Positions 1-64,000 of a DNA stretch of 64,000 bases are shown piece after piece. Within the stretch, counting starts at the first letter, position 1; each line of letters begins with the position of its first letter. Below the pieces are notes generated by a model, which was given only the letters and a program-made list of their open reading frames with translations, was not told the origin of the DNA and ran no database searches. A program made the position numbers and the translations under genes. This stretch comes from an uncultured bacterium (GTDB lineage Bacteria; Planctomycetota; UBA1135; GCA-002686595), in assembly GCA_943787795.1 (NCBI GenBank), contig CALSNU010000001.1, positions 1,384,285 through 1,448,284 of the forward strand, given 5' to 3'.

Positions 1-702
1 GTGCTGAACGTCGGGCTGCCCGGCTACAACACCTGGCAGGAGCATCGGCTCTACGAGAAGCTCGTTCGACCGATGGCTCCGGATGTGGTGGTCCTGGGTT
101 GGTACCTGAACGACCTCGACCCGCTGAGCTACGGGGTGACCGGCACCCTGGCGCCCCTCGATCACCCGCTGGCGGGCACCGCGCTGCTGGACTACTGGGT
201 CCGCAAGCTCCGCAAGAAGTACCCCAAGTTCGAGTTCGAGGGCTTCGACCAGGCGGCCGCGCAGGAGATCAAGCCGTACTACGACAAGAACCGGCCGCTG
301 GTGGAGCACAACAGCGGCCACCCGGAGGCGAGGCCCTACGTGGAGCGCAACCTCGCGGACCTCGGCGCCCTGCTCGATGACATCAAGGCCGACGGGGTGA
401 CCCCCGTGCTGACCATCTTCCCGTCGGTGGGCCAGGTCGACGCTCTCAAGGCGGCGCGGGCCGACAAGCCCGCCGCGGAGTACGAGGCGGACCTCGCGAT
501 CATCGCGCGCATCCAGCGCGACCTGACCGAGTTCGTCGGCCTCAAGGGGGTCGCCGTCGTGGACCTCCTCGTGCCGTTCATGGACAGCGAGGTTCGGCCC
601 TACGGTGAGGTGGACCAGAGCCACCCCAGTGTGCACGGGTACGGGATCGCCGCATGGGCCGTGCTCGAGGCGCTCGTGGCGGGCGGCCTGCTCGACCGCT
701 GA
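1..702 (+). CDS. SGNH/GDSL hydrolase-family protein, 5' end outside window
   Basis: Block II LNVGLPGYNTWQE, block III WYLND and block V DQSHP; high-GC3 codon usage; block I lies before position 1. Confidence 0.8.
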   Translation: MLNVGLPGYNTWQEHRLYEKLVRPMAPDVVVLGWYLNDLDPLSYGVTGTLAPLDHPLAGTALLDYWVRKLRKKYPKFEFEGFDQAAAQEIKPYYDKNRPLVEHNSGHPEARPYVERNLADLGALLDDIKADGVTPVLTIFPSVGQVDALKAARADKPAAEYEADLAIIARIQRDLTEFVGLKGVAVVDLLVPFMDSEVRPYGEVDQSHPSVHGYGIAAWAVLEALVAGGLLDR

Positions 703-770
703 TCCTCCGCGGCGGAGACCTCTCTCCGGCGGTGGCCACCCCGCGGCGGCGGCTCCCCCGATCCTGCGGC

Positions 771-820
771 TACTCCGATGCGGTGACACTGCCGATCCGG
801 CGCCACTGCCGATCCGGTGG
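771..820. repeat. Degenerate 16-17 bp tandem repeat (CACTGCCGATCCGG core) between convergent genes
   Basis: cactgccgatccggcgc at 787-803 and cactgccgatccggtgg at 804-820, preceded by a degenerate copy. Confidence 0.6.
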
Positions 821-841
821 GGCTGGCACGATGGAGGGCCC

Positions 842-1177
842 TCAGCGGGGCCGCAGGAGCGACCCGTGCATCCGGGTCACGAAGTCACCGACCTCGGCCG
901 AGCTGGACTCGAGGTGGCTCGTGAGCTCCTCCAATGGGCGCTCCTCCCAGTAGCCACGCAGGATCAGGGCGTGCATGGCCTGGACCTGGGTGCGCGGGTC
1001 GTCCGGGGTCCGTGCCCGCTCGAGGAGCTCCTCTGTGGTGGGGGCGCCACTCAGGCCCAGGGTGATCGTGATCGCCGCGGCGGCGCCCAGCCCCAGGGCG
1101 AGCAGCCACTGCACCGGGCCCTCGCCGTGCGGCTCGCTTGGGGCGACCTGACCTTGAGGGTCGTCTTCGGGGCTCAT
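842..1177 (-). CDS. Small single-TM hypothetical protein (111 aa)
   Basis: ATG at 1177 overlaps the TGA of the upstream GT (TGATG coupling); hydrophobic segment WLLALGLGAAAAITITLGL followed by a helical soluble domain. Confidence 0.7.
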   Translation of the reverse strand: MSPEDDPQGQVAPSEPHGEGPVQWLLALGLGAAAAITITLGLSGAPTTEELLERARTPDDPRTQVQAMHALILRGYWEERPLEELTSHLESSSAEVGDFVTRMHGSLLRPR

Positions 1178-2691
1178 CAGAGCTCCTCCAGGGATGCGAG
1201 GATCGGGGCGACGGCGAGGGTCCAGCTCCAGAGGAGCAAGCCGAGGGCGGCGACGAAGAGTGATCGACGGAAGAGCCCGCGCGCTGGAGGGCAGCGCAGG
1301 CTCGCCAGCGCAGCGGCGGCGGGGACGATCAGCAGGGCCTCGCCCGGCGCCCGGAAGCGCGACATGGCCACGACCAGGGCGAGGGGCGCGGTGGCCGCGC
1401 ATGCGGCGGCGACGAGCCCCGCGGCTCCCGGAGAGAGCGGCACCATGATGGATCCGTAGGCGGCGAGCAGGAGGAGGGCCAAGACCATGGCGATGGAGAC
1501 CAGGGTCAGGGGGACGCTGAACGGCCTGGAGGTCAGGACGCTGCAGTATCCGCCGGTGGCCTTGACGCCCGCGACCTCCGGGTCGGGCGGAGGCATGCGC
1601 AGGTAGCGCGTCATGTAGGACAGCGGCGTGAGCAGGTCGGCCACCTTCACCGCGCGCGTGCGGAGGAAGAAGCCCGTGTGGGCCCTGATGAACGCCCGTC
1701 CCGTGGCGACCGCGAGCCGGTTTCGCTCGGCGACGTCCGGGAGGAACTGGAACCGCCACTGCTCCATGTCCGCGGGCGGCTCCAGGAGGCTCGCGCGGAG
1801 CGAGGCTCCCGGTGCGCCGGCATCGGGGACGTCGAGCCCGACGAGGTCGAAGTTGATGTAGTCGCGGTTCCAGCCCATGTAGGCGTTGAGGCCGGCGGTC
1901 CGTCCGAGGAGCTGGAGGGACCCCAGGTCCGCGCTGGCCCGGGCGGACCAGGGCGCGATCGTCATGGCGGCGGCGCCCAGGAAGAGGACGGCCCGGCGGA
2001 CTCCCGTGGACCAGCGCCGCGACTCCAGCTGAGCAGGACGGCCGAGGGAGCAGACGCCCCACAGGCCCAGGGCCCCGAGCCAGAAGAGGCAGGCCTCCTT
2101 GGTGAGGCAGGCGAGGCCGACGGCGAAGCCCGCGCCCACGAGCGCGGCGGTCCCGCGGTGCCCGCGCAGCTCCCCGGCGGCCACCGCCAGCAACAGCGCG
2201 CAGGCCGGGAGCAGGAGGGCGATGGCGAGCCCCTCGCTGAGGAGCACGTGGGCGAAGGGGACCAGCGGCAGGTACAGGGCGGCGACCCACCCCGCCAGTC
2301 GACCCGCGCGCTCCGAGTGGGCGCGGGTGGCGAGCACCATGAGCCACCCGCAGGACCACACCGAGAGGAGGGTCAGGACCACACGGGCGGCGGTCTCCCC
2401 AGCCTCGCCGAAGACCGACACGCAGGCGGCGATCAGCGCCGGGTGCAGGGGGGGCCACTGCCCCGTGTAGGCGCCGAGCTCGGACCAGGCGCGCCCGAGC
2501 CCAACGTAGGCGGGTTCGTCCCCGCGGAAGGCGCCGCCCGCCGCGGACATGAGCCACAGGCCCCGGACCACGGCTGCGCACAGGAGTGGCGCGAGCCAGC
2601 CCCCCGGGAGCCAGCGTGCCTGGCTCGGGTGCTCGGTCGGCGCCGCCACGGGGGGCGGCTCCGCGGGGGCGATGTTGGGGCTGGGCCTCAT
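1177..2691 (-). CDS. GT-C fold (ArnT/PMT-like) multi-pass glycosyltransferase
   Basis: About 10 or more TM segments; GDEPAY in first loop, WPPLHP, LSEGL, APWSAR and SRFRAP motifs; start chosen at ATG 2691. Confidence 0.75.
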   Translation of the reverse strand: MRPSPNIAPAEPPPVAAPTEHPSQARWLPGGWLAPLLCAAVVRGLWLMSAAGGAFRGDEPAYVGLGRAWSELGAYTGQWPPLHPALIAACVSVFGEAGETAARVVLTLLSVWSCGWLMVLATRAHSERAGRLAGWVAALYLPLVPFAHVLLSEGLAIALLLPACALLLAVAAGELRGHRGTAALVGAGFAVGLACLTKEACLFWLGALGLWGVCSLGRPAQLESRRWSTGVRRAVLFLGAAAMTIAPWSARASADLGSLQLLGRTAGLNAYMGWNRDYINFDLVGLDVPDAGAPGASLRASLLEPPADMEQWRFQFLPDVAERNRLAVATGRAFIRAHTGFFLRTRAVKVADLLTPLSYMTRYLRMPPPDPEVAGVKATGGYCSVLTSRPFSVPLTLVSIAMVLALLLLAAYGSIMVPLSPGAAGLVAAACAATAPLALVVAMSRFRAPGEALLIVPAAAALASLRCPPARGLFRRSLFVAALGLLLWSWTLAVAPILASLEEL

Positions 2692-2720
2692 CAGTGATCG
2701 CAAGCTACACGATGCCGCGC

Positions 2721-4142
2721 TCAGCGCAGCGCAGAGAGCGTCTGTTGAACGCCCTCGATGGACGGAACCCACAGCAGGAGCAGCCCGGCGCCGATCACGG
2801 TGGCCGCTCGCCGGCGCGTCTTGCCGTCGTCGGCCCGAGTCCCGATCAGCGCGAGGGCCGCGAACCCGATCAGGAGCGGGAGCGCCGGAAGCCGGTAGCG
2901 GCTCATGCCGTTGACGAGGGCGGAGAGGACGACCACGCCGCTGACGCTCAGGAGAAGGCCGCGGTGGGCGGCGCTCGCCTCCATGGCCCACCAGCCCCGG
3001 AGCGCGAGCAGGAGGAGCGCTGGGACCATGAGGACCGCGCAGGCCGCGAAGGCCAGACGGGCGCCGGCGCCCCCGAGCGGCGGGCCAGGCGACGCGAGCC
3101 GAAGGCTGCGGACAGGGAAGGAGAGCGGGCTCAGCAGGTCCACGAGCTCGACGACGCGGCTCCGAAGGAAGAAGACCGGGTGGCGCGCGGCATAGCGCAG
3201 GCCCTGGGTCACATTCGCCCGGGCTCGCGCTGCGGGCGCGCCCTGACTCTCCGCGCTCCAGGCCTCGGGCGCCGGACCGCGGATCGCCGCTCGCAGGGCG
3301 CCGGGGGCCCGGGCAGGGGCGCCGCCGAGTCCGGCGAGGTCGTAGTTCACGTCGTGGGCATTGAGCCCGACGTGAGCGCTACCGCCGGTGGAGATCGCGA
3401 TGGGCACCAGCTGCCCATGCACGGCGGCGTTGCGCAGGGTCCACGGGAGGATCGTCGCGAGCGAGCAGGCCACCATCGTCAGCGCGAGGGAGGCGCGCGA
3501 CGCGCCGCCGGCGGCTCCGTTCCGTGCGAGCCACAGGCCGAGGATGGGAACGAAGAGGAGGCTGCTCTCTCGGACGAGCGCCGCGAGCCCCAGGAGCACG
3601 CCCGCGCCCGCTGCTACTCGCAGCGAGGCCGCGCTGGAGCGGCGGCTCGCGGCCGCGAGCAGGGCGAGGGCCGGGGTGAAGAGCGCGAGGTGGAGCGGCT
3701 CGGAGTAGAGGAGCCCGGCGAAGCCAGCGAGGGGCAGGTAGAGCGCGGCGATCCACGCGGCGCAGGCGCCGCCGCGGCGGCCGCCGATGATCGCGGCGAG
3801 CGCGGCGATCCAGGCGACGTTCCACAGCCCGAGCACGACCTGCAGCCCCCGAAGGGCCGCGGTGGAGGCGTCGCCCAGGAGGCCGCCGAGGACGGCGATG
3901 AGGGCGGGGTACCCGGGGGCCCAGATGCCCTCATAGGTGCCCTCGAGGCGCCATCGCTCTCCGAGAAGGAGATAGGCGCGCTCGTCGCCCGCGGGGTCCG
4001 TCCCACTGAATGCGATCGCCACCGCGATCCGCACGCAGGCGGCCGCCAGGAGCGGCAGCAGCAGGGAGGGCCAGAGGGGACGCTGAAACGAGCCCTCAGC
4101 CGCGTCCTCCCTCACCGCATCGTCCTCTGAGCTGGCATTCAT
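2721..4142 (-). CDS. GT-C fold (ArnT/PMT-like) glycosyltransferase, paralogue of 1177-2691
   Basis: GDERAY, WAPGYP, YSEPL, LPWTLRN and SRYRLP motifs; multi-TM; co-linear with the downstream paralogue. Confidence 0.78.
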   Translation of the reverse strand: MNASSEDDAVREDAAEGSFQRPLWPSLLLPLLAAACVRIAVAIAFSGTDPAGDERAYLLLGERWRLEGTYEGIWAPGYPALIAVLGGLLGDASTAALRGLQVVLGLWNVAWIAALAAIIGGRRGGACAAWIAALYLPLAGFAGLLYSEPLHLALFTPALALLAAASRRSSAASLRVAAGAGVLLGLAALVRESSLLFVPILGLWLARNGAAGGASRASLALTMVACSLATILPWTLRNAAVHGQLVPIAISTGGSAHVGLNAHDVNYDLAGLGGAPARAPGALRAAIRGPAPEAWSAESQGAPAARARANVTQGLRYAARHPVFFLRSRVVELVDLLSPLSFPVRSLRLASPGPPLGGAGARLAFAACAVLMVPALLLLALRGWWAMEASAAHRGLLLSVSGVVVLSALVNGMSRYRLPALPLLIGFAALALIGTRADDGKTRRRAATVIGAGLLLLWVPSIEGVQQTLSALR

Positions 4143-4193
4143 CGGTGCGAGCGGCGCGGCGGGCCGGGCAGGTGGTGCGCCGGCCGCGGATGC

Positions 4194-5723
4194 TCAGAAG
4201 AGCGTGTAGATGAAGGGGGCCACCAGCGGCGAGGAGGCCGCCACGACCAGCAGGCTGCCGACGCTGAGCAGCACGCTCAGCAGCGGCATCAGGTACCAGT
4301 GCCCGCGCAGGGTGAAGGACCGCAGAAGCTCCGCGATGGTGCCAATCCGGTCTCCGAGCTTGAACAGGACGAAGGTCAGGATGGTCAGCAGGAGGCCGAG
4401 GATCGTCAGCTGGGAGGCCTGGGGTGGGAGCGCCTCCACGAGCCACGTCACGCCGAGGCCCGTGCTGAAGACCACGGCGAGGAGGGCGGCGACGCTGCCG
4501 AAGCCAACGAGCGCGCTCTCGTCCGGATACGTCCGCCTGTATAGGGTTCCGAGCGCGCCCGTCAGAGCCAGATACCAGAGGACCCAGACGGGCACCTGGC
4601 CGCTGCTCTTCACGGGTCCTGTGGGGAGAGTCTGCGACGCGCCCTCGCCAAGGGGAGGAAGGAGCTTCGCGCCTTCCAGCGCCCCGTGGAGGGAGACGGC
4701 GAGCGCGACGTTGCCGTCGGCGTTGAGGTGGAAGTCCCGTCGGTAGTAGGGCGGGGCCTCTGCCGCGAAGGACTCGATGGCGACCAGCGGGTCGAAGACC
4801 ATGGCGCCCGTCGCCCGCGCGGCCTCGATGAAGAGCGCATGGGGCCGCGCCGGGTCCAGGGGGGCGCCGGCGACCGCGGGCGGGGCGCTCGCCTGGGTCT
4901 TCGAGGGGATCGGGCACACGGCGAAGCGCGCGCCGAGGGCCTCGCAGCGCGCTGACATGGCGGCGATCAGGGCGCGGGTGCGAGTCTCGGCTTCTAGGAC
5001 CGCAGGCGGCGGGTCCGTCAGCCGTGAGGAGAGCTCTGCGGAGAGCGTGATCTCTCCCGACGTGATGAGGGGCACGCTCGGGGCGCCGCGGAGTCGATAC
5101 CAGGCCTCTCCGAGGGCGGAGCGGCGGCTCCAGTGCCGGGCTGGTGGCGACGCGAGGCTTCGCTCTACGAGGACGCCTTCGCTGTCGTAGAGGGGCTTGT
5201 CCTGGCCGAGGTAGGTGGGGCTTTGATTCCACCAGATGTCGTTCTCGTAGGCGAAGTAGACGACCAGGTCAGGGGCGACCGCCTCACCGTTCAACTCGAG
5301 CCATCGCAGGGACTGATCGGTGGAGTACCCCTGGGTCCCCGCGTTCATGATCTCCACCGGGCGGCCCTCGATCTGCAGGGCCCGCTCGAGCTGGTCCACG
5401 AAGAGGTCCTCGCGGTCCACGGTGTACCCGACCACGAAGGAGTCCCCGAGAAAGAGCGCGCGCCGGGTGCCCTCAGGCGCCGGTGCGAGGGCGTCGTAGT
5501 CGTCCCGGAGCCCCGCGCCGTCGTTGGTGAGCGTGACGTCGTACTCGCCGGTCGAGCGCTCGATGGTCTTGCCGGGGGTCTTCCGCCAGCCGAGCTCTGG
5601 GTCGAACTCCGTGTTGACCACCGTCGGCGTGAAGCCGAGCGCGCGGAGGCCGAGCTCGGTGACCCCGAGGGCGATGCCGGCGGTGACGAGCAGCGCGAGG
5701 ATGACGTTGAGGGTCTTCATCAC
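4194..5723 (-). CDS. SGNH (AlgJ/AlgX-like) protein fused to C-terminal TM helices and a DUF5989/SxtK-like tail
   Basis: N-terminal TM; FLGDSF, NAGTQGYSTDQ, YEND and DFHLNADGN blocks; four C-terminal hydrophobic segments; ends WYLMPLLSVLLSVGSLLVVAASSPLVAPFIYTLF. Confidence 0.85.
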   Translation of the reverse strand: MMKTLNVILALLVTAGIALGVTELGLRALGFTPTVVNTEFDPELGWRKTPGKTIERSTGEYDVTLTNDGAGLRDDYDALAPAPEGTRRALFLGDSFVVGYTVDREDLFVDQLERALQIEGRPVEIMNAGTQGYSTDQSLRWLELNGEAVAPDLVVYFAYENDIWWNQSPTYLGQDKPLYDSEGVLVERSLASPPARHWSRRSALGEAWYRLRGAPSVPLITSGEITLSAELSSRLTDPPPAVLEAETRTRALIAAMSARCEALGARFAVCPIPSKTQASAPPAVAGAPLDPARPHALFIEAARATGAMVFDPLVAIESFAAEAPPYYRRDFHLNADGNVALAVSLHGALEGAKLLPPLGEGASQTLPTGPVKSSGQVPVWVLWYLALTGALGTLYRRTYPDESALVGFGSVAALLAVVFSTGLGVTWLVEALPPQASQLTILGLLLTILTFVLFKLGDRIGTIAELLRSFTLRGHWYLMPLLSVLLSVGSLLVVAASSPLVAPFIYTLF

Positions 5724-5730
5724 GGACGGT

Positions 5731-7521
5731 TCAGGACACCATCTGGGTCACGGAGTCGCCGTCGTGGCGCAGGTGGAAGGTCGTCTCGGCGATCTTCTTC
5801 TTGGCGCTCGCCTCGACGATGAAGTTGTTCATGAACAGGAAGTCCATGCCCGACAGCGAGAACGTGTTGAAGGCGTGGGCGGGCGACTCGACGATGGGCT
5901 CGCCCTTGAGGTTGAACGAGGTGTTCATGATCACCGGCACGTCGGTGAGCTCGCCAAAGCGCTCGATGATGCGGTGGTAGGCCGGGTTGGTCTGGCGGTA
6001 GACCGTCTGGAGCCTGCCGGAGCCGTCCTCGTGGGTGATCGCTGGCAGCACGTCGCGCTTCTCCTCGCGCACGGGCGCCACGTAGAGCATGAAGCGCGCG
6101 GGCCAGTGCCGCTCGGGCTCGGGGATGTCAAAGAACTCGTCCGCGCGCTCCTCGATCACCGACGGCGCGAAGGGCCGGAAGGACTCGCGGAACTTGATCT
6201 TCGAGTTGAGCTTCTCCTTCATCTCCATGCGCCTTGGGTCGGCGATGATGGAGCGGCTGCCCAGGGCCCGTGGACCCCACTCGCAGCGGCCGCGCATCCA
6301 GCCGCAGACGTGGCCCGACTCCAGGGTCCGCGCAACGAAGTCGAAGAACTCTTCGTCGTCCGAGATCTTGCGATAGGGGATGTCGTTCGCCTCGAGGAAC
6401 GACTGGATGGAGTCGTCCCCGTGCTCGCTGCCCAGGTACGCGTGCTCCAGGGCCGGGCCCCGCGGTTGGTCGAGCAGGTGGTTGTAGGCCCAGTAGGCGG
6501 CGCCGGCCGAGCACCCGTCGTCGCCGGGAGCGGGGTGGATGTAGACGTCCTCGAAGGGCCCCTCGCGCATCAGCTTGTAGTTGGCCACCGAGTTCAGGGC
6601 CACGCCGCCGGCGAGGCAGAGCTTCTTGAGCCCCGTGATCTCGTGCAGGTGCGTGATCATCTTCAGCAGGATCTCCTCGGTGACCCGCTGGATGCTCGCG
6701 GCCATGTCGCAGTAGTACGGGTCTAGCGAGGTGTCCTGATGCTTCGGGTCTCGGCGTGGCCGGCCGAAGTGCGCCTCGAAGAGCGGGCTCAGGGTGTCGT
6801 TGGTCGAGTGGTGGTACTTGAAGTACCGCATGTCGTGCCAGAGTGACCCGTCCTCGGCGACATCGAGGAGCTTGTAGATCTCGTCGCAGTACTTCGGCTC
6901 ACCGTAGGGGTGCATCCCCATGAGCTTGTATTCGCCCTCGTTGATCTCGAAGCCGCAGTACGCAGTGAAGGCAGAGTAGAGCAGGCCGAGGGAGTGCGGG
7001 AAGCGCATCTCCTTGAGGACCTCGATCTTGTTCCCGCGACCGACGGCCATGGTGGAGGTGGTCCACTCACCCGCGCCGTCGACGGTGAGGATCGCGGCCT
7101 CCTCGAAGGGCGACGTGTAGAAGCTCGACGCCGCGTGGGAGACGTGGTGGTCCGCGAAGAGGAACTTGGAGCGCGGCACCTCGAGGCGCTTGCTCATCAT
7201 CGACTTGATCCAGAGCTTGTCCGAGATCCAGCGCTGCATGGACTCCCGGAAGACCGCTGCGCTCTTCGGGAACGTGGCCATGGCGGTGAGCAGCATGCGC
7301 TCGAACTTCACGAAGGGCTTCTCGTAGAAGACCACGTAGTCCACGTCGTGGATCGTGATGCCACCCTGCTTCAGGCAGAACTCGATGGCGAGTTCGGGAA
7401 AGCCTGAGTCGTGCTTCTTGCGGCTGAAGCGCTCCTCCGCGGAGGCCGCCACGAGCACACCGTTCTTCACCAGTGCGGCGGCAGAGTCGTGGTAGTAGAA
7501 GGAGAGGCCGAGGACGTTCAT
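5731..7521 (-). CDS. O-carbamoyltransferase (NodU/CmcH/TobZ/SxtI family)
   Basis: YHDSAAAL..EERFSRKKHD, HHVSHAAS, DGAGE, EYKLMG, GGVALN, EWGPRALG.RSI, KFRESFRPFAP and NTSFN motifs. Confidence 0.95.
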   Translation of the reverse strand: MNVLGLSFYYHDSAAALVKNGVLVAASAEERFSRKKHDSGFPELAIEFCLKQGGITIHDVDYVVFYEKPFVKFERMLLTAMATFPKSAAVFRESMQRWISDKLWIKSMMSKRLEVPRSKFLFADHHVSHAASSFYTSPFEEAAILTVDGAGEWTTSTMAVGRGNKIEVLKEMRFPHSLGLLYSAFTAYCGFEINEGEYKLMGMHPYGEPKYCDEIYKLLDVAEDGSLWHDMRYFKYHHSTNDTLSPLFEAHFGRPRRDPKHQDTSLDPYYCDMAASIQRVTEEILLKMITHLHEITGLKKLCLAGGVALNSVANYKLMREGPFEDVYIHPAPGDDGCSAGAAYWAYNHLLDQPRGPALEHAYLGSEHGDDSIQSFLEANDIPYRKISDDEEFFDFVARTLESGHVCGWMRGRCEWGPRALGSRSIIADPRRMEMKEKLNSKIKFRESFRPFAPSVIEERADEFFDIPEPERHWPARFMLYVAPVREEKRDVLPAITHEDGSGRLQTVYRQTNPAYHRIIERFGELTDVPVIMNTSFNLKGEPIVESPAHAFNTFSLSGMDFLFMNNFIVEASAKKKIAETTFHLRHDGDSVTQMVS

Positions 7522-7530
7522 GGTGGGCGG

Positions 7531-7740
7531 TCAGTCCTGGTGCCGGGCGGCGGCCACGTCCTCGTTCGTGCTCTCCCACTTGGTCCAGTTCCCCGCTTGG
7601 CGCCGCTTGAGGTGCAGCGGGTCGCAGACGCGCTGATACACGAGCGCGACGGGGCCGAGCACACCGTAGTAGAGGGCCGTCAGCAGTAGCCTCGAGACCA
7701 TGCTGCCGAAGCGTTCCGTGAACTGAGCGAGGGCTTGCAT
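7531..7740 (-). CDS. Short SxtJ-like membrane protein (69 aa)
   Basis: LLLTALYYGVLGPVALVYQRVCDPLHL...W resembles the C-terminal half of SxtJ-family proteins; lies 9 nt upstream of the carbamoyltransferase. Confidence 0.75.
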   Translation of the reverse strand: MQALAQFTERFGSMVSRLLLTALYYGVLGPVALVYQRVCDPLHLKRRQAGNWTKWESTNEDVAAARHQD

Positions 7741-7876
7741 GGGCCGCGGTGGTGGGGCGGGTCGAGCCGGAGGAAGAGGGGGGGGATGGCGCGGCCGTCG
7801 CTTACGCGGTGGCGGTCGCTCTGCTACCCACCTCTATCGGCGCAGCTTATCCACGCGGCTGTCCTCAAGCCCGGAT

Positions 7877-9346
7877 TTATCGGACGAGAACCCCCTTGAG
7901 CAGCTCCTCTCGCTGATAGGTGGCGTCTCCATTCAGGTCGCGGTAGGCGTCGATCTCGATCTCGGTCCCCGGCTCGATCCGGTCAAGCACCAGCTGCAGG
8001 GTCGCCTTGTCGCTCAGGCGGATGGCCCCGGAGCGCGGGCGGGTCCGCGGGCGAAGGGCCGGGATCACGTCGCCGGGGCGGAGTCCAAGCTCTGCCGCCG
8101 AGCTCCCATCTCGAACTCGCTGGACCATGAGGAAGCGACTGCGACCGAGCTGCCGCTCCGTCACGGTGACCCCGATCTCGGAGAAGAACCTGCCGTTCAT
8201 GTCGTCCCAGGATCGTAGGGTCACGATCTCGGAGGCCCCTCCCGTCCCGCTGTCGGCGCGGATGATCCCCACCGTGAAGTCCGCGCCTGAGTCGATCTGA
8301 AGTGACTGGAGCAGGAAGGACTCGGAGTCGGGGATGGGCACCCCGTTCAGGGACACCACCTGGTCGGCCTGGCAGATGCCGGCTGCGGCGGCGGGACCCT
8401 GGTCCCAGACGCGCGTCACGGTCAGTTCACCCGCCCGCTCCTCGACGTCGAAGCCGAGCCATGAGCGGCGGGCGTCGGGGAACAGGCTGTCCGTGAGCAC
8501 CTGGCGCACCCGGTCCACAGGAATGGCGAAGCCGATGTTCTCTGCGTCGGTGTTCATGACCGTGTTGATCCCGATCAGTTCACCGTGAATATTCAGCAGG
8601 GGGCCGCCGGAGTTCCCGCGGTTGATCGAGGCGTCGGTCTGGATGAGCCCGCGGAAGTGGAGCTGGCGCCCGGGGACAGGGACCTCGCGGTAGAGGCCGG
8701 AGATGATCCCCGTGGAGACCGTGTAGGTCTGGCCGTGGGGGTTGCCGATGGCCACGACGCGCTCGCCTGGCATCAGGTCCGAGCTTGTTCCCATGCGGAC
8801 CGTGGGGAAGGCGCTCTCCCCGGCCGGGCGCAGGTCGGCCGCGCCGTCGTCGTCCGGGAGCTCGGGCGCAGTGACCCCCGCGGCGACTCCCAGGGGTTGG
8901 ATCTTGAGCAGCGCGAGATCCTCCTCGCGCACGGAGGACATCAGCCGCGCGGGGTACTGATTCGGATCGCCATCGAAGGAGACTGTGATCTGCTGGGCGC
9001 CTTCCACGACGTGGTAGTTCGTGACGATGAATCCCGAGGGGTGGATCACCACCCCTGAGCCCGAGCCGGACATCACCTGGCGCTGAAAGCCGAAGATCGT
9101 GCGGACGTTCTGGACCATCTCGGTCTCCACGTACACCACGGAGGGCTTCACCGCCTGGGCGACGCGAGCCTCCGGTGTCTCGCGCTCGATGGAGCGCAGG
9201 GACTCGTAGAGCTCCAGTCGACCTTGGTCCACCTCGCCCTGTGCGGGAGCTGAACCCAGCTGGGCGTACAGCGGCGCGCCGCTCGCGGCGGCGAGGCAGA
9301 GGGCGGCGAGGAAGAGGCCGAGGGGGCGTCGGTTGGGTTGAGTCAT
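7877..9346 (-). CDS. HtrA/DegP-family serine protease with two PDZ domains
   Basis: Signal peptide; GSGSGVVI, VTNYHVV, DLALLKI and QTDASINRGNSGGPL triad motifs; two PDZ-like C-terminal segments. Confidence 0.93.
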   Translation of the reverse strand: MTQPNRRPLGLFLAALCLAAASGAPLYAQLGSAPAQGEVDQGRLELYESLRSIERETPEARVAQAVKPSVVYVETEMVQNVRTIFGFQRQVMSGSGSGVVIHPSGFIVTNYHVVEGAQQITVSFDGDPNQYPARLMSSVREEDLALLKIQPLGVAAGVTAPELPDDDGAADLRPAGESAFPTVRMGTSSDLMPGERVVAIGNPHGQTYTVSTGIISGLYREVPVPGRQLHFRGLIQTDASINRGNSGGPLLNIHGELIGINTVMNTDAENIGFAIPVDRVRQVLTDSLFPDARRSWLGFDVEERAGELTVTRVWDQGPAAAAGICQADQVVSLNGVPIPDSESFLLQSLQIDSGADFTVGIIRADSGTGGASEIVTLRSWDDMNGRFFSEIGVTVTERQLGRSRFLMVQRVRDGSSAAELGLRPGDVIPALRPRTRPRSGAIRLSDKATLQLVLDRIEPGTEIEIDAYRDLNGDATYQREELLKGVLVR

Positions 9347-9684
9347 GGGGGGATGAGTTGGGTCCGTGGCACCGTGCGGCTCCAGCGGGTGGGGCGGAGG
9401 CGCTCCTATTCTCGTACGCCGGCCCCCTGACTTCGTGAGCAGAATCATGCTCCCGACCGTGGTGAGGCCAGTGTCTCGCCTTCCAGCGCTCCACCCCGGC
9501 GATCGGGCCGCGGTCGAAACCCGCTGCAGGCAGCCAGCAGGAGGACCTCAGCGGGTTGAAACCAGACCCCATCAGCCCCGGGACCCGGTCTGCGCCTGGA
9601 TCCCTCTGGCCCGTCCCCGCATGGGCCAGTGCATGGGTCCGTCCCGCACGAGCCACCCCTTCGGCTCCTGAAAGGGCCATGAAG

Positions 9685-9723
9685 AAAGCCCTCGCAGGGC
9701 ACTGGGCCGCCGGCGAGGGCTTT
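9685..9723 (-). terminator. Intrinsic terminator-like hairpin downstream of tRNA-Val
   Basis: 11-bp inverted repeat aaagccctcgc / gcgagggcttt directly after the tRNA CCA end; reads TTTCTTC at its 3' side on the minus strand. Confidence 0.65.
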
Positions 9724-9726
9724 GGG

Positions 9727-9803
9727 TGGTGGACCTAAGTGGATTCGAACCACTGACCTCTACGATGTCAACGTAGCGCTCTAACCAACTGAGCTATAGG
9801 TCC
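9727..9803 (-). tRNA. tRNA-Val(GAC)
   Basis: Minus strand GGACCTATAGCTCAGTTGGTTAGAGCGCTACGTTGACATCGTAGAGGTCAGTGGTTCGAATCCACTTAGGTCCACCA; cloverleaf with GAC anticodon and encoded CCA. Confidence 0.97.
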
Positions 9804-9816
9804 TCGACGGCGCGAG

Positions 9817-9845
9817 AATCTATCCGCGAAGGGCCGCGGCCTCAA
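9817..9845 (-). promoter_or_regulatory. Sigma70-type promoter of tRNA-Val
   Basis: TTGAGG-17 bp-TAGATT ending 13 nt upstream of the tRNA. Confidence 0.6.
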
Positions 9846-10054
9846 CGCTTTTTCCCGTGCTATCCGTCGCCTGACCGACCGCTGGCGGTTCCCGCGGACC
9901 CAGCGCGGGCCTAGACTCTCCGCCCGGGTCTGCTCGCAGTCCCCGGTGCCCGCCCCCCTCAATCCCTCCCAGGTCACTGCGGAGGGAGCCCCCATCCTCG
10001 AGTTCGGACCAGACTGGTCCGCCGAGACCCCCTCTGAGTAGTCGAGATCAACAC

Positions 10055-11173
10055 GTGAAGATTGGCGTCGTCAAGGAGATCAAGAACCACGAGTACCGCG
10101 TGGCCCTTCGCCCCTCGGGAGCCGAGCAGCTCATCGCGGACGGCCACGAGGTCATGGTGGAGACCCTGGCAGGGAAGGGCACCAGCCTCGGCGACGACCT
10201 GTACGAGGGCGTCGGATGCAGCATTGGCGCCTCGGCGGCCGAGGTCTGGGCGAGCTGCGACATGATCATGAAGGTCAAGGAGCCCCTCGCCTCCGAGTGG
10301 CCGCACATGCGGGCGGGACAGACCGTCTTCACCTACTTTCACCTGGCTGCGGATCGGGAGCTCACGGATGGCATCCTCGCCACCGGCGCCCACTGCTTCG
10401 CCTACGAGACCCTCGAGGTCGGGGGCAAGCTGCCCCTGCTCGAGCCCATGAGCGAGGTGGCCGGAAGGCTGTCGATTCAGGCCGGGGCCAAGTACCTGGA
10501 GAAGCCGGCCGGTGGAGTGGGACAGCTCCTGGGCGGCGTCCCAGGCGTGGCGCCTGCGGAGGTCGTGGTCATCGGCGGCGGCGTCGTCGGGACGAATGCA
10601 GCGCGCATGGCGGCCGGCCTGGGGGCCAACGTGACCGTGCTGGACGTCAACCACGAGCGGATGCGATACCTGGACGAGATCCTCCCGGCAAACTGCATGA
10701 CGATCTACTCGAACCCCATGAGCGTTCGGGAGAAGCTCGAGGCCGCGGACCTCGTGGTCGGGGCGGTCCTGGTGCCCGGCGCAGCGGCCCCCAAGCTCAT
10801 CAAGCGCGAGCACCTGGCGTTCATGAAGGAGGGCAGCGTCATCGCGGACGTCGCGGTGGACCAGGGAGGTTGCTGTGAGACGACGCGCCCCACCACCCAC
10901 GAGGAGCCCACCTTCGTCGTGGACGGGGTCGTTCATTACTGCGTGGCGAACATGCCAGGCGCCGTGCCCCGTACGAGCACCTTTGCCCTCACCAACTCGA
11001 CCCTCTCGTGGGCCCGCCGCCTCGCGCGGCTCGGTCCGAAGCAGGCGATCATCGGTGACGCCGGGCTCGCGTCGGCCGCCAACACCGTCGGCGGCAAGCT
11101 GACCTGTGAGCCGGTGGCCCAGGCCTTCGGCATGGAGTTCATCGCTCCCGTGACGGCCGCGAACAGCCTCTGA
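10055..11173 (+). CDS. ald: Alanine dehydrogenase
   Basis: [34 protein letters not shown] and [16 protein letters not shown] motifs. Confidence 0.96.
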
Positions 11174-11185
11174 TCGGGCCCCCCC

Positions 11186-12076
11186 GTGCTCCCCATTTTC
11201 TACGCGACCATGCCCGAGGCGGCCGCCGCGGGGCGCGCTGCAGGGCAGGCAGTGCAGGAGGCTGCGGGCCTGTCGGAGGGCGACGTCTGGAGCGTCTTCT
11301 TCCTCGCGATCATTCAGGGGCTGACGGAGTTCCTGCCGGTGAGCAGTTCGGGTCACCTGGTCCTCGGGAAATCGGTGATCGGCCTCGAGACCGGTGGGAT
11401 CGCGCTCGACGTCGCCCTCCACGTGGGCACCCTGGGCGCGATCGTCTGGGCCTTCCGGAAGGACGTCCTCGCCCTGTTGCGAGACCCGTTTGAGGGGCGC
11501 TACATGAGCTGGGTCTGGCTCGTGGTGGCGACGTTGCCGGTGGCGATCATCGGGCTCGTCTTCAAGGACTCCATCACCGCCGCCGCCGGGACGGCTGTGG
11601 CGGCGGGCTGCGGGCTGCTGGTCACCTCCGTGGCGCTGCTGGTGGGCGAGTTTAGCCGGCGCCGTTTCGATGCGCCCGCCTCGCCCCCTGACGAGCCGCC
11701 GGTCTTTCGTATGCGTGACGCCGTAGTGATGGGATTCGCCCAGGCGGCGGCCATCTGGCCCGGCGTCTCGCGGTCGGGGTCCACCATCTCGGCGGGCCTC
11801 GTGCGAGGGCTCTCGGCGGAGGACGCGGCGCGGCTCTCCTTCCTCATGAGCATCCCCGCCATCTCCGGCGCCGCCATTGTCGAGCTGCCTGGCGCCCTCG
11901 AGGAGGGCTTCGGCAGCCTCAACGGCGTCGTGGTGCTTGGAGCCGCCGTGCTGGCTGGGCTGGTGGGGTGGAGTGCGCTCCGGACGCTGCTCCTCGTCCT
12001 CCGCAAGGGCTCCTTCCCCTACTTCGCGGCCTACTGCGCGCTCGTCGGCACCGCAGCGCTGATCCTCTCCTGGTGA
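11186..12076 (+). CDS. uppP: Undecaprenyl-diphosphate phosphatase
   Basis: QGLTEFLPVSSSGH and PGVSRSGSTI motifs, multi-TM; start could be ATG 11210. Confidence 0.93.
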   Translation: MLPIFYATMPEAAAAGRAAGQAVQEAAGLSEGDVWSVFFLAIIQGLTEFLPVSSSGHLVLGKSVIGLETGGIALDVALHVGTLGAIVWAFRKDVLALLRDPFEGRYMSWVWLVVATLPVAIIGLVFKDSITAAAGTAVAAGCGLLVTSVALLVGEFSRRRFDAPASPPDEPPVFRMRDAVVMGFAQAAAIWPGVSRSGSTISAGLVRGLSAEDAARLSFLMSIPAISGAAIVELPGALEEGFGSLNGVVVLGAAVLAGLVGWSALRTLLLVLRKGSFPYFAAYCALVGTAALILSW

Positions 12077-12093
12077 CGGGGTAGTCTGGCGCC

Positions 12094-13835
12094 ATGCGCC
12101 AACCCACGCCCCGCCACCTCGCCCCCTCGCTCGTCGCCGCCCTGTTGCTCTCCGCGTCCCTGGGGGCCGCTCCCCAGGAAGAGGAGGCCCCGGCAGCGGA
12201 CGCCACCGCCGTCTCCGCGGCGGGATCCCTGATCGGGCTCGAGTGGACCGAGGCGGAGGTCGAGCAGATGCTCGGCACGATCCGCGAGCGGAAGGCTGAG
12301 TACGAGCGCCTGCGAGGCCGATCGATGGCGAACAGCGTCTTTCCCGCGCCCATGGGGACTCCGTTCGTCCCGGGGGTGGAGCCCGCCCAGGCTCAGCTCG
12401 CAGGTCGCCCCCCTGCACAGCCCGAGGTCACGCGGCCGGATGACCTGGAGGAGGTCTGCTTCTGGAGCATCCCCGAGCTGGCGGCGCTGCTCCGCCAGGG
12501 GGGCGTCACCTCGGTGGAGCTCACCCGGATGTACCTGGATCGGCTGAGCCGACTCGACGGACACCTGCACTGCGTGATCTCGCTGCTGCCCGAGCGAGCG
12601 CTTGCCCAGGCCGCCGCACGGGACGCGGAGCTCGAGGAGGGCATCGACCGGGGGCTCCTCCACGGCCTGCCCTGGGGGGTGAAGGACCTCATGGCCGTGG
12701 AGGGGACCCGCACCACATGGGGGGCCGAGCCGTACAGGGATCAGGTGTTGGAGGGGACCGCGACGGTGGTCCGTCGGCTCGACGACGCGGGCGCCGTCCT
12801 CATCGCCAAGCTGACCCTGGGGGCCCTCGCCATGGGGGACGTCTGGTACGGGGAGCGGACGCGCAGCCCGTGGGACCTGGACCGTGGCTCCAGCGGATCC
12901 TCGGCGGGCTCGGCTTCGGCCACGGCCGCGGGGGGCGTCGCGTTCTCCATCGGGACCGAGACCCTCGGGTCCATCGTCTCGCCTTCGGTGGCCTGCGCCA
13001 CCAGCAGCCTGCGGCCCACCGTGGGGCGCGTGCCCCGGACGGGGGCCATGGCGCTCTCCTGGACCATGGACAAGGTGGGCCCGATCACGCGCACCGTGGG
13101 GGACGCCGACCTGGTCTTCCGCGCGATCGCGGGGCGAGATCCCGCCGATCCCTACTCCCGGGACGGGCGCGTGCCCGTTCAAGGGGTGCAGGAGGAGGGG
13201 CTGCGGATCGGCGTGCCCGAGGGCGCCTTCGCCCGAGCGGGCCGGCGTCGAGGAGATCCTGGAGGAGCTCGAGGCCGCGGGCCATGAGCTGGTGCCGGTC
13301 AAGCTCCCCGCCTATCCCGTCCGCGCCATGCTCGTCATCCTTCACGCCGAGTCGGCGGCCGCCTTCGACGAGCTCACCCGGAGCGGGGGCGACGACCTCC
13401 TCCGCCGACAGGGGGCCTCGGCCTGGCCCAACTCCTTTCGCGCGGCCCAGTTGATCCCGGCGGTGGCCTACGTCCAGGCCCAACGGCTGCGGGTCGCTGC
13501 TGATGGCGGACATGGCGGAGGCCATGGCGGACGTCGACCTGATGGTGCACGCGCCCTACGCCAGCGGGGTCCTGACGATCACGAACCTGACCGGGCACCC
13601 GACCGTGTCGGCCCCCTTCGTGCCCGCCGCCGGACCCCGCGGGGACGGGGCGCCCCGGACGGTGTGCTTCACGGGGCGCCCCGATCAGGACGAGGCGCTG
13701 CTGGCCGCGGTGTCGGCCTGGCAGCGAGCCCACCCCGAGCACGTGCTCCAGCCGCCCCTGCCGTGGCTCGACGGAGCCGGCCCCGGCGCAGCGAAAGATC
13801 GGGAATCGAAGGACGGCGGGGGCGCGGGCCGTTGA
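12094..13835 (+). CDS. Amidase-signature family enzyme with signal peptide, interrupted by two +1 frameshifts (~13233 and ~13492)
   Basis: LHGLPWGVKDL, SSGSSAGS and GTETLGSIVSP motifs; homology continues in the next two frames (AESAAAFDEL; TNLTGHP). Confidence 0.85.
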
Positions 13836-13866
13836 CTCCCCGTGGGGGCGCCGCAGACTGGTCAGC

Positions 13867-14415
13867 ATGAGCCAGATTCCTGCCAGCGGCCGCTTCGGTG
13901 AGGCGCCCATCATGACCGTCGAGGAGTTCGCGGCGATCCGCCCCGAACTTGAGGGGAAGATCGTGGCCACCTCCGGCGGCTTCGACCCGATCCACCCCGG
14001 CCACGCGAGCGTCCTGCTCGCGTCCAAGTCCCACGTCGAGTCCGAGACCGGTGAGCGGCCGGACCTCCTCGTCGTCATCGTCAACGGAGACGGGTTCCTC
14101 CGGAACAAGAAGGGGGCCGAATTCCAGGACCTCTCCACCCGCGCGCGGGTCGTGGCCTGCCTGCGCGAGGTTGACGTGGTCGTGACCTACGAGACCGACA
14201 AGGAGATGTCGGTGGAGGGCGCCCTCGCTGGCATCCGCCCGCACTTCTTCACGAAGGGCGGGGACCGCACCGGCGCGGACAACATCGCCGAGTGGGGCCT
14301 CTGCCAGGAGATCGGCTGCCAGATCGTCACCGGCTGTGGCGTCGACAAGGAGTGGTCCTCCTCGGATCTGCTCGGGCGTTGGGCTCAGCTTGTGAGGGAC
14401 GGCGCGGTCAGCTGA
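13867..14415 (+). CDS. Cytidylyl/adenylyltransferase (TagD/RfaE-II-like, HIGH family)
   Basis: SGGFDPIHPGH, VIVNGD, FTKGGDR and SSSDL motifs. Confidence 0.85.
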   Translation: MSQIPASGRFGEAPIMTVEEFAAIRPELEGKIVATSGGFDPIHPGHASVLLASKSHVESETGERPDLLVVIVNGDGFLRNKKGAEFQDLSTRARVVACLREVDVVVTYETDKEMSVEGALAGIRPHFFTKGGDRTGADNIAEWGLCQEIGCQIVTGCGVDKEWSSSDLLGRWAQLVRDGAVS

Positions 14416-14428
14416 CCGAGCTCTAATC

Positions 14429-15581
14429 TTGCGCGCCCGACCCACAGGGCCGGCTCGATCGGGAGGGTCCCTCGCGCCGCTTCTGGACTATCGGCCCGCG
14501 TTGGTCGGGGGGCAGGGCGTCGGCCGATACGTTCGGGAGCTTGCGCGGGCGCTCGCGGCCGAGGAGGGCATCGAGCCTCGGCTGTTCGCGCCCACCCGCC
14601 AGGGCGCGTCGCGGAGCGCTCCGGAGGGCGCGCGGCTGTTCGCTCCCCGGCTCCCCTCGAAGCCGATCACCGCGCTCCTGAGCGCCACGGGGCTGGGAGT
14701 TGAGCGGCTGGTTGGAGGGGCGGATCTGGTGCATCACACCCAGTACCGCAGGCTCCCCACCGGGGCCCCCGAGGTCGCGATGATTCACGACCTCGTGTTC
14801 CTCGACTCGGACCGCTATGTGAGTTCCCGCGTCTCGACGCGCATGAGCGGCTTCGTGCGCGACGCAGCGAGGCGATGCTCGATCCTCCTGACCCCGTCCG
14901 AAACCGTGGCCGATGAGGTGGCGGGACGCCTGGGGGTCGAGCGGAGCCGGGTCGTCGCGACCCCCGCTCGGGGTCGATCACGCGCTGCGCACAGTCGCCG
15001 ACCAGGGGGTGGCCGCGGAGCTCGCGGCCGAGGTCCGGGGCGCGGGCCCGTTTCTCTTCACGGCGGCGCGCATTGAGACGCGCAAGAACCTCGGGATCAT
15101 CCTTCGCGCGCTGGAGAGGCTCGGGCCAGAGGCGCCGAGGTGGAAGATCGCCGGCATCGCCGGCGAGGGAGCCGGGGCCTTCGAGGCTGACGTCGCGGCG
15201 TCGACGGTCTCGGGGCGCGTGGAGCAGCTCGGACACCTCACGGAGGGGGCGCTTCGGGCCCACCTCGACGCCTGCCTGGCGTTCGTGCTGGTGCCCCATG
15301 ACGAGGGGTTCGGTCTGGCTCCGCTCGAGGCCATGGCGATTGGGTGTCGCGCGATCTCGAGCGATGTGCCCGTGGTCCGCGAGGTGTGCGGCGGTGCGGC
15401 CGAGCTGGTGGACCCCGAGGATGAGTCGGCTCTGGCGGCAGCCATCGGGCGGCTCCTTGAGGAGCCGCAGTCCGAAGGGGCAGCGAGCTCAGCGGCGGCG
15501 CACGCCGCGCGCTTCACGTGGGCCAGAACCGCGGCGCGGACCGTCGAGGCCTACCGGCTCGCCTTGCGCGATGGAGCCTGA
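14429..15581 (+). CDS. Glycosyltransferase family 4 (GT-B), one +1 frameshift at ~14963
   Basis: GVGRYVREL and MIHDL in the first frame; RKNL, EGFGLAPLEAMA and FTWARTA in the second frame. Confidence 0.85.
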
Positions 15582-16195
15582 AGCTCGCCGTCGCGGTAGA
15601 TGCCGGTTCGTGCGGTGTCCACGGACTGACCGTCGGGCAGGAAGTAGGTGGTCGGACCGGTGAGCTCCCCGTCCACAAACGTGGCCTTGCGGAGCAGCGT
15701 CCCGTCGCTCCGCCGCGAGGTCCATTGGCCAGAGCGCCGGCCATCGGTGTACGTACCCGAATCCTGAGGGGCCCCGTTCGCGAAGAAGGTGTCCCAGCGC
15801 CCCGAGCGCTTGCCCGCCACGAAGCTGCCCTTCCCCCGGGCGCCGTCCTCGTAGGTCTGGATCCACGGTCCATCCTCGAGCCCCATCTTGTAGGACCCCT
15901 CCGAGATGACCTCGCCTCGCTCGTTCCTGAAGGTGAAGGGGCCGTGCTTGCGCCACTCCCCGTCCACGAATTCCTCCACGCCCTCGGCCGTCAGCACGTT
16001 GTTCTTTCCGCGCTGACTCAGGGGGCGCTGCGTGCCCTCCTCGACGCTGGAGCCGAAGCAGCCAGGGAGCCCCGCGCAGGCGAGGACGGCGAGGAGGGCG
16101 GCGGCGCTCCTCGCCGCGAGCTCGCACCAGACGCCGAGCCAGCACCGCGGCGCCGGAGGAGCAGGGCGTGTGGGAGTTAGCCGCGGGTGAACCAT
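15551..16195 (-). CDS. MORN-variant repeat protein (YwqK-like), probable lipoprotein
   Basis: Repeated G.Y..G...G.W units (EGSYKMGLEDGPW, KGSFVAGKRSGRW, SGTYTDGRRSGQW); hydrophobic segment ending LPGC. Confidence 0.75.
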   Translation of the reverse strand: MVHPRLTPTRPAPPAPRCWLGVWCELAARSAAALLAVLACAGLPGCFGSSVEEGTQRPLSQRGKNNVLTAEGVEEFVDGEWRKHGPFTFRNERGEVISEGSYKMGLEDGPWIQTYEDGARGKGSFVAGKRSGRWDTFFANGAPQDSGTYTDGRRSGQWTSRRSDGTLLRKATFVDGELTGPTTYFLPDGQSVDTARTGIYRDGELQAPSRKASR

Positions 16196-17121
16196 GGCAT
16201 CAGGTGACGGCCAGGACAGGCCGTCTCTTTCCAGGCCCTGTGGGGCCGGACATTGAGCCGCGGGATCCCGAGCTTCTGCTGGAGCTCGAGCACGAGGCGG
16301 TCGAGGCTCGCGATCGAGGCCCGGGAGGGCTGGTCCTCATCGAAGTTGCCCAGCAAGCAGATCCCGACGTTCCCGATGTTGTTCTGTCCGCCGGCGTGGG
16401 CGCCTTGCCAGGTGAGCTCGCGGCCCTCGATGACTCGCCCCGCAGGGTCGATCAAGAAGTGATAGCCGATGTCGCCCCAGCCCTTGCTGTCCATGTGGTC
16501 GCGTTGGATGCCGCGGACGGTGTCGAATGACGCGGCGGCGGAGGTGTCCTCGGTGCGCACGACCGAGTGGTGCACGGTGATCCAGCGCCAGGGGGCGCTG
16601 GCCCGGCTGAGGTCCGCGCGGTTCGCGCGCCGCGCCCTCCAGGAAGGCCGGCGGATCAAACCGCCGACGTTGGCCACGGCGGCGGGGCCGCCGCCCGTGG
16701 GTTCGGTCCCGACCCGCTGGGCGCCGCTTCGCGCCCGTGTCCGCTGATCGGCGGTCGCGGTCGAGTCGCTGAGCACCCGCTCGAAGCCCGCGAGCGCCTC
16801 GCGTCGACGCAGGGCGAGGTAGGACGCTGGCGTATTCGGGTCACGGAGCTCTCCGGCGTAGGCCAGCCGGCCCTCGGCGATCTGAAGCTCCGCTTCCACG
16901 GCCCAGTATCCCCGACGGTTGGGGCGGTCCGCGATCCAGCGCTCGATCTCGGTGAGCTTGCCCCAGGAGGTCGGGAGCATGGACCAGGTCGGGGCGGGCC
17001 CGGCCGAGGCCGGGATCTGTTGGCTCCTCGCGCTCACGTCCGGGCTCTTCATGGGCGTGGAGCGACGGGTGACCCCGCCGCAGCCCGCGAGCATGAGCAG
17101 CGCAACCGCCAGGGCGCCCAT
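16177..17121 (-). CDS. N-acetylmuramoyl-L-alanine amidase (Amidase_2/PGRP-like) lipoprotein
   Basis: Lipobox LAGC; VHHS, DIGYHFLID, GAHA, GICLLGNF and HR...TACPG zinc-site motifs; start could be 17211. Confidence 0.87.
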   Translation of the reverse strand: MGALAVALLMLAGCGGVTRRSTPMKSPDVSARSQQIPASAGPAPTWSMLPTSWGKLTEIERWIADRPNRRGYWAVEAELQIAEGRLAYAGELRDPNTPASYLALRRREALAGFERVLSDSTATADQRTRARSGAQRVGTEPTGGGPAAVANVGGLIRRPSWRARRANRADLSRASAPWRWITVHHSVVRTEDTSAAASFDTVRGIQRDHMDSKGWGDIGYHFLIDPAGRVIEGRELTWQGAHAGGQNNIGNVGICLLGNFDEDQPSRASIASLDRLVLELQQKLGIPRLNVRPHRAWKETACPGRHLMPWFTRG

Positions 17122-17353
17122 GCGGCCCCCCGGTCCTCCCACTGCACGCCCACCAGGTGCGTTCACCGGGGCCTCGACCCCTGTGACGATTCCGCGCATT
17201 CGTCCCACCATGCCCCCTGGATAGCGGAGAGCGGGGGGCCAATTCAACGGATGGGGGCGGAACCTCGCGGACAAATGAAAGACGTTTGGCAGACGGGGCG
17301 GATCCGGCGGTCCCCGGGTTGGACGGCGCCCGGGAGCATGCGATCCTCTTTTC

Positions 17354-20300
17354 ATGCTCCGAAGCTCTCTCTTCTTCACGCGCTCACTGTGCCTCACGGC
17401 GCTTGTCGCAGCGTCCGCGCCCGCTTCGGCCGCCTCGGTTCGGTCCGCTCCCTGGATGCCCGCGGCTCCCCGGATGGCCGCGGCGTTGGCTGGATCGCCG
17501 GCCACTCCGCCGGCCACTCCGCCGGCCACACTGCCGGCGACGGCCCAAGAGGATGTCGAAGACCTCGAGGCCCTCATCGCGGCCGAGCGGGCTGAGGCGG
17601 ACTTGCTCCGCCGGCGTGGCCGGCTTACCGAGGCCCTCAAGGTCACCGACGAGCTGCTCGACGAGGACGAGGAGGACTCGCTGACCCTGGCGGTGCGCGG
17701 GCGCATTCGCCTCGACCGGGGGGAGATCGGGCGCGCAGAGCGGACGGCCTCGGAGGCCCTGGAGCTGGCCGAGACGAACGAGGAGCGTGCCGCGGCGGGC
17801 CACGTGCTGGCGGAGGTCCTCCTCAGGACAGGACGGGCCTCTCAGGTGCTCTCGACCCTCGAGGAGGTCGCCGGGAACTCGTCCTTCCTGGCGCCGGGCG
17901 AGCGAGCGCAGGACGCCTGGCTGCTGGCCTCCCTGCGCGACGGGCTCGGGGATCGCGCGGGGGCCGAGCGCATGGCGCGCAGCGGGGCGGCCACCGACCC
18001 TGAGGCCTCGGATTGGCATGGGCTGCTGGCTCGCGCGAGGTGCCAGCGACGGGCGGGGATGCTGGAGGCAGCGTCCCGCACCCTGGTGGCGGCGGACCGC
18101 GCCTCGCGCATGGGCCCTGGCGAGGAGCCCGACGTGCTCGTCGAGCTCGCGGACCTGTACTTCGAGAGCGAGCGGGAGGTCGAGGCGCCCGGCAAGCGCT
18201 CCGCCGGCCGGCTGTATCGCGACGCCCTTGAGATTCACCCGACCCACGAGCGGGCGCTGCTGGGGCAGTTTGCGCTGCACCGCTTCAATCGCCGGCGCAT
18301 GAGCAAGTCACCGGAGTCGATCCTGGGAACGCTGCTGACGGCGATCCCGGACTCCATCGACGGACTTGTGGCGCGGGCCGCTTCCGACCTCGAGGACGGC
18401 AAGCTCGTGGAGGTGCGGGCATCCCTCGCCCGGCTCGACGAGCTCGCGCCAGGACGCCGCGATGTGCAGACCCTGCACGCCGCCTTGTCCTGGGTCGAGC
18501 ATGACCGCGTGCGGACGGCGGAGATCCTCGAGGGCCTCCTGCGGGACGCGCCCCTCGACGGCCGCCCAGAACGCGAGATCGGGGGCCACCTCAGCGAGCT
18601 CTACCGCTTCGCCGAGGCGGTCGACTTCCTCCGCGCGGCGGTGGAGCGGGACCCGGGGGACTACGAGGCCTGGACCCTGCTCGGAGAGTGCCTCGCGAAC
18701 TCCGGTGATGAGAAGGGCGGGCTCGAAGCCCTGACTCGGGCCACGGAGGCCGCGCGGGGGCGTCGCGATGCGTACCGCCGAAATCTGACCCTCGTGCTGG
18801 AGCGCATGCAGCGGGCGTACGTCACCGAGTCGTACGGCTCCCTGAGCTTCTCCTGGCGACCCGACGCGGCCGAGGTGCTGCGCACGTATCTCGTGCCGTA
18901 CTACCAGCAGGCTCGGGAGGAGCTGAGCAAGCGCTACGGCTTCACGCCTGGCGCGACGACGATCTCCGTCTTCCGGCGGCACCGGGACTTCTCCGTGCGA
19001 TCGGTGGGCTTCGAGGGCTTCCCCGCGCTCGGGGTCTGCTTCGGCCCGGTGGTGACCGCGGTCTCTCCGCTCTCTCGCCTGCGGGGCAGCTTCTCCTGGG
19101 CGCGGACCGGCTTCCACGAGTTCAGCCACGTGGTCCACCTCGGGCTCTCCAACAACCGTTGCCCGCGCTGGATCACCGAGGGGCTCGCCACGTGGGAGGA
19201 GATCGAGAAGAACCCGACCTGGTCCCGCAACATGCGGCGCGACCTCCTGGACGCGAAGGCGAACGGGGATCTGATTCCCCTGCGCGAGCTCAACCGCGCC
19301 TTCAGGGGCCCCCGGATTCTCTTCGGCTACTACCAGGGTGGGCTCCTTTGCGAGATGCTCATCGACGAGCACGGCTTCCCGCCCATGGTGGCGCTGCTGC
19401 GCGCGTTTGACCTCGGCGCGGACCTGGACCAGGCGTTCCGCTCGGTCTTTGACGTCACCCCCGAGGAGGTGGACGCGTCCTTCCTGCGCTTTGTCGACGG
19501 GAAGCTCGCTGGACTCCAGATCGAGCCTCGCTGGGCGGATCGAACCCTGCGCCGCCTCCAGCTTCGGATGGCCACCGTCCCGCCTGACGGGGCCCGCGAG
19601 CGCGCCCAATGGGCAGAGGACTGGACCACGGTCGCCTGGGGATCCCTCCAGCAGGGTCGGGCCATCGACGCGGAGCGTGCGCTCGAGGTGCTTGAGGAGG
19701 CTGGCGAAGACGGGCCGCGCATCCTGTTCCTGCTCGGGCAAATGGCCGTGTCTCGGGGCAGCATGGCCCGGGCGCGCCGGGTCTGGGAGCGCGCGGTCGA
19801 AGAGGGGGGCCGGGAGTACCGCTCGCTCCTCGCCCTCTCCCAGCTTCAGCTCGGCGGCGTCGGCGGTCCCCGGGACGCGGACGCGGCGGAGACGAGCCTG
19901 CGGCTCGCCATCGAGGCCTTCCCTGGCTTCGGCGAGGGCTCGGGCTCGGGGGAGAAGATGCTCGCGGAGCTGCTCCGTGTGAACGGTGACCCCGACGGCG
20001 CCATGGAGCTCATGGAGGAGTGGGCCCGCTGGAACGCGGGCGACTACGACGTCCGCATGGAGGTCGCCGCGTGGCACCTGGAGAACGACCGAGACGAGGC
20101 TGCCGTACGCCTCTTCGAGGAGGCCAACGAGGTGGACATGTTCCGCCGCGACCTGCACCTGTCCTGGGCCCAGGCCCTTGAGCGCCTCGGGCGCATGGAT
20201 GAGGCCGCTCGGGAATACAGCGTGACCCTCGCCGTCCCCCCCGCGTTTGACCCCGACCACCTCACCTACGTTGGCCCACCGGGGAACCTCCCGCCCGGAG

Positions 20301-20491
20301 CGGACCCCTCGAACCTCCCCGCCGGGCTGCTCGGCCAGATCCCGGAGGAGCTCCTGGAGGCCACCGCCCTCACCACGGACGAGCAGCTGGAGATCCTGGA
20401 CTCCGTGGTTCGCTGCGCCGAGGCCGCCGGCGACGAGGCGCGCGCGAAAGAGGCCATGGCGAGGGCGGACGAGCTGCGCTCCGGCGGCTGA
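17354..20491 (+). CDS. Exported TPR-repeat protein with central peptidase MA-like (HExxH) domain
   Basis: Signal peptide, many TPR-like helix pairs, HEFSH followed by PRWITEGLATWEE. Confidence 0.8.
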   Translation: MLRSSLFFTRSLCLTALVAASAPASAASVRSAPWMPAAPRMAAALAGSPATPPATPPATLPATAQEDVEDLEALIAAERAEADLLRRRGRLTEALKVTDELLDEDEEDSLTLAVRGRIRLDRGEIGRAERTASEALELAETNEERAAAGHVLAEVLLRTGRASQVLSTLEEVAGNSSFLAPGERAQDAWLLASLRDGLGDRAGAERMARSGAATDPEASDWHGLLARARCQRRAGMLEAASRTLVAADRASRMGPGEEPDVLVELADLYFESEREVEAPGKRSAGRLYRDALEIHPTHERALLGQFALHRFNRRRMSKSPESILGTLLTAIPDSIDGLVARAASDLEDGKLVEVRASLARLDELAPGRRDVQTLHAALSWVEHDRVRTAEILEGLLRDAPLDGRPEREIGGHLSELYRFAEAVDFLRAAVERDPGDYEAWTLLGECLANSGDEKGGLEALTRATEAARGRRDAYRRNLTLVLERMQRAYVTESYGSLSFSWRPDAAEVLRTYLVPYYQQAREELSKRYGFTPGATTISVFRRHRDFSVRSVGFEGFPALGVCFGPVVTAVSPLSRLRGSFSWARTGFHEFSHVVHLGLSNNRCPRWITEGLATWEEIEKNPTWSRNMRRDLLDAKANGDLIPLRELNRAFRGPRILFGYYQGGLLCEMLIDEHGFPPMVALLRAFDLGADLDQAFRSVFDVTPEEVDASFLRFVDGKLAGLQIEPRWADRTLRRLQLRMATVPPDGARERAQWAEDWTTVAWGSLQQGRAIDAERALEVLEEAGEDGPRILFLLGQMAVSRGSMARARRVWERAVEEGGREYRSLLALSQLQLGGVGGPRDADAAETSLRLAIEAFPGFGEGSGSGEKMLAELLRVNGDPDGAMELMEEWARWNAGDYDVRMEVAAWHLENDRDEAAVRLFEEANEVDMFRRDLHLSWAQALERLGRMDEAAREYSVTLAVPPAFDPDHLTYVGPPGNLPPGADPSNLPAGLLGQIPEELLEATALTTDEQLEILDSVVRCAEAAGDEARAKEAMARADELRSGG

Positions 20492-20539
20492 TGCCGGCCC
20501 GTCCGGGACCCAGCCGCGTCCAGGGGCTAGGATCTGCCC

Positions 20540-21430
20540 ATGGCCGCCCCCGCTGATCCCGCCCCCAGGACTCCCCCCGGAGAGTCTCCCCGGGTTGGGG
20601 CTGATGCCCCCGGCGAGCGCTCTCGCGGGGCGCTGGATCCCGACTCCCTGCCTGCCCAGCCCTTCATCGCAGAGGCCATGCCCACCGACGCACGATCGCC
20701 CGAGGGCCCGTCCACCGATGCGCGGGCGAGTCACGATGAGGCTGCTCCGGCCAGCGCGGGCCGACCCCTGTTCGTGGTCCTCGATGGAGTGGACGGCTGC
20801 GGCAAGACCACCCAGGCCGCGCGCCTCGCGGCGTCGCTCGCGGCCCGCCGGGCGTCCGGGAGCGAGGGGTCCCTCCACCTCAGGGAGCCGGGGAGCACTC
20901 CGGCGGGGGAGCGAATTCGCGAGCTTGTCCTCGAGCCTGACCTCGAACTCGGCCGGGGCTCGCTCGCCATGCTCTTCGCTGCGGCGCGCCGCGAAACCCT
21001 GGAGCAGCTCGTGGGACCAGCCATGGCCGCGGGGCGCGACGTGGTCATCGAGCGTTTCCACGCCTCCACGTACGCCTACCAGGGCAGCTCCCAGCTGGAG
21101 GGAGGGGAGGCCGCCTCGCCGTTCAGCGACGACGATCTGCTCGCGCTGCTGCGCACCTGGTCCGGGACGCCGGTGCCGGACGTGGAGGTGATCTTGGAGC
21201 TCCCGCCGGCCGTGGCCTTCGAGCGGGCTTCCGCTCGGGATGGCGGCCCGCGCGACCGCTTCGAGGCGCGCGGGGTGAGCTTCCAGGAGGGCGTCTCAGC
21301 GGCCATGCGGGACTACGCGAGCCGGGTGCCCAGCGCCGTGGTGGTGGACGGGACCGGAGACGAGGACGACGTCGCCGCGCGCGTCCTCGCGGCGGTGCTC
21401 GGCCACGCGGGAGGGCGGGCAGATGTCTGA
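20540..21430 (+). CDS. tmk: Thymidylate kinase with Pro/Ala-rich N-terminal extension
   Basis: DGVDGCGKTTQ P-loop, REPG, ERFHASTYAYQG and DRFE; true start may be further downstream. Confidence 0.92.
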   Translation: MAAPADPAPRTPPGESPRVGADAPGERSRGALDPDSLPAQPFIAEAMPTDARSPEGPSTDARASHDEAAPASAGRPLFVVLDGVDGCGKTTQAARLAASLAARRASGSEGSLHLREPGSTPAGERIRELVLEPDLELGRGSLAMLFAAARRETLEQLVGPAMAAGRDVVIERFHASTYAYQGSSQLEGGEAASPFSDDDLLALLRTWSGTPVPDVEVILELPPAVAFERASARDGGPRDRFEARGVSFQEGVSAAMRDYASRVPSAVVVDGTGDEDDVAARVLAAVLGHAGGRADV

Positions 21431-22490
21431 CCTGGTCCGACCCCGCGGACACCAGGACGCCGTGACGGGCCTGGTCCAAAGCGCGCGTGAAGGGCGCCTG
21501 CCCCACGCGCTGCTGTTCACCGGCCCCGACGGCGTGGGCAAGTTCCGCGCGGGGTTGTGGTTCGCCGCGGCGCTGCTCTGCGAGGAGGCGGGGGACGCGC
21601 CATGCGGGGTCTGCGGCTCCTGCAAGCGAGCGCGGGCGGCCTCACACGCGGACCTGTTCCCCGTGGACGCCCGGGCCCACGATCAGGACGAGCTGACGGT
21701 CTTCTTCGTCGCGCACCGCGAAGACCGGCCCTCCACCGCGTACCAGGGCGCGAGCATCGAGGACTTCCTCGGCCTCCGCGCGGCCGAGGGGAGGGGCAAG
21801 TTCGTCGTCATACGCGAGGCGCACCGCCTCAACGAGGTGGCCCAGAACGCGCTCCTCAAGATGCTCGAGGAACCGCGTGACGGCGTGCACTTCGTGCTGG
21901 AGACGGCGACGCCTGACGCGCTGCTCGAGACGGTGCGCAGCCGCGTGGTGGAGGTCCGCCTGGACGGCCTGGATCGGGAGACCTGTGAGGCGGTGCTCTT
22001 CGAGGCCGGCGGGTTTGACCGCACGGATGCCGGGCAGATGGAGGAGGTCGCGGAGCTCGTCCGCCTCTCTGGCGGATCGCCAGGCGTGGCGCTCGAGCTG
22101 GGGGCGAGGCGGGCTCCCGAGCTCGCTCAACTTCTGGGCGCGGCCCTGACGGGGGAGCGTGCAGCCCACGACGTCGCCGCAGAGCTCTGGGATGTGGACG
22201 GCGACTTCCACGGCAAGACGGCCTTCGTCCGGCGCCGGGTGCGCGCGGAGACGATCCTCGACCTGGGCCTTGGGATCCTCGCGGACGCCGAGCGCTGCCT
22301 GGCCGGCGGCGACCCCGCGCCTCTTCGCCATGGCCCCGCGGCCGAGTCGCTTGCGGCCACTGCTGCCTTTGCTTCCACGCCGGCCCGACGCAGAATGGGG
22401 CGCGCGTGGCTCGAGGCCCGCGAGGACCTCCGGCTCAACCTCTCCCCCGAGGGCCTCGTGGACCGAGCTCTCGCCTCTCTGCCGCGCTGA
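21423..22490 (+). CDS. holB: DNA polymerase III delta-prime subunit
   Basis: PHALLFTGPDGVGK, zinc motif C...CGVCGSC, QNALLKMLEEP, TVRSR; follows tmk. Confidence 0.9.
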   Translation: MSDLVRPRGHQDAVTGLVQSAREGRLPHALLFTGPDGVGKFRAGLWFAAALLCEEAGDAPCGVCGSCKRARAASHADLFPVDARAHDQDELTVFFVAHREDRPSTAYQGASIEDFLGLRAAEGRGKFVVIREAHRLNEVAQNALLKMLEEPRDGVHFVLETATPDALLETVRSRVVEVRLDGLDRETCEAVLFEAGGFDRTDAGQMEEVAELVRLSGGSPGVALELGARRAPELAQLLGAALTGERAAHDVAAELWDVDGDFHGKTAFVRRRVRAETILDLGLGILADAERCLAGGDPAPLRHGPAAESLAATAAFASTPARRRMGRAWLEAREDLRLNLSPEGLVDRALASLPR

Positions 22491-22498
22491 ACAACGTC

Positions 22499-22924
22499 AT
22501 GGATCCCTTACGCGAGTGCTGGAAGAAGGACCCTCGGTATCGCCTCGAGGCCTACAAGTTCCTCTTCGATGCCTTGGATAAGACCGTGCGGCTCGCAGGG
22601 AAGGACCAGGCGACCGAGGACGACAAGCACGTCTCCGGACAGCAGCTGTTGGACGGGATGAGGGTCCATGCCTCCCGCCTCTTCGGTCCGCTCGCCGCCC
22701 AGGTCTGGCGCACCTGGGGGGTGCGTAGCACGACGGACTGGGGGCGTATCGTCTTCAACCTCGTGGACAGCGAGCTGCTCCGCCGTCAGGAGTCGGACTC
22801 CATCGAGGACTTCCGCGACGGCTATGACTTTGAAGAGGTCTTCGTTCAGGCCTATCGCCCGGAGCTCCCGGTCGAGCTGGGCGCGCAGCCGCGCGGCCCG
22901 CTGGACGGTCCGGAGGCCAGCTGA
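22499..22924 (+). CDS. Minf_1886-family protein (Planctomycetota/Verrucomicrobiota-type)
   Basis: DPRYRLEAY.F, HVSGQQLL, FGPLA..V...WG...T.DWG.IVFNLV and DSIEDF. Confidence 0.85.
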   Translation: MDPLRECWKKDPRYRLEAYKFLFDALDKTVRLAGKDQATEDDKHVSGQQLLDGMRVHASRLFGPLAAQVWRTWGVRSTTDWGRIVFNLVDSELLRRQESDSIEDFRDGYDFEEVFVQAYRPELPVELGAQPRGPLDGPEAS

Positions 22925-24144
22925 TGCTGGAGCGCCTCGACAAGAGCAAGCGGAACATCGGCCTGGCCGCCGTGGCGGCGCTGCTCGTCTGGGGCGGCTG
23001 GGCCGTCCGCAGCGTCCTGAACCCGCTCATCCTCGGGTACCTCTTCGCCTACATCCTGCGGCCGAGCGTCAAGGGGCTCGAGACTCGGGGGCTCGGCCGA
23101 CGCTCGGCCGTCAACGTGATCTTCTCTGCCTTCGCGGTGGTGATGACCGTGACCGTGCTCGGGGTGGCCTTCCAGGCCCAGCAGGCCACGGAGCGGCTGA
23201 TGGCGGCCTCAAGGTCGGGGCACGACCCCATCGCCGTGGCGGAGGCCCGCATCGACGAGGTGCTCGAGGGCGCCTCCGACTGGCTGCATGGAATGTTCGG
23301 CGAGGACGAGCCCGGACCCGACGGGCCCCGGGACTCGGGCGGCGCTCCACCCAGCGGGTCGAACGCCGACCTCTCGGCGGAGGGCCCCACCCTCCGCAAG
23401 CTGCTCCGGTCGTGGTCCGCGGAGTTCACCGCCAAGGTCGGCGACGGGGGGTCCAGCGCGCTGGTCGTCTGGGTGCTGGCGGTCCTGAGCAGCCTCTTCG
23501 GCGGCGCCCTCAGCATCTTCGCGTTCCTGACGCTACTGCCGGTCTACACCTACTTCCTGCTCTTCGAGCTGGAGCGCATCCACGGCTTCGTGCATGACCA
23601 CCTCCCCAAGCGGGAGCGGGAGCGCGTCTCCCGGGTGGCGATGGCGATCGGCGCCGTGCTCGCGAACTTCTTCCGCGGGCGGCTGCTCATCTGCTTCCTG
23701 AAGGGGGCCGTGATCACCGTCGGGCTCATGCTTGCCGGCGTCCCGCACCCATTCCTCCTGGGGATGCTGAGCGGATTCATGGCGCTGATCCCCTTCGCGG
23801 GGCCGTTCCTGAGCTTCCTGCTGGCCTACTTCGTGGGCCTGCAGCGCATGGAGCCCGCGGAGGCGGCGCTCTGGATCGCCCCGATCTACGCCGTCGCCGA
23901 GGCCTTCGAGGGCTACGTGCTGATCCCGAAGATCCTCGGGGACAGCTTGGGCTTGCACCCGGTGGTGATCCTCCTGGCGGTCTTCGTCGGCGGCTCAGCC
24001 CTGGGGCTCTTCGGGTTCCTGATCGCGGTGCCCCTGGCGGCGACGCTGATTATCCTCTTCCGTGAGTTCGTGATGCCCGCCCTCGAGGAATTCGCCGAGG
24101 AGGACAGCCATGTCGACCCCGACCCTGGGGAGCCCACGGGCTGA
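22924..24144 (+). CDS. AI-2E family transporter
   Basis: AYILRP, FFRGRL, IPFAGP and EGYVLIPKILGDSLGLHP motifs; multi-TM. Confidence 0.9.
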   Translation: MLERLDKSKRNIGLAAVAALLVWGGWAVRSVLNPLILGYLFAYILRPSVKGLETRGLGRRSAVNVIFSAFAVVMTVTVLGVAFQAQQATERLMAASRSGHDPIAVAEARIDEVLEGASDWLHGMFGEDEPGPDGPRDSGGAPPSGSNADLSAEGPTLRKLLRSWSAEFTAKVGDGGSSALVVWVLAVLSSLFGGALSIFAFLTLLPVYTYFLLFELERIHGFVHDHLPKRERERVSRVAMAIGAVLANFFRGRLLICFLKGAVITVGLMLAGVPHPFLLGMLSGFMALIPFAGPFLSFLLAYFVGLQRMEPAEAALWIAPIYAVAEAFEGYVLIPKILGDSLGLHPVVILLAVFVGGSALGLFGFLIAVPLAATLIILFREFVMPALEEFAEEDSHVDPDPGEPTG

Positions 24145-24517
24145 GGTCAGAGCCCGCCGTGGGTCCCCTTCTGGGGGCCCGCCCTCTTGCTCATCCTGTT
24201 GCTTCCCCGGCGCGCTGCCGAGGGGGAGACCGGTGCTGCTCCGTGGGGGGGGCTGTGGGTGGGACATGGGCCCGCGCGACGCCGCCCTGGGAGCTCTGCG
24301 ACCCCCAGGGAGCCCCAGGGGGGGCGAATCCCGGCCAAGATCCACCGGCCCGCGCTTCGATCCGCCCTCCCCGATCGCTACGGTCAGGAGCGAGGGGGTC
24401 GTCCGAAGCCGCTCGTTTCAGGTCCGAGGGGCCCGGCGAGCCTGGTTTGGGGCGTCCAGCCTGGTCGCAAGTCGCCAGCGCGGCGCGGCCTCCGCTGAAC
24501 AGTCAGATCACGCACAC

Positions 24518-25276
24518 ATGTTCCACGCCATCAAGACCCGGCGCCAAGGCGCCAACCTACAGGCCCGTTCCGTCTCCAGCCGCGCGTCCCTGGCCGCAGG
24601 CGCTCTGCTCGCGGCCGTCGCCGTAACCTCCTGCGCCTCGCCGCAGCAGGTGCAGCAGACCCGCCAGCTCGCCAAGGAGTACGAGAGTCAGGTCTACGAC
24701 CTGCAGCGCACGCTCGCCGAACTCAAGGCCGACAACGCTCGCCTCACAGACCGCCTCGCCAAGGAGCGCAAGGCGAGCCTGATCAACGCCAGCGCCGACA
24801 CCACGCTCACCAAGCGCATCGACGACCTCGGTCGGATGATCGACGACATGGAGGGGCCGATGGGCGACATCGAGCGCTTCGAGCTCGAGGGCGGGTACCT
24901 GCTGATGATCCAGGATCGGATCCTCTTTGACTCCGGGTCCGCCACCCTGGGCAACGAAGGGATCGACGCCCTGGCGGGGATCGCGAGTGAGATCGCGGCC
25001 ACGCCCCACGGGGAGATCTTCGTCCGCGGCCACACGGACTCCGATCCGGTCAAGAAGCCTGCCACGCTGAAGCGCTTCCCCAACGGCAACCTCCAGCTCT
25101 CCGCCGAACGAGCCGTCTCGGTGGCGTCGTACCTCATCGGCAACTCGCGCATCCGCGGCGGTGAGGTCGTGGTCATGGGCTTCGGCTCGCACAAGCCCGT
25201 GCGCCCGAACGACTCCCCAGACTCGAAGCGCATGAACCGTCGCGTCGAGATCTTCGTTTCGGACCCGGTCAACTGA
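24518..25276 (+). CDS. OmpA/MotB-family lipoprotein with coiled coil
   Basis: Lipobox VTSC; ILFDSGSA, VRGHTDSDP, NLQLSAERA and NRRVEI motifs. Confidence 0.88.
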   Translation: MFHAIKTRRQGANLQARSVSSRASLAAGALLAAVAVTSCASPQQVQQTRQLAKEYESQVYDLQRTLAELKADNARLTDRLAKERKASLINASADTTLTKRIDDLGRMIDDMEGPMGDIERFELEGGYLLMIQDRILFDSGSATLGNEGIDALAGIASEIAATPHGEIFVRGHTDSDPVKKPATLKRFPNGNLQLSAERAVSVASYLIGNSRIRGGEVVVMGFGSHKPVRPNDSPDSKRMNRRVEIFVSDPVN

Positions 25277-25311
25277 AGGACCCGGTCCACTGAAGGATCC
25301 GGTCCACTGAG
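25261..25311. repeat. 3 x 17-bp tandem repeat spanning the OmpA-family stop codon
   Basis: ggacccggtcaactgaa / ggacccggtccactgaa / ggatccggtccactgag. Confidence 0.85.
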
Positions 25312-25359
25312 GGGCGGCGGCGCGCCGCCGCCGCCTGAGACCGGGACGGACAGCCCGCC

Positions 25360-26439
25360 GTGACCGACCCCAGCCAGACCCAGAGACGACGCCCCGTGCG
25401 CACAGCGCCGCGGGGCGTTGTCTTGTACTGCATCCTGGGAGCGCTGCTCTCCTCGGCGTGCGGGCCGTGGGGAAGAGAGGGCGCGCTGGACGCGGGGACC
25501 GCGGGGGTGATCGAGACGCTCGAGAGCTTGGCCTTCGTGCCCAGCGGGCGGACCGCGCTCGACATCGACGTCGGTGCGGACGTCGATCTGGTCGTGGACC
25601 GCTTCGAGGTGACCGAGTCGATCTGGACCGGGCTCTTCGGCGAGGACGACCCTCGTCCGGAGAACTTCGCGTCCTTCGTGGGACGGCAGGTGGGGGCCGC
25701 CCCGCCCGAGGCCTGGATTCTCCAGGCGCCTGCCGTGGGGATGAACCTCGATGAGGCCCGCCAGGCGGCTCGCCTGCGGGGCATGCGCCTCCCCACGTTC
25801 GAGGAGTGGCTGTGGTGCGCCGCCGGGCCTCGCTCGCGTCGCTTCCCGGCGGGCCGGCAGCAGCGCGGCCTCGCCAATACGCTGGAACTGGGCCTGGTGC
25901 GGCCAACGCCCGTGGGGGCCTTCGAGAGCGGACAGACACCCGACACGGGGATCTTCGACCTCCTCGGCAACGTCTGGGAGTGGACAGAACCGCCGCCGCC
26001 GCTGTCGGGCTGGAAGACCATCGATGCGGATGCCTGGCCTGTGGGAGGCGGCTCAGGTGCGCCCGCATGGATCCTCGGGGGGAGCTTCTCGACGCCGGAG
26101 AAGGTGCTCTTCACGCGGGATGGGGTCGCGCTCGCCATGGGGAGGACGACGGGGCACCGGGGCGCTGACCTCGGCATGCGCTGCGTGATGGAGGCGATCC
26201 CGTTCCTGGTGTCGCTCGAGGATCCTGGGAACGGGCTCCCCCAGGCGGCGCGCGCTCGGGTCGTCGCCGTGGGCGCGCGCTGGGGCTCTCGGTCCGTGGA
26301 CGCGCTGGAGGCGGCTCGCGCCGCCGCGCCGGAGAGCTCCTGGGTGGAGGCCTTGCTGGAGGGCGCCGGCCGGGGACGAGAGGCCACGGGGGGCGGCGGC
26401 CTGGACTTGCCCGACCGCGATGGGGGGCTCCCGCGTTGA
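25360..26439 (+). CDS. FGE-sulfatase (SUMF1/PvdO-like) domain lipoprotein
   Basis: RLPTFEEW, GIFDLLGNVWEW, GGSF and GMRCV motifs; LSSAC lipobox. Confidence 0.8.
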   Translation: MTDPSQTQRRRPVRTAPRGVVLYCILGALLSSACGPWGREGALDAGTAGVIETLESLAFVPSGRTALDIDVGADVDLVVDRFEVTESIWTGLFGEDDPRPENFASFVGRQVGAAPPEAWILQAPAVGMNLDEARQAARLRGMRLPTFEEWLWCAAGPRSRRFPAGRQQRGLANTLELGLVRPTPVGAFESGQTPDTGIFDLLGNVWEWTEPPPPLSGWKTIDADAWPVGGGSGAPAWILGGSFSTPEKVLFTRDGVALAMGRTTGHRGADLGMRCVMEAIPFLVSLEDPGNGLPQAARARVVAVGARWGSRSVDALEAARAAAPESSWVEALLEGAGRGREATGGGGLDLPDRDGGLPR

Positions 26440-27311
26440 GCGCCACGGATCGACCGGATCGCCCGCCCTGGGCAGACTTCAAGGGCGCTCTGGAGCGCGC
26501 AGGGTTCCACCCCTCCCGCCGCCTCGGGCAGAACTTCCTGCTCGACGACAACATGGCCCGGGCCATCGCGTCCGACTCGGGCGTCACCGCGGGGCACTTC
26601 ACCCTCGAGGTCGGCCCCGGGTGTGGATTCCTCTCGGTCCACCTGGCCCACGCCGGGGCCCGGCTGCTGTGTGTCGAGATCGATCCGCGCCTCGCGCCCA
26701 TCGCGCGGGACTTCCTCCAGCCCTACCCGGACGCGGAGGTGATCGAGGCGGATGTTCTCGCGAGCAAGTCCAGCCTCGCCCCGGAGGTGCTGGAGCGGCT
26801 GCCGGCAGCGGGCGAGTGGACCCTCTGCGCGAACCTGCCCTATTCCATCTCGGGCCCCTTCCTGGCCACCGTCGCTCAGCTCCAGAATCCTCCCTCCCGG
26901 GTCGCCTGCCTCGTCCAGAAGGAGGTCGCGGAGCGCCTCGCAAGCGCCCCTGGCGACGCCACCTGGGGGCCGCTCTCGGCGGCCTTCCAGGAGTCGTACG
27001 AGGTGACCCTGGGGCGCTTTGTGCCTCCCCAGCTGTTCTGGCCCCGCCCCAAGGTGGACAGCGCGGTGTTCCTGGCAGACCTCCGCGGCGACCTCGCCGC
27101 CCCCGAGGAGCGGGCCCGCCGCATGCAGTTCTTCCGGGACCTCATGCAGCGGCGCCGCAAGAGCCTGCGCCGGGTCCTCTCGGACCTCGTGGGAGGCGCT
27201 CAGGCGACCCGTAGCCTCGAGGCGTTGGACCTGGATCCCCTCCGCCGTGCCGAGACCCTCTCGCTTCCTGAGCTGCGGGCGCTGGAGCGGGAAGCTCGGG
27301 CCGACGTATAG
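26436..27311 (+). CDS. rsmA: 16S rRNA m6,6A dimethyltransferase
   Basis: LGQNFL, EVGPG, EID, ANLPY, FWPRPKVDS, QRRRKSL and RAETLS. Confidence 0.95.
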   Translation: MSATDRPDRPPWADFKGALERAGFHPSRRLGQNFLLDDNMARAIASDSGVTAGHFTLEVGPGCGFLSVHLAHAGARLLCVEIDPRLAPIARDFLQPYPDAEVIEADVLASKSSLAPEVLERLPAAGEWTLCANLPYSISGPFLATVAQLQNPPSRVACLVQKEVAERLASAPGDATWGPLSAAFQESYEVTLGRFVPPQLFWPRPKVDSAVFLADLRGDLAAPEERARRMQFFRDLMQRRRKSLRRVLSDLVGGAQATRSLEALDLDPLRRAETLSLPELRALEREARADV

Positions 27312-27344
27312 TTGCCGGGCCCCGCCCTCGCGCGGGCTACTGCC

Positions 27345-29483
27345 TTGAGCTTCGACCCTGACTTCCGCCGCGCGATCGAAGAGATCAAGCTCCGAGCGCC
27401 CATCGAGGCCATCGTCGGGGAGACCGCAGAGCTCAAGCAGAAGGGCCGGGATCACTGGGCCTGCTGCCCGTTCCATGAGGAGCGGACGCCCTCGTTCAAG
27501 GTCGATGTTCGAGAGGGGACCTGGTATTGCTTCGGCGCCTGCCGCAAGGGTGGGGATGTCATCAAGTTCGTCCAGGAGCGCGGGAACATGACGTTCATGG
27601 ACGCCATGGAGCTGCTCGCGGCGCAGACGGGCGTTGAGCTGCCTCGGCGCAAGGCGCGGCGGACCAAGGAGAACGACCCCGGGCTCGCGGCCCTCAGCTT
27701 CGCCGCCGCGTACTTCCAGGCGGAGCTCCGCCGCGAGGAGGGGCGCGAGGCGCGGCGGTACCTCGCCAGCCGGAGCTTCGAGGAGAACGCCATCGAGGCC
27801 TTCGGGCTCGGCTGGTCGCCCCGCAACGGCCGGCGGTTCCTCAAGGCTGCAGAGGCCGAGAAGATCCCGGCGGACGCCCTGGTGGACGTCGGGCTGGCTC
27901 GGCGCCGGGACGGCAACGGCGAGCTCTACGCGTTCTTCCGCGGTCGCCTGATGATCCCCATTCGCGATCAGCGCGGCGTGGCCATCGGGTTCGGCGGACG
28001 GGTGGTGGGGGACGATGACGGCCCCAAGTACGTCAACACGAGCGAGACGCGCTACTTCCACAAGGGGCAGGTGATCTATGCCCTCGATCGAGCGCTGGAG
28101 CACGTCCGCGCCCGCGGGCACCTCGTGTTGGTGGAGGGCTATACGGACGTGATTGCCGCGCACGCCGCGGGGCTTCCCAACGTGGCGGCGGTCCTGGGGA
28201 CGGCCACGACCGAGATGCACGCGGCGCTCGTTCGCCGCGCCGGGACGCGCCGGGTGAGCCTGGTCTTTGACGGAGACGAGGCCGGCCGGCGGGCGGCCTG
28301 GCGCGGGCTCGAGGGGCTCCTGCCCCTCCAGATCAAGCTCGAGGTCGTCCCCATGCCGGACGGCGTCGACCCGGCGGATGTGCTCATGGGAGACGGCGGC
28401 GTGGCGGCCTTTACCGCGCGCCTTGAGACCGGCCTCTCCTGGCTCGACTTCGTGGTGGAGTGCGTGGAGGCCCGCCGGCCCGAGGGCCCGCGACCCTTCG
28501 CCCAGGAGGTGGACCGTGCGCTGGAGCTGCTGCTGCGGCTGCCCAGCCCGGTGGAGATCGACGCCGCCGCCGACGAGATGGCCGGCCGCCTGAAGCTCCC
28601 CCTCGACACGCTGCGGGAGCAGCTGAGGCTCATCAAGGACCGTCGTAGGGGCCGCGGCCGTCCTGTGGGGGGCTCCCAGGGCGATGGCCGAGCCCCATCG
28701 GGCTCCTTCGGATCCGCAGGTGGTGGGCTCCCCGGCGGCCCCGCAGGGGGCTCCAGCGACGGCCCTGGCGCCGGCCTGGGAGCTGGCTCGGCGGTCGGGC
28801 GCGGCGGAGCGTCGCAAATTCCTCCGGCTCCACCGCTCGATCTCCGCGTGGTCCGGGCCTATGAGGCACTGCTGGGGGCGGCGCTGGCAGAAGCCAGCCT
28901 CGTCCCCCGACTCCGACCTCACATCCAGGGCTGCCCAGATCCGGTCCTCGCCTCACTTTTTCAGATCCTCGTGGACCTGTGGGACAACGAGGACGCGGAT
29001 ATCACGGTCTCCCTCTTCCTCAACTCCGTCCAGGACCCCGCAGGCCGCGACAGGGTCCTCCCGATCCGGGAGGAAGCCCGCAAGGCCGACTCCGCCCAGA
29101 ACCTCTTTGACCGGGCCGTCGCCTACCTCGAGCAGCACCAGCGCAAGGTGGAGGACACCCGCCTGAACGCCCTCCTTCAGGCTCTAGAGCCCCTCGCAGA
29201 GCACGACGAGATTGCAAAGGCCTACCTCGATACCCTCTTCGCCCGGCTCCTCGAGCTCCGAAAAGGCGGCGCAGACCCCCGGAATGACCCCGTTCCAGCG
29301 CTTGTCGGTCAAAGCGAGGTACATTTAGACTCCCCACAGGAACACCAGGCCAACTTGCTGCGCCTTCAGGCTCTGGGCCGCGCCCTCCACACCCTCGCTC
29401 CCGCAGACCCCGTGTCGGCGGGATACCTCGAGCAGGTGTCACAGCGCTACCAGATCCTGAGCCAGAACCCTCCCCCGGCCTGA
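27345..29483 (+). CDS. dnaG: DNA primase
   Basis: CPFHEERTPSF..YCFGAC zinc ribbon, KYVNTSET, VEGYTD and FDGDEAG TOPRIM; TTG start at 27345 (ORF open from 27312). Confidence 0.95.
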   Translation: MSFDPDFRRAIEEIKLRAPIEAIVGETAELKQKGRDHWACCPFHEERTPSFKVDVREGTWYCFGACRKGGDVIKFVQERGNMTFMDAMELLAAQTGVELPRRKARRTKENDPGLAALSFAAAYFQAELRREEGREARRYLASRSFEENAIEAFGLGWSPRNGRRFLKAAEAEKIPADALVDVGLARRRDGNGELYAFFRGRLMIPIRDQRGVAIGFGGRVVGDDDGPKYVNTSETRYFHKGQVIYALDRALEHVRARGHLVLVEGYTDVIAAHAAGLPNVAAVLGTATTEMHAALVRRAGTRRVSLVFDGDEAGRRAAWRGLEGLLPLQIKLEVVPMPDGVDPADVLMGDGGVAAFTARLETGLSWLDFVVECVEARRPEGPRPFAQEVDRALELLLRLPSPVEIDAAADEMAGRLKLPLDTLREQLRLIKDRRRGRGRPVGGSQGDGRAPSGSFGSAGGGLPGGPAGGSSDGPGAGLGAGSAVGRGGASQIPPAPPLDLRVVRAYEALLGAALAEASLVPRLRPHIQGCPDPVLASLFQILVDLWDNEDADITVSLFLNSVQDPAGRDRVLPIREEARKADSAQNLFDRAVAYLEQHQRKVEDTRLNALLQALEPLAEHDEIAKAYLDTLFARLLELRKGGADPRNDPVPALVGQSEVHLDSPQEHQANLLRLQALGRALHTLAPADPVSAGYLEQVSQRYQILSQNPPPA

Positions 29484-29751
29484 CACTGCCCCTTCCCCGT
29501 TCTCACTCCCCGTCCCAGAGCCTCGATCAACCCCTCCTGATCCGTCGATCCACGTCTTCGACCCGAGCTGCGCATCCACGGGCGCGCCGGTCCACGTGTG
29601 AGTCAGGTCCGGTTCATCGAAGCTCAGCGACCCGAAGCCTCCAACGGCACGACGCCCCGCGTCGCCGCCCGTCGTGCGTCGGTCGTTCATCTTTCGAGCC
29701 CGTCGAGCCCTTCCTGCTGCCGAAGTCGCTCGACGTCCATCACCAAGCACC

Positions 29752-31494
29752 ATGACAGATTCCGTCGGACAGACGATCAAGCTCCTCGTTGATGAGGGCC
29801 GCCCCAAGGGCTTCCTCACCTACGCCGAGATGTCCAAGCTCATGGAGGACCAGTTCCTCCCCCCCGACAAGATGGACCAGGTGTTCATCGGCCTCGAGGA
29901 CGCAGGCATCGACGTCGTTGACGACAACGACACCGAGGTCAGCAGCGACGTCACGGTGAAGACGGCCACGGACGCCAAGGCGTCGGTGGCAGCCGTGGCT
30001 GCCAAGGCGCTCCAGGACGCTGGCAAGGTCAGCGTCGCCGAGAAGATCGACGACCCGGTCCGTATGTACCTGACGCAGATGGGGGAGATCCCTCTGCTGA
30101 CGCGACCCGAGGAGATCCGCCTCGCCAAGCGCATCGAGGTGACGCGCAAGCGCTTCCGCAAGTACTGCATGGGCTCGGGCGTGTGCATGGACGTGTCGCT
30201 CGCGACCCTCCACGAGGTCCAGGCCGGCAACCTCGCCTTCGACCGGACGCTCAAGGTCAATCCCAACCCCAAGCCCGACGACGACCCCAAGATCGTCGAG
30301 ACGCTCGGCAAGCCGCGCCTCGCGAAGCGCCTGCCCCTGAACGTGGCCACGATCGAGCGCCTGATGGCGCAGAGCCGCGAGGAGTACAAGGTGCTGATGC
30401 TCGGCAAGCTCTCCGAGGAGGAGCGCTCGGCCGCCCTGAAGCAGTTCCAGCGCACCCGCCGCAAGCTCATCATCCTCATCGAGGAGTGCCACCTCCAGAT
30501 CAAGAAGGTGCGCCCCTACATCGAGGTGCTCGAGGAGCACGAGCGCGACCTTCGATCCGTCGAGCGCAAGCTCGAGCAGTTCGAGAAGGCCGGCAAAGAG
30601 GACGCGGAGGGCGCCCGCGAGCTTCGCGAACGCCTCCACGACATCGAGCTCACGGCCCTCGAGCCGATGTCGGGCCTCAAGCGGCGAGCCAACCTGGCCC
30701 GCTTCCACTACGCGGAGTACGAGGAGGCCAAGCGCCTGCTCTCCAGCGGCAACCTGCGCCTCGTGGTCTCCATCGCGAAGAAGTACCGCAACCGCGGGCT
30801 CTCCTTCCTCGACCTCATTCAGGAGGGCAACACCGGCCTCATGAAGGCCGTCGAGAAGTACGAGTACCGACGGGGCTACAAGTTCTCGACCTACGCCACG
30901 TGGTGGATCCGTCAGGCCATCACCCGCTCGATCGCCGACCAGGCGCGGACCATCCGCATCCCGGTCCACATGATCGAGACGATGAGCAAGCTGCGCAACG
31001 TCACCAAGAAGCTCGTCCAGGCCAAGGGCCGGGAGCCGAGCGTCGAGGAGGTCGCCGAGGCCACGGGGATCACCGTGGACGAGGCGAAGCGGGTGATGAA
31101 GATCAGCAAGCATCCCATCAGCCTCGACCGGCCCATCGGCGAGTCCGACGACAGCTACTTCGGTGACTTTATCGAGGATGAGTCGGCCGAGAGCCCGCTC
31201 CAGGCCGCCGGCCAGGAGATGCTCAAGGAGCGGATCGATGACGTGCTCTCGACCCTCACCTTCCGGGAGCGCGAGATCATCAAACTCCGCTACGGCATCG
31301 GCGACGGCTACACCTACACCCTCGAGGAGGTGGGCCGGATCTTCCGGGTCACCCGCGAGCGCGTGCGGCAGATCGAGGCCAAGGCGGTCCGCAAGCTCCG
31401 CCACCCCGTACGGGCCCGGCAACTCGCGAGCTTCCTCGACGGCATCCAGATCCCGGACGACGCGGAGTACGAGCTGGGCGGCAAGCCCGAGTGA
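29752..31494 (+). CDS. rpoD: Primary sigma factor sigma70
   Basis: [40 protein letters not shown] and TRERVRQIE; follows dnaG. Confidence 0.97.
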
Positions 31495-31747
31495 CCGCGG
31501 CGGGGGAGCGCTTCGGCGTCACCGCTTGGACGGCTCCACAGAGCGGCCCGCCGCGCCCCCTTGGGCGCGGCGGGCCGCTCGCGTGTGGCTCGGCGGCCTG
31601 GTCGTGGAGCGCCCCCCGTCGCTGCACCGCCCCGGGTTGAGCAGCGGATCCCTCGCGCGTAGGGAGGTTTCGGGCCCACTTCGGCGGGCCCCCGGCGCTA
31701 TCCTCTCTGGCTCAGGCCTCTCCGCTGACCTCCCTCACCCCGTACTG

Positions 31748-32455
31748 ATGAACCCCGTCCTCCGTTCGCTGCTCAATCTTCAGGAAGTCGACCGCGACAT
31801 CTTCAAGGTGGAATCGGAGCTCGAGCGGCTCCCCAAGGAGCTCGCCCAGCGGGTCGAAGCCATCGACCTCCGCAAGGCCCAGATGGAAGAGAAGCGCGGC
31901 GAGGTCATGGAGCTGCGCGCGGCGATCAAGGAGATCGAGCACGCCACGGTGGGGATGCGCCAGCGGCTGAAGAAGCTGGAGCACGAGTCCTCCACGGGCA
32001 CCGCGGACGCGGCGCTCATCGCCAGCTACCAGCACGAGATGCGCAACATCAAGCGCAACACGAGCCAGGCCGAGGACGACGGCCTCAAGCGGGTCTCGCG
32101 GGCGGACCAGATCGAGGAGGAGATCGTCGAGATGGAGAAGCAGCTCCTCGACGAGCAGGAGGCCTTCGCGGAGTTTGAGAAGAACGTCGAGGTGGAGACG
32201 GTGGCGGCCCAGGGCAAGCTCGCCGAGCTCCAGGCCGACCGCGGCACGCGCTCGGCCGAGGGCATTCCGCCGGCGAGCCTCGAGACCTACCGGGGGCTCC
32301 TCAAGACCCGCGACGGCGAGGCGCTGGCCGAGCTTGGTGACGGGCTCTGCGAGGGTTGCTTCGTCAACCTGCCGAAGAACATCGTGGTGCGTCTGGCGCG
32401 CGGGACCGAGCTGGTCCAGTGCCCCTCCTGCGACCGCATCCTCTACAACTACTGA
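31748..32455 (+). CDS. Coiled-coil C4 zinc-ribbon protein (DUF164/HP0958-like)
   Basis: LLNLQEVD start, long coiled coil, CEGC...CPSCDRILY; usual position after rpoD. Confidence 0.9.
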   Translation: MNPVLRSLLNLQEVDRDIFKVESELERLPKELAQRVEAIDLRKAQMEEKRGEVMELRAAIKEIEHATVGMRQRLKKLEHESSTGTADAALIASYQHEMRNIKRNTSQAEDDGLKRVSRADQIEEEIVEMEKQLLDEQEAFAEFEKNVEVETVAAQGKLAELQADRGTRSAEGIPPASLETYRGLLKTRDGEALAELGDGLCEGCFVNLPKNIVVRLARGTELVQCPSCDRILYNY

Positions 32456-32498
32456 TCCGGCGCGAACGGGGCGGCTTCGCCTCGATGGCCGCTGGTCT

Positions 32499-32594
32499 CC
32501 ACTGCGGCGCGACTCCACTGCGGCGCGACTTCACTGCGGCGCGACTTCACTGCGGCGCGACTTCACTGCAGCCGGACTCCACTTCGGCCGGTCC
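32499..32594. repeat. 16-bp tandem repeat YCACTGCGGCGCGACT, 4 near-perfect and 2 degenerate copies
   Basis: Units start at 32499, 32515, 32531, 32547, 32563 and 32579 with no spacers. Confidence 0.9.
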
Positions 32595-32704
32595 TGACGG
32601 CAGCCTGCATGGCGCTGGCGCGCTCGCAGGCCGGGCGGCCTCAGAAGGCGAGGCGGGCGGAGCGGCTGACGAGGCGCCACCCCGGCGCGGACCCCACCGC
32701 GTCC

Positions 32705-33673
32705 CTAGCGGGCCGGCGAGGCGCAGGGCTCGCGACTGGCGGCGCACTTGGATCCTTGCCGGGCGCCCCGGCGTACGAGCTCGGCGGCGAGGCGCTCGCG
32801 GATCTCGTTCTTGTAGACGTCCCAGCGCGGGGCGATTCGCTTCTCCAGCGGCGCGTCGCCCGTCACGCGGTGCAGCACTTGGTCGGGGTGCAGGCGCTCG
32901 ACGAAGTCGGTGAGCCACTGGACGTACTCCTCGGCTTCGAGGACCGAGAGCTCACCCTTGCGGTACTGGTGAGCCATCTGGGTGCGCTCGAGGACCATGA
33001 GGTTGTGGACCTTGACCCCGGCGACCCTGGAGCTCGCGAGGGCGTCGGCGGTGGCCCTCGCGCCCTCCCGTCCGTCCCCAGGCAGCCCGAGGATGGCGTG
33101 TCCGACCACCAAGAGGTCCGCGTCGTGGGCGCGCGCCGCGGCGTCGTCGAACTCCTCGAGGGTGTGGAGGCGGTTGATGTCGAGGAGCACCTGGTCGTTG
33201 GCTGACTCCAGGCCAAGCTCGAGCCAGACATCCGTGACTTCCCGCAGGCGCGCGAGGGCCGCGAGGGTGTCGTCGGGAATGCAGTCCGGGCGAGTGGCCA
33301 CGGAGACCCCAACGACGGGGCTCCCGGGCGCCTCGACGGCCGGCCGGAGGGCGTCGAGCACCTCCTCGAAGCGGGCACCGTCGACGTAGGTGTTGGAGTA
33401 GCTCTGGAGGTAGGCGATGGCGCCCACGCCGTCCCCCCGGCGGGCGATCCGCGTCAGGCCCTCCTCGAGCTGGGCTGCGAGGCTGGCGCCGCCCTTGAGG
33501 GCGCCGGTGCCCGATCCCTCGACGTCGCAATAGGTGCAGCCCCCGAACCCCTTGGTCCCGTCGCGGTTCGGGCACGTCGATCCGGCGTCCAGGGCGACCC
33601 GATACACGGGGCGGCCGTAGCGCTCCTTCAGCCACGGGGCGAAGGTGCGGAAGGGAATCGGGGGAGAGGTCAT
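32705..33673 (-). CDS. TIGR01212-family radical SAM protein (YhcC/YtqA-like)
   Basis: TCPNRDG..G.GGCTYC, YLQSYSNTY, ATRPDC, ELGLES and HAILGLPG. Confidence 0.93.
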   Translation of the reverse strand: MTSPPIPFRTFAPWLKERYGRPVYRVALDAGSTCPNRDGTKGFGGCTYCDVEGSGTGALKGGASLAAQLEEGLTRIARRGDGVGAIAYLQSYSNTYVDGARFEEVLDALRPAVEAPGSPVVGVSVATRPDCIPDDTLAALARLREVTDVWLELGLESANDQVLLDINRLHTLEEFDDAAARAHDADLLVVGHAILGLPGDGREGARATADALASSRVAGVKVHNLMVLERTQMAHQYRKGELSVLEAEEYVQWLTDFVERLHPDQVLHRVTGDAPLEKRIAPRWDVYKNEIRERLAAELVRRGARQGSKCAASREPCASPAR

Positions 33674-33737
33674 CGCTCAGATGCTACGCGGGCGGCCCGC
33701 GAGCGATAACATCCGCCCCAGCAACCTCGTACTCGCC

Positions 33738-35654
33738 TTGGATATTCAGCCCATCGTTGTCGGAACCGCTGGTCACATCGACCACGGCAAGTCCACCCTC
33801 GTCAACGCCCTCACCGGGACCGACCCTGACCGGTGGGCCGAGGAGAAGGAGCGCGGGATGACCATCGACCTGGGCTTCGCCCGGTTCGAGCTCCCCGACG
33901 GGCGGCGTGTCGGGATCGTGGACGTGCCCGGCCACGAGCGCTTCATCCGGAACATGGTGGCCGGCGCCACAGGGATCGACCTGGTGATCCTCGTCGTGGC
34001 TGCGGACGACGGGGTCATGCCCCAGACGCGCGAGCACCTTGCGATCATGCAGCTCCTTGGCGTGGAGCGCGGCTTCGTGGCGCTCACGAAGGTGGACATG
34101 GTGGACCCGGAGATGGTCGAGCTCGCCGAGGAGGACGTGACCGACGCGGTCACCGGGACCTTCCTCGAGGGCGCGCAGATCCTGCGGGTCTCGGCCATCA
34201 CGGGCGAGGGGATGGATGAGCTGCGGGCGCTGGTCGCCGAGCTCGCGGCGACCGCAGAGCCGCGCTCTTCCGGCGGCGTGTTCCGCATGCCGGTCCAGCG
34301 CGTGTTCACCGCGCGGGGGTTCGGGACGATCCTCACGGGCATCCCGGTGTCGGGCTCGGTCCAGGTGGGGGACGTCGTTGAGATCTTGCCGGGGGGCCAA
34401 AAGGGCAAGCTGCGCGGGATCCAGGCCTACCACGAGAGCGCGAAGGTCGCTCGGGCGGGGCACTCGACCGCCCTCAACGTCGCGGACGTGGACCACCATC
34501 AGATCGAGCGCGGCCACGTGGTGGCGGCCCCGGGCTTCTTCAAGCCGCAGTCGATGGTCGGCGCCAACCTGACGGCCCTCAAGTCCTCGGGGATCGCGGT
34601 GACCAACCGCATGCAGGTGCGGGTGCACACCGGGACGACCGATGCCGTGGGGGAGGTGGTCCTGCTCGACGCAGACGAGATCGCCCCGGGGGAGACCGGG
34701 CTGGTGCAGTTCCGGATGGAGCATCCGCTGGTGTGCGCGCCGGGCGACCGGTTCGTCCTGCGCCTCGCGTCGCCGGTGCTCACGCTCGGCGGCGGGTCGA
34801 TCCTGGAGGAGAGCCGCTACCGCCTGAAGCGCTTCAAGCGCTTCGTGATCGAGGAGCTCGAGCGTCAGGCGTCGAGCCTCGGCTCCACCGAGGCGCTTCT
34901 CGAGGCGCACCTCGCCCGCGCGTCCGCGCGCTGGGCCCCGACGGAGGAGCTCTCCCAGGCGCTCAAGCGCTCACGGGGGGAGACAGAGGAGCTCCTCCGT
35001 GAGCTGGAGACCGAGGGCAAGGCCTGCCCACTCGCCTCAGGCCAACGCTGGATCCACTCGGACACCCTGGAGCTGTGCCTCGCGAACCTGCGGGACGGGC
35101 TCACGGGTTGGTTCGAGAAGAACCCCATGCGGAGCCGCATGGACGTCCGGGACCTGCGGAGCGCGCTCTCCATGGACAAGGGGCTGGTCTCGGAGCTCCT
35201 CCAGCGGGAGGAGGCCGAGGGGCGTGTCGTCCTCGAGGCGGGCGGCATGATCGCGCTCGCCGGGCGGGAGGTGAGCCTCGATCCGGCCCAGGCGAAGCTG
35301 CGCGGGCAGATCCTTGAGCGGATGGTCTCGGGACGGCTACAGCCGCCGTCGCCCGCGGAGCTCGCGGACCTGCTCAGCTGCGGCCGAGCCGACGTCGACA
35401 CGGTCCTTCAGCTGTGCGTCGACGAGGGGTCCATCGAGCGCGTGGGCGGTGAGCTGTTCATGGCGGCGGAGATCGTGGCCGAGGCGCGCGAGGCGGTGAC
35501 GTCGAACTGTGAGCGCAACGGCCACCTCGAGATCCCTGAGCTGCGGGACGCGCTCCAATCCACGCGCAAGTTCCTCATCCCCCTGCTCGAGCACTTCGAT
35601 ACGGAGGGGCTCACCCTCCGCCAAGCGGGGCGCCGGGTCCTGAAGCGCCACTGA
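33738..35654 (+). CDS. selB: Selenocysteine-specific elongation factor
   Basis: [28 protein letters not shown] and TKVD G-motifs; C-terminal winged helix [21 protein letters not shown]. Confidence 0.95.
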
Positions 35655-36177
35655 TCCCAGGGCCCGGCTGGCCCACGGGCTCGGCCCCGGCAGCAGGCGA
35701 GTGGTCGGCGTCCATCGCGCCTGAATAGCGTGCGAGGTGCGCTTCAGGGGACCGCCGGTAGGACCGCCTGAGGGACAGGTGGGGGCGGTGGAGGGAGCCG
35801 ACCTGCAGGGTGAGCGCATGAGCGGTGGAGCACGCTCCTCACGTTGGCCCCGCCTGCAGGGGAGCGCCGCTCGCTCGACTGCGCGCCCGTCGGGCTTGGG
35901 GCCTCTTCCGTTGCCGGGATCCGCGTCGAGAGCGCCCGCCCGCAGGGCGACGGGCAGGCGCGCGGAAGATTTTTCGGGGTCGTGCTCACCCTCGAGGCGT
36001 GGCCGGTCACCGCCCGCCAAGCTCATGGGTCCCGGAGCGGGACAGCCGGGGCCGTCGAATCACTCTCTTATCCAAAGGGTGTACGGCGCTGGCGTCGATA
36101 CGCCCCTTGGTTGCACCCCCGACAGGTACCAGGTCGAGGGCAGCGATCTTTCCCCACCTCGCTAGCCAGACGTATCT

Positions 36178-39100
36178 GTGATGTCGGAAGACTCGAACCT
36201 GCCTACACCGCCGCCCTCTCCGGGCGACCGCCCCGCCCAGCCTGACGCCGGGGCTCCTGAGGGGGGCCTGGAGGGAGACTCCTGGCTCCTCGACGTCGGC
36301 CCTGAACCGGGCACCGAGTTCGGTGAGCATGAGGCCGTGCCGGCGCTCCCCATGGACTGGGACGAGAAGGCGCAGCCCGCGGGTTGGACGCACGAGCCCG
36401 CGGCCTCCGAGGTGCCGCCCTCGGTCGCCCAAGGCGTCGAGGTGTTCGAGGACCACGCGCAGCCGCTGAGCGACTACGAGGAATTCGGCGACGCCGGCGA
36501 GGCGTCCTTCATCGAGCCCATGCCGAGGTCGAGGCCGGTGATCGAGGCCATCCTTCCGGGCTCGCTGGCCATGCTGCTCTCGTTCTCGGGGATCGCGGTG
36601 TGGAGCTTCCTGCGGACCCCCAGAGCCTTCATCGAGAACGTGGAGTTGGCCCGGAGCCAGCACGACATCAACTTCGTGGGGAACGAAGATGACGTCCAGC
36701 TCGCCACGCCGCTTCCCATGGACTCGGTCTCGTCGACTGGCGAGCGCGTCGTCGGGTGGATGGAGGTCGGTCAGAGCCCGAGCGAGTTGAGTGAACCGGA
36801 CGAGCTGGGTTATGACATGCACCCCGCGGACGAGGAGGCGACTCTCGCCTCGGTACCCACCGGAGGCGAGGCGTCCGTGATCGCCACCTTCGAGCCCAAC
36901 GGTTCTGCTTCCGTGGAGACAGTGCCCACGGCAACAGTGCTCACGGCGACAGTGCCCACGGCAACGGGGGCCGAGCCCACGACAGGTGAGGGCGAGGTCG
37001 TGGATGCGCCCGCTCCCGAACTCTTGGTGGCCGGATCCATGGACTCCGACTCCATGGACTCCGAGTCCACAGATGACGGGTCCGCAGTCACCGAGGCTCC
37101 CGTCCAGCAGCCTGTGGTCGTGGCATCCGCCGAGCCCACATCGCAGCCCATGACGGCGGCTCCCGACAAGGAGACTCCTGGCCAGGGGGCTCCCGACATG
37201 GCGGCTCCCGGTGCTGTGGCTCCAGGCGCCGCGGCGCCAGCTCAGGCCACCGTGGATCCGATCGCTTCCGAGCTCGTCGCCTCCGATCCTTCCGCGGCCG
37301 AGCCCGCCGCGGTCAAGCCTTCCGCTACCGAGTCCGTTGCTTCGGAGCCCGCTGCTTCGGAGCCTGCCGTCCTGGAGCCTGTCGCTGCCGATCCGGTCGC
37401 CACGGGCCCGGTGACTCCCGAATCCGCCGTCGGGGAGGCAGACCGCGTCGCGAGCGACGCGGCGCCGGCTGCCGAGACGGCCGCCGATCCCGCGCAGGCC
37501 GGGGATGAGGGGGCCGTTCGTGCCCTGGAGGAGATCTTCGGTGACATCGAGGGATGGAGCGTCGTCTCGGTCGAGTTCGTGGGCGAACCGGAGACGGCCT
37601 TGGGTGAAGGCGAGGCCTTCGGCGACGAGGCTTTCGGCGACGAGGCCAGCGGCGACGGACTCGCCGGGTCCACCGCGGGAATGGGTGAGGATGAGCCTGG
37701 GCCTTCGCAGCTGGAGCCCTCGCAGCCGAACAACACGCAGCCGCAACCGCAGCCGACCCTCGCAGCCGAACCCCTCGCAGCCGGGGGCGATCCTGCCCAA
37801 CTGGCTGATGGCGCTCGCTGCCCCGTCCAGTCCCGTCTCGGTGGACGAGAGTGCTGACTCACCGACGGTGGCAACGCTCAGCCTCCCGGAGCCCGAGGTG
37901 CAGACGATCGTCGAGAGGCCGGCCTTCGACGACGCCCCCGGCACGGTCGAGCCGTTCGACTGGACGGCGCGCACCTGGTCCTCGGAGAGCGGGATGAACG
38001 AGGTCGCGATGTCCGAGCCTGAGCCCGAGGCCGCCTATGAGCCCCGGGTGGTGGAGATCGAGGTCATGGAGCCCGTCGCCGTCATGGAGCCCGTCGCCGT
38101 CATGGAGCCCGTCGCCGTCATGGAGCCTGTCGTCATGGACCCTGAGGTCGATGACCTCGCGTCCATGGACGAGCCCACCGAGGTCGACCCGATGGTTGCG
38201 GCCGAGGCCGTCGACGTGGCCGCCCTCGGGTGGCCGTCGGAGTGGCCGAGCCCCTGGGAGGTCGACCCCGCCTCCGAGGCGGCCGAGCCCAGCGATGCCA
38301 TCGATGCCGAAGCGGGGCTGGAGCTCGTTGACGTCGAGGACCTCGCGGACGCCAAGGAGCCTTCCGCTGCACCGGACGCGGCCGTTCAGGTCGTCGTGGC
38401 CGAGACCGCGCGCTCCGAGGGGCTGCGCGAGCCCGAAGGCCCGTTCGAGCCCGAAGGTCCGACAGGATTTGTGGCGCCCGCCGAGAGCGAGGTGGCCTCG
38501 GTTGAGATGCGGGTTGAGGGTCCCGTCGAGGGTCCAGTCGAGATGCCGGTGAACGAGCCGGTCGTAGGGGCCTCCGAGGACCTCCCGATCGTCGCCGCCG
38601 CCGAGCCCGAATCCAATGACCTGGAGAGTGCCGAAGAGCCGCTCGACGTCGTCGAGTCTCTCGACCTCGAGGGGCCGCTGGTCGCCAGCGATCCCGCCCC
38701 GACGGCAGCCGAGGGCGCCCTCCCGAGCACGATGGCCGCGATGGAGCCCGCCGTGGAGCCCAGCATGGAGGCCAGCATGGAGCCCAGCATGGAGCCCGCC
38801 GCGGAGCCCGCAATCGGGGCCTCCGAGACCGAGGTCGCCATGGCCGACAGCACTCCGGCCGACCCGCTGGGTCCCGTGAGCGCCGCGCCCGAGGGGGATA
38901 TGGCGGGCATGGCAGCCATCGGTTGGCCTTCGGACTGGCCCCTGGCATGGGGTGAAGGTCCCGGCCTGGTGGCTGGCGAAGAAGCCTCGCCGATCGACGC
39001 CGAAGGGGCAGAGGATCTGATCGAAGCCGACCTGGCCACAGCGCCTGCCGACGAGTTGGAGTCCCTGGTGGCTGCCAACGTCGACGACGCTGCTGACGAC

Positions 39101-40399
39101 GACGCTGCTGACGACGACGTTGCTGACGACAGTGCTGACGACATTGCTGACGACATTGCTGACGGCGATGACCCCGCCAGCGATGGCGCTGGCGACGGTG
39201 ACGCCGCGGCCGGGATTGACCAGGCCGAGAGGATGGACTTCCTCGCCTGTGTGGTGCTGCTGCGCCAGGGACTCGGGATTGACCTCGAGCATGGGACCAT
39301 GACCGACGCGCCGTCCACGGCGATGACGGAGGAAGCGTTCACTGGGACCGCCGACGCGGCCCCCCTCGAGGAGGACGTGTTCGCCGGAGCCCCCTTGGTT
39401 GGAGACGAGGTCACCGGGCAACCCATCGATGAGGAGGCGGTCGTCGCAGCCATCGACGAGGAATCCTCTCTTGAAGCCGGCGTCGACGGCAGCGGTGACC
39501 TGCCCGAGGTGTCGGTCGAGTTTGAGCCTGAAGCCATGGAGCAGATGGACGAGTCCGCTGTCGAGGGCATGGTCGCCGATCAAGGCGATGTCGCGGAGCC
39601 CGCAGCGGCGGAGCCCCAGGAAGCGGAGCGCGAAGTCGTGGCCGCCATGGTGGGGCCGGCTCTCCCCGAGTTCGCCCCCGTCCTGCTCCCGCCCTCACCG
39701 GACCTGGTGGCGGACCTGTTCGCTGAATCCTCTGCTGATCCGTCAGGCGCTGAAGCCGATCCGGCCTCGCCCGTGGTGGCCGCTTCGATCCCCGCTGGCG
39801 CGGACCCGGAGAGCGTCGCGACCGAGTTCGAGAGCGCCGGGGTGAGCCGCGAGGTGGCCCAGGCCGAGATCGAGGTCGAGGTGGTGGGGAGCGTCGCCGA
39901 GGAGGCTCCGACCCGACGTCGGCGCCGTGTGCTGGAGCGCGTCGAGGACGATCGCTACTGGCGCTTCAAGAGCGTCCCGAGTCGCAAGTTCGATTCGGAC
40001 CACATGATCTTCACCCCCAACGTTGGCCGCGTGCGCGTGGTGCTCAACGGGGGAGAGGCCTTCGATGGCCGGCTTCACTCGGTCGGCCAGGGCAAGATCA
40101 TGCTCGACACGAAGATGGGACGCATGGCGGTGGACTCCCGCCGCGCCGAACGGGTGGACCGTCTGACCGACGACCGGAGCGAGCTGCGGGACCCCTCAAG
40201 CTCGACGTCGACCGTCGGCCTGAAGCGGGTCAAGGTGAGGACGAGCGGCGGGACGTTCTACGGGCACCTCGTGTCCAGGCGCGGAGACCGGGTCACCCTG
40301 TTGATGGACGAGGGCTTCCGGATCACGCTGGAGAGCAATGACGTGACCGAGGCGGCTGACAGCCGCGGCGGACGGCTCCGTCGCGTCGGGCCGCGCTGA
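36178..40399 (+). CDS. Very large acidic low-complexity membrane-anchored protein (~1400 aa), split by a frameshift at ~37756
   Basis: ORFs 36178-37857 and 37505-40399 share E/A/P/D-rich composition and join at a PSQP repeat; one TM near 36550-36612; compact basic beta-rich C-terminus. Confidence 0.7.
38063..38140 (+). repeat. Coding 18-bp tandem repeat (VMEPVA)
   Basis: gtcatggagcccgtcgcc three times plus a degenerate copy. Confidence 0.85.
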
Positions 40400-40623
40400 G
40401 GACGCTCCCTTGAGACCCGCGGTTCACGCCGCGGTCCGGGCCTGCTGGAGAGGCCGCTGCGTTCCTGACGCGGCGGCCTCTCCGCGTTCCTGTGGGGGGG
40501 GGAGCCCCTGGGATTCGGCGCGGGGTGGAGGTTGGCGCGGCGAGAGGGCGTAGCCAGGGGGGCGATGGCGGCTAAGCTCTATCCCGGCGCCTGCGCGCCT
40601 CCACCCCGCGTCTCCCACACGCC

Positions 40624-42216
40624 ATGATTCGATTCTCCCTCGTCGCTCTCACCGCCCTGCTCTGCCTCGGATCGGTCGCCGCAGCTGCGCCCGTTGTCTC
40701 TCCCACGGCGAGCTCGGCGCCAGCCGGCTGGTCCCCGCAGGACGAGGAGATCGTCAAGGAGTTCAAGAAGTACTTCCGCAAGTACAAGGACCCCGATGCC
40801 CGCACGGAGGCCGTGCTCGCGCTCCTCGGCGCCGAGACCGCCGGCGTGGTCGAGGTGCTCGTGCCCGTGCTCGGGGACAAGGAGCCAGAGGTGAGGCGGG
40901 CGGCCGCGCGAGTCCTGGCGAGCTTCGAGACGCGGCCGCCGGTCGACGCGCTGATCGCGCGTATGGAGAAGGAGAAGAAGGAGCCCGTTCGACTCGGGTT
41001 GCTGGAGGCGATGCGGGCGGGCAAGTACACGGCGCTGGGTGAGCCCGTGGTGGAGGCCCTGGAGGATCGCGGCTGGGCAGTTCGCAGGATGGCGGTGCTC
41101 GCCCTCGCGGCCGGGGGCGACCCTGCCGTGGTGCCGGTGATCGCTCCGCTGGGGGGAGACGAGGAGCCTGCGGTGCGCTGCGCGGTCCTCGACTCGCTCG
41201 CCGCGCTGGGCGCGGACGGCGCGGCCACGCTTGGGGCGGCCTTGATCAACGACGAGACCTGGCAGGTGCGAGCCTCCGCGATCGCCGCCCTGGGGAAGGT
41301 CCGGCGCACCTCGTCCATTCCGATCCTGATCGAGCGCTACAAGGTCGAGGAGGGGCGGTTGCAAGTGGACGCGGCCGACTCGCTGACCAAGCTCACGGGA
41401 AAGGCATACGGCATGCGGATCGAGCTCTGGGAGCGCTTCTGGAACAGCTATAGCGACCGCTATGAGATCCCGACCGATGAGGAGATGAAGAAGCTCGAGG
41501 AGGCGCGCGCCAAGGCGAACCAGAAGTACAGCATCCAGAACGCCTCGAACTTCGTCGGGGTGGAGACGCCGAGCCGCTCGATCCTCTTCGTGATTGACGT
41601 CTCCGGATCCATGGAGGATCTGGTGGTGGACCGGGAGCAGTTCCAGGAGGGCGCCTATCCCTCCTGGGCGCGCATGGACATCGTGAAGACGGAGCTTGCG
41701 CGGACCATCGAGGGGCTCGAGCCCTACGTGAAGTTCGGGATCATCTCCTTCGCCACGGGCACCAAGCGCTGGAAGAAGAAGCTCGTGCCCGCCAACGTGG
41801 TCAACAAGTCCAGCGCCCTGGACTTCGTGAAGAAGCTCGAGCCGCTCGGGGGCAACAGCAAGCTGGACCTGCCCCTCGGAGGCCTCGGGGCCGGACCGGA
41901 CCTCTCGGCGGGCAAGACAAACACCTACGGGGCGCTGGCCCAGGCCCTCGGGATCGAGGACGGAAAGTCGCGGGCGCCCAAGTCCGGCTCGAAGGAGCAG
42001 TACACCGTCGAGGTGGACACCGTGTTCTTCCTCTCGGACGGCAGGCCGACCTTCGGGAAGTACATCGAGACCCGAGAGATCCTGGACCGGATCACCGAGG
42101 GCAACCTCCTCCGGAAGGTCGTCCTCCACACGATCGCCATCGGCAACTTCGACAAGGGGTTCATGAGGAGCCTCGCCGTGAAGAACGGCGGGGTCTTTGT
42201 GGACCTCGGAAAGTAG
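40624..42216 (+). CDS. Exported HEAT-repeat protein with C-terminal vWA domain
   Basis: Signal peptide; repeated D....VR..A...L units; MIDAS DVSGSM, TNT and LSDGRP. Confidence 0.85.
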   Translation: MIRFSLVALTALLCLGSVAAAAPVVSPTASSAPAGWSPQDEEIVKEFKKYFRKYKDPDARTEAVLALLGAETAGVVEVLVPVLGDKEPEVRRAAARVLASFETRPPVDALIARMEKEKKEPVRLGLLEAMRAGKYTALGEPVVEALEDRGWAVRRMAVLALAAGGDPAVVPVIAPLGGDEEPAVRCAVLDSLAALGADGAATLGAALINDETWQVRASAIAALGKVRRTSSIPILIERYKVEEGRLQVDAADSLTKLTGKAYGMRIELWERFWNSYSDRYEIPTDEEMKKLEEARAKANQKYSIQNASNFVGVETPSRSILFVIDVSGSMEDLVVDREQFQEGAYPSWARMDIVKTELARTIEGLEPYVKFGIISFATGTKRWKKKLVPANVVNKSSALDFVKKLEPLGGNSKLDLPLGGLGAGPDLSAGKTNTYGALAQALGIEDGKSRAPKSGSKEQYTVEVDTVFFLSDGRPTFGKYIETREILDRITEGNLLRKVVLHTIAIGNFDKGFMRSLAVKNGGVFVDLGK

Positions 42217-42265
42217 GGTTCTGAGCCATCCTGCGCCTCCGGAGCGAGGTGCGGGCTTCCGGAGG

Positions 42266-42294
42266 TTGACCTCCCGCCCTGGCGTCCCTACATT
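42266..42294 (+). promoter_or_regulatory. Sigma70-type promoter of tRNA-Pro
   Basis: TTGACC-17 bp-TACATT ending 11 nt upstream of the tRNA. Confidence 0.75.
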
Positions 42295-42305
42295 CCTCGC
42301 CCTGT

Positions 42306-42382
<77 letters not shown>

Positions 42383-42561
42383 CCCTTCTTTCTTGGGTGG
42401 TCCCCCCCCGGCTCTTCGCTGGCTCTTCGCTGGCCCCTCCCAGGCCCACCCTGGCGACCTGCCGTGGGCTGGACGGCTGGACGGCTGACCGGAGTGGATG
42501 TCGCTGGCGACCCGCGAGGTGCCGCTGGGGAACGACCAGGCCCCACTGGAGGCCCGCCAGT

Positions 42562-42730
42562 GACCTCGAGGCGGGACCTCGAGGCGGGACCTCGCGGTGG
42601 GACCTCGCACGGACCCACCTTGGGCCCTGGATGGGCTCCAGCGAGCTGGACTCGTCGTTCGAGGACGATGCCGGTGACGGAGAAGAGCGCCCTGCCGGCC
42701 CCCTCTGCCGGCCCCCTCTGCCGGCCCCCT
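42562..42730. repeat. Two different 13-bp tandem arrays
   Basis: gacctcgaggcgg-like x4 (42562-42613) and ctgccggccccct x3 (42692-42730). Confidence 0.8.
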
Positions 42731-42947
42731 GCCTTGCGGTGACGACCCCGGTCGGGGGAGCTGGCGCGAGTGGGCGCCCGGAACAGGCCGCTGCGAATCG
42801 CTGACGGCGACGAGGCTCTCCTTGGGGTTTCGACCTGCCCCCGGCGGATGGCGGGCCCGGATCCCCCTGGAATCTCCTCCTGGGGCTCCTGAAGGGGCCC
42901 TCAGGTCGATCCAGGGCACCAGGGAGGGCGCCGTCCGGCTCTGACGC

Positions 42948-42976
42948 TTGCAATGGCTGGAGTGGGGGTCCAGACT
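42948..42976 (+). promoter_or_regulatory. Putative rho promoter
   Basis: TTGCAA-17 bp-CAGACT about 285 nt upstream of the rho start. Confidence 0.5.
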
Positions 42977-43260
42977 CTGGAGGTGGCGCGAGACCCCAGG
43001 GGTCAGCGCCGAGGTCCCTGATCGGCCTGGCCGGCGTTCGCCTGCCCGCCGCAGCGGGACCTCCGCCCCCCCGCGGGGCCACCTGTCGAGCGAGACGTTC
43101 AACGTCCCCCGTTCGATCGTTCCCCGCGACCAGAGGCCACTGCCTCGACCTGGCCAGCCCTCGTGCTGGCTGATCCTCAGTCGCTCGCGGCTCCGCTGCG
43201 CCGGCCCCGGATGGCCCCCTGCCCTCCGACTCGCACCGTGTCTCCCCGAGACCCATTCAC

Positions 43261-45276
43261 GTGACATCGAAAGACTCCACCAGCGCTGACGGGACCCTGC
43301 CCTTCGGGGCGATCTCTGACGGGGCCGAGGCTCCTCGCAAGAAGAAGAAGGTCACGCGCAAGAAGAAGGCGGCCCCCAAGGCGGCCCCCAAATCCCGTCG
43401 TTCCGACGACGAGGGCGCTGATGGAGGAGAAGGGGAGGCCAGCCCCGCTCCGCGCAAGAAGCGAGCGTCCAAGAAGACGGCCTCGAAGAAGACTGCGGTG
43501 GAGAAGGCACCCGCCGAGGCGCCCGACGCTGGAGCGAGCGACGCTCCCGAGCCGCTCGTTGAGGGCGCCGAGGCCCGCGAAGACGGGTCGTCGGATGGCG
43601 AGGGGCGCAAGCGTCGGACCCGTCGCGGCCGTCGTCGCCGTGGTGGAGAGGATGACGCCGGAGTAGACGCTGGGGCGGACGCTGGCTCCGATTCCGGCCA
43701 GGAAGGCCGCGCAGAAACCACCCGCGGCGAAGAGTCCACAGCGGACTCCGGAGCTGGCCGAGCCTCCGGGAGGGGCGCGGCCCGTGACCGTGATGCCGAG
43801 GGCGAGGGGCGCGACGACGACCGCGGCCGCCAAGAGGGTCGTGACCGGGACGCCGAGGGTCGTGATGAGGGGCAGGGCGACCGCCCGGGCCGCCGGCGCC
43901 GTCGGCGGCGTCGAGGCAAGAAGAACACAGAGGGTGACGGCGAGAGCCGTCCGAAGGAGGGCGGCGAGAGCGCCGACGCCTCCTCCTCCGCGCCCGCCGC
44001 GGACGGAGAGGAGGGTGGGGGCCGGTCCCGTCGGCGCCGCCGCAATCGAAACAAGAACAAGGATCGCCAGGGTGACCGTGACGAGGGCCGCAGCGAGGGA
44101 AGCGGCGAGGGAGGTCGCGATGGCGGCCGCAACCGAGGCGGCGAGGCAGACTCCGACGCCGCCCCCACGACGGGCACGGGCATGTTCATCCTCGACAAGG
44201 GCAACGTCTCCGTGCTCCGCCAGAAGGAGGCCGGATACCTCTCCTCGAAGAAGGACATCTACGTCTCCAAGAGCCTCGTCCAGAAGCACAAGCTCCGGGA
44301 CGGGATGATGATCTCCGGGCCGGTGCGACGCGGGTACAAGCACAAGCTCGAGCTCGGCGCAGTGGAGGAGGTGGACGGCCACCCGCCCAAGCACTGGGAC
44401 AAGAAGCCGACGTTCCAGAACCTCACGAGCGTCGACCCTGACTTCCACTACGCGGTGGGAGACGTGACCGATAACGTCTCCATGCGCGTGGTCGACCTGA
44501 TCTCGCCCATCGGGCGCGGCCAGCGAGGCCTCCTCGTCGCGCCTCCGCGTACGGGCAAGACCACGATCATGCGCGAGTTCGCGGCGGGCATCGAGAAGGG
44601 CTACCCCGACGTGCACCTGATGGTGCTGCTCATCGACGAGCGGCCCGAGGAGGCCACCGAGTGGCGGCGCAGCGTGGAGCACGGCGAGGTCTTCGTGTCC
44701 ACCGCCGACGAGACCAGCAAGCACCACATCCAGGTGGCCGAGGTCGTCTGGAAGCGCGCCATGCGCATGGTCGAGATGGGGGAGGACGTGATCCTCCTGC
44801 TCGACTCGATCACACGCCTCGCCCGGGCTTACAACAACAACGCGGGGCCGGGCAAGACCATGTCCGGCGGCCTGGATAGCCGGGCCATGGAGCGTCCGCG
44901 GAAGATCTTCGGATCGGCGCGAAACACCGTGGAAGCGGGCAGCCTGACGATCCTGGGGACGACCCTGGTGGAGACGGGGAGCCGCCTCGACCAGCTGGTG
45001 TTCGAGGAGTTCAAGGGCACCGGCAACATGGAGCTGATGCTCAACCGCAAGCTCTCGGACCGCCGGATCTTCCCGGCCATCGACATCGAGAAGTCCGGCA
45101 CCCGCAAGGAGGAGAAGCTTGTGGGCATGAAGCGCCTGAAGCAGATCCACATTTTGCGGCGCGTGCTGGCCCGCATGCACTTCGCCGAGGCCGCGGAGCT
45201 CCTGATCTCGAGGCTCATGGACGTCGAGAAGACCACCGACTTCCTGGACCGATTCTCCGTCGACCCCGAGGATTGA
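43261..45276 (+). CDS. rho: Transcription termination factor Rho with long charged N-terminal extension
   Basis: DIYVS, PIGRGQRGLLVAPPRTGKT, LLIDERPEE, DSITRLARAYN and FEEFKGTGNMEL. Confidence 0.96.
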   Translation: MTSKDSTSADGTLPFGAISDGAEAPRKKKKVTRKKKAAPKAAPKSRRSDDEGADGGEGEASPAPRKKRASKKTASKKTAVEKAPAEAPDAGASDAPEPLVEGAEAREDGSSDGEGRKRRTRRGRRRRGGEDDAGVDAGADAGSDSGQEGRAETTRGEESTADSGAGRASGRGAARDRDAEGEGRDDDRGRQEGRDRDAEGRDEGQGDRPGRRRRRRRRGKKNTEGDGESRPKEGGESADASSSAPAADGEEGGGRSRRRRRNRNKNKDRQGDRDEGRSEGSGEGGRDGGRNRGGEADSDAAPTTGTGMFILDKGNVSVLRQKEAGYLSSKKDIYVSKSLVQKHKLRDGMMISGPVRRGYKHKLELGAVEEVDGHPPKHWDKKPTFQNLTSVDPDFHYAVGDVTDNVSMRVVDLISPIGRGQRGLLVAPPRTGKTTIMREFAAGIEKGYPDVHLMVLLIDERPEEATEWRRSVEHGEVFVSTADETSKHHIQVAEVVWKRAMRMVEMGEDVILLLDSITRLARAYNNNAGPGKTMSGGLDSRAMERPRKIFGSARNTVEAGSLTILGTTLVETGSRLDQLVFEEFKGTGNMELMLNRKLSDRRIFPAIDIEKSGTRKEEKLVGMKRLKQIHILRRVLARMHFAEAAELLISRLMDVEKTTDFLDRFSVDPED

Positions 45277-45385
45277 GCCGGTAGTGCGTAGCGAGGGAGC
45301 TGAGCGCCCGCGGGTGACTGCAGGCGCCTGAAGGCGCCAGCAGGCCATCGGGACGGTCCGAGCGCCATTCCTCCACCTCCTCACC

Positions 45386-46435
45386 ATGACCACAGACCCC
45401 ACCTCCACCGTGGCAGCGCCCTCCAGCGCGGCCGCCCCGGCTGCGTCCGGGGCATCGGAGCCGCCGATGATCGTGGCAGAGGGACTCTCCAAGTCCTTCG
45501 GCCCGGTCCACGCGGTGAAGGGCGTGTCGTTCACGGTCGCGCGGGGGGAGCTGGTGGGCTTCCTCGGGCCCAACGGCGCGGGCAAGTCCACCACCATGAA
45601 GATGCTCACGGGGTCGCTCCTTCCTGATGGTGGGCGGGCCTCGATCGCCGGCGTCCCGCTGGACGGCCGCGCCCTCGGGGCGCGCGCCGCCGTGGGCTAC
45701 CTGCCCGAGCACACGCCGCTCTACCGCGAGATGCGGGTGCGCCCCTACCTCGAGTTCGTGGGCGAGGTCCACGGCATGGGGGGCCGCGCGCGCCGCGACG
45801 CCCTGGAGCGCGTCATCGCCTCCTGTGACCTCGAGGGCTACGTCGGGCGGCGGATCCACACGCTCTCGAAGGGCTATCGCCAGCGCGTGGGCCTCGCCCA
45901 GGCGCTCTTCACCGACCCCGACGTGCTGGTGCTCGACGAGCCCACCAGCGGCCTTGACCCCGCGGAGATCGTCAGGATCCGCGACCTGGTCGTGGACCTC
46001 GCGCGCTCGAAGACGATCCTCCTCTCCACCCACGTCCTCCCCGAGGTGGAGGAGGTCTGCCGCCGGGTGCTGATCATCGCCGGCGGTGAGCTGGTGGCGG
46101 ACGGTCCGCTCCACGAGCTGGCCGAGGACTCGGCCGACGCGATCGTGGTCGTGGTGGGGTCGGCCGAGACGCCCGCCGAACGAATCGCCGGTTCCCTGGC
46201 AGCCTGCGATGGCGCGAGCGCCGCTCGCGGGACCTTTGACGGGATCCGCACCCGAGTGCACGTGACCCTGGAGCGGGGGGCCGACCGCCACGCCCTGGCC
46301 GAGGCCCTCGCCCGCGCCGTGCACGACGCCGGGTGGTCCCTGCAGGAGCTCCGTCACGAGGTCCCGACCCTCGAGCGGGTGTTCCTCGAGCGCACGCGCC
46401 AGCTGGCGGCAACGGGCGGGGGCAGCGCGAAATGA
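45386..46435 (+). CDS. ABC transporter ATP-binding subunit (GldA-like)
   Basis: GPNGAGKST, LSKGYRQRVGLAQAL, LDEPTSGLDP and LSTH. Confidence 0.92.
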   Translation: MTTDPTSTVAAPSSAAAPAASGASEPPMIVAEGLSKSFGPVHAVKGVSFTVARGELVGFLGPNGAGKSTTMKMLTGSLLPDGGRASIAGVPLDGRALGARAAVGYLPEHTPLYREMRVRPYLEFVGEVHGMGGRARRDALERVIASCDLEGYVGRRIHTLSKGYRQRVGLAQALFTDPDVLVLDEPTSGLDPAEIVRIRDLVVDLARSKTILLSTHVLPEVEEVCRRVLIIAGGELVADGPLHELAEDSADAIVVVVGSAETPAERIAGSLAACDGASAARGTFDGIRTRVHVTLERGADRHALAEALARAVHDAGWSLQELRHEVPTLERVFLERTRQLAATGGGSAK

Positions 46436-47202
46436 GCTCTCGTCCCCGTGCCTTGGCCGGTGTGCTGCCGTTTGCGCGGCGCGAGCTCCGGAGCGCCTTC
46501 GAATCGCCGGTCGCGTACGTGGCCATTGGCCTCTTCGTGCTCGTGCTGCCTGCGCTGTTCTTCTTCCTCGGCTACCCCGTCGGGCGCACGCCGCTGCCCG
46601 GCCTTTGGGAGGGCGGGCAGGCGAGCCTGATCGTGCTCTTCTACTGGCTGCCGCTCCTGCTGGCCCTGGTGGTGCCGGCGCTCAGCATGGGGGCCTGGGC
46701 CGAGGAGCGACGGGCGGGGACGGAGGAGCTCCTGCTCACCTACCCCGTCCGAACCGGGGCCGTGGTGCTCGGCAAGTTCCTGGCGACGTGGACCCTCACG
46801 ATGCTCATGGTCACCCTCGCGGTGCTCTCCGCCGCGCTGACCGTGGGGTTCCTCGGGGACCTGGACTGGAACACCGTCGTCGCCGGGCTCGTCGGCGCAG
46901 CGTGGCTGTGCGCCGGCTACGCCTCCGTGGCGCTCTTCCTCTCGGCGGTGAGCTCGGAGCAGCTGGTCGCCTTCCTCCTGGGCGCCCTGGCCCTGGGCCT
47001 GCTCTGGGCGCTGCCCCTGCTCGTGCGCGTGCTCCCCGGCGGAGCTGCAGGCGCCCTCGAGGCCGCCAGCCCCACGACCCACTTCCTCGGCAGCGCCGCC
47101 CGCGGCGTGCTCGACCTCTCTGACCTCATCTACTTCGTGCTGCTCACGGCCCTCGGGCTCGTGGCCAACACCCTGGCCGTGGAGCGACGTCGATGGAGAT
47201 GA
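46432..47202 (+). CDS. ABC-2 permease (GldF-like)
   Basis: RRELRSAFESPVAY, AEERRAGTEELLLTYP, GKF and GVLDLSDLIYF. Confidence 0.9.
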   Translation: MSSRPRALAGVLPFARRELRSAFESPVAYVAIGLFVLVLPALFFFLGYPVGRTPLPGLWEGGQASLIVLFYWLPLLLALVVPALSMGAWAEERRAGTEELLLTYPVRTGAVVLGKFLATWTLTMLMVTLAVLSAALTVGFLGDLDWNTVVAGLVGAAWLCAGYASVALFLSAVSSEQLVAFLLGALALGLLWALPLLVRVLPGGAAGALEAASPTTHFLGSAARGVLDLSDLIYFVLLTALGLVANTLAVERRRWR

Positions 47203-49040
47203 CCCCCCGAAGCGCTCCCGACGCGCCGCCCCTGGCCCACGCCGGTCGGCGGGTGCTGCGGGTCAACGCGGCCCTCACCCTTGGGCTCCTGGTCCTGATC
47301 GCGGTGCTGGGTAACGTCCTCGCCGCGCGCCACCTCGGCCAGCGGGTGGACCTCAGCGCGGACCAGCTCAACGCCATCTCCGACGCGACGCAGCGCGTGG
47401 TGGACCGGGTGGAGGACCGCCTCACCGTGCGCCTCTTCGCCAACCAGGAGGTCGCGGACGGACGCCTGGCCCTGCGCGGTGCCCGGATTCGCGCGCAGTT
47501 GGAGGAGATCCTGGGCCTGCGCCCCGAGGTCTTTGACCTGCAGGTGCTCGATCCCGCGCGCTCCTCCGAGGCGAGGCGGCAGGCGCGGGAGGCGCGGCTG
47601 CAGCCCCAGCGCGCGGGCCGCGGCGGGCTGGGACAGGCGGGCGAGGAGGAGGTCTGGCTCGGGCTCGTACTCGGCTATCGCGGCCGTACCGAGATCATCA
47701 CCACCCCCGAGCCCTGGCGCTTCGAGGTGCAGATGGCCAGCGCCCTGCACGCGCTCCTGAGCGACCGGAAGATCGGCATCGGCTGGATCGGCGAGCCCTT
47801 CGAGGTGGCGCCGGACTCCGAGACGGCGGCGCTGGAGCGTTGGGAGTCGACCTTCGGCGTCATCCGAGGCGCCCTCAGCCGCCGCGCGCGCATCGCCCAG
47901 CTCCCCGGGCTCGCCACCGGGAACCGCGTGCCCGATGACGTGGACGTGATCTTCATGGTGCGGCCCGGCGCCATGCACGAGCGCGAGGTCTACGCCATCG
48001 ACCAGTTCGTCCAGCGCGGCGGTCGGCTGGTCGTGTGCCTCGATGACCCCGACTACAACCTCGCCTACCCCCGGGCCGACGTGGCGCCCGAGGAGTTCGA
48101 GGGGTCACCCCTCGCCCAGCTCCTGGACTCCTGGGGCATCAGGGTCGCCGCCAAGCACGTCTGGGACGACGCCTGGAAGACCGACAGGATCACCCTCTCG
48201 GCGGTGGGCGGTCAGCTCCGCCAGGGTGTGATCAGCGACCCCCTGGTGATCACCGTGCCGCCCGAGGGGCTCGCCACGGACCTCCCTCCGACCCGGGGCC
48301 TGCCCGGCGTGGCGTTCGCCTGGGCGCACCCGCTGTTCCCCGAGGAGCTTGCGCCCACGCCCCCCGGCGTCTATCGCGCGGACCTCGCGTGGTCGTCGGA
48401 GGGCGCCTACCTCACCGACGTGGCGCCGCGGCTGACCACCGACCCCGGCGGGCTCCGGAGCCTGCGCATGGCGCTGCGCAACGGCACGGCCGGCCGGCGC
48501 ACTCTGGCCGCGGTGTTCAGCGGCCTGTTCCCCTCGCCCTGGGCGGGGCGGGAGGCCCCCGCGCCCCTCGACCCCCTCGGCCTCGGGCGAGCGCAGGATG
48601 AGCCGGCGCCGGTCTCCGCCGTGACCACCTCCCAGGTGGTGGTGTTCGGGGACGCCGACTGGCTGCGGGACCCGCGCCCCGAGGGCACCTTCGTTCAGGC
48701 GGGCGGTGGTGTGCTGGCGGTCAATCTCGTGGACTGGCTGACCCTCGATGAGGACCTCATCGGGCTGCGCTCCCGCGCGCCGCGGCTGCGCCCCCTGCGA
48801 GACTTCGTGGCGGAGCAGGAGCTCGCCCTCGGCCTCTTCGAGGAGGACGTCTATCCCACCGAGGCGGAGCGCATCGAGGCCAGCCGCAAGGGCGACCTCG
48901 CCCGCCGCCGCGCGCGCCGGCAGCAGTGGCTCACCATGCTCGCGCCGGCCCTCTCCGCGCTCGTGGTCGTGGCCCTGTTCGGCGTCCTGTGGAACGGCAT
49001 GGCGCGCCGCCGCGCCGAGCCGGTAGGAGAGCGCCAATGA
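47193..49040 (+). CDS. GldG-like ABC auxiliary component
   Basis: N- and C-terminal TM; RVDLS, IDQFVQRGG, VFGDADW and NLVDWL...DLIGLRSR. Confidence 0.85.
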   Translation: MEMTPRSAPDAPPLAHAGRRVLRVNAALTLGLLVLIAVLGNVLAARHLGQRVDLSADQLNAISDATQRVVDRVEDRLTVRLFANQEVADGRLALRGARIRAQLEEILGLRPEVFDLQVLDPARSSEARRQAREARLQPQRAGRGGLGQAGEEEVWLGLVLGYRGRTEIITTPEPWRFEVQMASALHALLSDRKIGIGWIGEPFEVAPDSETAALERWESTFGVIRGALSRRARIAQLPGLATGNRVPDDVDVIFMVRPGAMHEREVYAIDQFVQRGGRLVVCLDDPDYNLAYPRADVAPEEFEGSPLAQLLDSWGIRVAAKHVWDDAWKTDRITLSAVGGQLRQGVISDPLVITVPPEGLATDLPPTRGLPGVAFAWAHPLFPEELAPTPPGVYRADLAWSSEGAYLTDVAPRLTTDPGGLRSLRMALRNGTAGRRTLAAVFSGLFPSPWAGREAPAPLDPLGLGRAQDEPAPVSAVTTSQVVVFGDADWLRDPRPEGTFVQAGGGVLAVNLVDWLTLDEDLIGLRSRAPRLRPLRDFVAEQELALGLFEEDVYPTEAERIEASRKGDLARRRARRQQWLTMLAPALSALVVVALFGVLWNGMARRRAEPVGERQ

Positions 49041-50029
49041 TTGCCTCCGTCCTGCCCCTCAACCGGTGGCTGTTGGCCATCGCGGTGGCGCTCGGTGTGG
49101 CCCTTGCCGCCCTCGAAGGGGGCGGCATCGAGGAGCGCGCAGTGGAGCCGCTCTTCCCGGGCTTCGACGGGGCCCGCGCCGTCGCGGTGGAGCTGAGCTC
49201 CCCCGTGGACGAGGCCTTCCCCGCGGTGACCATCCGCAGGGCCGAGGTGGGGGAGCCGTGGCGCATCGATCAGCTGTTCGGCGCCGCGGCCTCGCCGATC
49301 TTGCTGGACGTGTTCCTCTCGCGGGTGGGGGCCATGACCAACCTGGACCTGGTGAGCGATGACCCCGGCCGCATCGCGGAGTACGAGCTCGGCGAGGACG
49401 TGGCCACGCGGGTGGTGGTGCTCGGGGCGGCCCCCGACGACGAGGACGGCGCGACCCCCTCGTCTGATCCGGCGGCGACCACCATGCTGGACTTCTACGT
49501 GGCCACAGCATCGCCCACGGCGGCCTTCGTCCGCAGGGCGGGTGAGGCCGAGGTGTTCCGCATCCCGCGCCTCCGTGTGCCGCCCACCCGGCCGTTCACC
49601 TGGTTCGGGCGCGCGTCGTTGGTGCCCTTCGAGAGCGTCCAGGTACGACAGGTGACCGCCTCCGGAGCAGCGGTGGGCGGCGAGCGTGTGCTGGTGCAGA
49701 CCATGGAGCGCTTCGGCAGCTTCAAGAGCGGAAGCGGCGCCGAGGTCTCGGGGCAGCGAGCGCTCGATGTGCTCCAGCGCCTGCGGGCCCTGTTCCCGGT
49801 GGCGGTGGAGGGCGAGCGGGCGCCCGCCGACTTCCCCGGGGAGCGCGCGGCCTTCGTGGTCACGGTCGAGCAGGTCACCGGGGGCGAGCTGCAGCTCGCC
49901 TTCTCCGAGGCGGAGCTCGATGGCGCCACGAGGTGGCTGGCGCGACGGTCCACGGATCGCCTGATCCTCGAGTGTGACCCCACGGTCACCGCGGGCCTGG
50001 TGGCGGCGCTCCGGGCGCTGCCGGAGTGA
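49037..50029 (+). CDS. DUF4340-like periplasmic protein
   Basis: N-terminal TM, W-R-I and EYELG-type motifs; usual fourth gene after GldAFG-like genes; ATGA overlap. Confidence 0.7.
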   Translation: MIASVLPLNRWLLAIAVALGVALAALEGGGIEERAVEPLFPGFDGARAVAVELSSPVDEAFPAVTIRRAEVGEPWRIDQLFGAAASPILLDVFLSRVGAMTNLDLVSDDPGRIAEYELGEDVATRVVVLGAAPDDEDGATPSSDPAATTMLDFYVATASPTAAFVRRAGEAEVFRIPRLRVPPTRPFTWFGRASLVPFESVQVRQVTASGAAVGGERVLVQTMERFGSFKSGSGAEVSGQRALDVLQRLRALFPVAVEGERAPADFPGERAAFVVTVEQVTGGELQLAFSEAELDGATRWLARRSTDRLILECDPTVTAGLVAALRALPE

Positions 50030-50301
50030 CGGCCCCCGCGACGTTCTGCGTGCCTCCCTCTGGGCGGCGCGGCAGGTGAGCGCACTCCGACCGTTGGACG
50101 CCGATTCGGCCACAGGATCGCCCCTGGGCTCGCCGCGGCTCGGACTCCGTGATGACACCTGGGCCGACACCTGGAGCGGCGCAGTGGAGGCTCGGATCGA
50201 GGCCACGGAGGAGCCTGCCGCGAATCCATGGCACGCCGGGGCCCGGATCTGGGCCCCTCGCATGGTTCGGGGGGGCGGCGAGCGGTAACCTCTCGTCCGT
50301 C

Positions 50302-53300
50302 ATGGCCATCGACTTCGAGCAGGAGTACGGCGTCAACGCCGGGTACGTTCAGGAACTCTTTGACGGCTGGCGGAGCGATCCCGCCGGCGTGGAGGAGAGC
50401 TGGCGCAAGATCTTCGAGCGCCTCTCTGCGGATGGGATCGGGGGGACTCCCGCCCCCGCCGGGAGCGGGGGGGCGTCCGCGGGCGGACCCGCCGCGGCCG
50501 GCGCCTCGTCCGCCGTGGCCGCGGCCGACGGGCCCGACCTCTCCGAGGATCCCGAGGTCGAGCTGCTGGTCGGGATCGCCGGCAAGATCGCTACCAACAT
50601 GGAGGCGAGCCTCGACCTGCCCGTGGCCACCTCGGTGCGGAACATGTCCGCCAAGGTCCTCGGGGAGAACCGCTCGATCATCAACGAGCACATGCTGGTC
50701 CGCGCGATCGGCAAGTCGTCGTACACCCACCTGTTTGCCTTCGCCCTGGCGCGCGCGCTGGGCGAGATGCCGCGGGTGCAGGCCTCCTACGTGGAGTCCG
50801 GCGGCAAGCGCTACCGCCGCGTGCCCGAGCACGTGAACCTCGGCATCGCCATCGACGTGCCGGGTCCCAAGGGCCGCATGCTCGTGGTGCCCAGCATCAA
50901 GGCCGCCGAGACCCTCGACTTCGCCGAGTTCTACGGCGCCTTCCAGGACCTCGTGGACCGCGGCCGTGAGGGCAAGCTCACCAGCGCCGACTTCGCAGGC
51001 ACCACCTGCACGCTCACCAACCCCGGGGGCTTCGGCACCGCCATGAGCGTGCCGCGCCTCATGCCCGGCCAGGGGGTCATCATCGCCACCGGCTCCATCG
51101 GCATCCCGCCGGAGCTCGCGGGCATGTCCAAGGGAGCCCTGGCGGAGAACGCCATCGGCCCGGTCATGACCATGACCAGCACCTACGACCACCGCGTGAT
51201 CCAGGGGGCCGAGTCCGGGCTCCTGCTCAAGCGCGTGGACGAGCTGCTCCACGGCGCGGACGACTTCTACGACGACATCTTCATGGCGCTGCGGGTGCCC
51301 TGGCAGCCGGCGCGCTCCGGCGAGGACATGCGCCCCACCGGCGGCGCCGACCACGCCGAGATGCAGACCAAGGTCTGGACCCTGATCCAGGCCTACCGCA
51401 CCCGCGGCGGCCAGCTCGCGGACCTCGACCCCCTCGGCTATCAGCCGGAGCTGCTGGAGTCCCTGGACCCCAGCTCCTACGGGCTGTCCCTGTGGGACCT
51501 CGACCGCACGTTCCTGTGCGGCGGGATGAACGGCAAGACGTCCATGACCCTGCGGGAGATCCTGCGCACCCTGCGCCGGGCCTACTGCCGTCGCTGGACG
51601 AGCGAGGTCGGCCACATCACCGACCGCGACCGCAAGCTCTGGCTGCGCGAGCGGGTGGAGAACGACGACCACTTCGTCGAGTTCGACACCGAGGAGCGCA
51701 ACCACATCCTGCGCCGCCTCAACCGCGCCGAGAACTTCGAGCGCTTCCTCGCGAACACCTACGTGGGCAACAAGCGCTTCTCCCTGGAGGGCGGCGACAC
51801 CATGATCCCCGCCCTGGCGGAGGTCATCGAGCGCGCCGCGACCAAGGGCGTCGAGAAGGTCGTGATCGGTATGGCCCACCGGGGCCGGCTGAACGTCCTC
51901 GCGAACCTCATGGGCAAGTCCCACGAGCAGATCTTCCGGGAGTTCGAGGGCGGGCTTCTGCCCCTCTCCACGGAGGGCTCGGGCGACGTGAAGTACCACC
52001 TCGGTCAGGTGGGGATCTTCCGCACCCGCGACGGCAAGGAGGTCGAGGTCTCCCTGTCCGCCAACCCCAGCCACCTCGAGGCGGTGGACCCGGTGGTGTG
52101 CGGCATGACCCGCGCCTACCAGGACGCCATGGGGGACGGGGACCGGCGCAAGGTGCTGGCGGTCCTGATCCACGGGGACGCGGCCTTCTCCGGCCAGGGC
52201 GTGGTGACCGAGACGCTCAACATGAGCGAGCTGCGGGCCTTCAGCAACGGCGGCACGGTCCACCTGATCATCAACAACCAGATCGGCTTCACCGCCGGCC
52301 CGCGGGACCTGCGCTCGACGCACTACTGCTCGGACGCGGCCAAGGCCATCGAGGCCCCGGTCATGCACGCCAACGGGGACTTCCCCGAGTCGGTGCTGCG
52401 CGCCTGCCGCCTGGCGGTGGACTACCAGCGCGAGTTCGGCGCCGACGCGGTCATCGACATGGTCTGCTACCGCCGCTGGGGGCACAACGAGGGCGACGAG
52501 CCCGCGTACACCCAGCCGGCGCTCTACAGCCGCATCGCCGAGCACCCCACCGTGTGCGCGATCTACAGCGACCTCCTCGTGCGCCGCGGCGCCCTGACCC
52601 GGGAGGAGGCGGACCTCATCAGCTCCGAGGCCGAGGACGAGCTCCGCACGGCCCTCGCCAAGCACAAGGCCAGCGCCACCGAAGAGCTGCCGTTTGAGGA
52701 GATCGTGGACGTGGAGCTCGACGACCCGCGGGACTACGTGGCGGGGCTGTCGCCCGAGACGGCCGTGCCCGAGGAGGACCTGGTCCAGTTCATCGACGAC
52801 CTCAACATGATCCCCGAGGGGTTCGTGGTGCACCCCAACCTCCTGCGGCAGCTGCGCCGCCGGGAGCGCATGGTGCGCGGTGAGCTTAACGTGGACTGGG
52901 GCTGCGCCGAGGCGCTGGCCTTCGCCACCCTGCTGCGCGATGGAGTCTCCATTCGCCTGGAGGGCCAGGACTCCGGCCGTGGCACGTTCAGCCACCGCCA
53001 CGCGGTCATCCGCGACCAGTCCACCGAGGCGGAGCACGTGCCCCTCCAGGCGCTCTCCGAGGGCTCTGGCCACTTCGAGGCCTGGGACTCGCTCCTGAGC
53101 GAGGAGGCCGCCCTGGCCTTCGAGTACGGGTACGGCCTCGCGCGACCGGAGTCCCTCGTCCTGTGGGAGGCCCAGTTCGGCGACTTCGCCAACGGCGCCC
53201 AGATCCCCATCGACCAATTCCTGGTCTCCGGCGAGGCCAAGTGGCGCCAGCTCTCGGGCGTGGTGATGCTGCTGCCCCACGGCTACGACGGCCAGGGACC

Positions 53301-53940
53301 CGAGCACTCATCGGCCCGCCTCGAGCGCTTCCTCCAGCCCTGCAGCGGCGGGAACATCTCGGTCGTGAACTGCTCCACCTCGGCGCAGATCTTCCACCTG
53401 CTGTGCCGCCACGGCAGGGCCGAGTCCAAGCGCCCGCTGATCGTCATGACGCCCAAGAGCTTCCTGCGCGACAAGCGCGCGGCGAGCCCCGATCGAGGAC
53501 CTCGCCTCCGGGGGCTTCCAGGAGGTCATCGCGAGACCGCACCGCGGAGGCCGGCCAAGGTCAAGCGCCTCGTGCTCTGCTCCGGCAAGGTCGGCCACGA
53601 GCTCGCCACCGCCCGCGCCGAGGCGGAGCGCGACGACGTCGCCATCTGCCGCGTCGAGCAGCTCTACCCGTTCCCCAAGGACCAGGTCCTGGCCCAGATC
53701 GGCCGCTACCCGAACCTGGAGCACGTGGTCTGGACCCAGGAGGAGCCCCGCAACATGGGCGCCTGGTCCTTCATCCTCCAGCGCTTCCACGACCTCGGCC
53801 GCCCCGACATCAAGTACGCGGGCCGCGCCGAGTCCGCCAGCCCGGCCACCGGCTCCTACAGCCGCCACAGCGCCGAGCAGGCCTTCCTCATCAAGATGGC
53901 CTTCGGGGACGAGCAGCCGCGCACCAGCCTCGACCGCTGA
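50302..53940 (+). CDS. kgd: Multifunctional 2-oxoglutarate dehydrogenase (acyltransferase-E1 fusion, Kgd/OdhA type)
   Basis: N-terminal E2 catalytic-like domain with TYDHRVIQGAESG; E1o motifs KRFSLEG, MAHRGRLN, HGDAAF, GHNEGDEP and LWEAQFGDF; no lipoyl domain. Confidence 0.93.
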   Translation: MAIDFEQEYGVNAGYVQELFDGWRSDPAGVEESWRKIFERLSADGIGGTPAPAGSGGASAGGPAAAGASSAVAAADGPDLSEDPEVELLVGIAGKIATNMEASLDLPVATSVRNMSAKVLGENRSIINEHMLVRAIGKSSYTHLFAFALARALGEMPRVQASYVESGGKRYRRVPEHVNLGIAIDVPGPKGRMLVVPSIKAAETLDFAEFYGAFQDLVDRGREGKLTSADFAGTTCTLTNPGGFGTAMSVPRLMPGQGVIIATGSIGIPPELAGMSKGALAENAIGPVMTMTSTYDHRVIQGAESGLLLKRVDELLHGADDFYDDIFMALRVPWQPARSGEDMRPTGGADHAEMQTKVWTLIQAYRTRGGQLADLDPLGYQPELLESLDPSSYGLSLWDLDRTFLCGGMNGKTSMTLREILRTLRRAYCRRWTSEVGHITDRDRKLWLRERVENDDHFVEFDTEERNHILRRLNRAENFERFLANTYVGNKRFSLEGGDTMIPALAEVIERAATKGVEKVVIGMAHRGRLNVLANLMGKSHEQIFREFEGGLLPLSTEGSGDVKYHLGQVGIFRTRDGKEVEVSLSANPSHLEAVDPVVCGMTRAYQDAMGDGDRRKVLAVLIHGDAAFSGQGVVTETLNMSELRAFSNGGTVHLIINNQIGFTAGPRDLRSTHYCSDAAKAIEAPVMHANGDFPESVLRACRLAVDYQREFGADAVIDMVCYRRWGHNEGDEPAYTQPALYSRIAEHPTVCAIYSDLLVRRGALTREEADLISSEAEDELRTALAKHKASATEELPFEEIVDVELDDPRDYVAGLSPETAVPEEDLVQFIDDLNMIPEGFVVHPNLLRQLRRRERMVRGELNVDWGCAEALAFATLLRDGVSIRLEGQDSGRGTFSHRHAVIRDQSTEAEHVPLQALSEGSGHFEAWDSLLSEEAALAFEYGYGLARPESLVLWEAQFGDFANGAQIPIDQFLVSGEAKWRQLSGVVMLLPHGYDGQGPEHSSARLERFLQPCSGGNISVVNCSTSAQIFHLLCRHGRAESKRPLIVMTPKSFLRDKRAASPDRGPRLRGLPGGHRETAPRRPAKVKRLVLCSGKVGHELATARAEAERDDVAICRVEQLYPFPKDQVLAQIGRYPNLEHVVWTQEEPRNMGAWSFILQRFHDLGRPDIKYAGRAESASPATGSYSRHSAEQAFLIKMAFGDEQPRTSLDR

Positions 53941-54125
53941 GCCGGCTCCCGGGCCCCTCCCTGCGGGCTCCGGGTTGGCTGCCTGCGGGCAAATACTCGC
54001 AGGAGATCCGGCGGCCCTTCAGCGAAGGTGAAGGGCGCCTCAGGAACCCCTCAAGGCCGAGGGGCCTGCGCTCGGTCCTCCACAAGGGGCGAGGGCGGCG
54101 GAGCCTGCTGACGTCTGCCCTGGGC

Positions 54126-54311
54126 TCAGGGCAGCAGCAGTCGGCTGTAGAAGAGCGCGATCAGGCTGAGCCCGTCGTGCAGGGTGCCGGCGCGCAGCAT
54201 GGCCTCGACCTCGTCGGGGGCGAAGGTCTCCACGATCATCCGCTCGGAGGGGTCCAGCTGCTGCTCGTGGCGCAGCTCGCAGTCGGTGGCCAGGAAGGTG
54301 TGGATCCAGTG
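54126..54311 (-). pseudogene. Orphan 3' fragment (61 codons plus stop) of the NUDIX gene; direct repeat of 54848-55033
   Basis: 186-nt ungapped match with 15 differences by manual alignment; similarity stops abruptly at the HWIH codons. Confidence 0.9.
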
Positions 54312-54557
54312 ATCTCTGAGGGTGCGGACCTCGAACGCTGGCAGCGGGTGAAGCCTGTCCAGCTCTGACCGTTCAGGGGATGAGGGTGTGCGCCAGCCCC
54401 TAACTCGCACTGGCGATGGCGCCGGAAGTGCCTGGGGCAGGGCTGGAAATAATCGTAGATGACCCGTCACAAACGGAGCCGGACCTCTCTCTCTCGTGAT
54501 CGCAACAGGTCCTTCAGATCTGCCCACGCGGTGCCTTCCCCAACCCAGGAGTGTCCC

Positions 54558-54809
54558 ATGAGTAAGGTCAACAAGGTCGTGAAGTTCAATGTCTCCGGTG
54601 GCCTGATCGGCATGTTCGCCGGAGACGAGGCGTCCAAGCTCGACAAGATCCTACGCGCGGAGAATACGCTTGGCTGGCGCTATCGGTCTCACGGATCGAA
54701 CACGTTCAACCTGATCAGTCTCTTGATCAATCTCCTCTTCTTGGTGATTACCTTCACCCTCTGGTCCCCAGGTTCGAGGTACCTCCTCGTACTCGATCGA
54801 ATGGACTGA
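54558..54809 (+). CDS. Small (83 aa) DUF4177-like membrane-associated protein with lower GC
   Basis: AGGAG RBS at 54547-54551; GG.....LDKIL...N..GW...Y.LVLDR pattern with an inserted hydrophobic stretch. Confidence 0.7.
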   Translation: MSKVNKVVKFNVSGGLIGMFAGDEASKLDKILRAENTLGWRYRSHGSNTFNLISLLINLLFLVITFTLWSPGSRYLLVLDRMD

Positions 54810-54847
54810 TCCTGCCTGCGCCGACTTGCTTGGCGGCTTCCTACCAC

Positions 54848-55504
54848 TCAGGGAAGCAGCAGGCGGCTGTAGAACAGCGCGATCAGGCTGAGGCCGTCGT
54901 GGAGGGTGCCGGCGCGCAGCATGGCCTCGACCTCGTCGGGGGCGAACGTCTCGACGATCATCCGCTCGGAGGGGTCGAGCTGCTGCTCGTGGCGCAGCTC
55001 GCAGTCCAGGGCGGCGAAGGGGTGGATCCAGTGGTTGCTGATCCCGTTGCAGGTGTAGTACCCGGGCAGCGGTACGAGGCGGCCGGCCTCGTAGCCCGTC
55101 TCCTCACGCAGCTCTCTCGCCGCGCACTCGATGGGCGCCTCACCGGCGTCGATGCGCCCCGCGGGGACCTCCCAGTGGGTGTGGCCGTGGGTGTGGCGGT
55201 GCTGGCCCACCATGACCAGGCGCCCGTCCGTGCGGAAGGGCACGATGCTCACCGCGTCGCCGACCTCGACCACGTGGTGCTCCTGCAGCTCGCCGTTGTC
55301 CAGGCGGAGCATGTCCCTGCGCAGGCCGACCCAGGGTGAGTCGTAGATCCGCTCGGTGGAGTCGAGCGGGAAGGGCTCGAAGGGGGCGGGCGGCCCGGGG
55401 ACGCCGATGACGTCCCCGGCCCCTCGGCCGGCGGGGCCCGCGGAGTCCTTCGTGTCGTCGCCGCGCTCAGGGGCGCGGCCGCCCTCGGCGGAGTGCTGGC
55501 TCAA
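54848..55504 (-). CDS. NUDIX hydrolase (ADP-ribose pyrophosphatase-like)
   Basis: Nudix box PAGRIDAGEAPIECAARELREETGY. Confidence 0.92.
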   Translation of the reverse strand: MSQHSAEGGRAPERGDDTKDSAGPAGRGAGDVIGVPGPPAPFEPFPLDSTERIYDSPWVGLRRDMLRLDNGELQEHHVVEVGDAVSIVPFRTDGRLVMVGQHRHTHGHTHWEVPAGRIDAGEAPIECAARELREETGYEAGRLVPLPGYYTCNGISNHWIHPFAALDCELRHEQQLDPSERMIVETFAPDEVEAMLRAGTLHDGLSLIALFYSRLLLP

Positions 55505-55523
55505 GGTCTGGACCTGGTCGGGC

Positions 55524-58394
55524 TCAGTCCTTCACGGGCGTCGGCCACAGCTCACGCCAGTCGCCGATGCCCGCCTGGCGCGGGGCGCCGGCGACCCGGT
55601 CGAGGGTGGCGGAGGAGACCCGGACGTCCTCGAGGGCCGTCTCGGAGAGCACCTTGCCGCAGGCCTCGGCGATGGAGTCCGCGTCCAGGTGCTGGTACTT
55701 GAAGACCTCGGAGGGCCGCCCGCACTTGGAGAACTTCCGCACCGCCAGGGTCTCCTGGCGCACGCCGACGATCGAGCCGATGTTGTCCAGCAGGCCCGCC
55801 TCCCCGTCGCACACGGCGACGATGGGGACGCGCCGGCCGGCGAGGCCCGCGAGGCCCGCGGCGTCGGTCTCGCCCGAGGGGACGAGGTGCAGGTTGCCGT
55901 CGATGCCGAGCCCGTCCTTGAGGTGGCGGTAGTCGGACTCATGGCCGAGGATGCCGAACAGCAGCTCGGGCGAGCTGACGTGGATCACGTTGGCGTAGAT
56001 GCCGCGCTCCAGCAGCGCCTTGGAGGCCTCCACCGCGCCGTCGGCCAGGGAGCCCATGGCGAAGACGTGCACCACGTTGTCGCCCGGCTCGTAGCCCGCG
56101 TAGCCGCGGTAGTCGACCAGGTAGTACCCGCCGTCCATCACGTCGGCGCGCACGCCGGCGAGGATCTCGTCGGCGGGCATCGTGGCGACCGTCGACTCGT
56201 CCGTGGCGCCGTCCCAGCTCGCGCCCTTGGGGGCGAGGAGGCCGGCGTCGTGGCCCTTGTAGCGAGCCTGGGTCTTCATGAGCTGGACGAGCTCCTTCTG
56301 CTTGGCGGCCCGCGTCACGGCGCGGATGAGCACGCCGCGGCGGCCGTCGTTGTCGTCCTCCATGTGGCGCCGGATGGCGTCGGAGAGGATCCAGTCCACC
56401 TCGATCGCGAACAGCGGCTCCCAGGTGATCAGGTTCGGGATCTGGATGTCGCTCTTCCAGGAGTGCTGCGCGCCCTCCGGCGACAGCGTCACGCCCGAGG
56501 GCGTGCCCATGACGACGAACTCGGCGCCCCAGTAGAGGTTGTAGTAGAGCTGGTCGAGGGCCCGTTTGATGAAGAAGTCATAGACCGTCATGATCGGGAA
56601 GAACGGGATCCCGACGTAGTGGGCCATCTTCCCGAAGGAGCCGACCGCGGTCATGGCGTTGGCCTCGGCGATCTCGAAGCGGATGTGGCGCGTCCAGGCG
56701 TCCTGGGTCGCCACCAGCTCGGGGTGCTTGTACTTGACCTCGAGCTCCTTGCCGATGGTCCCGTCCTCGCGGTCGGGGCCGTAGATGCGCTCGTTGAGCA
56801 CCGACGAGATGTTGGTCGAGGTGCCCACGTCCGGGGACATGGTCATCACGTACTCGGCGGACGCGGCCCAGCGGCGCTCGTGCTCGGTCAGGTCCTGGGC
56901 GCCCTGCACGTCGTTGCGCCGGCGGCCCTGGCGGGCGTCGGTCACCGCCGAGCCGATGCGCACGAGCTTGGCGGCCAGCTGGCCCCACATCCACTGGGTG
57001 TGGGCGACGGGGAACAGGGACAGGTCGATGTCGAGGGACTCGGGGATGGGCCCCGCGGCCGCGATGTCCGCCTGAACCTTGGCCTTGTTGCGCTTGCGCA
57101 GCGCCTCGTGCTCGTCCATACCCGCGCGGAACACGTCCCGGCGCGCCATGAGGAAGTCGCTCTCCTCGGTGCCCTCGGTGAAGCGCTGGAAGGGGTCCTC
57201 CAGAGAGAGGCCGTGCTCCCCGAGGATGGCCTCGATCTCGCCGCCCTTGGGCAGGGTCGAGTGGTTCGCCGGATCGGCGAGGCACTCGAGCCCCCAGCCC
57301 TTGAGGGTGTGGGCGATGATCATGTACGGCTCGTCGGACTCCTCGCGGGAGCGCGCCAGCGCCTCGCGGATGGACTCGTAGCAGTGGCCGCCCATGTCGA
57401 GGAGCATGCAGATCACCTCGTCGTCGGAGAGCGCCTTCATGCCGGCCTTGGTGCCCGCGTGCTTCTCGGCGAAGACCCGACGCGCCGCCTCGGCGTCGCG
57501 CTTGAGCACCAGCATCTGGAACTCGTAGTCGGTGAGCCCGCGCTCCAGCACCTCGCGGATGGCGTCGCCGCCCTCGCCCTTGAAGATGGCCTCGCGCAGC
57601 TTGCCGTGGCGCACCTGGATGACGCGCCAGCCGTTGGCGAGCGAGGTCTGCTCGATGCGCTCGGCGTCCGTCTGCTCAAGGCCGCGCTCGTTGGGGATGC
57701 GCGTGCCGTCGAGGTTCTGGCGGTTGTAGTCGATGATCCAGGTGACGTTGCCCAGGAGGCGCTCGGCGAGGTCCGGCATGGCCTCCAGGAGCGAGCCCTC
57801 GCGGAACTCCGAGTCGCCGATCAGCGACCAGAAGTGCGCGTTCTCGGGCACGTCCCAGCCGTGGTCCTTGGCGTAGCGGTAGGCCAGCGCCAGGTAGCCC
57901 GAGACCACCGGCGGGATGCCCACGGTGCCGGACGGCAGGAAGTGGAAGTGGTCGGCGTCCGCCCGAGCGTGGTAGCTCTGGAAGACGTGGGGGCTGTCCT
58001 CGGTGGGGAAGCGCCGCAGGCCGGCCATGGTCTTCTTGGCCTCCTCCTCGGTGAACCAGGTGTCCCCGCGGGCGCCGGGGTTCGGCTCGAACCAGTCCAC
58101 GTGATCGTTGTGACGGAACAGGTCCATCAGGTTGTGCAGGGAGTGGTCCACCGGCGACGCGTGCGGCTTGCAGCACACGAAGTCCTGGGGCTCGCGCACG
58201 TCCAGGTGCAGCGCCGACAGGATGTGCATGGCGCTGGCGCAGGAGGCGGGGTGCCCGCCGACCTTGGGGTCGCCGAGGTCCTTCTCGCGGTTGTTGGCCA
58301 TGTGGATCATGGCCATGGCCTGGGCGAAGGCGCGTCGGGTGATCCGCTCCTGGACTGAGGAGCTGGCGGCGTTCGGGGTCGCTTTGGTGATCAT
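55524..58394 (-). CDS. aceE: Homodimeric 2-oxoacid (pyruvate) dehydrogenase E1, AceE-like
   Basis: GGHPAS, ThDP motif GDSEFREG...DYNRQ, HTLKGWGL, IAEANA and GVTLSPEGAQH. Confidence 0.82.
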   Translation of the reverse strand: MITKATPNAASSSVQERITRRAFAQAMAMIHMANNREKDLGDPKVGGHPASCASAMHILSALHLDVREPQDFVCCKPHASPVDHSLHNLMDLFRHNDHVDWFEPNPGARGDTWFTEEEAKKTMAGLRRFPTEDSPHVFQSYHARADADHFHFLPSGTVGIPPVVSGYLALAYRYAKDHGWDVPENAHFWSLIGDSEFREGSLLEAMPDLAERLLGNVTWIIDYNRQNLDGTRIPNERGLEQTDAERIEQTSLANGWRVIQVRHGKLREAIFKGEGGDAIREVLERGLTDYEFQMLVLKRDAEAARRVFAEKHAGTKAGMKALSDDEVICMLLDMGGHCYESIREALARSREESDEPYMIIAHTLKGWGLECLADPANHSTLPKGGEIEAILGEHGLSLEDPFQRFTEGTEESDFLMARRDVFRAGMDEHEALRKRNKAKVQADIAAAGPIPESLDIDLSLFPVAHTQWMWGQLAAKLVRIGSAVTDARQGRRRNDVQGAQDLTEHERRWAASAEYVMTMSPDVGTSTNISSVLNERIYGPDREDGTIGKELEVKYKHPELVATQDAWTRHIRFEIAEANAMTAVGSFGKMAHYVGIPFFPIMTVYDFFIKRALDQLYYNLYWGAEFVVMGTPSGVTLSPEGAQHSWKSDIQIPNLITWEPLFAIEVDWILSDAIRRHMEDDNDGRRGVLIRAVTRAAKQKELVQLMKTQARYKGHDAGLLAPKGASWDGATDESTVATMPADEILAGVRADVMDGGYYLVDYRGYAGYEPGDNVVHVFAMGSLADGAVEASKALLERGIYANVIHVSSPELLFGILGHESDYRHLKDGLGIDGNLHLVPSGETDAAGLAGLAGRRVPIVAVCDGEAGLLDNIGSIVGVRQETLAVRKFSKCGRPSEVFKYQHLDADSIAEACGKVLSETALEDVRVSSATLDRVAGAPRQAGIGDWRELWPTPVKD

Positions 58395-58641
58395 CGAGGG
58401 TCGGTCGGTGGTCGCTGGGGGGGGCGCGGACGGCTGCCTGTGCCCTTCCAAGGTGCGGTCTCGGGGGCGAGCGGCGGAGGCGCGGGGCCGTTCCGGCGGA
58501 CCATTGTAGGACGCAAGAGGGGGCGCGTGGGGAGCGCGAAGGGAGTATCACCTCGCGCAGGGCTTCCCACCGCTCGCCCGCGTGGGGAGCGGCGCGGCGC
58601 GGCGCTCGCGAGAGGGGGCTTCCGCGGAGCTCACGTCGGGG

Positions 58642-58695
58642 CGGCTCAGCGGGCTCAGCGAGGTCAGCGGGCTCAGCGGTGCAGCGCTCAGCGGC
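58642..58695. repeat. 9-bp tandem repeat (GGCTCAGCG-like) at the GT4 stop codon
   Basis: ggctcagcg ggctcagcg aggtcagcg ggctcagcg followed by degenerate copies. Confidence 0.65.
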
Positions 58696-59809
58696 GCAGG
58701 GCCGCCTCGTACAGGTCGCCGTAGGTGGCGACCATGGCGTCGAGGGAGTAGCGCTCCCGCACCCGCTTGAGCCCCGCCGCGGCGAGGTCGCCGCGCTGAT
58801 CCGTCGCACCCGCGAGCCGGCCGATGGCGCCGGCCAGCTCCGCCTCGACCCGGGGCCCCAGGGGCACGACGAACACCCGGCCCTGGGGCGGCAGGGTCTT
58901 GCTCACGTCGCCCACGTCCGTCGCCACCACGGGGACCTCGGCGGCCATGGCCTCGAGGAGCGACACGGGCTGCTGCTCGGAGTCGCTGGTGATCGCCATG
59001 GCGTCGAAGGCGGAGTACGCCCCGGCGAGCTCGGTGAGGTGCCCGGTGAGGACCACCTTGATCTTGCCCTCGGCCGCGGCGGCCGCCTCCTCGATGGCCC
59101 CGCGCTCGGGGCCCTCGCCGACGACGCAGACCACGAGCGGCTGGTCGCCGGGGAGCAGCGCGTCGGCCGCGGCCCGCACCAGGCGCGGGAAGTTCTTCAC
59201 CGGGCGCAGGTGCCCCACAGCGCCGAGCACGAAGGCCTCTGCGGGGATCCCGTGGGCCTCCCGGAAGGCGGCGCCGGCCGCCGCGTCCCGCCGGAAGCGG
59301 TCCGCGTCGATGCCGTTGGGGATGAGGTGCGAGCGGGAGAGGCGCCAGGTCTTGCGCGCGATGCGCAGCAGGTTCTCGCTGGGCACCACCAGGTCGGTGG
59401 ACCGCAGGCTCACGCGGCGGGCCCAGTTCCGGCGCGAGTGGAGGCGCTCGGCCTCGTCGGCGTTGAACCCGTCCTCATGGTGGACGTGCCGGTGGAGTCG
59501 GGCGCTGCGCGCGGCGAGCACGGCGTCCATGGAGCCCCAGTTGTAGGTCAGCAGCAGGTCCGGCTGGACGCGCTGGAGCAGCTCGCGGCAGAAGCGCACC
59601 CCGGCCATGGCCCCGTCGGGCGGTGCCCACGGGAGGGTCTGGACGTCGGCGCTGCGCACGATCCCCATGGCCTCGGTGTTGTTGTCCGTGGCTACCACGG
59701 TGTGGCGGAAGCGGTCGCCGAGAGCGTCCATCAGCAGCACGGATCGGACCTGCTGCCCGGCGGGGCAGAAGGTCGAGAAGACGTGCAGGAGGTGTGCGGG
59801 GTCAGCCAC
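58688..59809 (-). CDS. Glycosyltransferase family 4
   Basis: IPNGID, VGHLRPVKNF, VGEGPER and SEQQPVSLLEAMAAEVPVVATDVG. Confidence 0.9.
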   Translation of the reverse strand: MADPAHLLHVFSTFCPAGQQVRSVLLMDALGDRFRHTVVATDNNTEAMGIVRSADVQTLPWAPPDGAMAGVRFCRELLQRVQPDLLLTYNWGSMDAVLAARSARLHRHVHHEDGFNADEAERLHSRRNWARRVSLRSTDLVVPSENLLRIARKTWRLSRSHLIPNGIDADRFRRDAAAGAAFREAHGIPAEAFVLGAVGHLRPVKNFPRLVRAAADALLPGDQPLVVCVVGEGPERGAIEEAAAAAEGKIKVVLTGHLTELAGAYSAFDAMAITSDSEQQPVSLLEAMAAEVPVVATDVGDVSKTLPPQGRVFVVPLGPRVEAELAGAIGRLAGATDQRGDLAAAGLKRVRERYSLDAMVATYGDLYEAALRR

Positions 59810-59862
59810 GCGCGGATCGGGGGGACAGTGGGGCTTGGGTCAGGCGGTCCGAGGGAAGGCGT

Positions 59863-59934
59863 CGGGGAGCGCCCCGGGGAGCGCCCCGGGGGACGCGCCG
59901 GGGAGCGAGCCGGGGAGCGCGCCGGGGGACGCGA
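59863..59934. repeat. 6 x 12-bp G-tract tandem repeat (CGGGGAGCGCSC-like)
   Basis: Units at 59863, 59875, 59887, 59899, 59911 and 59923. Confidence 0.8.
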
Positions 59935-60455
59935 CCACCGATGGGCCGGCGCGCCGCGGGGGGCGGGGCGCATGGTCCCATGGGCGTGGGGCGGTTTCCA
60001 GCCCGCAGGGGCGGGCAAGCAGCGGCCCGAGGGCCGCCATCGCCCCCGAGGAGCGCCCTTGGGTTCGGGCCCGCCCCGTCCCGACCCCCGGCCCACGCGC
60101 GGCACCTGCGGGAGCAGCGGTGGCCGCGGGAGCCCGCGCGAGCGTCACGCTGACCTGTCGCCCGGCTCCAGCGCGGGTGAGGCCCGGAGCGCAGGAGCGG
60201 CGGCCTCCCGCGTGCCAGCTCTTGCCCGCTCCTCCCCACGGCTCCCCGCAGCTCCCCGCAAGGTCCCCACAAGGCGGCCCCTGGTCCCCGCAGGGGCCCC
60301 TGCGGGTCGAACGGGGCCCCGAGAGGCCGAATTCCCTGCGAGGGGCTTCACCGCGGCCCGCCGAGATGTCGATCTCCCCGGTACTCCTCCTCAGGGGCCC
60401 GATCCGTCCGATTCCCGTCGGACCCGGGCCCCGTTTTCGTGGGCGGGGCGGCACC

Positions 60456-60510
60456 CAGCAGGACCCCAGCAGGACCCTGGCAGGACCCCAGCGGGGTCCC
60501 AGCAGGATCC
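60456..60510. repeat. 5 x 11-bp tandem repeat (CAGCAGGACCC-like)
   Basis: Units at 60456, 60467, 60478, 60489 and 60500. Confidence 0.8.
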
Positions 60511-60638
60511 CAGCCGGCAGCCCGCTGATGCGAGGCGGACGCCCGGCCGCGGCGGCCTGAGGTCCGGACGGCCCGGGATCCCTGGTCGTGGCGCGGGGAT
60601 CGCCCGCGGCGCTGGATCGGCGCCCGGCCGGCGGATAA

Positions 60639-63859
<3,221 letters not shown>

Positions 63860-63934
63860 CCGGGCGGTAGGGCGTGGCCCCTGTGGACGGCCCGTGGCGT
63901 CGAACGGTCGCCACAGGGCCCTCCACCGCCCCTC

Positions 63935-64000
63935 CTACTGGAACGTCACCGCCACCGCGTCCGTGAAGTTTGACGTGGTCTGCCCGCCGAGCGCGTCCCG
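63935..64000 (-). CDS. 3' end of a protein running off the window (…RDALGGQTTSNFTDAVAVTFQ*)
   Basis: Open frame from 64000 to TAG at 63935-63937 with typical codon usage; convergent on guaA. Confidence 0.65.
   Translation of the reverse strand, partial: RDALGGQTTSNFTDAVAVTFQ

Follow-up and report, generated by a model that had tools for sequence, protein, structure and literature searches.

In the Dlt system (DltA, DltC, the MBOAT protein DltB, DltX and DltD), a membrane microprotein ending in F-x-Y-x-x-F after one transmembrane (TM) helix is paired with an SGNH enzyme, and in PatA/PatB an acetyl-tyrosine has been demonstrated as the donor to the SGNH serine (PMC12148441). In both PatA/PatB and AlgI/AlgJ, the same hexapeptide ends the MBOAT that loads it. 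The carbamoyltransferases (CTs) TobZ, NovN and GdmN transfer directly to soluble small-molecule acceptors (PMC9633730). For the sxtI-sxtJ-sxtK-sxtL genes of saxitoxin clusters, compared here by description rather than by sequence, no mechanism has been put forward in that setting, and the decarbamoylase role assigned to SxtL is a proposal (PMC2679770, PMC3037375). The crocagin cluster combines an SGNH protein, CgnD, with a carbamoyltransferase, CgnI; CgnD is reported to be a slow leader-peptide protease of a soluble RiPP pathway (PMC10070186).

We analyzed a 64,000-nucleotide stretch (the window) from an uncultured member of the Planctomycetota, in which three minus-strand ORFs at 7531-7740 (69 aa), 5731-7521 (596 aa) and 4194-5723 (509 aa), spaced by 9 and then 7 bases, form an operon. 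The locus shares with Dlt an F-x-Y-x-x-F tail after one TM helix and an SGNH partner, but has a soluble CT and an SxtJ-type protein instead of an MBOAT, an adenylation enzyme and a carrier protein, and its tail forms the end of the SGNH enzyme rather than of a separate DltX. It likewise differs from PatA/PatB and AlgI/AlgJ in that the tail ends the SGNH protein, and from saxitoxin clusters in that only half of SxtJ is present and the K- and L-type proteins are joined in one chain.

Operon layout and gene products

The features of the operon and of its downstream neighborhood were as follows.

7531..7740, minus strand: 69-aa membrane protein, C-terminal half of SxtJ (profile-profile comparison)
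5731..7521, minus strand: TobZ/NovN/GdmN-type CT, cytoplasmic, 596 aa (Pfam Carbam_trans_N and Carbam_trans_C)
7171..7314, minus strand: CT residues 70-117, acceptor-pocket lid and predicted docking site of the DUF5989 helix (model contacts)
4590..5723, minus strand: N-terminal membrane anchor and SGNH domain (Pfam Lipase_GDSL_2, ALGX)
5439-5441, 4734-4736 and 4728-4730, minus strand: SGNH triad S95, D330 and H332 (sequence)
4197..4343, minus strand: DUF5989 (SxtK-type) module with amphipathic helix, TM helix and uncharged 13-residue tail (Pfam)
4197..4214, minus strand: FIYTLF hexapeptide with candidate carrier Tyr506, codon 4206-4208 (sequence)
2721..4142, minus strand: multi-pass membrane protein downstream of the trio, weakly glycosyltransferase-like (NCBIfam E value of 0.09 only)
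1177..2691, minus strand: second multi-pass membrane protein of the same family, also downstream, start inferred
1..702, plus strand: second gene for a membrane-anchored SGNH protein (382 aa), of which the window contains the 3′ part

The original prediction had described the operon as encoding an SxtJ-like membrane protein, a NodU/CmcH-type CT and a membrane-anchored SGNH enzyme, and all three ORFs were found at the predicted positions. Assembly contigs from two other studies crossed the SGNH-tail junction and the stop codon without gaps, and the SGNH-DUF5989 fusion is therefore not an assembly error. No promoter signal was found for the operon. Contigs from RNA libraries, possibly from the same study as the source, overlapped the CT and SGNH genes in part, an overlap that does not imply transcription. 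The window showed no sign of toxin synthesis genes, and no other conserved tailoring genes accompanying the trio were found. The family of the 2721..4142 product occurred in three loci, the window included, and is not part of a conserved module; one member had a PMT_2 match, and the 1177..2691 product gave weak STT3-like and cell-surface-polymer matches below the cut-off. A gene for a 42-aa Tyr-tailed microprotein lies head-to-head with the second SGNH gene, ∼500 bases beyond the edge of the window (G000:C1:1383657-1383785, minus strand). A surface glycan or lipid as the acceptor, as originally proposed, is conjecture based on the neighboring genes.

The CT was homologous over its full length to TobZ, NovN and GdmN (E value against NovN, 1e-101), and hydropathy revealed neither a signal nor a TM segment. 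It carried the class III (NodU/CmcH/TobZ) features, namely Kae1-like and YrdC-like domains, the catalytic His and metal ligands of two His and two Asp; residues H11, H125, H129, D148, D334 and K443 were kept in 68/68 sequences. The Pfam domains and intact catalytic residues bear out the predicted CT type, and carbamoyl transfer would be the activity expected from the family. Unlike TobZ, NovN and GdmN, this CT clade travels with membrane partners, and its pocket lid is longer and hydrophobic. The lid stretch aligned just after NovN Y82 (Y66 of the window CT), and its GdmN counterpart is pocket helix 1, E85-E98 (PMC9633730).

The 69-aa ORF had no match in Pfam, SxtJ (PF19588) included; the SxtJ model was silent across the genome and equally silent in controls, and hence uninformative. 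Comparison by hhalign with 53 SxtJ-type proteins gave a probability of 96 and an E value of 1.7e-9, confined to their C-terminal half. The "SxtJ-like membrane protein" thus holds as a half-SxtJ, the full length and the N-terminal half being absent, and this half was present in 39/43 related loci. Three extra TM helices in the fusion were considered as the missing N-terminal half and rejected (profile match probability, 14).

In the 509-aa protein, the triad Ser and His were conserved in 42/42 fusions, as was an Asp or Glu at the third position. The AlphaFold model had a pTM of 0.85, with confidence of 60 to 70 in the tail, and did not locate the Tyr. Residues 461 to 509 matched DUF5989 (PF19451; E value, 7e-11; 42 to 49 bits against a cut-off of 27), a hydrophobic helix at residues 478 to 496 precedes the tail, and the predicted FIYTLF ending with its Tyr codon was confirmed. 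The 13-residue tail was free of K, R, D and E in 42/42 fusions. Only three of the 74,168 stop-bounded six-frame segments of at least 30 aa in the genome ended in F-x-Y-x-x-F: the 509-aa protein and two MBOATs. The tail did not match the DltX family (PF12459), and DUF5989 was not found in a phage collection.

The SGNH domain is probably extracytoplasmic, a placement short of certain because the first of the four C-terminal helices exceeded the hydropathy threshold in only 30/42 fusions and fell below it in the window protein. That borderline helix, together with a fully soluble version of the system (see below), is what a purely cytoplasmic relay could appeal to, with the SGNH domain and tail facing inward and nothing crossing the membrane. 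We consider this the least probable of the alternatives, as the K/R bias in the fusions opposes it (2.45 and 1.0 on the N- and C-terminal sides of the anchor, respectively, 4.3 for the loop leading to the last helix, 0.33 for the loop linking helices 3 and 4 and 0 for the tail), as does the layout of standalone DUF5989, in which a basic N-terminus predicted to bind the CT is followed by one TM helix, and the tail would therefore lie outside.

Genomic linkage and predicted docking

DUF5989 was found in 61/301 sampled genomes of one phylum, the gene set occurred in 50/61 relatives of the window genome, and the family comprises 5,937 sequence clusters. A CT lay beside DUF5989 in 58/60 proteobacterial and 38/43 related loci; the corresponding counts for an MBOAT were 1/60 and 0/43. 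This CT clade was present in 58/61 DUF5989-positive versus 3/240 DUF5989-negative genomes, in a sample of kin and partly incomplete genomes searched with CT and SGNH profiles trained on members of the positive set. A Fisher test on the SGNH co-occurrence was set aside because kin genomes are not independent. The survey therefore agrees with the original prediction that the CT is tightly linked to DUF5989 and an MBOAT is not.

No MBOAT was present in the window, as predicted, or anywhere on the contig; the genome has three, all on other contigs. The tail could in principle be a true acyl shuttle loaded by such a distant MBOAT, giving an acylated product and leaving the CT a separate job. An MBOAT was indeed present in 38/61 DUF5989 genomes, the SGNH profile also matched MBOAT-adjacent SGNH proteins with up to 97 bits, and in family f2 all four genomes carried a Dlt-like locus of a tail-less MBOAT, a DUF5989-like microprotein in the DltX slot and an SGNH gene. 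Nevertheless, we regard this as quite improbable: 23/61 DUF5989 genomes, including one that consists of a single 5.4-Mb contig, had no MBOAT match genome-wide, all three MBOATs of the window genome have a Tyr tail of their own, and the CT, whose clade tracks DUF5989, is the predicted binding partner of the DUF5989 helix.

Complex modeling placed the DUF5989 amphipathic helix on the acceptor-pocket lid of the CT with a score of 0.70 (best of three controls, 0.00), a mark reached by 116/157 solved pairs and 2/215 mismatched pairs; at least 48% of contacts agreed between runs, and partner pLDDT was at least 68. Half-SxtJ, with contacts at residues 12 to 35 and 67 to 69, is predicted to pack against the DUF5989 helix. 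Tyr506 (chain-3 residue 52) was outside the confident contacts; the modeling backs the docking of the helix on the CT and leaves the Tyr unplaced.

With confident contacts in the helices alone and none in the tail, DUF5989 and SxtJ might only anchor the CT, which would carbamoylate a cytoplasm-facing or lipid-linked substrate directly, as TobZ, NovN and GdmN do with their acceptors; the tail would then act noncovalently and the SGNH protein would be a decarbamoylating hydrolase, as proposed for SxtL. An SGNH gene of the window type was within 7 kb in only 21/60 proteobacterial loci, and none was detected at an E value of 1e-19 in 10/61 DUF5989 genomes. CT and SxtJ also occurred without detectable DUF5989 (in G223 and at the L266 and L268 loci); in G287, a related CT and SGNH protein were accompanied by neither DUF5989 nor SxtJ. 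This explanation is unlikely, though it is the one we would take most seriously among the alternatives. It leaves unexplained why a Tyr across the membrane is invariant and is retained in microproteins with varying flanks, why a soluble protein of a membrane-free operon has the same tail and why the tail is used beside a tail-less MBOAT.

Conservation of the tail tyrosine

A homolog search with the tail at first returned close fragments only. The tail Tyr was kept in 71/71 family members, 42/42 fusions and 150/150 top library matches, and the residue is thus invariant across the DUF5989 family, as expected of a carrier in the original prediction. Of the library matches, 28/150 continued beyond the motif; these extensions, apparently unrelated to one another, may reflect lost stops. 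As a noncircular test, a profile without the tail recovered 40 further short relatives, every one with a Tyr in the last eight residues, at position −3 or −4 in 35/40, while the flanking residues varied. Among DUF5989-like genes without a nearby CT, an SGNH neighbor was found in 12/20 stretches compared with about 2% expected.

The same motif ended 26/26 full-length MBOATs. Profile similarity to the MBOAT tails had a probability of 45 for DUF5989 and 84 for the microproteins; this is weak, and common ancestry of the DUF5989 and MBOAT tails is not established by it. Pfam DltX (PF12459) matched weakly in 2/28 microproteins (best E value, 0.008; 16 bits against a cut-off of 25), and the microprotein profile had no meaningful match among solved structures. 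Divergent microproteins carry acidic linkers, which could not dip far into the membrane and count against a shuttle.

Some microproteins formed tandem arrays of 41- to 45-aa paralogs that share a constant N-terminus and vary at the C-terminus, an arrangement that would also suit RiPP-like end substrates modified by the CT and cut by the SGNH enzyme to release a small product, in the manner of CgnD in the crocagin pathway. CgnD was the top match in a fold search with the SGNH domain, at 13% identity, and the crocagin cluster includes a carbamoyltransferase. We give this very little credence: the principal copy forms part of a 509-aa enzyme and hardly varies between phyla, the putative "leader" is a transmembrane helix rather than part of a soluble leader-core precursor, the fold search returned generic SGNH matches only, CgnD among them, and no conserved tailoring set travels with the trio.

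A membrane-free operon was also identified, comprising an SGNH protein, a CT and a soluble carrier ending in S-x-[FY]-[IL]-Y-x-M-x, with the Tyr at −4 in 6/6 carriers from three lineages. In a quick tree its CTs formed one group among the DUF5989-linked CTs, with a changed lid. Together with the Dlt-like loci of family f2, this operon supports a shuttle role for the tail. In a word search with the soluble carrier, the query was its own sole match, its Atlas look-alikes all scored below 0.9, and the soluble-SGNH profile had no match in 201 genomes of another phylum. The C-terminus of an SGNH-CT fusion in G223 was examined as an equivalent of the soluble carrier and rejected, as there was no resemblance.

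A proposed carbamoyl relay

The reading we prefer, and consider probable, is a relay in which the tail Tyr would be loaded by the CT, with SxtJ and the DUF5989 helix as its predicted membrane tether, and a predicted extracytoplasmic SGNH serine would pass the carbamoyl group to an acceptor, most plausibly in the envelope. The CT would make carbamoyl-AMP from carbamoyl phosphate and ATP, as its family does, with its acceptor pocket predicted to be held at the inner membrane face by the DUF5989 amphipathic helix and SxtJ. In the weakest step, the uncharged 13-residue tail would fold back along the DUF5989 and SxtJ helices so that Tyr506 reaches His11 and is carbamoylated. By analogy with DltX-DltD and PatA-PatB, the tail would then swing to Ser95-His332-Asp330, giving carbamoyl-Ser and then product. 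Scattered pairs of SGNH and microprotein genes could be extra unloading units. The carbamoyl shuttle first proposed for this operon is partly supported. The comparative predictions examined (the invariant Tyr, the linkage to a CT and not to an MBOAT, and the docked helix) all came out in its favor; the unplaced Tyr and the adjacency of SGNH in few loci weigh against it, as do the DUF5989 genomes in which no SGNH gene was detected, the CT-SxtJ loci lacking the tail and the library matches that continue beyond the motif.

We know of no earlier case of an enzyme-made carbamoyl-Tyr intermediate. A CT-loaded Tyr carbamoyl shuttle was not found in the literature searched, which did not include the primary DltX paper (Schultz 2023) or supplements. 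We would put even chances on a third kind of Tyr shuttle beside MBOAT-SGNH and AT3-SGNH, in which carbamoyl would cross the membrane by means of a soluble CT, a flipping hexapeptide and one or two small membrane proteins, without a polytopic transferase, the peptide being interchangeable between CT and MBOAT loaders and serving as a soluble carrier as well.

If the relay is correct, it would supply a mechanism for a very common and unexplained gene set, and the soluble variant offers a membrane-free setting in which its central step can be tested. With neither an MBOAT nor an AT3 channel, a cytoplasmic enzyme that depends on ATP could then modify extracellular molecules. SxtL-type SGNH proteins would become transferases rather than presumed decarbamoylases; in Lyngbya wollei, sxtL and the function of sxtI were lost together, which fits a transferase as well as it fits the published interpretation. 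Overlooked carbamoylated surface glycans would also be predicted in marine bacteria and rhizobia.

The operon and its tyrosine tail

Three tightly spaced minus-strand ORFs were identified where the original prediction had placed an operon for an SxtJ-like protein, a carbamoyltransferase (CT), and an SGNH enzyme ending in FIYTLF, with the Tyr codon at 4206-4208 as claimed.

ORFs of the operon (window positions)
7531-7740, minus: 69-aa ORF, C-terminal half of SxtJ (profile comparison)
5731-7521, minus: 596-aa ORF, class III CT (Pfam; E value, 1e-101 to NovN)
4194-5723, minus: 509-aa ORF, SGNH-DUF5989 fusion (Pfam, AlphaFold model, and sequence)

No Pfam match was obtained for the 69-aa ORF; by profile-profile comparison it corresponds to SxtJ's C-terminal half (probability, 96). 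The CT's catalytic residue, His11, and its metal-binding residues H125, H129, D148, and D334 were retained in 68/68 aligned members, their roles being transferred from GdmN as described in PMC9633730. In the fusion, an anchor at the N terminus precedes the SGNH domain (S95, D330, and H332), after which come three or four more helices and, at the C terminus, the DUF5989 module with its final FIYTLF. We infer that the CT would load carbamoyl onto the tail Tyr and that the SGNH serine would unload it to an acceptor outside, a relay considered probable. The genes, motifs, conservation, and linkage are established directly, the complex and its topology are predictions, and every chemical step is putative.

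The window's genome encodes one CT, one DUF5989 protein above the cut-off, and, on other contigs, three MBOATs, in agreement with the absence of an MBOAT from the window that was noted originally. Close relatives were mostly labelled Planctomycetota, and the window DNA is present in marine metagenomes. Region 1-4142 holds a second SGNH gene and a pair of glycosyltransferase-like membrane genes, all apparently inserted between the fusion gene and a group that comes directly after it in most relatives, namely genes for a microprotein, a deacetylase, a GNAT protein, and a B12 radical-SAM protein. Immediately upstream on the same strand is an HtrA-type protease gene (7877-9448; kept in 33 loci), and a 372-aa gene, alanine-dehydrogenase-like by eye, lies at 10055-11173 (kept in 24 loci); their conservation is probably plain synteny.

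Among 74,168 stop-bounded segments of at least 30 aa in the window's genome, only three end in F-x-Y-x-x-F, namely the fusion and two MBOATs; the motif is not due to chance. FIYTLF was terminal in 44/44 related loci, and the feature is real and strongly conserved. The Tyr, predicted to be invariant, was retained in 71/71 DUF5989 proteins (the window, 60 proteobacterial stretches, five plasmid loci, and four other loci) and in all of the best 150 of 5,937 library clusters. The predicted terminal Phe held less strictly, with 66 of the 71 ending in Phe and five in Tyr, and 28 of the 150 clusters extending beyond the motif. Since both sets had been picked with profiles that include the tail, a tail-free profile was built on columns 1 to 30 of 28 short paralogs. 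It matched 40 more sequences ending within 55 residues (one match running to 57 residues, training rows, and FIYTLF rows being left out); all 40 carried Tyr among the last eight residues, 35 at −3 or −4, with freely variable neighbours. The same hexapeptide tail occurs in AlgI/AlgJ, an O-acetylation system of the MBOAT-SGNH type. PMC12148441 reports FXYXXF for both DltX and PatA; acetyl-Tyr was demonstrated on PatA, and PatB uses it as donor.

Predicted complex and topology

The CT, half-SxtJ, and fusion residues 455 to 509 were folded jointly with alignments. The three-chain model scored 0.70 (best of three controls, 0.00), a mark reached by 116/157 solved complexes and 2/215 mismatched pairs, counts that apply only approximately to a three-chain job; runs shared at least 48% of contacts, with partner pLDDT of at least 68. 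DUF5989 residues 458 to 493 contacted CT 70-77, CT 95-117, and the SxtJ helix. CT Y66 aligns with NovN Y82, and in GdmN the helix after that position lines the acceptor pocket (PMC9633730). These contacts and alignments predict a CT pocket lid resting on the DUF5989 helix, at the membrane. The modeling proposed originally supported docking of DUF5989 on the lid but placed the tail and Tyr without confidence. Such docking could also be read as DUF5989 being a membrane anchor for the CT, with the SGNH domain a hydrolase, which appears unlikely.

Charge bias and hydropathy favor an outside location for the SGNH domain and tail, which are so predicted, with one helix borderline (30/42 fusions); an all-cytoplasmic relay is the least probable of the readings. 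No charged side chains occurred in the tails of 42/42 fusions, which would allow the tail to dip into the membrane.

Linkage of partner genes

Of 43 related loci, 38 carried the CT, 39 half-SxtJ, and none an MBOAT; most misses were short contigs. In an even sample of 301 proteobacterial genomes, which are kin and often incomplete, 61 had DUF5989 above the cut-off (68 matches), and 60 stretches with ∼7 kb on each side covered 61 of these matches. CT was present in 58 and SxtJ in 52, bearing out the expected co-occurrence for these partners, while SGNH of the window's type was found in only 21. The single MBOAT among the 60 carries its own tail. Loading of the tail by an unlinked MBOAT is very unlikely, as a genome-wide search returned no MBOAT match in 23 of the 61 DUF5989-positive genomes.

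The CT clade (≥800 bits; profile trained on positives) was found in 58/61 positive versus 3/240 negative genomes. The SGNH profile (E value, 1e-19) matched 51/61 versus 9/240, and 33/43 positive genomes without the 18 training genomes. In one of the three CT-clade negatives (G133) the contig edge directly follows SxtJ; G223 has CT and SxtJ with the tail gene absent, and G287 a related CT and SGNH without SxtJ or DUF5989. The latter two are evidence that the trio is not obligate.

On annotated plasmids, the gene set lies in exopolysaccharide contexts (Ensifer and Paludisphaera), and S. meliloti 1021 carries SGNH, SxtJ, DUF5989, and CT. A surface glycan as acceptor is only a fair guess, because glycosyltransferase, nucleotide-sugar, or amidotransferase families occurred in 21/60 stretches and lptF/G in 6/60. 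In six loci (L122, L132, L133, and L138-L140), SxtJ-DUF5989-CT lies near lptF/lptG-type genes and SGNH is not a neighbour, which may point to LPS. Some relatives (L168, L174-L176, and L182) have another, divergent type of CT-SxtJ-DUF5989 set, often with a methyltransferase gene between on the opposite strand. The 738-aa ORFs of L160 and L162, which cluster with both CT and SxtJ, are probably natural fusions of the two.

PMC3037375 reports that L. wollei lacks both sxtL and carbamoylated products and that its sxtI is truncated; CgnD is described in PMC10070186, and PMC5132012 adds nothing on mechanism. Neither DUF5989, PF19451, or PF19588 nor a proposed Tyr carbamoyl shuttle was found in the literature searched, which included few subscription papers.

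Microproteins and variant systems

Tyr-tailed microproteins and variant loci
L009:6476-7421, L024, L028, L060, and others: tandem microprotein arrays, up to about five copies
C1:1383657-1383785; C2:248433-248549; C3:21344-21463: microproteins of the window's genome (G000)
L208 (G046), L239 (G053), L240 (G037), L241 (G059): Dlt-like loci of family f2 (planctomycete relatives), with SGNH-TPR
L252:3868-7083 (G094:C13); also L257, L259-L262: membrane-free operon, carrier of ∼110 aa with Tyr(−4) tail
L247:8599-11805; L268:5986-9168; L266:5962-8847: ∼1,000-aa fusions of a soluble SGNH and a degenerate CT

In many relatives, tandem 41- to 45-aa paralogs directly follow the fusion (profile probability to DUF5989, 98); these membrane microproteins fall below the length limit of most gene callers. 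A RiPP-like end product is a highly improbable reading. A CT was present in 16 of 36 additional stretches flanking DUF5989 matches; among the 20 without, SGNH was present in 12, usually as the next gene, versus ∼2% expected (11 such genes in 4.7 Mb). Two of the three microproteins in the window's genome adjoin SGNH genes, one of these just outside the window.

The four searched f2 genomes encode an AMP-binding enzyme and a tail-less 400-aa MBOAT (a carrier protein in three), facing a DUF5989-like microprotein ending in PFLYGVF and an SGNH gene, whereas all 26 other MBOAT loci from this search had their own F-x-Y-x-x-F end. This layout is Dlt-like with a DUF5989-like peptide in the DltX slot, in a single lineage with Pfam scores slightly under the cut-off. 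Other Dlt-like loci in the proteobacterial sample (L205:1630-6188 and L204:3845-7872) have unannotated microproteins of their own, 47 to 55 aa long and without a Pfam match, that carry a Tyr(−4) motif at the C terminus.

The window system most likely works like Dlt/PatAB; it is not a member, because the MBOAT is missing. The G094 operon encodes an anchor-less SGNH and a CT, together with a soluble protein of 107 aa that belongs to no Pfam family and has SPFIYVMF as its C terminus. Thirteen metagenome loci carried this SGNH type: five had the same three genes (four being near-copies), six were cut by contig ends, and two were SGNH-CT fusions adjoining CT and SxtJ, with the tail gene absent. The ∼1,000-aa fusions listed adjoin intact CT and SxtJ and have no DUF5989. 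Tyr was at −4 in 6/6 soluble carriers, and the CTs of these operons, which lack the conserved hydrophobic lid residues, form one group amid DUF5989-linked CTs (SH-aLRT, 99; quick tree of 35 rows). Thus CT, Tyr tail, and SGNH stay together where membrane, MBOAT, and SxtJ are absent, and in vitro testing would be easiest with this operon.
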